Source: a virus
Lineage: Duplodnaviria > Caudoviricetes
Length of the DNA: 36,740 nt
Virus record (IMG/VR): IMGVR_UViG_3300042868_014222
Span: 1-36,740 of that record
Direction: 5' to 3' (one strand)
Of the stretch, positions 1-36,740 are shown piece after piece. The notes under the pieces are model-generated. The model searched no databases. It was not told where the DNA came from and saw nothing but the letters and a program-made list of their open reading frames with translations. The stretch's first letter is position 1, and the number at the start of each line of letters is the position of its first letter. Both the position numbers and the translations under genes were made by a program.

Positions 1-1029
1 ATGGCACTAAAGAAACAAAGGGCAAAGCGCCTCTCTCCCCGTTTCTACGCATCGCGCAAGCTCTGGGTCGTAGACCTCCCCGCCGACATGAACGAGGGAA
101 ACAGGGGCAGAAAGTTCTTTGAGACCCAAGATGATGCCTTCCGCTGGATAGGGCAACGCAGCCTCAAGCACCGGCTTGGGGTGGCGACAAAGGCAATCTC
201 CCAGAGCAGATCCAGCAACAAGATTCCGGGTCTTGTGAGTCTTTACCTTGCAGAGATGGAGTCAGAGGGGCTTGCTGCTGACGGGATCAAGCAGGCCAAG
301 ACTTGCCTTGGTCGTTTTGCAGATACCTTTGGGAGCGTATCCCCAAGGGATATATCCGCCGAGGAGATAGAGACATGGTTCAACTCCCTCCCCTATTCTA
401 CCCGCACCATCTGGAATCACTACTCGCAGGCGAGGCAGTTCTACAACTGGAAGGGGCTGCGGCAGATTGTGCCGGTTTCACCCTTCTTGGATGTCGAGGC
501 ACCAGACAAGACCGATACGGATGCCCGTAAAGCGATCCTAACGCCCGACCAGATGCGCGAACTCCTCAAGCTGAAGGTTGAGCCTTGGATCAAATGCAAG
601 ATCGTTCTAGGGGGATTTGCCGGCCTTCGTGTGTGCGAGTTGGCAAGAATGAGTTACGACTGCATCGACGAGGAGTTCAACGAGATCAATGTTCGCAAGG
701 AGGAGGCCAAGGGAGGAAAGGCAATGCGCCCTCGGTCAATCACGCTACAGGATGCTGTGCTTCGCCACCTCCCCAAGGGAACCGGCTCCCTCATCGCGGA
801 GAGCAAGGAATGGAAATGCCATAGGGGAATGCCAGAGGAGGCCAAGCTAGGGGGAGATCGCTTTCCACAGAATGCCCTTCGCCACTCGTTTGCCAGTTAC
901 CACCTGGCCCATTTCCGCGACCAGAACAAGACTGCCTTTGAGATGGGGCATACCTCCCCTCGCCTACTCTACGAGACCTATGCCAATGCGGTCAGCAGGC
1001 GGGACGCCGCTGCTTGGTGGGCTTTATAG
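1..1029 (+). CDS. int: Tyrosine recombinase/integrase
   Basis: GLRVCEL (catalytic R), KGG, QNALRHSFASYH (N replaces H in HxxR), MGH, YETYA (catalytic Y). Confidence 0.95.
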   Translation: MALKKQRAKRLSPRFYASRKLWVVDLPADMNEGNRGRKFFETQDDAFRWIGQRSLKHRLGVATKAISQSRSSNKIPGLVSLYLAEMESEGLAADGIKQAKTCLGRFADTFGSVSPRDISAEEIETWFNSLPYSTRTIWNHYSQARQFYNWKGLRQIVPVSPFLDVEAPDKTDTDARKAILTPDQMRELLKLKVEPWIKCKIVLGGFAGLRVCELARMSYDCIDEEFNEINVRKEEAKGGKAMRPRSITLQDAVLRHLPKGTGSLIAESKEWKCHRGMPEEAKLGGDRFPQNALRHSFASYHLAHFRDQNKTAFEMGHTSPRLLYETYANAVSRRDAAAWWAL

Positions 1030-1041
1030 GGACGGGTTTTA

Positions 1042-1054
1042 CCCCCCCCCCCCC
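1042..1054. repeat. C13 homopolymer tract
   Basis: 13 consecutive C between the convergent int and repressor 3' ends. Confidence 0.95.
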
Positions 1055-1139
1055 ACTTTGTCTGACATTTCAATAGAGGGAACTGATAGGTGCATATCCG
1101 TTAACGGAGCAAGTAGTTGTGTCCCGCAAGGAAAGAGTC

Positions 1140-1367
1140 TTAACCATTTGCAACTCTCTTCTGCGGGACTTTCGTGGGGTTTGTTGGGGGCGACCCATGC
1201 CTCTGGTTGTGGCGTTCAGATAAACCCCCATCAATCATTGCCTGTTCTAAAATCTCTCGGACTACTTGGGCAGGCTTGACGTTACCAAGGCGTGACGCAG
1301 CTACGACCTTGATGCGGTCGTAGACCTCATCTGACACCCTGACGTTGACTGCTTTTTCCATGCTCAC
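1140..1367 (-). CDS. Ribbon-helix-helix DNA-binding protein, probable immunity repressor
   Basis: KAVNVRVSDEVYDRIKVVA...PAQVVREILEQAM is an Arc/CopG-like pattern; divergent from the xis-like gene. Confidence 0.75.
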   Translation of the reverse strand: MSMEKAVNVRVSDEVYDRIKVVAASRLGNVKPAQVVREILEQAMIDGGLSERHNQRHGSPPTNPTKVPQKRVANG

Positions 1368-1386
1368 AAAGGCACATTCGGTCGCA

Positions 1387-1476
1387 TTGTGTCTCGTTTC
1401 AAAGTTTTTTTAAGATTTTTTCATTTTTCATATTGACGCAACGTGCAGGAACGTGACACAACTCTGCGCGTCAATA
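1387..1476. promoter_or_regulatory. Divergent lysis/lysogeny control region with candidate operators
   Basis: TTGACG at 1433; 9-bp inverted repeat TATTGACGC (1431-1439)/GCGTCAATA (1468-1476); TTGTGTCNCG at 1387-1396 and reversed at 1452-1461. Confidence 0.6.
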
Positions 1477-1489
1477 AGCGAAACCACTA

Positions 1490-1672
1490 ATGAAGACTAA
1501 TCACAATACTTACCTTCGGCCTGCGGAAGCTGCCGAATACGCCCGTGTAAACCGCGCAACCATCTACCGTTGGATGGGCGCAAAGAAACTCAAGAGCTAC
1601 CTCGTCGGGGGAACCCGGCTTTTTAAGGCAAGCGACATTGACCAACTCATCGAAGCGGGAGCAACGGCATGA
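1490..1672 (+). CDS. xis: Excisionase-like HTH protein (HTH_17/Xis family)
   Basis: YLRPAEAAEYARVNRATIYRW...GGTRLFKASDIDQLI. Confidence 0.85.
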   Translation: MKTNHNTYLRPAEAAEYARVNRATIYRWMGAKKLKSYLVGGTRLFKASDIDQLIEAGATA

Positions 1673-1749
1673 CCAAGCTCGACCTCATCGCCGCCGGCGC
1701 CTTGTTCACGATGCTCGTCCTTTCACTTGCGGCAACCCGTTTCAAATGA
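1669..1749 (+). CDS. 26-aa hydrophobic peptide MTKLDLIAAGALFTMLVLSLAATRFK
   Basis: ATGA overlaps with both neighbours; single TM-like stretch; below the ORF-track size cutoff. Confidence 0.55.
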   Translation: MTKLDLIAAGALFTMLVLSLAATRFK

Positions 1750-1847
1750 TCCGCGCATTCTTCCAGCACGTTCGCTCTTGGTGGGCCGCGCAGTCTCCTG
1801 ACAAGCGCCCCTCCTACATGAAGCTCAATTCCTTTTTGCAGCGTTAG
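1746..1847 (+). CDS. 33-aa hypothetical peptide (MIRAFFQHVRSWW...)
   Basis: ATGA-coupled to the preceding peptide. Confidence 0.45.
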   Translation: MIRAFFQHVRSWWAAQSPDKRPSYMKLNSFLQR

Positions 1848-1893
1848 TCCGTTAGTCCAACCCAAACAAAACAAACCGAAAACATACCGAAAA

Positions 1894-2037
1894 ATGGAAA
1901 CACCATACTACATCACAGGAGCCTTCTGCCTATCTGGGCTTATCGGCTTCTTCCTTGGACGCATCACCGCAAGGGATGAGTACGAACCCTACAACGAGAG
2001 AGAGGCCATCGGACGGCAATCCGATGACCTCAAGTAG
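1894..2037 (+). CDS. 47-aa single-TM membrane peptide (METPYYITGAFCLSGLIGFFLGR...)
   Basis: A-rich leader, N-terminal TM helix, acidic tail; fills the gap before the RecT-like gene. Confidence 0.6.
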   Translation: METPYYITGAFCLSGLIGFFLGRITARDEYEPYNEREAIGRQSDDLK

Positions 2038-2070
2038 CACCCGGAGAACCTTCTAGAGAACCCCGAAGCT

Positions 2071-2904
2071 ATGAGTAACCAATCCCAGACGGCACTTGCC
2101 GTCAAGCAGTCAGAGGTCATCCCGTTCAGCGACATGGAGCGCATGGCAAGCGCGATTGCCAAGTCAGGTCTCTTTGGCCTTAAGTCACCAGATCAGGCAG
2201 TCGCCCTCATGCTGGTGGCCCAAAGCGAAGGCCGCCACCCTGCATCGGTCGCCGCAGAGTTTGACATCATCCAGGGTCGCCCTGCTCTCAAGAGTCAGGC
2301 GGCATTGGCAAGGTTCCAGACTGCCGGCGGAAAGATCCAATGGCTTGTCCGCAATGACCACGAATGCACGGCAGAGTTCAGCCACGCTGCCGGCGGCACC
2401 CTTCAAGTCTCTTGGACGATGGATCGCGCCCATGCTGCCGGTCTCACGGGCAAGCAGACATGGAAGCAGTATCCTACCGCCATGCTTTCCGCCAGAACGG
2501 TAGCAGAGGGCGTTAGGGCGGTATTCCCCGCCTGTCTGAATGGCGTTTATCTAGCCGAGGAGGTGCAGGACTTTGATTCCCGCCCCGTATCCACCGGCAA
2601 GTTCCAAGCAGTCAAGGCGGCACTCCCTCCAGTTGAGGAGAAGGTCATTGAAGGCGAGGTGCTTCAGGTCGTCGAGACTCCCAAGGTTGAGAAGGAAGAT
2701 CCTCTTGATGCCATCTACGAGCTTGCCGAAGCCGACAAGGTGACAGAGGAGCAGATCCTTGGATTCCTCAAGAGCAAGGACGCTATCCCTGCCGAAACGG
2801 AATACCTCGCGGACATCAAGCCGGCAATCCTTCGCAGGCTCAAGAAGTCATGGCCCCAGGTCATCGCCTTCGCAGTCGGAGCCAGCATGGAGGAGGCAGC
2901 ATGA
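2071..2904 (+). CDS. RecT/Red-beta-like single-strand annealing protein
   Basis: IIQGRPAL, WTMDRAHAAGL, WKQYPTAMLSARTVAEGVRAVFP, EEVQD motifs. Confidence 0.8.
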   Translation: MSNQSQTALAVKQSEVIPFSDMERMASAIAKSGLFGLKSPDQAVALMLVAQSEGRHPASVAAEFDIIQGRPALKSQAALARFQTAGGKIQWLVRNDHECTAEFSHAAGGTLQVSWTMDRAHAAGLTGKQTWKQYPTAMLSARTVAEGVRAVFPACLNGVYLAEEVQDFDSRPVSTGKFQAVKAALPPVEEKVIEGEVLQVVETPKVEKEDPLDAIYELAEADKVTEEQILGFLKSKDAIPAETEYLADIKPAILRRLKKSWPQVIAFAVGASMEEAA

Positions 2905-3914
2905 GCCGGCATCACCCCACCCTCTCGCCTTCGTCTCTGGACAAGAAGGCAGCTTGCCTGCACTTCACGGGCAAGCCTGTAGGCAAGGCCGCAAATCGTG
3001 GAACCGAACTTCACGAGAAGTTGGCTGACGCCTTCAATCGCCGCGAGACCCCTTCTGACCCCCTCCTCAAGAGGGCGGCAGACAGGGCGAGGAACTACAT
3101 CGCATCGGTGCAAGGCATTGAAGAGGAGGTGCAACTCCTCGACAACGACCTCAATCAGATCAGTTTCGGCACGGTTGACCTCTGGGGACACTCGCAGGAC
3201 GGGGGGCTAGTCCTTCTGGATTGGAAGTCGGGGGTGCAGTCACCCGATACCTACCTTCACCAGATGGCGTTTTATTCACTCGCCCTCATGGAGCAGGAGG
3301 ACGCCGACGAGTGTCAGGCAGTCATTGTCCCGATTGACAACGACGATGCCGAAGCATTCGCAACGAGTTTCACCCGTGAGAGTGCGGCAGAGTTGATCTA
3401 CCCGCTGATTGAGAGGATCAAGGGCATGGAGGAAGGCCCGAAGGAGAACCAGTTCTGCAACTGGTGCGCGAAGAGGAAGGAGTGTCCCATCTGGACGCTG
3501 CCTGCCGCTGAAGCGATCACTCCCGTCAGGGAGAAGCTCCTGTTCACGGAGTCGGATGCGCTTGAGAGGCCCGAAGCCTACATGGACGCCTTCAAGAAGT
3601 TGGAAGGCATCTTCGATAGTTGGGGCATCAAGGAGGCGCTGAAGGCAAAGCTAGAGGCCGGTATCGAAGTCCCCGGTTGGAAGTTGCAGATTCGCAAGGG
3701 AGTCGCATCTGTCAACGATGTCGAGGCAGTCCTACGCGAAGTGGTCGAACGGATTGGGTACGCCAAGGCGTCGAAGTTCGTGAGCATCAAGGCCGGTGAG
3801 ATGGTGAAAGCGTGGTCGGCCTACACTACGGGGCATCTCCCCGCCGGTGTCGAGGTCAGCGAAGGAGAAGGAACAACCGCGCTTGTGCAGGACAAGAAGG
3901 GAGGTGCCAAGTGA
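2901..3914 (+). CDS. Cas4-like PD-(D/E)XK exonuclease (DUF2800-like)
   Basis: LSPSS..C, GTELH, GTVDL, LLDWKSG, QMAFY, CNWC..RKECP Fe-S cysteines; start moved to ATG 2901 (SD plus ATGA overlap). Confidence 0.85.
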   Translation: MSRHHPTLSPSSLDKKAACLHFTGKPVGKAANRGTELHEKLADAFNRRETPSDPLLKRAADRARNYIASVQGIEEEVQLLDNDLNQISFGTVDLWGHSQDGGLVLLDWKSGVQSPDTYLHQMAFYSLALMEQEDADECQAVIVPIDNDDAEAFATSFTRESAAELIYPLIERIKGMEEGPKENQFCNWCAKRKECPIWTLPAAEAITPVREKLLFTESDALERPEAYMDAFKKLEGIFDSWGIKEALKAKLEAGIEVPGWKLQIRKGVASVNDVEAVLREVVERIGYAKASKFVSIKAGEMVKAWSAYTTGHLPAGVEVSEGEGTTALVQDKKGGAK

Positions 3915-4120
3915 TTGCAATCGAGAAAGGCATTCCAGCGCCAGTTGGGAAAAATCACAAATACCCTTGGGACAATATGGAAGTTGGGGATTCGTTTTTT
4001 GTTGAAGGCGCAACCACAACGCAGATGGCGGGTAACATTACCGCACAAAGACGCCGTCTTGGTTGGTCATTCTCACAACGCAAGCAAAACGGAGGAGTCC
4101 GTGTCTGGAGGGTCGCATGA
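3911..4120 (+). CDS. Small phage DNA-binding protein (IEKGIP..KYPW..MEVGDSF..GVRVWRV family)
   Basis: Recurrent phage motif; GTGA overlap start. Confidence 0.7.
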   Translation: MIAIEKGIPAPVGKNHKYPWDNMEVGDSFFVEGATTTQMAGNITAQRRRLGWSFSQRKQNGGVRVWRVA

Positions 4121-4326
4121 GCAACAGCAACCCTACGCAAGCCCAGGTGATCTTGGATCATCTCCTCTCTGGCAAGACTCTGACGGCGCTGGACGCACTT
4201 GAGCAGTACGGATGCTTCCGTTTGGCGGCAAGGGTGTTTGAGCTAAAAAAAATGGGGTACTCCGTGGCTGAAAGGAAGATCCAGTTCAGCAACGGCAAGA
4301 CGGCATCTCAATACTACCTAATATGA
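4117..4326 (+). CDS. Winged-helix DNA-binding protein
   Basis: TQAQVILDHLLSGKTLTALDALEQYGCFRLAARVFELK; ATGA start. Confidence 0.8.
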   Translation: MSNSNPTQAQVILDHLLSGKTLTALDALEQYGCFRLAARVFELKKMGYSVAERKIQFSNGKTASQYYLI

Positions 4327-4757
4327 GCTTCTTCTTTTTAGGAACAGAGTACGCCACCGAGCAAGAACTTCATGAGGCAAGGCTTGCCAGAAGGCGTGAA
4401 CTATACGCTCTAAACATTAACCAAAACAGAGACAGGGTGAGGCTATACACTCGCATGAGGTATTACCGTCACGCTGAAAAGTTAAATGCAAAACGCAAGG
4501 AATGGCACGAGGCCAACAGGGAGCGCGACATTGAGACAAGTCGCAGATGGCGAGAGAATAACATGGAATACAACCGTCAGCAGGCCCGTATAAGGAAGGC
4601 CAAAAACACATTAAAAAAGAAGATAATCGCTGGATTGGTAACTCCTATTCAGTCGGTTCAAAAGAAACTTAAAGCAACCAAAAAGGAGCAGGAAGCCTGT
4701 GACAACTTTTTTCTGCTAACAAACGCAGTCGCAATCATCAAAAAGCACACCAAATAA
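4323..4757 (+). CDS. Hypothetical Arg/Lys-rich helical protein
   Basis: ATGA-coupled ORF; A-rich coding; resembles the basic N-terminal part of HNH-associated proteins but has no HNH motif. Confidence 0.6.
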   Translation: MSFFFLGTEYATEQELHEARLARRRELYALNINQNRDRVRLYTRMRYYRHAEKLNAKRKEWHEANRERDIETSRRWRENNMEYNRQQARIRKAKNTLKKKIIAGLVTPIQSVQKKLKATKKEQEACDNFFLLTNAVAIIKKHTK

Positions 4758-4758
4758 T

Positions 4759-5319
4759 ATGACAACATTAGAATTACGCGCAGAGTTCAAACAACTCAAG
4801 TCCCTCCTTAATGAAGGATTGGATTCTTGGAAGAAGGCCGGGGAGCTTATCGCTAACTTAATAGACAGCAAGCAATACACTCTTGTTGAGATCGCTGATG
4901 CAGTAAATGTGTCGCCTCTGGTAATCGGAAAACTGGAGTCACTTGGGAGGAACCTTATCCACAGTTCCCTCATGATTGCCGCCTACCCTGCTTCCTCCCT
5001 GTTGTGGAAGTTGCCTTATTCAGAGCAAAAAGAGGCCGTTGAGTCAGGCGTCACCCTTCTGTTGGAGTCAGGAGACACCTTGATGGTAAAGGCTGAAAAT
5101 CTAACAAGAGACCAAGCAGTTCAAGTTATCGGATCTTCTTCACTCCGAGGCATTTCGGCGCAACGGGCATGGTTAGAGGACAGCAAGGGGAAGGCTTTAA
5201 AGCTCCAAAAGCCCCTTAATGCAATTTACCAGATCAAGGGTAACAACGTCATCATCTCCTCCCCTTGTAGGCTTACCCGCAAGGATCTTATGCGAATGCT
5301 AACCGAGTTGGAGGGGTAA
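4759..5319 (+). CDS. Hypothetical protein with possible HTH (YTLVEIADAVNVS)
   Basis: Tightly packed ORF in the early operon. Confidence 0.65.
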   Translation: MTTLELRAEFKQLKSLLNEGLDSWKKAGELIANLIDSKQYTLVEIADAVNVSPLVIGKLESLGRNLIHSSLMIAAYPASSLLWKLPYSEQKEAVESGVTLLLESGDTLMVKAENLTRDQAVQVIGSSSLRGISAQRAWLEDSKGKALKLQKPLNAIYQIKGNNVIISSPCRLTRKDLMRMLTELEG

Positions 5320-5360
5320 AATATGCGTTACTTCATCCGAACATTCCAACTGGAGGCAGC

Positions 5361-5576
5361 ATGAGCATGGAAGTAGGACGCATCAACTTCGGGCCGGCAG
5401 CGGTTCCGAGCTTTCCAGAGGATGACTTGAACAGGTTAAGACGCCTCTCGGATTACCTCCGAGACCTTGACACCGACCGCGCAGAGCTACAGGAAGCCCT
5501 CGACGGGGTTATCGCGGATAACGACGCCCTCCAAGCCGAGGTTATCAGGCTCAACCAACTCCTCAACGGGAAATAG
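5361..5576 (+). CDS. Hypothetical coiled-coil protein
   Basis: GGAGG SD; heptad pattern. Confidence 0.65.
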   Translation: MSMEVGRINFGPAAVPSFPEDDLNRLRRLSDYLRDLDTDRAELQEALDGVIADNDALQAEVIRLNQLLNGK

Positions 5577-5577
5577 T

Positions 5578-5889
5578 ATGCCTTCAAATATCAACAAGTT
5601 ACCCAAGGAGGAGCTAGAAAAACTCCGCACCCTCCGTGAGCGATCCCCGGATGAGTGGGTGGAGAGGCTAAACGCCCTCCCCGACTCTATCAGGGAGTTC
5701 GCCGCAAGGCTTGTCTGGTGGGACTACTTCGCACTCCGAACCGTAGGGGACAGATGGCCCCACCTGGACACCTACTTGAAATACACCACCGAGGAAGCCC
5801 CCTACGGGCCTCTCGTCGAGGCACTTGAAGAACTCGGATACCCAGAGAAGACAGCACTCACCCGCGCAGACAACCCCAGACCCAACTAA
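5578..5889 (+). CDS. Hypothetical protein
   Basis: ATG 5578 immediately after the previous stop. Confidence 0.65.
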   Translation: MPSNINKLPKEELEKLRTLRERSPDEWVERLNALPDSIREFAARLVWWDYFALRTVGDRWPHLDTYLKYTTEEAPYGPLVEALEELGYPEKTALTRADNPRPN

Positions 5890-5893
5890 AACC

Positions 5894-6196
5894 ATGAGCA
5901 ACGAAACAGATCCCCTATACCTCCGCAAGTGGAAGGAGGAAGGCATTAGATACCTCGGCAAAGAGGGAAATGGTCATATCGACCACCTCGATAGGTGGCA
6001 GCAGGCATACATCATCGGTCATGCCGATGGCGTGACTGAAGGCAAGCATGAGGCAATCGAGTTAGCGATTGGACTCCTCTACCACCAGTACCAGCACCTC
6101 AAGACCTTCCACAGCAAGGAGGATGATCGCTGCCTCATTCTGAAGAATGCGATCCTTGAGATCAGGGAAGCACAGGCACAGGAGATGGAAAAATGA
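5894..6196 (+). CDS. Hypothetical protein
   Basis: ATG 5894 after the previous stop; ATGA overlap with the next gene. Confidence 0.65.
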   Translation: MSNETDPLYLRKWKEEGIRYLGKEGNGHIDHLDRWQQAYIIGHADGVTEGKHEAIELAIGLLYHQYQHLKTFHSKEDDRCLILKNAILEIREAQAQEMEK

Positions 6197-6573
6197 CCAA
6201 CTCAAGAGCCAAAGGATGTCGAGGAGAACGGGAATGGCGTGACCAGTTACGGGAGGCCGGTTTCCTCAAGGCCCGTCGAGGGCAGCAGTTCTCTGGAGGC
6301 ACCGACTCCCCGGATGTCGTCTGTCCAGAGTTGCCAGATGTCCACTTTGAAGTGAAGCGAGTGGAGTCAGGAAACCCCTACAACTGGCATGACCAAGCCA
6401 AGTGTGACGCCGGCGCCAAGTACCCCGTTGTTGCCCACAAGCGCAATGGCAGGAGGTGGCTTGTCATCCTTGAAGCTGGACATTTCCTAGACATTTTGAG
6501 GAGGTCAGACCTTTGCGGGTCTAACGTCATTACCACGGTGGAAGATTACAAGAAGGCTATTGAGTCGATTTAA
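6193..6573 (+). CDS. Holliday junction resolvase (Hjc-like PD-(D/E)XK)
   Basis: NSRAKGCRGERE...SPDV...FEVKR...PVVAHKRNGRRW. Confidence 0.85.
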   Translation: MTNSRAKGCRGEREWRDQLREAGFLKARRGQQFSGGTDSPDVVCPELPDVHFEVKRVESGNPYNWHDQAKCDAGAKYPVVAHKRNGRRWLVILEAGHFLDILRRSDLCGSNVITTVEDYKKAIESI

Positions 6574-6580
6574 TATCCGC

Positions 6581-6609
6581 TTGACCAACTAACTTCACTA
6601 AACTAATTT
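6581..6609 (+). promoter_or_regulatory. Sigma70-like promoter for the replication operon
   Basis: TTGACC-N17-TAATTT, overlapped by ACTAAC-type repeats. Confidence 0.65.
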
Positions 6610-6617
6610 CAAACAAA

Positions 6618-6722
6618 CGGGAGTGAAAACCCGATTTACTACTATGATAACATTTTATCCCCGTCTTGGTTCCGCGCCCGTGGTAGGCAATTTTCACCGG
6701 AATTGAGGCGGGGATTTTTTTT
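6618..6722 (+). ncRNA. Structured leader/attenuator (P4 CI / P1 C4-like architecture)
   Basis: Hairpin 6618-6633; 18-bp stem 6657-6674/6698-6715 plus T-run; two internal segments complementary to upstream segments. Confidence 0.6.
6644..6706 (+). CDS. Putative 20-aa leader peptide MITFYPRLGSAPVVGNFHRN
   Basis: ATG..TGA lying across the 5' arm and loop of the terminator stem. Confidence 0.4.
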   Translation: MITFYPRLGSAPVVGNFHRN

Positions 6723-6728
6723 GATTAT

Positions 6729-6914
6729 ATGAACAAGAATGACTTATTAACCATCACTAGGGGCGATATGATTAAGCTCCTTGAATTGAAGGCGCTTCAG
6801 ACTAGGGCGGCGGAAAGCCTAAAGCACGACCCTGATAGAGATAAGATGGAGATCATCCAAAGGGCAATCCTGTCCATTCAACAGGACATCAACAAGATCC
6901 TCCCCGTCCTCTAG
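6729..6914 (+). CDS. Hypothetical protein
   Basis: First ORF after the attenuator. Confidence 0.65.
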   Translation: MNKNDLLTITRGDMIKLLELKALQTRAAESLKHDPDRDKMEIIQRAILSIQQDINKILPVL

Positions 6915-6915
6915 T

Positions 6916-7620
6916 ATGCCAAACAGGATTATCAGAGAAGGCATCCTTACCAGCGAGAAGTTTGAAAGACTCGGCTGGGCGGAGGAGATATTCTACCGGC
7001 GCATCATGTCGGTAGTCGATGACTACGGAAGGTACTACGCTAAACCGGCATTGCTACGGGCTGCTTGCTACCCGCTATTGTTGCAGAAAGTATCCGACTC
7101 GGACATTGAGAAGTGGCTCACCGCCTGCGTGAACTCGGCTCTTGTAAGGGTGTACCCGGCAAAGGACGGGAAGCGATACTTGGAAATCTTGGATTTTCGG
7201 CAGCAAGTGCGGTCAAATACCAGCAAGTTCCCAGCATATGATGAGCAGTTGCATAGCACGTGCATAGCAGATGCTACGCATATGATATCAAATGCTCACC
7301 TAGACGGAGACGTATCCGTATTCGTAGACGAAGACGATAAAAGGTCGCCATCGGGCGAGTCGTTTGAGCGATTCTGGTCTGCATACCCAAAAAAGGTTGG
7401 CAAGGCCAATGCCATCAAGGAGTGGAAGAAGGCTTCCCCAGACATCGAATCAGTCCTTCAATCCCTGTCCCGTCAGAAGGCATGGAGAGAAAACCCTGCG
7501 GAAGGCGAGTTCATCCCGGCATGGAAAGATCCCGAAAGGTGGATCAAGGCCGGTTGCTGGAATGACGAGGTGTCGGTTCCAGAGGAGCAGGACGAGTGGG
7601 CCGCATTCCCAAGGAGCTAA
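6916..7620 (+). CDS. Phage replication initiator protein
   Basis: MPNRIIREGILTS..DDYGR N-domain; C-terminal FERFWSAYPKKVGKANA..WKK..P.RW...W.DE; upstream of DnaB. Confidence 0.85.
   Translation: MPNRIIREGILTSEKFERLGWAEEIFYRRIMSVVDDYGRYYAKPALLRAACYPLLLQKVSDSDIEKWLTACVNSALVRVYPAKDGKRYLEILDFRQQVRSNTSKFPAYDEQLHSTCIADATHMISNAHLDGDVSVFVDEDDKRSPSGESFERFWSAYPKKVGKANAIKEWKKASPDIESVLQSLSRQKAWRENPAEGEFIPAWKDPERWIKAGCWNDEVSVPEEQDEWAAFPRS
7239..7300. repeat. 11-bp periodic iterons, probable origin of replication
   Basis: TGATGAGCA 7239, TGCATAGCA 7250 and 7261, TGCTACGCA 7272, TGATATCAA 7283 inside the initiator linker. Confidence 0.6.
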
Positions 7621-7623
7621 CCC

Positions 7624-8958
7624 ATGAACTTCACTTCCCCACCCCAGCAGCTAATCCCCATGAACTCCATGCCGGCATCCCTTGAGTCTGAAAAGATTGT
7701 CCTGGGAGCAGTCATGAAAGCCCCCTGCGTGGACGAGCTAACCGACCTTACGGAAGCCCACTTCTTTCACCCATCCCATGCGGTAATCTGGAAAACCATC
7801 CTTGCCTTAAACGCCAAGGGTTCCTCCACGGCAACCGCTTCGGTCGCGCAGAGGATGTCCGAGGACAAAACGATGGAGGACATCGGGGGCTTTAACACCC
7901 TCATCGAGATCACCGACTTCTGCCCCACCCACCTGATTGCCAAGGAACACGCCGAAATCCTCAAGGACAAGGCAACCAAACGGGCGGTCATCCATGCGGC
8001 AGAGCAAATCTTGGTCGAGGCAAAGAGGTTGGGCAACCAACCCGTCGAAGAACTCATGGCAGAGGTCGAGTCCATCTGGGCCGACATCAAGGGCAAGCGC
8101 CACCTACCCAAGCACTCCATGACTTTGAAGGATCTAGCCAATCCGATCATTGACAGCTTGGAGTATGCCGTCAGGAACAAGGGGGAACTCCTTGGTATCA
8201 CCTCCGGGTTCAAGAAACTCGACGAGGTTTTCAACGGGTTCCGAGGTGGTCAACTCGTCATCCTCGCCGCCCGTCCCTCCATAGGCAAAAGCGCCTTGGC
8301 TACCAACATGGCGGTCTCGGCACTCAAGGCCGGTCACAAGCCGGTTCTCTTCACCCTAGAGATGCCAGCATTGGAAGTCGGTCGCAGAATCCTCCTTGGT
8401 GAAGCGAGGATGCCCCTAGAAATCATCAGAACAGGAATTGCGGAACGAGGGGCGATGAACAAGATCATGCAATCTACGGGCATTTTAAGCGATTCTATCA
8501 TCATCAGCGAAAAGGAGAATGTTTCCATTGCTGACCTTCGATCCCAGGCGCGAATCTACAAAAAGCAGGGTAAACTGGACATCCTCTTCATTGATTACCT
8601 CCAACTCATGAAGGGAACCACGAAGAGATCAGAACAGAACCGGCATCTTGAGATCGCTGAAATCACGGGAGGTCTTAAGGAACTCGCCAAGGAATTGAAC
8701 ATCCCTGTCATTGCCCTGTCCCAACTCAACAGGGAGATCGAAAAGCGCAAGGGAGGTAAGCCCATGCTCTCCGACCTTCGTGAGTCAGGTGCCATTGAAC
8801 AGGACGCAGATATCGTGATGCTGCTCCACCGCAAGAAGGAGAAGGCATCAGAGGACGCAGAGATCCTAGTTGCCAAGAACCGATCAGGTGTAGCCAACGA
8901 GGTTAAGACCCTCTGGTTTGATGGCCCAACCACAACCTTCAGCGATTACGAGAGATGA
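7624..8958 (+). CDS. dnaB: Replicative DNA helicase
   Basis: AARPSIGKS Walker A, IDYLQLM, LSQLNR, SDLRESGAIEQDAD, AKNRSG. Confidence 0.97.
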   Translation: MNFTSPPQQLIPMNSMPASLESEKIVLGAVMKAPCVDELTDLTEAHFFHPSHAVIWKTILALNAKGSSTATASVAQRMSEDKTMEDIGGFNTLIEITDFCPTHLIAKEHAEILKDKATKRAVIHAAEQILVEAKRLGNQPVEELMAEVESIWADIKGKRHLPKHSMTLKDLANPIIDSLEYAVRNKGELLGITSGFKKLDEVFNGFRGGQLVILAARPSIGKSALATNMAVSALKAGHKPVLFTLEMPALEVGRRILLGEARMPLEIIRTGIAERGAMNKIMQSTGILSDSIIISEKENVSIADLRSQARIYKKQGKLDILFIDYLQLMKGTTKRSEQNRHLEIAEITGGLKELAKELNIPVIALSQLNREIEKRKGGKPMLSDLRESGAIEQDADIVMLLHRKKEKASEDAEILVAKNRSGVANEVKTLWFDGPTTTFSDYER

Positions 8959-8965
8959 TTAGCCA

Positions 8966-9008
8966 ACTAACATTCTGCTTGACGCTAACAAAATAACATC
9001 AGTAAAAT
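8966..9008 (+). promoter_or_regulatory. Promoter of the packaging operon
   Basis: TTGACG (8979)-N18-TAAAAT with three CTAACA/ATAACA boxes. Confidence 0.6.
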
Positions 9009-9018
9009 TACCGCAATT

Positions 9019-9180
9019 ATGGGAGTTAGTAAACCACGTTCACAAGGCAAAGGAGATGGTCGTCGAGACAACTTCAAAGCCTTCTCTGAAGGAATAGATT
9101 CTATCCAGCGTCGAGACAACCCACTCACAGGCAAGGTCTTCCTCAAGAAAGCAAATAGAACCGTCGTCAAGTATGGGTAA
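9019..9180 (+). CDS. 53-aa basic hypothetical protein (GKGDGRR motif)
   Basis: ATG just after the promoter; overlaps the terS start. Confidence 0.6.
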   Translation: MGVSKPRSQGKGDGRRDNFKAFSEGIDSIQRRDNPLTGKVFLKKANRTVVKYG

Positions 9181-9553
9181 GCCTCTCAAACCTCGCCAAG
9201 AGAAACTGGCAAAGGCACTTGCTACTGGATCAACCCTAGCCGTTGCCTCTAAAAAGGCCGGCTACAAGGGCAATCCTAAATCCGCCCACAACATCCTCAA
9301 GAAAGTGGAAGTAAGTGGAAGGGTCGAGGAACTGCGATCCATTGCAGAAGAGAAACTAGAACTATCGCGTCAGGAGTACCTTAAAACCGCTTGGAGTCGC
9401 TACATCGAACTAGCACCCGATCATCCTGTTACCGCCAAGTACGGGGAAATGGTCGCAAAAGCCCAGGGATGGAACGAACCCGACAAGGTAGAACTAAACG
9501 GAGGAATGGACATCATCGTCCGCATCGGTGGCAAGACCCAAGATCATAGTTGA
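9173..9553 (+). CDS. terS: Terminase small subunit
   Basis: LKPRQEKLA...ASKKAGY...AHNILKK.EV..RVEELR; directly upstream of TerL. Confidence 0.8.
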   Translation: MGKPLKPRQEKLAKALATGSTLAVASKKAGYKGNPKSAHNILKKVEVSGRVEELRSIAEEKLELSRQEYLKTAWSRYIELAPDHPVTAKYGEMVAKAQGWNEPDKVELNGGMDIIVRIGGKTQDHS

Positions 9554-10838
9554 ACTGGAACCACGGGATCAGTTCCGAGGCTACCTTGAGCGCAAGGAGC
9601 GTTGGGCCTGCCTAGTTGTCCATCGTCGAGGCGGCAAGACCTTTGGCTGCATCCAAGACCTTCTGCATAGGGCGCTGACCCATCGCAGAGAGGGGCCGGC
9701 GTTGCGCTATGCCTACCTTGCACCTACCCGAGACCAGACCAAGGACATCGCATGGGGCTATCTGAAGCAATTCACGGCACAGATCCCCGATGTCAAAGTC
9801 AACGAGGCCGACTTGCAGATCACCCTTCCGAACAAGGCAACCATTCGCCTCTACTCCGGGGAAGCCTACGAACGACTCCGAGGCATCTACCTTGATGGCG
9901 TCATCATTGACGAGTTTGCCGACATAGATCCCCAAGCATGGTATGCCGTCATCCGCCCCTGCTTATCCGACTACCAAGGGTGGGCAACCTTCATCGGGAC
10001 GCCCAAGGGTCGCAATGCCTTCTGGAGACTCTGGAAGGAAGCCACGGGCAACCCCGAATGGTTCACCCTGCAACTCAAGGCAAGCGAGTCAGGTATCCTG
10101 GACAGCAAGGAACTCTCTGACATCAAGCGAGGGACGCCGGCTCATATCTACGATCAGGAGTATGAATGCTCCTTCGATGTGGGTCGCCCTGGTGCGATCT
10201 ACTCCAAGTCACTTGCCGAGGCCCGTAACAACCGCAGGATCAGCAATGATGTCCTTTGGTTCAAGGAGGCGCCCGTCTACACCTCCTTTGACGTAGGCGC
10301 TCCACTCAATCAGAGGTGCTGGATATGGCAGATGGTCGGAGACCGCATCAACTTCCTAGAGGCATTGTCAGGAGGAGATGACTGCAAGACGCCGGCGGAT
10401 TGGGCAGGCCGGCTTACCCAGAAGCAGTATCGCTACGGGGCGCATTTCATCCCGCATGACGCAGCACAGGAGAACGGGGGGCTATGGCAGGAATCTCTCA
10501 AGCTCGGAGGTCTAGCCAATGTTGTCCCTGTTCCACGGCAGATGTCTGTCTGGGACGGCATCAACCTAGCCCTCGACGCATTCCCTCGCATCAGCTTCAA
10601 CGAGGAAGGGTGCCGTGACGGGATCGACTCGCTCGACGCATACCACTCCAAGGAAGAGCGTGATGGAGTCACTATCAAGAATGTCCCCGTTCACGATTGG
10701 TCGTCTCACGGGTCAGACTCCTTTTCCCTAGCTCATCAGGCGATCAAGGCGGGGCTTGTCGTTGACCGAACAGCAATCGCAAGGCGTCCGAGGCCGATGG
10801 GTCGCCCGGATGTCATCATGGGATTCCGAGGAACTTGA
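9528..10838 (+). CDS. terL: Terminase large subunit
   Basis: HRRGGKT Walker A, APTRDQ, LRG, IIDEFAD Walker B, GTPKG, FDVG, HDWSSHGSD nuclease motif. Confidence 0.95.
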   Translation: MARPKIIVELEPRDQFRGYLERKERWACLVVHRRGGKTFGCIQDLLHRALTHRREGPALRYAYLAPTRDQTKDIAWGYLKQFTAQIPDVKVNEADLQITLPNKATIRLYSGEAYERLRGIYLDGVIIDEFADIDPQAWYAVIRPCLSDYQGWATFIGTPKGRNAFWRLWKEATGNPEWFTLQLKASESGILDSKELSDIKRGTPAHIYDQEYECSFDVGRPGAIYSKSLAEARNNRRISNDVLWFKEAPVYTSFDVGAPLNQRCWIWQMVGDRINFLEALSGGDDCKTPADWAGRLTQKQYRYGAHFIPHDAAQENGGLWQESLKLGGLANVVPVPRQMSVWDGINLALDAFPRISFNEEGCRDGIDSLDAYHSKEERDGVTIKNVPVHDWSSHGSDSFSLAHQAIKAGLVVDRTAIARRPRPMGRPDVIMGFRGT

Positions 10839-10998
10839 AAAAAATGTTTCCTTTTTCAAGATGGCCGGCATATTCTGGCAACCCAACCAGAAAACATTCC
10901 GATGAAGATCAGCATTCACAGGCTCAATCAGCGTCTCGTCCGGGCGCGGAACCTACAAAAGCTGGAAACCTCCGAGTCCCAATGGCAGAGTGCCGTGC

Positions 10999-11175
10999 AT
11001 GGCAACCAAGAAGACTCATGGCGGCAAGCGCAAGGGATCAGGACGCAAGGCCACGGGAAGGAAGTCCGAGACAAAATCTATCTCCATGTTGCGAGAGCAA
11101 TGGGAGAAGGTGGACAAGAGCAGGGGAACGACTGCCAGGGGCAAATGGATTGGGGATTTGGTCGATAGGGAGTGA
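10999..11175 (+). CDS. Small DNA-binding protein (GGxRxGSGRK hook plus RHH-like region)
   Basis: THGGKRKGSGRK...TKSISMLREQWEKVD; start placed at ATG 10999. Confidence 0.7.
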   Translation: MATKKTHGGKRKGSGRKATGRKSETKSISMLREQWEKVDKSRGTTARGKWIGDLVDRE

Positions 11176-11528
11176 CGATGACGCCCGCTGAACAGGCGGC
11201 GGCAGTCTATCAACGGGAGCATTGCGCTAGGTCATTCAAGGAAGACCTAGAGGCTCACTTGCTCAATGGTCACGTTCACTCTACCGATCAGTATTTCATC
11301 ATGGGGCGCAAAGTTAGGAGGGACGCACCTCATGCCGACATCGTGAATCCCTGGGTCAAACACGCTAACCCTGATTGCTGGTTAGTCTACCTCCATGCCG
11401 GCAATATGAGACTCGCCTTTGAAGCGGCAGATGTCCGACTTCCCTTTGTCTGTTTCGAGAAAAGAAATCGCCTAAAGTTCTACACATGGGAAGAAATCCA
11501 TAAAAGAACCGAGCGATTCTTCGCATAA
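11172..11528 (+). CDS. Phage hypothetical protein (possible degenerate GNAT-like fold)
   Basis: GHVHST..FIMGR..DCWLVY..AG..LPFVCFEKR; position between TerL and portal. Confidence 0.6.
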   Translation: MTMTPAEQAAAVYQREHCARSFKEDLEAHLLNGHVHSTDQYFIMGRKVRRDAPHADIVNPWVKHANPDCWLVYLHAGNMRLAFEAADVRLPFVCFEKRNRLKFYTWEEIHKRTERFFA

Positions 11529-11569
11529 TTCCTCTTGCCAAGTTAGTACGCGGATGTTAATTCCGCTTA

Positions 11570-11938
11570 ATGCTTTCCAAGATTGAATCGTTTTTCGATG
11601 AATTAGTTTCGGCTCTCACGCCCGAAATGGCAGTTGCCGGCGGCATTCCGTTCCCCAAGGAGAAGTACGATAACAAGCCCTCTCTGGCGCTCCACAAGGG
11701 GGGCGGGAATCCTCCGCCTCCTCCTGCTCCTCCGCAGATCAACATCCCTCCTCCTCCTCCTCCTCCCCCACCCCCGCCACCACCTCCGACCGCTTCCTCC
11801 GCTGATGTCGCCGCACAGCAGCAGTCCGCTTTGCAGAACAACGCCGGTCGGTTTGGATTCCGGGCTTCCCTCCTCAAGGACGGGAAAGCCGAGTCCTCCA
11901 ACAGCGCCACGGGTAGCGGTTCCCTGCTTGGTTCCTAA
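11570..11938 (+). CDS. Small Pro-rich virion-associated protein upstream of portal
   Basis: HKGGG.PPPPP..., G.RASLL...SLLGS ending typical of pre-portal proteins of short-tailed phages. Confidence 0.7.
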   Translation: MLSKIESFFDELVSALTPEMAVAGGIPFPKEKYDNKPSLALHKGGGNPPPPPAPPQINIPPPPPPPPPPPPPPTASSADVAAQQQSALQNNAGRFGFRASLLKDGKAESSNSATGSGSLLGS

Positions 11939-11941
11939 CCG

Positions 11942-13699
11942 ATGGCGAAGACATCCGATGCCGTTGCCGAGTTGACTGTTCCTAAAAAAGAGAACAGCAA
12001 GAGTGAGCTTGCTGCCGGGATCGTCTCCCGTTGGTCGAAGCTGGAGGCAGATCGCAACTATTGGATGAGTATGTGGCAGCAGATTGCGGAGCTTGTGATG
12101 CCCCGCAAGTCGTACATCCTCTGCACGACCATCACCCCCAACAGCGAACGTGAGGCCCGTCTCTACGATTCCACGGGCGTCCGCGCCAACCAAGTCCTTG
12201 CCGCAGGGTGTATGTCCTATATCACGCCGGCAGATAGCCGTTGGTGTTCCTTTGATGCTCCCTCCGAGATCGAGGATGGGGACGGGGTGCAGGAATACTT
12301 TGCCGAAGTGACGGAGATCGTCATGGAGACTCTTGCCCGTTCCAACTTCCACCAGGCAATCCATGAGCTTTACCTAGACCGTGGATGCTTTGGTTCCGCA
12401 GTCCTCTTCGTGGAACCCGGAGAGAAGCTGCCCATCACCTTCACCAACGTCGATGTCGGGACGTTCTGCATCTCCGAGAACTACGAGGGCTATGTGGACA
12501 CCATGTTCCGCCGGCTGGAGATGACGACCCGCCAGTTGGTTCAGCAGTTCGGGATTGATAGCGTCTCCGATGCCGTTCGCAAGTGCTACAACGATGCCAA
12601 CGGCAAGGGCATGGACGAGAAGTGGAACGTGATCCACGGCGTCTATCCCCGTGAAGAGGGCGCAAGGAACAAGGGAAAGTATGACGGGCCGAACAAGCCC
12701 ATTGCCTCCTGCTACGTCGAGGAGAAGTCCAAGCACGTTCTCCGCGAGTCGGGATACGACGAGTTGCCCTTCATGGCTACCCGCTACCTCAAATGGCAAA
12801 AGTCGGCCTATGGATGGTCGCCCTCATGGGTCGCCATGCCTGACCTTCGTCAACTCAACTTCCTCCAGAAGCAGATGGATGCCTTGGCGGAACTTGCCGC
12901 CTTCCCACGCATCCTCGCTCCCGATTCGCTGGAGTCCTCCATCGACCTCCGAGCCGGCGGAGTGACCTACTTCAACGCCGCAGATCCCAATGCCCGTCCT
13001 ATCGAATGGGCAACGCAGGGTCGCTATGACATCGGCCTTGAGCGTGTCGCGCAGAAGCAGAACGACATCAAGGAAGCCTTCTCGGTTCCCCTCTTCCAGA
13101 TGTTTAGCGCCGAGGAGTCAGCGGCACCGAATCGCATGACAGCAACGGAGGTCAACGCCCGGAATGCCGAGCGTCTGGCGCAATTCTCGCCCACTTTCTC
13201 CCGTCTCACGACCGAACTCCTGACCCCTCTCCTTCAGAGGGTCTACGGCATCTTGGCAAGGAACGGTGCATTCCCCCCACCCCCAGAGGCGCTTATTCAG
13301 CAGTCGCCAACGGGGGAACTCTTTATTCCCGAACCGAAGGTCAACTTCAACAGCAGGATCGCCCTTGCCGTGAAGAACATGGAGCAGGGCGCGACCGATG
13401 CGACCGTCCAGAGGGCAGCGGCACTTGCCTCTGTGACCCAAGACCCGTCCGTGTTCGACAACTTCGACACCGATAAGATGGTCAGGGAAAGCGCCTTGGC
13501 CTCTGGCATGGATAGCGAATACCTCCGACCACAGGAACAAGTCGCCCAAATGCGTCAGCAGAGGGTGCAGGCCCAACAGCAGATGCAGGAGATGCAGGCG
13601 CAACAACACGCCGCCGAAGTTGCCGCCAAGGTGGGAGGCATCAAGGGAGATTCCGCAATGGTGCAAGGCGTCCAGTCCCAGATGGCTTCCATGATGTAA
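11942..13699 (+). CDS. Portal (head-tail connector, T7/BPP-1 type)
   Basis: WQQIAELVMP, LYDSTG, SNF...LY.D...FG, ESGYDELPF...R, YGWSP, RMTATEV..R. Confidence 0.95.
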   Translation: MAKTSDAVAELTVPKKENSKSELAAGIVSRWSKLEADRNYWMSMWQQIAELVMPRKSYILCTTITPNSEREARLYDSTGVRANQVLAAGCMSYITPADSRWCSFDAPSEIEDGDGVQEYFAEVTEIVMETLARSNFHQAIHELYLDRGCFGSAVLFVEPGEKLPITFTNVDVGTFCISENYEGYVDTMFRRLEMTTRQLVQQFGIDSVSDAVRKCYNDANGKGMDEKWNVIHGVYPREEGARNKGKYDGPNKPIASCYVEEKSKHVLRESGYDELPFMATRYLKWQKSAYGWSPSWVAMPDLRQLNFLQKQMDALAELAAFPRILAPDSLESSIDLRAGGVTYFNAADPNARPIEWATQGRYDIGLERVAQKQNDIKEAFSVPLFQMFSAEESAAPNRMTATEVNARNAERLAQFSPTFSRLTTELLTPLLQRVYGILARNGAFPPPPEALIQQSPTGELFIPEPKVNFNSRIALAVKNMEQGATDATVQRAAALASVTQDPSVFDNFDTDKMVRESALASGMDSEYLRPQEQVAQMRQQRVQAQQQMQEMQAQQHAAEVAAKVGGIKGDSAMVQGVQSQMASMM

Positions 13700-13721
13700 C
13701 GACACCCCGACCATTCCGACC

Positions 13722-13997
13722 ATGCCGACACTTACTGACAGAGACCTAGAAATCCAACGCATTGCCGCAGCCTACGGGTATTTTGAGACCGACCCCGGCA
13801 AACTGGTCATCTCCGACCTAGAGAAAGCCTTTGGCATCAATGCCCAGGCATTCCTTCCCGATTCCAAGGGAGACTTTTGCCCACTCCGAGCCGCAATCAG
13901 GGACGGGCAGAGAAGCGTCCTGCTTCATATGAAGGCGATTGCAATCAAACACAACAATGGCGAGACCACAAAAAAACCCGACACCAAGCGAGACTAA
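13722..13997 (+). CDS. Bbp19-like small protein
   Basis: F.TDPGKLVISDL...AAIRDGQRSVLLH after the portal. Confidence 0.75.
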   Translation: MPTLTDRDLEIQRIAAAYGYFETDPGKLVISDLEKAFGINAQAFLPDSKGDFCPLRAAIRDGQRSVLLHMKAIAIKHNNGETTKKPDTKRD

Positions 13998-14151
13998 CAA
14001 CCTCCCCGAACCAGAGCAGTCCCCCCTCATGGGAGACCTCACCCCCGACTACATCCTCTGGTTCAAGAAGACGCACTCCCGCGAGGAGTTCATCGCACGA
14101 TATTCCGAACGCATCCCGACCGAATACCCAACAACCCATCAAATTGACTAA
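13957..14151 (+). CDS. Hypothetical protein
   Basis: ATG 13957; P.MGDLTP.YI.W motif; abuts the scaffold gene. Confidence 0.6.
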   Translation: MARPQKNPTPSETNNLPEPEQSPLMGDLTPDYILWFKKTHSREEFIARYSERIPTEYPTTHQID

Positions 14152-15060
14152 ATGATCACATCTGACGCCATTGCCGCAGACCCCGTGGACGGAAACGCCC
14201 TCTTAAGTCAGCAGGCTAACACCCCTCCCCCTAGCACCCCCTCGCCCATTGGGGATAACCTCCTCTCGACCCCTGCACCAGAGGCGCCGGCCTCCAACTC
14301 GCCTTGGGTCAATGACAAGGGAGAGTTTTCCGAAGGTTGGCTTGACCGCCTTCCGAAGGAACTATCCGAACACAAGCAGATCCTCGGTCAGTTCAAGGAC
14401 ATCGACGGGGCGCTCAAGACCCTTGTTTCGCAGCAGAAGATGCTCGGCAAGAAGGCCGATGCCATCCTGATCCCTGACGACAAGGCTTCTCCCGAAGAGA
14501 AAGCCGCATTCCTCCGTAAGCTCGGAGTGCCAGAGTCACCCGAAGCGTACCAACTCCGCCCGAAGGATCTCCCTGCCGGCTATGAGTGGGATGACAATGT
14601 GGCGAAAGAGTTCAATGCCCTTGCCCATCAGAACGGAATCACCCCGAAGCAGATGGATGCCCTCATGGGGCGCTATGCCGCCCTTGAGTCGCAGAAGGCC
14701 GAAGCCGCAGCTTCCCAGCAGAAAGCCGAGATCGAAGCCGGTCGCAAGACCCTGGCTGAAGCGTGGGGCGACAAGTACGATGTGGAGCTATCGGTTGCCC
14801 GTCGAGCCGCACAAGTCGCCGGCGTCGATGTCAACTCCAAGGGGTTCTCTGACCCTTCGGTCGTCCTCGCCTTCAACCGACTCGCCCGGATGATGTCTGA
14901 TGACAAGATCGTGAACAGCGATACCGCAGGAACCATGATGGCAGGCAAGGCCCGTGCGATGGACATCATGACCAACCCCTCCAACCCCCTGCATGGCAAG
15001 TATGCCTCTGGGGACAAGACAACCGCTGATCTGGTCTCTGACCTTCTGAAAAATGGATAA
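14152..15060 (+). CDS. Capsid assembly scaffolding protein
   Basis: WLDRLP..L, KLGVPESPEAY, A...GITPKQ, L...WG..YD motifs; upstream of the capsid gene. Confidence 0.85.
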   Translation: MITSDAIAADPVDGNALLSQQANTPPPSTPSPIGDNLLSTPAPEAPASNSPWVNDKGEFSEGWLDRLPKELSEHKQILGQFKDIDGALKTLVSQQKMLGKKADAILIPDDKASPEEKAAFLRKLGVPESPEAYQLRPKDLPAGYEWDDNVAKEFNALAHQNGITPKQMDALMGRYAALESQKAEAAASQQKAEIEAGRKTLAEAWGDKYDVELSVARRAAQVAGVDVNSKGFSDPSVVLAFNRLARMMSDDKIVNSDTAGTMMAGKARAMDIMTNPSNPLHGKYASGDKTTADLVSDLLKNG

Positions 15061-15373
15061 CCAATACGACAACGAACGCAAGGGCGTCCTCTTCCTCAAG
15101 GGGAGCGAGAACCCGAAAGCCCCCAAGTGGTCGGGCAAGATGACCCTCAGAGGCGTCGAGTACCAGGTTGCCGCATGGGAGAAGATGTCCAAGTCGGGAA
15201 AGGATATGCTGACTATCTCCATCACCGACAAGCCGGCAGGAGGAAGCTATGCGAACTCCCCAAGGCGCGACGACTATCCTCCATCCCCTGCTCTGGTGGC
15301 TCATAACAAGGCCAAGGCCAACGGCTACCAGAAGCAGTATCAAGAGGATGATACGGACGGCATTCCCTTTTAA
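15053..15373 (+). CDS. Small ssDNA-binding-like protein (DUF736-like) with acidic DDTDGIPF tail
   Basis: GVLF..ENPKAP.WSG...GVEY.VAAW..SKSG..L.ISI; SSB-type C-terminus. Confidence 0.7.
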   Translation: MDNQYDNERKGVLFLKGSENPKAPKWSGKMTLRGVEYQVAAWEKMSKSGKDMLTISITDKPAGGSYANSPRRDDYPPSPALVAHNKAKANGYQKQYQEDDTDGIPF

Positions 15374-15397
15374 CCTTTAGCTTGGTGGTTCATGCAC

Positions 15398-15434
15398 AAG
15401 CCCTCACCGGGAAACTGGTGGGGGTTTTGCTTTT
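15398..15434 (+). terminator. Rho-independent terminator
   Basis: AAGCCCTCACCGG-GAAA-CTGGTGGGGGTTT stem then TGCTTTT. Confidence 0.85.
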
Positions 15435-15597
15435 GCGGAGAATAGCCCGATTATTCACCGCATAACACCCGATTGGGATGTCAGCTATAGCTACCGTTAC
15501 CGGCCTTAATTTCCGCTAAAGGAAACCTTACTTGTTAAAGAAACGCATCGGTATCTTTAATAGCTAACAGAGTTGTTAAAGATTGGCAGACGGCAAA
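15434..15597. repeat. Array of 8-9 different abutting imperfect palindromes
   Basis: Individual inverted repeats are listed in the findings; no ORF in the track. Confidence 0.7.
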
Positions 15598-15602
15598 TGT
15601 GT

Positions 15603-15673
15603 AAGTCGGAGGGGGATTTGAACCCCCATACCCTCCATTGGGAGGGATCTTGCCCCCTTTAGATCATCCGACT
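15603..15673 (-). ncRNA. tRNA-like RNA with a 4-nt loop in place of the anticodon loop
   Basis: AGTCGGA-TG-ATCT(AAAGGGGGCA)AGAT-CCCTCC(CAAT)GGAGGG-TAT-GGGGG(TTCAAAT)CCCCC-TCCGACT-T; all four stems are perfect Watson-Crick. Confidence 0.8.
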
Positions 15674-15681
15674 GACATCGG

Positions 15682-15709
15682 ACTCTACAAATCATTTCAG
15701 AAACCGCAA
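15682..15709 (-). promoter_or_regulatory. Candidate promoter for the tRNA-like RNA
   Basis: TTGCGG-N16-TAGAGT ending 8 nt before the acceptor stem. Confidence 0.45.
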
Positions 15710-15767
15710 TCTTTTTGTGCGAATTATCGTTGACGGGTTAGGTGGGTGATGTTAGTTGCTTGAAATA

Positions 15768-15891
15768 GACAAACCGAGAGGCAACCCCTCTAGCAATTGC
15801 TAGGTGTGGATCTGTGTAGGTTGGTCATCCCCGAAGTTAAGTGATCCCGTAAGGGGCAACCTCTTGTTCGGTTTAGTCAGTATCCTACACA
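15768..15891 (+). ncRNA. Structured 5' leader of the major capsid gene
   Basis: AAACCGA/TCGGTTT outer helix, CTAGCAATTGCTAG hairpin, two GGCAACC motifs, crossing helix TGTGTAGG/CCTACACA. Confidence 0.55.
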
Positions 15892-15911
15892 ACCCCTAAC
15901 ACCCTAACATT

Positions 15912-16835
15912 ATGCTTCAGATCCCCGATCACTACGTTATCCAGTACGAGACCAACTGGCAGCACCTCCTTCAGCAGATGGAGTCCCGCCTCAAGGAGAA
16001 GACCAAGTTCGTCAGCGCCTCTGGTGCCGCCGTCCGCTTCAACCAGTATGGACTCACCTCCATGTCCCAGGTCACGACCCGTAACGCTTCGACGCCGACC
16101 GCCAACAGCGATCTGCCGACCCGTTGGGCGTATCCGACTCCCTACGACATCGCCAATCGCTTCAGCGAGTTCGACAACCTCTTCCTCGGAAGCGTTGTCC
16201 TGCCCACCTCGGAGTGTATGCAGTCGCAGGCCGCAGCTTACGGGCGTCTGGTTGACAAGATCCTCATCGATGCCCTCACCGCATCCGCGACGATCACCAA
16301 CACAGCCAACACCTCCGCTGGTTTTGGTCTGAACAACACCACAACCACCGTTGCCCTCCCCGCAGGCCAGTCGGTTGCTGTGAACTACGTCCCTGCCGGC
16401 GGAACCGCTACCAACAGCGGTCTCACCATCGGCAAGCTCCGCGAGGCCAAGCGCATCCTTGATGCGAACGAAGCCCCCGCAGAGGATCGCGTTCTCATCG
16501 TGAGCGCCAAGGAGATCAGCGATCTTCTCGGCACCACCGAGGTGACCAGCAATCTGTTCAACAGCGTCCGGGCCCTTGTGGACGGAGATGTCGATCAGTT
16601 CCTTGGGTTCAAGGTTGTTCGTTCCGAGCAGCTGAACTTCCCGTCCGCCAACATCCGTGGTTGCGTGGCCTACCACAAGAATGCGGCGGTCGTCGTGGAC
16701 GGCGGCAAGCGGTCCTACATGGACGTTCTGCCCACCCAGTCCCATGCCCTCCAGATCCGCAGCACAGCGGTTCTCGGTGCGACCCGCCTCCTTGAGAGCG
16801 GTGTCGTGAGCATCCTGGCCGACACCACCAAGTAA
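15912..16835 (+). CDS. Major capsid protein
   Basis: VIQY..N.QHLLQQMESRL, AAAYGR..D..I, GLTIGKL, EVTS..FNSVRALVDG.VDQFLGF, GATRL.E.GVV. Confidence 0.92.
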   Translation: MLQIPDHYVIQYETNWQHLLQQMESRLKEKTKFVSASGAAVRFNQYGLTSMSQVTTRNASTPTANSDLPTRWAYPTPYDIANRFSEFDNLFLGSVVLPTSECMQSQAAAYGRLVDKILIDALTASATITNTANTSAGFGLNNTTTTVALPAGQSVAVNYVPAGGTATNSGLTIGKLREAKRILDANEAPAEDRVLIVSAKEISDLLGTTEVTSNLFNSVRALVDGDVDQFLGFKVVRSEQLNFPSANIRGCVAYHKNAAVVVDGGKRSYMDVLPTQSHALQIRSTAVLGATRLLESGVVSILADTTK

Positions 16836-16848
16836 GTAATCACAAGTC

Positions 16849-16889
16849 GGGGGTGGGGCGTCCAGCGAGGCGTCCCACCCCTTTCTTTT
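16849..16889 (+). terminator. Rho-independent terminator after the capsid gene
   Basis: GGGGGTGGGGCGTC...GGCGTCCCACCCC followed by TTTCTTTT. Confidence 0.85.
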
Positions 16890-16904
16890 ACAACTCGAAA
16901 AACT

Positions 16905-17495
16905 ATGGATTCCACGACCATCTGCAACCTTGCCCTCTCAAAAATCGGCGATCAGATGATCATGTCGTTGGATGATCCGAGCATTGAAGCTCGGTTCTGC
17001 AAGCTGCACTACGCACCGACGCTTGCCTCTCTACTGCGGATGCACGATTGGAATTGGGCCGTGGGCATGACCCAGCTTGCCCAACTTTCCACGCCTCCCC
17101 CCTTTGATTGGGATTACTCCTACCAGCTTCCCTCTGATTTTGCCCGTATCCTGACGCTCAACGCTTTTCAAGCCAACGAGCCTTACTGCAACTTCGACAT
17201 CATCGGTGACAAGCTGATGACCGATGAGGGCAGCGCCTCCATCACCTACGTCAAGAGTGCCGTTGACCCGAATTTATTCGACCCGATGTTCGTGGAGCTT
17301 CTTGCACTTGCCATTGCCGCGAAGCTCGCCAAGCCCCTCGGAGGGTCTATGGACATCAAGCAGCGCCTTGAGCAGGACTTGAAGCAGATGCTTGGGGAAG
17401 CCCGGAGGATCGACGCACAGGACTCCTACCCCCGCCGCAAACCGATGTGGCTTAACTCCGACCTCGTTCAGTCACGCTACAACGGCATCTACTGA
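16905..17495 (+). CDS. Tail tubular protein A / adaptor
   Basis: ICNLALSKIG, H.WNWA, YSYQLPSD, FDPMFVE.LA..IA..LA. Confidence 0.9.
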   Translation: MDSTTICNLALSKIGDQMIMSLDDPSIEARFCKLHYAPTLASLLRMHDWNWAVGMTQLAQLSTPPPFDWDYSYQLPSDFARILTLNAFQANEPYCNFDIIGDKLMTDEGSASITYVKSAVDPNLFDPMFVELLALAIAAKLAKPLGGSMDIKQRLEQDLKQMLGEARRIDAQDSYPRRKPMWLNSDLVQSRYNGIY

Positions 17496-19864
17496 TGATT
17501 AGTCAGTTAATTTCATCGTTTAACGCTGGCGAGTTCAGCCCCTACCTTGAGGCGAGGACGAACCTTGAGAAGTACCGCAACTCCTGCAAGACGCTTGAGA
17601 ACTTCGTTATCACCCCCTACGGGCCGGCGAATCGTCGCGCAGGGACAGAGTACCTTGGATCGGCAAAGACATCGGCTACCCGTTGCCGCCTGATCGGTCT
17701 CGACATCTCCGACACCAACCACATCGTCATGGAATTAGGTGTGGGCTACATCCGCTTTTGGAAGAACGGGGCGCTCATTACCAATAGCGGAACCCCCGTC
17801 GAGGCAGTCCAAGTTGATTACCTCAATGCCTTAACCGGCCTGACTCCCGTCCACCCTTACCAAGAGGCAGACCTCCGGGCCGTCCAAGTCGTCCAGATCA
17901 ACAACCTTGTCTATCTTTCCCATCCCTCCTACCCGCCGCAGCGTCTCCGCCGTCTGTCAGATACTTCTTGGCAGATTGGCGAGGTTCCTTTTGGAGATCC
18001 CTCCATCAAGAATAATTGGGCGCCGATGCTCGACCAGAACGTCACGACGACGACGCTCACGCCTTCTGCGACTACGGGAACGGCAATCACCCTGAGCGCA
18101 TCCACGGGAACCTTCCTAGCCGGTCATGTCGGGAGCTACTTTGAACTAGCACACCCCAACCCCGTCACCTTCATCAGTCAGGACATCACTTCCGCCAATG
18201 CCACTAGCGGAAGAATTACCGTCCTGGGAAAGTGGAGTCTCCAGACCTTCGGGACATGGAATGCCCAAGTGGACTTGCAAGCGTCCACCGATGGAGGAAC
18301 AACATTCAAGACCATCCGCACCTACAAGAGCAATGGCGACTACAACGCCACCTCCAGCGGAGAGGAGACTGTTGAAACCCAATTCCAACTGAAGGTCAGT
18401 GGGTTTGTGTCGGGAAGCAGCGCACCCCGTGTCATGCTCACCCCCCTTGACCCGACCCTCCGGGGATTGGTCAGGATCACGGGATTTACTAGCGCAACAT
18501 CGGTCACGGCACGGGTTCTAAACCCCCTTGGAGGCACCGGCGCAACTTCGCAATGGAGGGAGGGAGCCTTCTCCGCAGTCCAAGGCTACCCTGCCGCAGT
18601 CGCCCTCCACGATAGCCGCATCATCTACGCCGGCACAGGAAGCAACCCCTCCTCGCTCTGGGGTAGCTACAGCAACGACTTCCAGAACTTTAGACAGGGT
18701 GCCTATGACGCCGATAGTTGGTTCTTCACCTTGGCCTCCACCACGGGAGGTCAGATCCAATGGCTTGTTTCCAAGAGCGCCCTCCTGATCGGAACGACCT
18801 TGGACGAGTGGAGTATGCAGGCGAGTGACCAGACCCGCCCGATCACCCCGACCAATGTCAACGTGCGCCAGCAGTCCCACTACGGGTCATCACCCCTTGG
18901 GGCGCAGATCATCAACGACACGGTTCTCTACATCCAGCGGATGAACCGCAAGATCAGGGAACTCATCTACACATGGTCAAGTGAGTCTTGGGTATCCAAC
19001 GACATCACCGCCCTTGCCGAGCATACGACCCGTACCGGCATCGTTGAGAATGCCTACCAGAGAGTGCCTGACGCGATCCTCTGGTTTGTGAGAGGAGATG
19101 GTCAGCTTGTCTCCATGACCTATGAGCGAGAGCAGCAAGTCGTCGGATTCGCCCGTCACATTACCGATGGAGTGGTGGAGAGTGTCGCCACGATCAATGG
19201 CACCAATGCCGAGGATGAAGTCTGGTTACTAGTCAGGCGCACGATAAACAACCAAACCGTGCGTTACGTCGAAAGGCTCAAGCTCGGTCTCCGTGATGCC
19301 TTGGACACCGCAGACAAATCAAACTGGTGGTATGTGGACTCCGGGGTGCTTCGGACATTCGGTTCCCCTACTGCCACCATCACGGGCCTTTCTCACCTAG
19401 AGGGCAAGGCAGTCTCCGTATGGGCAGACAACGCCGTGGGGTCTCTGATCGTCTCGCAGCCTACCGTAGTCGGGGGGCAGATCACCTTGCAGATCCCTGC
19501 CTCACGGGTTCTGGTCGGACTCCCCTTCACCTCGACCCTGGTTCCGCAGCGAGTCGATACCAATTTGCAGGACGGCACAAGCCAAGGCCGGCGCATGAGG
19601 ATTCCGCGCATCAACCTCAAGGTCTACCAAAGCACAGGAGGGGAACTCTCCACCGATGGAGTGAACTGGTTCCCTCTGGTGAGCCGAGTCTTGACCGACA
19701 ACATGGACGCCTCGCCCCCCGTACTCAATGGATACGAGAGGGCATACGCTTCCTCGAATTGGGCCGATGGAGTGGATCTCTATGTTAGGCAGACCCAACC
19801 CGTCCCCTTCACCGTTGCCGCCTTGGTGGTCAACTTTGAGGTGAGCGAGGCCACGCAGAACTAA
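17495..19864 (+). CDS. Tail tubular protein B / nozzle
   Basis: SFNAGEFSP, GPANRRAGT.Y, GYPAAV..H..R, GLSHLEGK.V...AD, VGLPFTS. Confidence 0.9.
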   Translation: MISQLISSFNAGEFSPYLEARTNLEKYRNSCKTLENFVITPYGPANRRAGTEYLGSAKTSATRCRLIGLDISDTNHIVMELGVGYIRFWKNGALITNSGTPVEAVQVDYLNALTGLTPVHPYQEADLRAVQVVQINNLVYLSHPSYPPQRLRRLSDTSWQIGEVPFGDPSIKNNWAPMLDQNVTTTTLTPSATTGTAITLSASTGTFLAGHVGSYFELAHPNPVTFISQDITSANATSGRITVLGKWSLQTFGTWNAQVDLQASTDGGTTFKTIRTYKSNGDYNATSSGEETVETQFQLKVSGFVSGSSAPRVMLTPLDPTLRGLVRITGFTSATSVTARVLNPLGGTGATSQWREGAFSAVQGYPAAVALHDSRIIYAGTGSNPSSLWGSYSNDFQNFRQGAYDADSWFFTLASTTGGQIQWLVSKSALLIGTTLDEWSMQASDQTRPITPTNVNVRQQSHYGSSPLGAQIINDTVLYIQRMNRKIRELIYTWSSESWVSNDITALAEHTTRTGIVENAYQRVPDAILWFVRGDGQLVSMTYEREQQVVGFARHITDGVVESVATINGTNAEDEVWLLVRRTINNQTVRYVERLKLGLRDALDTADKSNWWYVDSGVLRTFGSPTATITGLSHLEGKAVSVWADNAVGSLIVSQPTVVGGQITLQIPASRVLVGLPFTSTLVPQRVDTNLQDGTSQGRRMRIPRINLKVYQSTGGELSTDGVNWFPLVSRVLTDNMDASPPVLNGYERAYASSNWADGVDLYVRQTQPVPFTVAALVVNFEVSEATQN

Positions 19865-19909
19865 CTTACTTGCTTTTTCTCTTTAATTCGCATACGAAAT
19901 CACTCTTAA

Positions 19910-20353
19910 ATGGAACTTAATAACATCCTAGGCACTAGGGAGAAGATGAATGTGGTGGAGGCGTTTTGCGCCTCGCAACCACAGATCAACTTGCCCTTGG
20001 AGCATCGGTTCACTCCGGGGATGTATATCCGCACCATCCATATGCCTGCCGGCACGGTGGTTACGAGCAGGACGCACCTCACAGAGCATCCCTTTGTGGT
20101 TCAGCGTGGAGTCGTTGATGTCTACGACGAGCAGGGAAAATGCGAGAGGCTTTTCGCCGGTCACATCGGCATCACCAAGGCCGGCACAAGGAGGGTACTC
20201 ATGACTCATGAGGATTGCGTATGGACTACATTCCATGCGACTGACAAGACCGACCCGGATGATATTGCCGAAAAGATTACCACTTCAGAGAATGACCAGT
20301 TGCCAGAAGGGTTCCGTCATCTTTGCTTTGAGAGTAAGGGGGTTCTAAAATGA
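19910..20353 (+). CDS. Cupin-fold phage protein
   Basis: HRFTPGMYIR.IHMPAG.VVTS.THLTEH...GTRR...HED.VWTTFH. Confidence 0.7.
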   Translation: MELNNILGTREKMNVVEAFCASQPQINLPLEHRFTPGMYIRTIHMPAGTVVTSRTHLTEHPFVVQRGVVDVYDEQGKCERLFAGHIGITKAGTRRVLMTHEDCVWTTFHATDKTDPDDIAEKITTSENDQLPEGFRHLCFESKGVLK

Positions 20354-21102
20354 GCTTTGCCATCGTCGCAGTATCGGGGGCCGTGATCGGTGCAGCCGGC
20401 ACCGCCTATTCCGCCTACTCCTCTAGTGAGGCGCAGAAGCGTAATGCCGCTCTCGGTCGTGCAAGCGCCCAAGCACAGGGTCAGATTGCCCGATACCAGA
20501 ACGAACTCAACTACAAGACGGCAATGGCGCAGAGTCAGCAAAGCGCCAACAATGCCAAGATCCTCCACCAGTTCGCTCGTTCGCAGGAGAGGCAGGGGTT
20601 TGAGCAGATCAACCGATCCTACCAGCAGGAAGAGGCAATGGCTAGCCAGGTTGAGGCAGCATATGGAGCAAGCGGGATTGCCGCTGATACCGGCTCACCC
20701 CTCATGGTCGAGGCCCACAATGCAGGCATGGCGCAACTTGCTCGGATGGATTCAGCTTACAAGACTAACCTCTCCGCCTTGGACACCGACTGGAAGGGGA
20801 CGCTTTCCACCTACCAGAGTCAGGTGCAGGCAGAGCTTGCCAAGCAATACCAGTACGGAGCAGAGATTGCCGATTGGCAGTCAGGGCCGATGGCAGATGT
20901 TGCCTACAACAACGCCATGACCGCCGCGAACAACACGGCAACGGCAGGATATATCAGCGCCACGGGAAGCCTCTTGAGCGCCGCCGGTGGATTTATGAAG
21001 CCAAGCACCACGGGAAACTTTAAGCCCGTTCAGAATGTTGGAGGTCAAACATACTACAATGACCCCAGTAAAGGAATGTATGTGATGTCTGCCCAACAAT
21101 AA
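20350..21102 (+). CDS. Internal virion (ejection) protein, small
   Basis: Ala/Gln-rich; AYGASGI..DTGSPL motif; position after the nozzle gene. Confidence 0.75.
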   Translation: MSFAIVAVSGAVIGAAGTAYSAYSSSEAQKRNAALGRASAQAQGQIARYQNELNYKTAMAQSQQSANNAKILHQFARSQERQGFEQINRSYQQEEAMASQVEAAYGASGIAADTGSPLMVEAHNAGMAQLARMDSAYKTNLSALDTDWKGTLSTYQSQVQAELAKQYQYGAEIADWQSGPMADVAYNNAMTAANNTATAGYISATGSLLSAAGGFMKPSTTGNFKPVQNVGGQTYYNDPSKGMYVMSAQQ

Positions 21103-21105
21103 CCT

Positions 21106-22935
21106 ATGGCACAGATACCCCTTTCCCAGATCCCAAATGCTCCCGACCTCGCCTCGATGTCGAGGCCGCAGACCAATGACTTGACCATTCCAAGGGCCAA
21201 TTTTTCAGACGAGATCAAATCTGTTGCTAGGTCTTATGGTGCAGCGGAAGAGAACGTGCGATCCGCCGGCCTAGTGGGAGCATCCGTTGCCGAGGCAGGG
21301 CAAGGCGTCTACAAGGCCGCAAAGACCCTAGCCGACAAGCAGCAGGATCTAAACGACAATGCGGCATGGGCCGAGTTCTCTACGAATTACTCGCTTCAGA
21401 AGGCAGAGTTGGATGATTCACTTTCGCAATCCAACCCCGCGACATGGACAAGTTCCTACGCCAACTTCCGAGCCAAGAACGTCGATCCTGCATGGCAGGC
21501 GCTTCCTGTATCGGTTCAGCAGAAGCGATATGGTGAATACTTGAATCTGACTTCTCAAGATCAGGTCAAGATCAGTCACGCCGCATTCCAGAAGAACATT
21601 GCCGACTCCACGGCAAAGTCCCTGACCGACATCAATCTCCAGGTTGAGGGAAACAATTTCCCTGCCGCGATGAAGAAGCTGGAAGAACTCCATGCCAGCA
21701 ACGGCATCGGGGGCAGGGAGTACGAGGCACAGAAGTCGCTAATTCAGACATCGGAGCAATATAACAAACTTAACGAGGAGATCGTCCGCGATCCTGCAGG
21801 AACCAAACGAAGACTCCTTGATGCCTATGAAAAAGATTCAATATTGCCAGAGTATCCCAATCTGTCCAAAGACCAATTAAAGTCATTGTCCACTAGGGCC
21901 GAGAAGGTTTTTGAGGTTCAACAGGACAGGAACTATGGGGACATTTCCTCTGACATATCTGCAGGCAATATCAAATCTGCCGTGGATCTTGAGAAAGACC
22001 AACGCTTCTCAAGTATCAAAGACGACAAATACAAGCAGGCTCTAAAAGAGTCGATTGCCGACCGTTACATCTATACGCCGGCAGGGGATTCTTTTTCCAA
22101 GGAAGCAATGTCAAAGGTCAAAGTATTCCCACAGACCGACAATCCCGCTACAGAGGCAATGGATGTTCGCAAATACATTAATGAGAATGTCCCATCTATT
22201 TACAGGGATGCCATTGGAAAGGCGCTTGATTCAAAGATTAACGAGATGGCATCCAATGGAGGCAAGCTCAAGCCAGAGAGCGAACTGATCCAATACGGGA
22301 CGCAGAGACTCAAAATTGCCCGTGATGGTGGAGTCTTCGGAACATTCAATCCCGATGCCGCACTAAAAGAAGACTCAACAGGCAAACTTGCGAAGCAAAA
22401 CATCGAGATCCTAAAGCAGATGGAGGATGTGGAACTCACCCTACGCAACTCTGGGGCAAAGACCCGTGCAGAGGCCGACAAGGTGATTGAAGAGGCTACT
22501 GCCGCCGGTCGCGCAAAGCAGGCCGCAGGAGAGATCGGTAATCAGAAGGGGTGGTTTGATTTCCTCAAGAGCAGGAAGAAGGACGAACCAGTTTCCCCCG
22601 CCGGCAAGATCACCAAGTACGGATACGAAAAGCCGGGAGAGAAGGACTATGATTCCAATTCTGCCCGTGGGATCGGAGCCGAAGATAACCAACTGACCCC
22701 AGGTGAAAGCATCGCCCTCTCCCCCGACCTAGAGAAGTCCACCGGCGCCAAGATCGGGGACAAGGTAGTCGTGACCCTATCCAATGGAGAGAAGATGGTG
22801 AAGCGGTTCGATGACCGCACCAGCAAGCGCCTCAAGGGTCGCGTGGACATCTACTCACCAGACGGCAATCAACCCCTTGACGGGGTACGGGTCGCCAAGG
22901 TGGAGAAATACACCGAGGACGGCAGTAAGGGATAA
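21106..22935 (+). CDS. Internal virion protein with C-terminal 3D/DPBB (MltA-like) domain
   Basis: MAQIP start; C-terminal KITKYG..G..IALSPD...GDKV.V...DDR....GRVDIY. Confidence 0.7.
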   Translation: MAQIPLSQIPNAPDLASMSRPQTNDLTIPRANFSDEIKSVARSYGAAEENVRSAGLVGASVAEAGQGVYKAAKTLADKQQDLNDNAAWAEFSTNYSLQKAELDDSLSQSNPATWTSSYANFRAKNVDPAWQALPVSVQQKRYGEYLNLTSQDQVKISHAAFQKNIADSTAKSLTDINLQVEGNNFPAAMKKLEELHASNGIGGREYEAQKSLIQTSEQYNKLNEEIVRDPAGTKRRLLDAYEKDSILPEYPNLSKDQLKSLSTRAEKVFEVQQDRNYGDISSDISAGNIKSAVDLEKDQRFSSIKDDKYKQALKESIADRYIYTPAGDSFSKEAMSKVKVFPQTDNPATEAMDVRKYINENVPSIYRDAIGKALDSKINEMASNGGKLKPESELIQYGTQRLKIARDGGVFGTFNPDAALKEDSTGKLAKQNIEILKQMEDVELTLRNSGAKTRAEADKVIEEATAAGRAKQAAGEIGNQKGWFDFLKSRKKDEPVSPAGKITKYGYEKPGEKDYDSNSARGIGAEDNQLTPGESIALSPDLEKSTGAKIGDKVVVTLSNGEKMVKRFDDRTSKRLKGRVDIYSPDGNQPLDGVRVAKVEKYTEDGSKG

Positions 22936-22936
22936 C

Positions 22937-23206
22937 CTACTTGAAGGTCAGCACCGAGGCCGTTTCTCCGCTTGGAAGCGTGACGATGGAGTAGTCTACC
23001 TTGGATGATTGATAGGTCTCTGGTGAGACTTGAGAAACAGGAGCAGGGGAGCTTGGTGGAATGACGGCACCGGGGGTAATGTCACACTTGCGGATGTCAA
23101 ATGTGGGGTTGCAAACTGGCGCATCTGCCAGACTGACTTTAGACATCCCCCCCGCCACCGCATTCCCAACTAGAAGCATCGCAATCAAGGTCAGCATAGT
23201 CTTCAT
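22937..23206 (-). CDS. Small exported protein (moron)
   Basis: Signal peptide MKTMLTLIAMLLVGNAVA, two Cys; antisense to the late operon; TTGACG-N18-GATATT upstream. Confidence 0.7.
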   Translation of the reverse strand: MKTMLTLIAMLLVGNAVAGGMSKVSLADAPVCNPTFDIRKCDITPGAVIPPSSPAPVSQVSPETYQSSKVDYSIVTLPSGETASVLTFK

Positions 23207-23294
23207 GGTTCCAATATCGACCCGCTAACAGGGTGGCGTCAACCCCCTTTTCGGATTGCCTTTATCTAGCATGATGTTAGTAAGTTAGGCTTTC

Positions 23295-26200
23295 ATGCCT
23301 CCAGAAGACCTAACTTCCTCCTCCCCTGCCGCCCCACAGGACGACTCCTCGTTTCTGACCTCCCCTGTCCCTCCCCCGGAGCAGGCACCAGTATTCGCTG
23401 ACAGGATCGCCCTTGACCAGACTCTTCAGCAACCTTCGATGGCAGACCGCATTGCCGTGGATGAGGAGGAGAACAAGAGGCAGCGCCTAGAAAATGAGCG
23501 CAAAAGGATGAAGGAAGTTGATCTTTTATCCAAGATTCTCCCCGACACAAAAAGCCAGACAAAGGAGATGGCAGGCATCCAGACGCAGGCCAATGCCCTG
23601 ATTGACCCGAAGCTCTACACCGACATGACGGTGAACTGGAGGGCAACTGCCACCCTCATGGGCAAGCCCCTGGACGAGTTGGACGCCACGCAGTACGGGG
23701 ACTACAAGGCGCAGATTGCCGTCAAGCTGAACAAGCCGGCACCCAGGTCAGAGAGTGAGTATCGTTCCATGCTCTCGGAGTATTTCGTCAAGGAGAAGGG
23801 CAAGGACACGGCACTCAACGAACTCTACGGCAATGTCGTTCTGAAGGCATTCCAAGACACCGGCATGGGTAAGAACAGGGCATTGGTCGGGCTTCCCACC
23901 GAGTATGTGAAGCAATGGGAGGAGCAGCACAAAGACCTCATCGGAGGTGATGCCGGCTTCCACGCACAGGCTAACCGAGTCTACAACCAGACCCTCAAGG
24001 ACATCGAAAGCATCCGAGGCAGGGGTGCTGAAACATTCTCCGCCCTCATGGATTTCACGCAGGGGAAGGCCGATGACGAGCGCATCGCCCAAGTTGCCGA
24101 GCGTCTATCCTCCTCGACCCCGGAGGAGAGGCAGAAAGTCTACTCCTACATCGGACTTGCTGCCGAGGCGGGTCACATTGACAGGGCAGGGATTGAGCAG
24201 TTTGCGATCAACATGGGTCAGTCCTTCTCCCGTGGTTTTGACTTCATTCCGCAGGGAACCTTGCAATTACAAGAGGATGCCTTCCGCGAGATGCGCGACA
24301 CCCTCGCCACGGGCAAGGTCTGGCTACGGAAATCGGAGGGAACCCCCACCCTCAACGATGTCTACCGCCCCTCGCAGGGTGCAGTCGGTTCCGCCGTCAA
24401 CATTGACCTGACGGGACGGGAGGCCACTCCCGAAGAGGTGGCAACCCTCAAGGCGCAGGCAGAAGGTGGACTCAAAACCTTCGGCGTCATCCGCGAGCTA
24501 CGCAACGCAGCCAAGAGCAGCGTTGATCCGATCAGGCCGGTCTTTGAAGACTCCGCGATTGAGCGTGGAGCCTACGGGCTTGCCGGCTCACTAGGGATCA
24601 TGGTTCCCGTAGCGATCAACCCCGCAATAGGGATGCTTGCATACCAGGCGCAAGAGTATGACCGCATCATGCTTGAGAACCCCGACATTGATCCTAGCTT
24701 TGCCAAGGGGCTTTCTCTTGTGGAGGGTGCCGGCAATGCCGCCTTGGATCGCCTCCAGTTGGGCGCGATCAACGGAAAGCTCCCCGTCTTTGGTGGTCTA
24801 CTGAATGGCATCAAGAACAATGGCATCCGCAGGGTGCTAACCACGGTTGGCGTCGAGATACTTGAGCAGAACTTACAGGAGGGGGCGCAGGATCTTATCG
24901 CACCCCTCACCGAGACGATGGCGGCAGCACTCCGCGAGGATATGCCTGACAAGGATTTCGGGGAACTGATGAAGGATTATGTCGGGAGCAGGGCCGAGAC
25001 CTTCTTTGCCGTGCTTCCCCTCGCCCTCATCGGTGGAGGTATTGGCACCTATCGTGACTTGAAAAACCCCGCCTTGCAGTTGGCAGACAAGCAACTCTCC
25101 ATCGCAGGCTTCGGGCCTGCCCAGAGGGACTACATCAACAAGGCGGAAAGCCCGGAGGAACGGGACGCCCGCATTCAGCAGGAGTGGAGCAAGCGCACCG
25201 AACAGGACATCACCGCAGGCAAGGAGCAACTTGCCGCCTCCATTGCCGAGGCTAGGTCACAGAAGGCCGGCGATACCGTTGAGGTCAATACCAAGGCAGA
25301 CGGCAGTAACGAATGGATCGTTCGTGACCCTGCCGGCAAGGAAGTCGCCCGTGTAGCAAGCGAGGATGAGGCAGTCACCATCATTGCAGACCGAGGCGAG
25401 GCCGAGATCAAGAGTCAGGCCAATGTCGTAGCCGACTTGCTGGACTCCGATTGGAGGAAGGACAAGCTCCCGAACTTTGAAGCGCAGTTCGGAGGTGAAG
25501 TGACCGTGGAGCAGATGCTCAAGGATGCCGAGGCCAAGGGGGACACCAAGCTGGTTGAGGCTATCAAGGCGAGTATTGAGGCTCACGGCAACGATCCCAC
25601 CGAGTTAGCCAAGCTGCGAGTTCTAGGAGAGAGTCGCGTCACTCCCTATGCCGAGGGGCAGTATAAGGCTTTCGTGAAGCTGAACGAAGGGGCAACCGCG
25701 CAGGACGCCTTTGAGGAGCTTGCCCACAATATCTTCGACATCGACATTGCCGAGGGCCGCATCACCAAGGAGCAGGCTCGTGAATGGGTCAGTCAGACTA
25801 CTGCCGCCGGCGTTGCAGGATACAAGTTCAGCACCGATGCCGAGGTCAGAGAGAGCATGGCACAGATTGCCCAGGACTTCGCCCGTAACAAGATTGACCA
25901 GACCAATCTCCCCTCCTCTTTTGTGGCGTTCCTCAAGAAACTCTACACCGAGTTTGTGGAGTTTATGCGTCGAGCCAAGCTGCTAGATCAAGCATTTGCG
26001 GAGGGCAAGATTGATGCCGAGTTTGAACGTTACCTCATGGGCAAGATCGGCTTGAGTGACTCCACCATGATTGAGCGAGAGGTCAGCAGGATTGAGGGGG
26101 AACAGGGTGGTGGTCAGCAACTAGACCTCTTCCAAGACTCCCGCGCCACTCCCGAAGCAGGAGCAGATGTCCGCACGGTGGGCGACACAAAGATTGTCGG

Positions 26201-29200
26201 GCCGACTAGCTTTGCGATTCGCGCCTACCACGGCACCCCGCATGAGGTTGACCGATTCTCTACAGAGAAGATCGGCAGCGGCGAAGGGGCACAAGTCTAC
26301 GGATGGGGGCTTTATTTTGCACAAAACCGCAATGTTGCCCAAAACTACAAAGAAAGACTTACCAATGGCACATTGATTTTGGATGGCGTTTCCGCAATGG
26401 AAAACCGCACAAAAACAGGAAATCTAATATGGGGCCATGCAAGCGAATACTTTGCATCTGGTTACAAAACCAAAGAAACCTTGCTGGCAAAGCTCAACAA
26501 CGCACGGAAATTTGAAAAGGACGGAGGCAATAAATACTTCCCTGATTCCGATTACATCCAAGTCATTGATGCTCTTGAGAATACAATAGAATTATCTTTG
26601 AGAGACGAAGGCAACCTCTACACCGTTGAACTTGACGCAGAGGATCACGAACTTCTGGATTGGGATAAGCCGTTGAGCGAGCAGAGTGAAGAGGTTAGAA
26701 AAGCGTTGGAGTCTATTATCAAAGACCGCACTGCAACAGAAATTGCCGATAGCTACCTAAAGGAAGCAACCGCACAGGGAGCAACCATTTACCAACTTGT
26801 TGCAGGCTCTTTTGGTGAAAGGGAGGGTAAGACAGATATTGCCCAAGCATCAGAGGCAATGGCATCACTCGGCATCAAAGGCATCCGCTATCTGGATCAG
26901 GGAAGTCGCGACTCCAAGGAAGGCACTCACAACTTTGTCATCTTTGACGGCAAGCACATTCAGATCACCGAGAAGAACGGGCAACCCGTCAGCGTCGAGG
27001 ATGTCCCTGTAGATGGTGGAACCTCCTTCTCCATCCGCGAAAAGACCCCTACGCAGGAAGAGTTAGACGCAATGAAGGCAAGGTTGCCGAAGTATTTTCC
27101 CGCTATTAGCGGAGATGATCGTTCTATTGATATTTTTGCAGACGCAAAAAAGAAAAAGCTAATTGGTCATGCTTCTATTAGACCAGACAAAGCAGGCAAC
27201 CGAGTCGTAATTCGATACATACAAGTTAGAGATGAATACAAAAAACAGGGATACGGAGAAGTGTTGTATCGAGAAATTGCCAAGGTTGCTCAAAAGAATG
27301 GCATAGATTTTCTATATGCTGGTTCTGTGACCTATGATGCAAGGAGATCACGGGAAAGGTTGTTTGATACAACTATTGGTAAAGGGGAAAGTAATGACAA
27401 CGAGGGGGTGTCGTATGAGTTTGAAAGCAAAGTTCCTTCAGAGATCCTATTCTCCATCCAATCCCAAGAGCAGATTGATCGTGTCAACAAGGCCGTGTCA
27501 GATACCACGCAGTTTGCCGAGGGGCGCATGGCACTTTACGAGAGGGCTAAAGATCGCTTTAAGGCAGTCCTTGCAGAGAATAAGGACATCCTAGACGCAC
27601 TCAAGGAGGGAGGCGCTGCCCCGGAAAAGATCAGAAGGGCAAAGCTCATCCAAGGCATTGCCGAGCTAGAGGTCATCTTGCGTCAACTCCCTGCAGAGGT
27701 TCGTGGCAAGGTCGGAGGATTCGGAGTCCTCGCCCGTGGCGGAACGGGAGACACCTTCCTAGCCAATTTCTTCCGTGATCGTGTCCGCATGATCGACGAG
27801 CAGTTGGAGAAGTATCTCTCCAAGGAATACGACGAGGAGCTTTATAGGGTCTTTGAGAGGGCCAAGCCCAAGAAGGACAAGCCAGGTGAAAAGCCCAAAG
27901 GTATCGGTGCCGACATCCAAGACCTCTTTGCCAAGGTCAAGGAAGCGCAGAGGTGGAGTGCAGAGGAGATCAACGCCCACCTTGCCGCGATTGATTCACG
28001 CATTGATTCCGAGGATCTATCCCCATCGGATGAGGCTCGCCTGATCCGCGAGGCCGACTTGATCGGTCTAGTCGGGGGGTGGAGGAACAAGGATTCCAAC
28101 GCCAAGGCCCATGCCATCGCTACGCTCAAGGAGACTTGGGCCAAGGGTTACTACAACTTCATCCTCAAGAAGATGCAGGAGAAGGAGCAGCGGGAAGCCG
28201 ACCGCATGGAAGCCATCGCCGCGACCGGCAAGGAGGGCGTCCTGTCCGAGCGTCAGGAGGCCGACAAGAAGGAGAATGGATGGAAGGGCAAGTTCAAGAA
28301 GGGTTACTTCAACCTCATCTCTTTCGATCAGTTTGTGTCGGTTCTCTTTGGCGAGAAATCCGATATTGCGACCCGCCTAGCCAATGGTGAGCGCAACGCC
28401 AACTCCCAGAAGGAGGATGCCACGCAGTCCAAGATGGACGAGATTTCCAAGTTCTTTGCGGGGCTTGCCGGCAAGGACAAGCTCAAGGGTGAACAACTCC
28501 GCTGGAAGATGGCGCAGAAGTCTCTCAAGCCGTTTGAGGGGACACGCTGGAGTGAGCTAGAGTTCTCCGAGATGGAGGCAGTCGCCGCAACGATGCTCTG
28601 GATGCAGGAGGATGGGAAGCGGCACATGATCGGCAAGCTCGACGATGGAGGGAAGCCCATCTCCGCATGGAACTACACGCAGGAGTTTGTTGACCTTCTG
28701 GAAGCCAATCTCTCCAAGGAGGCGAAGGCACTCCGCGACTTCCTCCTCAAGAAGTACGACACCGAATACGACTCCATCAACAAAGTCTACAAGGCGCTCA
28801 ACGGGATCAACCTTCCCAAGATAGCGAACTACTCCCCTGTCACGGTTGCCCCCGTGAATGCCCCCGCTGGAACTGCTATCGACCCCGTAACGGGAGGCGT
28901 CATGGCGGCAAGGGGAACCTCTCCCGGTGCGCTTCGATCCCGTGGGCAGGCGATTGCCGAGCCGAAGTTCAACGATGTCCTCCAGACCTACATTGCCCAT
29001 ACGAAGCAGATGGAGCATTGGAAGGCTTACGCCCCCTTTATGGCAGAGGCCAACGGCATCCTCCGCAACCGCGATGTCCAAAATGCGATTGAGGCCAAGG
29101 GAGGTAAGGAGGCCAAGGCAGTCCTCAACACCTGGACAGACCTCTTCTCGCAGGGTGGAGTCCGTAGCGCAGAGGCACAACTTGGACTCTCCAAAGACAT

Positions 29201-30242
29201 CTCGGAAGCTGGAGGCAGGGCGGCACGGGTCGCCCTTGTCGGCAGGATCGGCACCATCATCATTCAGTCCACGCAGCTAGGGGCGGCACTCGCAGAGATG
29301 CCTACCGGCGCCTACATCCTCCGCATGAGCAAGCTCCTCTCTGGCAATCTGGGGTGGAAGGCGGCATTTGAGTCTGACTACATCCAGCGCCGGCTGAACG
29401 AGATGCCCCCCATTGTCAGGCAGGCGGTCGAGGGGCTGAAGTCGGATCGCCCGAATGTCGTGAAGTCTGCCGTCGAGAAGCTAGGTCGCCTCATTTCCGG
29501 GGCCGATGCTCTCTTCACCGCAGGCACCTATGCCATCACCTACGACTACCACCTCAAGCAGGCGAAGCAGATGGGTATCCCCTCCCCTGAAGCATACGCC
29601 AAGGGTGTCGCAGAAAGGGCCGTGGACAAGCTCGCTCAACCTACCCGCATGGGCGCAAGGTCGGTCATTGAAAACACCTCCACGGGGCTTATCCGCAACT
29701 TCTGGGCCTTTGCATCCGAGTCACGCAAGAACCTGGGGCTTGCCGCCTATGCCATCAATGTCCAAGACCCCGCCCGTATCGGCAGGACATTGGTTTCCTT
29801 GGTTGTCCTCAACTCCCTCCTTGGCAATGTCATCCGCAACGCATGGAGTGACGCGAGGGACGACGACGATGACGAGTGGTTTGACGAGAAGCATTGGGGG
29901 CTGAAGCGGATGCTGACCTCCACGGCAGTTGACTCCATCCAAGTCAGGGGCATCCCTGTCCTCGGTGACGCCATCAGCACGGGATTCTATGATGCCGTGA
30001 ACCAGTACCACCAGACCGGCTCCCTGATTAACTTCGGGGGATTCATCCGGGCCATGAAGCACATCCCGAAATATGTGGAGGGAGACGCCGATTGGGAGAT
30101 GACCTTCAAGGACATCGACGGGATCTTGAGCGTGGGGGGCTTGTTCAACGAGAGCATTGCCGCCGCCGCTTCCCTGTCCCATCTAGCCAACGATGCCTTC
30201 GGAGTTAGTAAGAACGCAAAGAAAGCAGTTACAGGCGACTAA
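23295..30242 (+). CDS. Large polyvalent ejection protein with ART-like and GNAT domains
   Basis: 2315 aa; YHGTPH..F....GSGEGAQVYGWGLYFA...GIKGIRYLD..SR...HNFVIFD; IQVRDEYKKQGYG GNAT motif A; EELAH degenerate zincin motif. Confidence 0.85.
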   Translation: MPPEDLTSSSPAAPQDDSSFLTSPVPPPEQAPVFADRIALDQTLQQPSMADRIAVDEEENKRQRLENERKRMKEVDLLSKILPDTKSQTKEMAGIQTQANALIDPKLYTDMTVNWRATATLMGKPLDELDATQYGDYKAQIAVKLNKPAPRSESEYRSMLSEYFVKEKGKDTALNELYGNVVLKAFQDTGMGKNRALVGLPTEYVKQWEEQHKDLIGGDAGFHAQANRVYNQTLKDIESIRGRGAETFSALMDFTQGKADDERIAQVAERLSSSTPEERQKVYSYIGLAAEAGHIDRAGIEQFAINMGQSFSRGFDFIPQGTLQLQEDAFREMRDTLATGKVWLRKSEGTPTLNDVYRPSQGAVGSAVNIDLTGREATPEEVATLKAQAEGGLKTFGVIRELRNAAKSSVDPIRPVFEDSAIERGAYGLAGSLGIMVPVAINPAIGMLAYQAQEYDRIMLENPDIDPSFAKGLSLVEGAGNAALDRLQLGAINGKLPVFGGLLNGIKNNGIRRVLTTVGVEILEQNLQEGAQDLIAPLTETMAAALREDMPDKDFGELMKDYVGSRAETFFAVLPLALIGGGIGTYRDLKNPALQLADKQLSIAGFGPAQRDYINKAESPEERDARIQQEWSKRTEQDITAGKEQLAASIAEARSQKAGDTVEVNTKADGSNEWIVRDPAGKEVARVASEDEAVTIIADRGEAEIKSQANVVADLLDSDWRKDKLPNFEAQFGGEVTVEQMLKDAEAKGDTKLVEAIKASIEAHGNDPTELAKLRVLGESRVTPYAEGQYKAFVKLNEGATAQDAFEELAHNIFDIDIAEGRITKEQAREWVSQTTAAGVAGYKFSTDAEVRESMAQIAQDFARNKIDQTNLPSSFVAFLKKLYTEFVEFMRRAKLLDQAFAEGKIDAEFERYLMGKIGLSDSTMIEREVSRIEGEQGGGQQLDLFQDSRATPEAGADVRTVGDTKIVGPTSFAIRAYHGTPHEVDRFSTEKIGSGEGAQVYGWGLYFAQNRNVAQNYKERLTNGTLILDGVSAMENRTKTGNLIWGHASEYFASGYKTKETLLAKLNNARKFEKDGGNKYFPDSDYIQVIDALENTIELSLRDEGNLYTVELDAEDHELLDWDKPLSEQSEEVRKALESIIKDRTATEIADSYLKEATAQGATIYQLVAGSFGEREGKTDIAQASEAMASLGIKGIRYLDQGSRDSKEGTHNFVIFDGKHIQITEKNGQPVSVEDVPVDGGTSFSIREKTPTQEELDAMKARLPKYFPAISGDDRSIDIFADAKKKKLIGHASIRPDKAGNRVVIRYIQVRDEYKKQGYGEVLYREIAKVAQKNGIDFLYAGSVTYDARRSRERLFDTTIGKGESNDNEGVSYEFESKVPSEILFSIQSQEQIDRVNKAVSDTTQFAEGRMALYERAKDRFKAVLAENKDILDALKEGGAAPEKIRRAKLIQGIAELEVILRQLPAEVRGKVGGFGVLARGGTGDTFLANFFRDRVRMIDEQLEKYLSKEYDEELYRVFERAKPKKDKPGEKPKGIGADIQDLFAKVKEAQRWSAEEINAHLAAIDSRIDSEDLSPSDEARLIREADLIGLVGGWRNKDSNAKAHAIATLKETWAKGYYNFILKKMQEKEQREADRMEAIAATGKEGVLSERQEADKKENGWKGKFKKGYFNLISFDQFVSVLFGEKSDIATRLANGERNANSQKEDATQSKMDEISKFFAGLAGKDKLKGEQLRWKMAQKSLKPFEGTRWSELEFSEMEAVAATMLWMQEDGKRHMIGKLDDGGKPISAWNYTQEFVDLLEANLSKEAKALRDFLLKKYDTEYDSINKVYKALNGINLPKIANYSPVTVAPVNAPAGTAIDPVTGGVMAARGTSPGALRSRGQAIAEPKFNDVLQTYIAHTKQMEHWKAYAPFMAEANGILRNRDVQNAIEAKGGKEAKAVLNTWTDLFSQGGVRSAEAQLGLSKDISEAGGRAARVALVGRIGTIIIQSTQLGAALAEMPTGAYILRMSKLLSGNLGWKAAFESDYIQRRLNEMPPIVRQAVEGLKSDRPNVVKSAVEKLGRLISGADALFTAGTYAITYDYHLKQAKQMGIPSPEAYAKGVAERAVDKLAQPTRMGARSVIENTSTGLIRNFWAFASESRKNLGLAAYAINVQDPARIGRTLVSLVVLNSLLGNVIRNAWSDARDDDDDEWFDEKHWGLKRMLTSTAVDSIQVRGIPVLGDAISTGFYDAVNQYHQTGSLINFGGFIRAMKHIPKYVEGDADWEMTFKDIDGILSVGGLFNESIAAAASLSHLANDAFGVSKNAKKAVTGD

Positions 30243-30280
30243 CATTCCTCTTGCCGAGCGAACTAACTTTAGTTAGTAGT
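30238..30280 (+). promoter_or_regulatory. Promoter/operator upstream of the tail fibre gene
   Basis: ATTCCTCTTGCC (identical at 11528) and inverted repeat ACTAACT-TT-AGTTAGT (30262-30277). Confidence 0.6.
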
Positions 30281-30287
30281 AGCGGCA

Positions 30288-31340
30288 ATGTCCGTTTCGA
30301 CAACGATTTCTCAAGTAACCTACGCTGGAAATGCCTCTACTTCTGCGGCATATCCCGTCTCATTTCCGTTCTTCGACGCTACTGATCTCTCTGTAGTGGT
30401 CAACACGGGAGGAGTGCCTACGACATTGGTCAATGGCACGGGCTACACGGTCACGGGCGGGGCAGGATCTACGGGGAATATCGTCACGACTTCTGCAATC
30501 CCTGCGACATCCACGGTCATTATTACTCGCAATACCGCCAAGACGCAGTTGACGAGCTACACGACAGGCGACCGCTTCCCTGCCGCGACCCATGAGAAGG
30601 CGTTGGATAAGCTGACCATGCTTGTGCAGGAGGCTACTGCAAATAACCTCCCTGGCACCGCAACCGCATCTGGTGCCGCCCCCTATGTGCTTCAAGCCGA
30701 ATCTGCCGGCGCGACCCCTGCTTGGGTCTCGCAGTCTGCTGGCGGTATTGCCGCTGGCGCGATTACCAATACCATGCTGGCCGGTGGCATCACTCCCGGT
30801 AAGCTCTCAACTGGTGGGCCGGTCTGGGATGCCTCTGGCAACCTGACTGCAACCTCGTTTATTGGCCCTGTAACGGGAGCCGTTATGGGTAATGCCTCGA
30901 CAGCTACGAGACTCGCCACGGCAAGAACGATCTCCCTCTCTGGAGATGTCACCGGCACGGCCTCATTTGACGGGTCTGCAAACGCTACCATTGCCGCCAC
31001 AGTTCCCAACAACTCCGTCACCGCCGCAAAGCTAGGAACCAACGAGCAGAAGCAGATTGCAAAGGCGTGGATAAAGTTTCAGCCAACAGGAACAATCCTT
31101 TCAAGCTTTAATGTAAGCTCAGTTACAAGAAACGCTACAGGAACATATACCATTTCATTCACAACTGCGATGGTAGATGCAAACTATTATGCTGGAGTAA
31201 CATCTGTTGGAACCATTGGCATAGGAAGCATTAATGCAACATTTACTCCGACCACTACCCAAGTGGCAATAAATATAGTAAGAGCTGATACATTCGCAGG
31301 AGTTGATTCTCCATTTTGTGTAACCATCTTCGGAAACTAA
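30288..31340 (+). CDS. Tail fibre protein (T7 gp17-like N-terminal anchor)
   Basis: YAGN.ST..YPVSFPFF..DL.V; HEKALDKLTMLVQ; GNASTATRLATARTISLSGDVTG; C-terminal AKAWIKF..SFNVSSV...TGTY. Confidence 0.85.
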   Translation: MSVSTTISQVTYAGNASTSAAYPVSFPFFDATDLSVVVNTGGVPTTLVNGTGYTVTGGAGSTGNIVTTSAIPATSTVIITRNTAKTQLTSYTTGDRFPAATHEKALDKLTMLVQEATANNLPGTATASGAAPYVLQAESAGATPAWVSQSAGGIAAGAITNTMLAGGITPGKLSTGGPVWDASGNLTATSFIGPVTGAVMGNASTATRLATARTISLSGDVTGTASFDGSANATIAATVPNNSVTAAKLGTNEQKQIAKAWIKFQPTGTILSSFNVSSVTRNATGTYTISFTTAMVDANYYAGVTSVGTIGIGSINATFTPTTTQVAINIVRADTFAGVDSPFCVTIFGN

Positions 31341-31344
31341 TCTC

Positions 31345-31755
31345 ATGCCATTCATCACCTACCCCCAGCCTAACGGACAAGTCGCGGTCATCATCCCTTG
31401 TGGTGCTATTGAAGACTGCATCAAGGATGTCCCAGAGGGAGTTCCCTACAAGATCGTTGATTCCCTTGAAGTCGACGATTTCTACTTCAACGCCTACGAG
31501 TTCTCCGAGGAATCTGGAGCCGAGGTCAATATCGACAAGGCGAAGGCACTCCACTTGGACAAGTTCCGCGAGGCTCGGAAGCCGAAGCTCTCCAAGCTCG
31601 ACGTTGACTACATGAAGGCTATCGAAGTCGAGGACAGCGTAAAGGCATCCGCTATTGCCGTCCAGAAGCAAGAGCTACGCGACATCACGCAGACCCCCCT
31701 CCCCGACACGCTGCCAGAGATTAAAGAAGTCTGGCCTGGCATTCTCAACCCCTAA
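31345..31755 (+). CDS. Tail fibre assembly chaperone-like protein
   Basis: DVPEGVPYKIV, KAK...REAR...L..LDV, KQELRDIT, WP. Confidence 0.7.
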   Translation: MPFITYPQPNGQVAVIIPCGAIEDCIKDVPEGVPYKIVDSLEVDDFYFNAYEFSEESGAEVNIDKAKALHLDKFREARKPKLSKLDVDYMKAIEVEDSVKASAIAVQKQELRDITQTPLPDTLPEIKEVWPGILNP

Positions 31756-31766
31756 TCCACACGACC

Positions 31767-31889
31767 ATGCCCTCACTCGAAACTCACCCCCAGACTTCCG
31801 ACAAACTCACGCTCGAAACCTTCAGCGAGAACGAGAAACCCGTTGAAGCTCCCGTCGAGGAAGCCCCTGTCGTCGAGAAAAAGAAGTAA
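31767..31889 (+). CDS. 40-aa acidic peptide MPSLETHPQTSDKLTLETFSENEKPVEAPVEEAPVVEKKK
   Basis: Fills the gap between neighbours; codon style like the structural genes. Confidence 0.55.
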   Translation: MPSLETHPQTSDKLTLETFSENEKPVEAPVEEAPVVEKKK

Positions 31890-31892
31890 GTC

Positions 31893-32312
31893 ATGTCCGA
31901 CTTCCTCAATCCACACCTGACCCGTCCCGCTGTCCGTTGGACAAGCGGGGATGCCCTCCCTGCTGTTGAGCAGACCGGCCCTGCCGCACCCTTGCTGGTG
32001 GACGCTACCACGGGAAGGTTGATGGTGGATACGGAAGCGAATTTGACGGCAGACCTCTCGGACATAGAGAACAAGCAGGACACGACTAATGGGATCTTAG
32101 CTACTCAAGCTGCCGACACCGCGCTGATCAAGGCATCGTCTGCCTCAATCGCAGGCATGGCGATTCCGCCGAACGACTACATCTCCCTCTCCTACACATC
32201 GGGGAACCTGACCGGCGTCGTCTACAAGACGGGCGGGAGTGGCGGCACTACGGTTGCGACACTCACGCTTGCCTATAGCGGCAGCGATCTCGTCAGCGTC
32301 ACCAAGAGCTAG
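31893..32312 (+). CDS. Hypothetical virion protein
   Basis: C-terminal DYISLSY..GNLT.VVYKTGGSGGTTVATLTL.Y beta module. Confidence 0.7.
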   Translation: MSDFLNPHLTRPAVRWTSGDALPAVEQTGPAAPLLVDATTGRLMVDTEANLTADLSDIENKQDTTNGILATQAADTALIKASSASIAGMAIPPNDYISLSYTSGNLTGVVYKTGGSGGTTVATLTLAYSGSDLVSVTKS

Positions 32313-32314
32313 TC

Positions 32315-33265
32315 ATGGCATTTGCTTTCAACCCTATCACGGGCAAGCTCGATCTGGTCGGATCTGGTGGTGGAGGTGGCGGTGCGACGCTTGGTGCTAA
32401 CACCTTCACGGCAACGCAGACCATCACCGCTGCCGCGAACACGAGTGCCCTGACTGCTTCCTACAGCGTCACGGGCGCGAACACGACCCCGCTGCTGGAT
32501 CTCAGCGGAACTTGGAACACCACGGGCATCGCAAGGGGAATCCTGCTCAACATCACCGACACGGCGAGTGCGGGATCGAGTCGCCTGCTTGAACTTCAGA
32601 CAGGCGGCACGAGTCGGTTGACGGTCGATAAGCTGGGGCAAATATCCTCTAGCGTTTCTGGAACGTCGCAGAGTGCGATTTCCTATGGTGCGGGAAGTTT
32701 CTTCCTGCGTGGTGATGGTGTGTTTCAATCTTCTAGGTTTGAAGTGAATGGGTTGCATGGTCGGTTGGATAATTTAGGGGTAAGAATACGAAGCACGGCA
32801 GTTTTGGGATTTTGCTCTGGCGACGCCGTTACGACTTCTTCGGACACCATCCTCGCCCGAGACGCGGCGAACACGTTAGCCCTGAGAAATGGCGGGACTG
32901 CCGCCTCGCCCGTGCCACAGACATTCCGCCTCTATAACTACACGGACGGCACGCTGACAAACTTCGAGCGTGGCTTCATGCGCTGGAACAGCAACACCCT
33001 CGAAATCGGCACAGAGGCGGGCGGCACGGGGACGGGTCGTGCTTTTGACTGCTATTCCGCAGGAACCCTTTCGGCTAGGTTCAGGGGAACAAGTTTTGCA
33101 ACCATTTACGTTGGGTTGGAATGGGTCTTCTCCTCTCTGTCATCAAACCCGACAACAACGGACGTTACCGCAGGCCGCACCCGAGTTATCAAAAACACGA
33201 CCACCGGCGAATTGAGGCTATGGGCCAATGACGGCGGAACTCTTAAATCAGCACTTCTCTCATAA
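32315..33265 (+). CDS. Second fibre/spike-like virion protein
   Basis: FNPITGKLDLVGSGGGGG adaptor; Gly/Thr/Ser-rich beta repeats; DTILARDAANTLA. Confidence 0.7.
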   Translation: MAFAFNPITGKLDLVGSGGGGGGATLGANTFTATQTITAAANTSALTASYSVTGANTTPLLDLSGTWNTTGIARGILLNITDTASAGSSRLLELQTGGTSRLTVDKLGQISSSVSGTSQSAISYGAGSFFLRGDGVFQSSRFEVNGLHGRLDNLGVRIRSTAVLGFCSGDAVTTSSDTILARDAANTLALRNGGTAASPVPQTFRLYNYTDGTLTNFERGFMRWNSNTLEIGTEAGGTGTGRAFDCYSAGTLSARFRGTSFATIYVGLEWVFSSLSSNPTTTDVTAGRTRVIKNTTTGELRLWANDGGTLKSALLS

Positions 33266-33435
33266 TGAACAACATGACCCCAACCGAAGCCCTGCAACTC
33301 ATTAGCGAAGCTCTGGAGCCTCGCAACATCAACGCCATCTCTCGACAGGGATTCATCGCCATCCAGCAAGCAATCGAAACTCTCGCCAAAGTAATCACTC
33401 CCGACCCCTCCGAAGACCATGCAACTAACGATTGA
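33265..33435 (+). CDS. 56-aa hypothetical protein (MNNMTPTEALQLISEAL...)
   Basis: TAATG coupling; amphipathic helices. Confidence 0.6.
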   Translation: MNNMTPTEALQLISEALEPRNINAISRQGFIAIQQAIETLAKVITPDPSEDHATND

Positions 33436-33679
33436 CCCCTCCAAACTGAACGGCCTGACCGCCATCGTCGCCCGACTCAACGCCGTCGAGGGTGCCGAGC
33501 AGATCACGCCCGAAGACTACCTCCTCGCAAGGTGCCACGAGATACTGGACAGCTACACCCAGCAAGAACTGGAGAGGGTGAAGCAGGAGGCCGCGCCACT
33601 CTTCGACCTCGCAGCCACCCTGCCCGTGGAAGCGCAGGAGCAGATTAAGGCCCTCGTCCAGCAACTCGCCCAAAGCTGA
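33419..33679 (+). CDS. Hypothetical protein
   Basis: ORF in the late operon; TGATG coupling to the next gene. Confidence 0.65.
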   Translation: MQLTIDPSKLNGLTAIVARLNAVEGAEQITPEDYLLARCHEILDSYTQQELERVKQEAAPLFDLAATLPVEAQEQIKALVQQLAQS

Positions 33680-33903
33680 TGCAACTCCTCCGCGACCTCT
33701 GGCTACTGGTCAAGTGCTACCCTGTCGCAAGGCGCCGGGTTCTCAAGCTCTCCGAGGACAAATACCCTGGAGTTGTTCGCACCCAAATTGCGTACAATGA
33801 GGTTCGCACCGAGCTTATCAAGAAAGGCTACAAGGACGATAGCATCACGGGTGCGATCATTTATATTGCGGTTTCTCTTGCCTATTTAACATCAGTCAGG
33901 TAG
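33679..33903 (+). CDS. Hypothetical protein with C-terminal hydrophobic helix
   Basis: ITGAIIYIAVSLAYL. Confidence 0.6.
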   Translation: MQLLRDLWLLVKCYPVARRRVLKLSEDKYPGVVRTQIAYNEVRTELIKKGYKDDSITGAIIYIAVSLAYLTSVR

Positions 33904-33913
33904 ACGATGTTAA

Positions 33914-34147
33914 ATGAGCGCAGATGATGTAGCAGTTTTACGCCTTAAACTTGAGCGTATAGAGACCGTCCTTGAGGAGCGGGCCTTGGTTGCTGATCGG
34001 AATCATCGCCTGATCCAAACTGTTATTGGCATTTTGGTCGTCCAGATTTTCGGGAGTCTGTTCTTTGCAGGGCAGAAGGCCCAAAAGATAGAGATGTTAG
34101 GGGAGAAGATCATTGCAATCGAACACCGGCTTAACACCGATAAATAG
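33914..34147 (+). CDS. Single-TM coiled-coil protein (holin/antiholin-like)
   Basis: TVIGILVVQIFGSLFFAG flanked by coiled coils; precedes the lysis genes. Confidence 0.55.
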   Translation: MSADDVAVLRLKLERIETVLEERALVADRNHRLIQTVIGILVVQIFGSLFFAGQKAQKIEMLGEKIIAIEHRLNTDK

Positions 34148-34153
34148 ACTTTT

Positions 34154-34558
34154 ATGACTTGGGATATTCCCCAAATGGTCACGACGATAGGAGGCATCGT
34201 GAACAAGTTCATCCCAGACCGGGATGCACAAGCGAAGCTACAGGCAGAGCTTCAGATGAAGCTGCTAGAGATTGAGGCCAATTCCGCCAAAGCGCAGACC
34301 GAGATCAACCAAGTCGAGGCGGCAAGTTCCAACATCTTTGTCTCTGGGTGGCGCCCCTGCGTGGGGTGGGTATGTGCCACGGCCTTTGCATGGCAGTTCG
34401 TCATTCAACCCTTCTTCTCGTTCGCTTACACCCTCTACACCAAGCAACCGGCGCCGGTCGTTGCCCTCGACCATGATGCGCTCAACACCGTCCTTTTTGG
34501 GCTTTTGGGGCTTGGAGGCTTTCGCAGTTGGGAAAAGGTAAAAGGAGTCTCCAAATGA
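34154..34558 (+). CDS. Holin, 3TM (GTA-type) family
   Basis: KFIPD.D, INQVEA.S.NIFVSGWRP.VGWVC, GLLGLGG.RSWEK.KGV. Confidence 0.88.
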   Translation: MTWDIPQMVTTIGGIVNKFIPDRDAQAKLQAELQMKLLEIEANSAKAQTEINQVEAASSNIFVSGWRPCVGWVCATAFAWQFVIQPFFSFAYTLYTKQPAPVVALDHDALNTVLFGLLGLGGFRSWEKVKGVSK

Positions 34559-35004
34559 TTGACGCTCGCTCCCAGAAGAACCTCGATACGCTCCTCCCCA
34601 AGGTGCGCCCCGTCATGGAGGCTTTTGTCTTGGAGGCCAAAAAGCACTTCCAAGAGAAGGGTGTGGATTGTGTCGTCATCTGCGGAACCCGTACCTACGC
34701 GGAACAGGATGCCCTGTACGCACAGGGACGCACCAAGCCGGGTAAGATAGTTACGAAGGCCAGAGGTGGCGAAAGCCGACACAATTTCGGCCTCGCAATC
34801 GACCTTGGGTTATTCGTAGGAGGAAAGTACCTAGAGGACTCTCCCTTCTACGATCACATCGGGGCTATCGTCGCCAAGTTTCCTGCGCTGGAATGGGGAG
34901 GTGCTTGGAAGTTCGTCGATGAACCGCACGTTGAGTTTAAGACCGGCCTCACGCTTGCTCAAATGCGCGAACGGGTAAAGACCGGCAAGCCAATCGTAGC
35001 ATGA
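34555..35004 (+). CDS. Endolysin, peptidase M15 (L-Ala-D-Glu peptidase-like)
   Basis: RTYAEQDALYAQGRTKPG.IVT.ARGGESRHNFGLAID, EWGG.W..VDEPHVE; start ATG 34555. Confidence 0.92.
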   Translation: MIDARSQKNLDTLLPKVRPVMEAFVLEAKKHFQEKGVDCVVICGTRTYAEQDALYAQGRTKPGKIVTKARGGESRHNFGLAIDLGLFVGGKYLEDSPFYDHIGAIVAKFPALEWGGAWKFVDEPHVEFKTGLTLAQMRERVKTGKPIVA

Positions 35005-35189
35005 ACAACGAGACCGCAAGCAACTGCCTGCAAGAGATCCTTGAGGCTATCGACGGTGGTGCTGCCGCCAATGTCGTAGGCGCTACCGCAATCGCGAATC
35101 GTGATGCCATCCGCAAGGCCGTGAAGACACTCAAGCCCAAAAGCCGCCCCCGCGAGTCAACCGAGGACGAGGACTACTACTACTTTTAA
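35001..35189 (+). CDS. Hypothetical protein
   Basis: ATGA-coupled to the endolysin. Confidence 0.6.
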   Translation: MNNETASNCLQEILEAIDGGAAANVVGATAIANRDAIRKAVKTLKPKSRPRESTEDEDYYYF

Positions 35190-35190
35190 A

Positions 35191-35508
35191 ATGACACCAG
35201 AACGAGACGCAGAAGACATCTGGGGTGACGCATCCCAAAAGGGAATCGCCAAGTACCACTCGGGGCAAGCCGAACACAAGACGGCATTCTGGTCAGCGGG
35301 TGCCGAGTGGTACGCCGATCAGCTTGAAGACGAAATCCTCGACCTCGTTTCGTACTTTCACCACCTCCGCAAAAGGTTGAAGGCGATCCGCGCCGTCTCC
35401 GAACTCATGGCAACCGACGAGGTGGGCTTACACGAAGCGGCAGGAATGATTAAAGACCTCACAGACGCCCACCCTCCCCGTCACCGTCACAAGCAAAGCA
35501 ACGACTAG
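35191..35508 (+). CDS. All-alpha NTP pyrophosphatase (MazG/dUTPase-like) small protein
   Basis: KGIAKY..GQ.EH....LEDEILDLVSY resembles the EExxD metal-binding helix. Confidence 0.5.
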   Translation: MTPERDAEDIWGDASQKGIAKYHSGQAEHKTAFWSAGAEWYADQLEDEILDLVSYFHHLRKRLKAIRAVSELMATDEVGLHEAAGMIKDLTDAHPPRHRHKQSND

Positions 35509-36513
35509 ATGGCGAACATCACCCACAAGTGGAAGCGCCTGATGGCTGCGTCGTGCAGTCATGCTCGTTACGTCGATAAAGAAGCATGGAATGCCGTCCT
35601 TACCTTCAAAGAGCGATTTAAGCCGACGACCACGTTGCACCTGGGCGATTTCGTTGACCTGACTTCCCTCATGAGTGGCGCCAAGGGAGTCTCCGAGGCC
35701 GAGCCGTTAATCCCCGATATTGATACCGGCCTGCAACACCTCCGAGAGCTACGACCGCAAATCGTGCTTTGCGGAAACCATGAGGTGAGAGCGTTTCGGG
35801 CAAGGTCATCCCCCCAAGCCCCTGTTGCCTATGCAGCGCACAAGATCGTCGAGGCTATGGAGCAGACTTGCCAAAAGCTCAAGGCCCGTCTCGTTCCCTA
35901 CGATGGCATTTTCCAGATGGTAGATATTGCCGACATCGGGTTCACGCACGGCAGCATCTTCAATGAGATGGCAAGCCGCGACATGGCGGAGACCTACTGC
36001 AACGGCAAGCGAACCAAGGTAGCGTTCGGACACACCCATAAGGTCTCCATCCAATCGTCACGCACCATGACAGGGGGGACGGGTTACAACATCGGCACCC
36101 TTACCCAGAGAGGCGGCATGGACTATGCCAATACACGCCGTGCCACCCTCGCGTGGACGCAAGCCTTCCTATGGGGGGAATACTGCGAGGAGCTAAACCA
36201 ATCATCGCTGCACATAACCCAACGCAACCCCAACGAGACATGGCGACTGCCCCCTTTGAAAACCGCAAACGACTGGCTTGCCATCCTCTCCAACGCCGGC
36301 AAGAAAACTGCCGACGAGGTTCCTCCAGGGTTTAAGACCGTTGCCCAGATCGCCAAGGAAACAGGCAAATCCAACTGCCAAACCAACAAGCATCTCCGCG
36401 AGGCCGTGAAGCTCGGCCTAGTCGAAAGGCGCAAGTTCGTCATCACCACCGGCTACAAACTCTACCCCGTGCCTCACTTTCGCATATGCAATTCCCGAAA
36501 ACCATCCGCCTGA
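35509..36513 (+). CDS. Calcineurin-like metallophosphoesterase with C-terminal winged-helix extension
   Basis: SCSH, LGDFVD, GNHE, HG, GHTH; C-terminal FKTVAQIAKETGKS..QT..HLR..V..GLVE. Confidence 0.85.
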   Translation: MANITHKWKRLMAASCSHARYVDKEAWNAVLTFKERFKPTTTLHLGDFVDLTSLMSGAKGVSEAEPLIPDIDTGLQHLRELRPQIVLCGNHEVRAFRARSSPQAPVAYAAHKIVEAMEQTCQKLKARLVPYDGIFQMVDIADIGFTHGSIFNEMASRDMAETYCNGKRTKVAFGHTHKVSIQSSRTMTGGTGYNIGTLTQRGGMDYANTRRATLAWTQAFLWGEYCEELNQSSLHITQRNPNETWRLPPLKTANDWLAILSNAGKKTADEVPPGFKTVAQIAKETGKSNCQTNKHLREAVKLGLVERRKFVITTGYKLYPVPHFRICNSRKPSA

Positions 36514-36740
36514 CGGAGAAGAAGCTCGGCAAGCACAAGGCCGTGGGTCAAGTCACCTTCGGCAAGGTGCCTCATATAGAAATCGACCCTCGCCAAAAAG
36601 CGGCAGACCGTCTTGATACCGTAGTCCATGAATGCGTTCATATCATCTGGCCCGAACTCGCGGAGGAGGATGTCATCAAGGTAGGCAACCGCATTTCGTC
36701 GGTGCTTTGGGCGGATGGTTGGCGTAGGATCATGGAGTGA
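36486..36740 (+). CDS. Small zincin-like (HExxH) protein
   Basis: IEIDPRQ....LDTVVHECVH...P...EE.V. Confidence 0.75.
   Translation: MQFPKTIRLTEKKLGKHKAVGQVTFGKVPHIEIDPRQKAADRLDTVVHECVHIIWPELAEEDVIKVGNRISSVLWADGWRRIME

Follow-up and report, generated by a model that had tools for sequence, protein, structure and literature searches.

The window, by which we mean the whole 36,740-nucleotide stretch that was analyzed, is a 36.7-kb temperate phage genome whose record is classed as a provirus. Its genes include those for integrase, recombination, replication, terminase, head-tail adaptor (portal-sized), capsid, tail-tube, and lysis functions (PHROGs). Among Pelagibacter phages, the best matches to the capsid protein show 33–37% identity. 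The sole hint of a host is an integrase that is 39% identical to one in a Spartobacteria assembly, and Verrucomicrobiota genomes were therefore taken as the working host set. The locus studied here is a gene-free gap upstream of the capsid gene, between the terminator of the single-strand DNA-binding protein (SSB) gene and a minus-strand tRNA-like gene. It and its surroundings comprise the following features:

15053..15373, plus strand: SSB gene, the left border (PHROGs phrog_18154, E 2.6e-8).
15398..15427, plus strand: intrinsic terminator-like hairpin after the SSB gene, kept in close relatives.
15434..15462, no strand: dyad 1, a stand-alone DUF4172-Fic promoter palindrome with 11-bp arms and a 7-bp spacer; a firm assignment (at a DUF4172-Fic start in 83/121 bacterial loci).
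15464..15481, no strand: CCC-N4-GGG dyad, weakly similar to the HipB-type operators found in HTH_3-HipA operons (PWM rank 11 of 36,723).
15478..15526, no strand: 49-nt module (dyads 3–6), loosely like the PDC-M59A gene palindrome (8/37 gaps; also L310).
15513..15535, no strand: possible coding palindrome of RhuM type (PDC-S05), of which just the core and the right arm are present; a weak assignment (PWM rank 6 of 36,718).
15535..15581, no strand: dyads 7 and 8, a three-half-site copy of the SoFic-type (Fic_N-Fic) promoter element; a good assignment on few examples (sequence match).
15583..15596, no strand: weak dyad 9 (4/5 arm pairs, variable in relatives), which may be what is left of a minus-strand tRNA-like 3' end.
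15603..15673, minus strand: tRNA-like gene with a shortened anticodon loop (ARAGORN tRNA-???; Rfam RF00005, 40.7 bits; fold).
15682..15709, minus strand: conserved leftward promoter-like motif, presumably serving the tRNA-like gene and possibly the array (18/37 gaps).
15730..15785, plus strand: probable late promoter and capsid transcript start region (TTGACG at 15730).
15912..16835, plus strand: major capsid protein gene, the right border (PHROGs phrog_3437, E 3.6e-50).

A promoter consensus scan called no promoter, the motif at 15682..15709 included. RNA contigs of relatives, from two studies, start at 15782 and 15785, which is a weak hint of the capsid transcript start; these contigs do not reach the array and are thus uninformative on its expression. 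Neither the phage nor five of its relatives (three of them near-complete) encodes a Fic domain or gene.

The sequence-only reading had described this gap as nine unrelated palindromes packed edge to edge, proposed to form together a library of binding sites for several foreign proteins. All nine dyads are indeed present at the coordinates given, dyad 1 with 11 of 14 arm pairs and AGCTATAGCT as a perfect palindrome, just as claimed; the dyad at 15535–15560 pairs at 10 of 13 positions. The packing is tight, with gaps that we measured at 0–5 bp rather than the reported 0–4 bp. Palindrome density is above chance, but only modestly so. We compared the best non-overlapping dyad score of the array with those of 500 dinucleotide shuffles at three thresholds: the scores were 37.0 (shuffled, 21.8 ± 6.5; 8/500 shuffles reach it), 31.0 (shuffled, 19.7; 30/500), and 31.0 (shuffled, 8.4; 2/500). 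Other tiles of the phage genome, near 7181–7301 and 16841, match or beat the array's score. Density by itself is insufficient for the claim; the cross-genome comparison carries it. The high-scoring tiles span approximately 7181–7460 and 16841–17040, and the first of them lies within the replication initiator gene and may be the origin.

In agreement with the sequence-only reading, the array is not a CRISPR array or a REP cluster, and it is not a tandem repeat either: no unit is common to all of its members, and the only families have two copies. The division into nine separate units proved too fine. Dyads 7 and 8 constitute one element of three half-sites, in which TTGTTAAAGA recurs at 41 nt (a repeat internal to this module), and dyads 3–6 overlap a single 49-nt module that moves block-wise in relatives and recurs in the viral contig L310. 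The array has an RNA-folding z of −2.7 on the plus strand and, for 15400–15700, of −2.8 on the minus strand; an Rfam scan returned the neighboring tRNA and no other family. When the array was compared by BLASTN with isolated phages and with plasmids, all matches were weak (E 0.1–6). One of them, to a T5-like Klebsiella phage, was left uncounted owing to its longer spacer: in Klebsiella phage Sugarland (L706, 1505–1542), a long dyad has SoFic-type arms with a spacer 3 bp longer (E 0.1–6). Seventy-five Klebsiella phage records are among the matches listed; the match is weak, and these T5-like phages carrying the long dyad are culturable.

What, then, are the individual units? Dyad 1 reproduces exactly a palindrome found immediately 5' of DUF4172-Fic genes. 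A scan of bacterial genomes yielded at least 121 loci with this dyad (approximately 1800 are estimated in the collection). In 83 of the 121, a DUF4172-Fic start is at a distance of −40 to 150 nt from it (55/80 loci with full flanks and 28/41 with short flanks). The assignment means that the encoded protein is related to the Fic protein of locus L058; three loci were confirmed to have both DUF4172 and Fic domains (Pfam). Orphan copies make up 38 of the 121 loci. A position weight matrix (PWM) built from the DUF4172-Fic sites gives the window copy a score of 40.0, the next-best position in the window scoring −16.5. Among Verrucomicrobiota, the dyad occurs in 8 of 201 genomes (control, 0), one of which is the seed genome; three of these eight sites are at a Fic start and five have no adjoining Fic start.

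The DUF4172-Fic promoters hold two to six half-sites. We found a sigma70-like promoter in 35 of the 83 loci, and in 26 of these 35 a dyad is wholly upstream of the −35 element. At the two arm positions that the search pattern leaves free, the bases pair in 43 of 125 distinct dyads and do not pair in 82, and the spacers are unpaired as well. This behavior argues for a double-stranded DNA site; judged by its sequence variation, dyad 1 is a DNA site and not an RNA stem, and the RNA-hairpin alternative that the sequence-only reading had put forward fails for this unit. The DUF4172-Fic protein matches the PADLOC SoFic model (E 3.5e-44), and it is on this match that we base a putative anti-phage role for the family. 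Its closest solved homologue is CbFic2 (PDB 8CIL; E 4e-98 over 2–363). On plasmid pCAR3 (L707, 1490–1531), an orphan three-half-site DUF4172-Fic element adjoins the promoter of a PrlF-YhaV toxin-antitoxin operon.

The element formed by dyads 7 and 8 leads to a second Fic family. A three-half-site pattern was derived from the window and from L569, and it was scanned in 401 Verrucomicrobiota genomes. Six genomes matched. Two matches are exact, and both are at Fic_N-Fic genes (G083 and G051); the remaining four have two mismatches, lie in unrelated places, and are at the level of the control (7 genomes). As the pattern was written with L569, which is the same as G083, in view, G051 represents the only independent exact match. 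In G051, the element is located at the 3' end of the Fic_N-Fic gene as a 41-nt tandem repeat, a period equal to that at which the half-site repeats in the window. Positions 15535–15581 of the window are identical to the two exact matches at 32/47 and 29/47 nucleotides, with identical spacing. The Fic_N-Fic proteins at these sites match the PADLOC SoFic model (E 7e-114 and 5e-93) and align with the solved SoFic across their length.

A scan for the 27-bp dyad within this element, CTTTAA..TTAAAG, returned 77 viral loci, two of them directly before Fic_N-Fic genes (L240 and L245); we did not count the 77 as enrichment, as many are inside long ORFs and may be chance occurrences. In genomes, the 27-bp SoFic-type pattern matched 1 of 301, against 9 for the control. 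One of 30 Verrucomicrobiota Fic_N promoters (L569) has the window's layout. Many other SoFic-type promoters (L560–L589, 260 nt upstream of the Fic_N match) have, by eye, inverted repeats of their own that differ from one another, which suggests that operator specificities have diversified in this family. Inverted repeats in the −35/−10 region of the fic gene, the mark of CccR-type autoregulatory operators, are seen for the bacterial copies with both gene types: 83/121 at DUF4172-Fic starts, and G083, L240, and L245 before Fic_N-Fic.

From these comparisons, we consider it very probable that the units at 15434–15462 and 15535–15581 are copies of Fic promoter elements. The expectation that units would be found independently elsewhere, in promoters of other genes, holds for these two: the promoters belong to bacterial genes for Fic toxins, to which the PADLOC SoFic model gives matches. 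The proposed library for several foreign proteins stands to the extent of these two firm units; nine unrelated targets are not borne out, as three of the assignments are weak and other dyads have none.

Viral contigs carry dyad 1 mostly without a Fic gene nearby. The pattern was found at 38 viral loci compared to 0 for the reversed control pattern, and its chance expectation is <0.04 per 1e11 bases. Five of the 38 adjoin a Fic gene; the other 33 have none within 600 nt. These 33 orphan loci contain 20 distinct dyads, and three of the 33 loci are from close relatives of the window phage. The orphans differ in shape between the two settings: 16 of the 20 distinct viral ones are single dyads, whereas 32 of 37 bacterial ones keep at least three half-sites (Fisher p 1e-6). 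Being trimmed to one dyad, the viral orphans do not resemble leftover promoters. The ORFs flanking the 20 orphans have PHROGs matches in 12 cases (including endolysins and helicases) and none in 8, and at least 7 of the 20 lie within ORFs of more than 150 codons. Fic-type dyads are in frame inside phage coding sequences for an endolysin and a helicase (L042, 601–629; L045, 601–629), and in L206 (approximately 1000–1050), RhuM-like and SoFic-like dyads are adjacent within one ORF. Clustering of the viral orphan Fic dyads with other palindromes is not significant (p=0.14). Arrays are the exception; they are found in the window phage group and, by eye, in L046, L047, L059, L067, and L074.

How stable is the array among relatives? 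A capsid search yielded 38 loci, of which 36 include the upstream gap; the two without a capsid start were left out, and the window brings the number of gaps to 37. The SSB-capsid gap, a cassette built of modules, is between 240 and 1386 nt long. Of the 37 gaps, 20 have tRNA-like genes, 18 the leftward promoter-like motif, 8 the GCTATAGC module, 4 the TGTTCTCCCA dyad, and 3 the CCC-N4-GGG dyad. The Fic modules are confined to the gap, the 27-bp dyad being present in 15/37 and dyad 1 in 5/37: across 289,737 nt of flanks, the Fic-type, GCTATAGC, and TGTTCTCCCA patterns had 0 matches. CCC-N4-GGG matched 10 times in the same flanks, and the leftward motif has a background of 9 matches in 290 kb. 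The predicted shuffling of sites among related phages is observed for the two Fic units. In L031 (57% capsid identity), for example, dyad 1 has another spacer and follows, rather than precedes, the CCC-N4-GGG copies. Nine distinct phage copies of the 27-bp dyad have arms that are 98% identical and spacers that are 65% identical; the copies were selected by their arms, such that the arm identity is partly built in.

In distant relatives, a TGTTCTCCCA..TGGGAGAACA dyad with a variable spacer stands in for the Fic modules. Its sites are at gap offset 115 in L018 and L021, at offset 98 in L029 and L030, and in L692; the TGTTCTCCCA dyad was found at 7 viral loci, and its cognate gene was not found. 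The same intergenic hotspot holds extra ORFs that are HNH-like by eye (L007, 2877–3345; L009, 1925–2520; L013, 3345–3820). In L005 (approximately 3185–3245), two short direct-repeat pairs, one with a period of 11, resemble the 12-bp tandem repeats of 9/30 HATPase_c_4 loci.

Members of the tRNA-like family also occur in L008 (approximately 3145–3220), L007 (approximately 3575–3650), and L029 (3516–3585). The acceptor and T arms are conserved, and the anticodon loops are variable and often shortened. In 10 relatives, the cassette also contains a tRNA-Trp(CCA) according to ARAGORN. We regard the tRNA-like genes as candidate decoys for tRNA-targeting toxins. HipT kinases inhibit TrpS (PMC6581861), and HipBST-like operons own one of the candidate operators.

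The other units of the array gave weaker assignments. The HipB-, PDC-M59-, and RhuM-type matches were picked after the array had been seen; they are post hoc and serve as leads only. In an unbiased comparison of words, 11 phage cassettes and 154 defense loci (RhuM, Fic_N, HipA, DUF1016, HATPase_c_4, and ORF6N) shared nothing above the level of shuffles; HipB-type matches headed the lists for L001 and L031 only. It is also in L001 and L031 that the likeness to HipB-type operators is clearer, and tandem. The CCC-N4-GGG pattern occurs in 9 of 151 genomes (control, 3). Four of these nine matches are multi-copy, three of the four preceding HTH_3-HipA operons; of the rest, two precede heavy-metal ATPase-like genes and three are within coding sequence. 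A copper-repressor-type site is an alternative for 15464..15481. The operator of L592 shares the window's 10-nt core exactly, and the flanks of the window copy are poor (PWM score 0.8). The HipB-type tandem pattern, which was overly strict, had 0 matches in viral contigs.

For the 49-nt module, no cognate gene was found. The PDC-M59A PWM ranks it 4 of 36,715 but with a score of −10.9, a loose match. A symmetrized motif prompted in part by the GCTATAGC module was found in 15 viral contigs, mostly intergenic and none adjoining a related gene; it is inside the PDC-M59A coding sequence in 44/120 metagenome loci. PDC-M59A precedes a Doc-like toxin in both loci inspected. In unrelated viral contigs (L395–L409), free-standing palindromes of the PDC-M59A type occur as perfect or near-perfect 20–26-mers, often just 3' of a stop codon. 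AGCTATAGCT did not hold up as a unit of its own: scanning for 14 nt returned at least 119 loci (approximately 410 estimated) in which the flanks are not conserved, and among the loci listed the module is present only in the window phage group and L310. For the RhuM-type candidate, the AAGG-AAA-CCTT region of the window ranks 6 for the AAG subtype. RhuM genes have a hypervariable palindrome in their own codons, at the same position in 25/30 loci. Long coding-sequence palindromes are found in RhuM, DUF1016, ORF6N, and PDC-M59A genes (L530–L559, L599–L626, L659–L688, and L410–L529), and they are hypervariable between homologues in RhuM, DUF1016, and ORF6N.

What might a phage gain from promoter sites without the gene? 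We lean, with a little more than even confidence, toward the cassette being a counter-defense decoy array that would act like BstA-aba but be heterologous and multi-target. In this scheme, DUF4172-Fic and SoFic-type enzymes of the host are predicted to bind the phage-borne sites during phage DNA replication. The replicating phage would offer many cognate dyads, the enzyme would be held as a DNA-bound dimer, and AMPylation of host targets would be prevented or reversed. The proposal presumes that the palindromes are bound sites, that the host carries matching enzymes, that DUF4172-Fic proteins defend, and that binding to phage DNA lowers their toxicity. It is drawn from the two units that are Fic promoter elements, the DNA-type variation of dyad 1, the lack of a Fic gene in the phage, the exchange of modules among relatives, and the orphan sites of other viral contigs, which are in excess and are trimmed.

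The biochemistry of the enzymes bears on the sign of such an effect. The CbFic2 monomer is a toxic AMPylase, which DNA converts into a dimer that deAMPylates; the assays used generic DNA, with no specific site shown, and the authors offer the speculation that the related CccR, in its own cell, is kept non-toxic by being bound to the promoter (PMC10628234). CccR autorepresses via palindromes at −35/−10 (PMC9755527). SoFic, which was found as an anti-phage system (bioRxiv 2022.05.11.491447; PMC12249575), binds the 100 bp that precede its own start codon (bioRxiv 10.64898/2026.07.09.737422) and depends on dimerization for AMPylation (bioRxiv 10.64898/2026.07.09.737422; PMC12249575). As SoFic needs the dimer for AMPylation, there is no guarantee that dimers of the Fic_N type are harmless when DNA stabilizes them. 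Simple titration of an autorepressor would also derepress the toxin gene, so that the effect may have a different sign in each of the two families; the likelier benefit is that the enzyme is held in its DNA-bound form. Against a decoy, both elements are rare in Verrucomicrobiota (8/201; 2/401 exact), and orphan copies are common in bacteria too.

Four other explanations were weighed. We think it unlikely that the sites are co-opted for regulation, with host Fic repressors on the cassette serving as a roadblock or sensor for the leftward tRNA-like transcript or for capsid read-through, so that the phage tunes expression to host defenses. Phages use host repressor boxes such as LexA, the cassette is between a terminator and two promoter-like regions, and an orphan dyad is just 5' of a start codon in some other viral contigs (e.g., L047). 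In the window, however, the sites are 120–270 nt from the leftward motif and downstream of the tRNA-like gene, and on the other strand they are behind a terminator. The set of sites is also exchangeable and missing in many relatives, and the orphans inside long ORFs do not fit this arrangement.

Rather unlikely, too, is that the sites are neutral scars, left behind by Fic or toxin-antitoxin genes repeatedly gained and lost at a hotspot. The many bacterial orphans (38/121) and the extra ORFs that mark the gap as an insertion hotspot in L007, L009, and L013 would suit such a history, as would the one Fic_N gene with the element at its 3' end, which is expected for sites that bracket a gene. Scars sit poorly with the lack of a Fic gene in the phage and five relatives, with the trimming of viral orphans to one dyad, unlike bacterial promoter remnants, and with arms that are better conserved than spacers in the nine copies of the 27-bp dyad (themselves picked by arms).

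It is improbable that the dyads act as RNA hairpins in a leftward transcript with the tRNA-like gene, as small-RNA decoys or processing signals. The frequency of the leftward motif and of tRNA-like genes in the gaps, the folding z of about −2.7, and the T runs after some orphan dyads (L041), which could double as terminators, are in keeping with such hairpins; they are opposed by the anti-pairing of dyad 1 (43 vs. 82) and its unpaired spacers, by bacterial copies upstream of −35, by the lack of a match to an Rfam family, and by a three-half-site spacing that is that of the promoter element. Finally, arming of the lysogen, wherein the prophage would titrate Fic autorepressors and raise the host toxin for protection against superinfecting phages, accords with the provirus class, the integrase, and the autorepression of CccR through such palindromes (PMC9755527), but we deem it very improbable: the same effect would harm the phage on induction, and one extra dyad against two to six native half-sites means that a single-copy prophage titrates little.

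The counter-defense decoy that we prefer admits a broader and more tentative form, to which we give less than even credence: Fic-wHTH, HipBA, PDC-M59, RhuM, ORF6N, and DUF1016 proteins would be harmless on their own palindromes, with DNA as the antitoxin, and would be unleashed once infection removes or outnumbers these sites, and phages would answer with swappable libraries of stolen sites, a widespread, protein-free counter-defense whose content lists the defenses of the host population. Whatever their function, phages carry Fic promoter sites without the gene. The comparisons predict where proteins of two large Fic families bind, SoFic being an established anti-phage system, and they provide matched protein-site pairs with which to ask what triggers Fic-wHTH proteins during infection and by what means phages evade them. 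If the decoy reading is true, counter-defense fits in 30–50 bp of non-coding or recoded DNA, which gene-centered screens miss, and orphan palindromes in phages are a route to unknown defense proteins.

The closest functional parallel is BstA-aba of Salmonella prophage BTP1 (Owen et al. 2021, PMC8585504), in which a defense protein is neutralized by a DNA element that works in trans when it is present at high copy. The aba element is a short, allele-specific DNA from the defense gene's own 5' region that neutralizes the cognate protein, and the proposed action of the phage array would be of this kind. It rescues phage replication in cis or in trans, and it was shown to function between terminators and in both orientations. 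Whereas aba acts as DNA and not as RNA or peptide, for dyad 1 it is the sequence variation that fits a DNA site. The two differ in other respects. By the same account, aba lies in the BstA-encoding locus, whereas the array has no cognate gene in the phage; aba has terminal direct CCCGCC repeats, which by our reading of the sequence are absent from 15434–15597, where the array consists of palindromes; and the array, whose function is predicted, packs several specificities. No BstA-like annotation was seen among the 37 phage proteins scanned, an annotation-level look. The array is not a member of the aba family.

Fic-wHTH enzymes are the proteins whose sites the firm modules resemble. CccR, SoFic, and CbFic2 are dimeric and bind DNA via a C-terminal winged helix, and CccR and SoFic bind their own promoters, the kind of place where bacterial copies of both firm modules sit. 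The CccR site comprises two 10-bp repeats 26 bp apart, with sequences that differ from those of the phage modules (PMC9755527), and the accessible reports on SoFic and CbFic2 define no specific site (bioRxiv 10.64898/2026.07.09.737422; PMC10628234). In that material, none of these sites is reported as a free-standing phage element. An operator of the CccR type lies at the gene that it regulates, whereas the phage copies (in the phage and five relatives) have no Fic gene beside them. In the case of HipBA/HipBST operators (PMC6581861), the likeness lies in the multi-copy CCC-N4-GGG dyads that HTH_3-HipA operons have in their promoters, to which the second unit and the tandems of L001 and L031 are similar; the window copy differs in its poor flanks, and its core also precedes heavy-metal ATPases in 2/9 matches. 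In our literature search, which went by listings and abstracts and covered few subscription papers, neither Fic operators carried by phages nor arrays of operator decoys had been reported.

Non-coding phage countermeasures of another kind act as RNA. Pseudo-ToxI of phage TE is reportedly an RNA antitoxin mimic, a non-coding phage copy of a host antidote, and phage tRNAs act against anticodon nucleases. The cassette has a likeness to the phage tRNA countermeasures in that it also carries tRNA and tRNA-like genes; RNA mimics and phage tRNAs function as RNA, whereas the evidence for the array points to double-stranded DNA sites.
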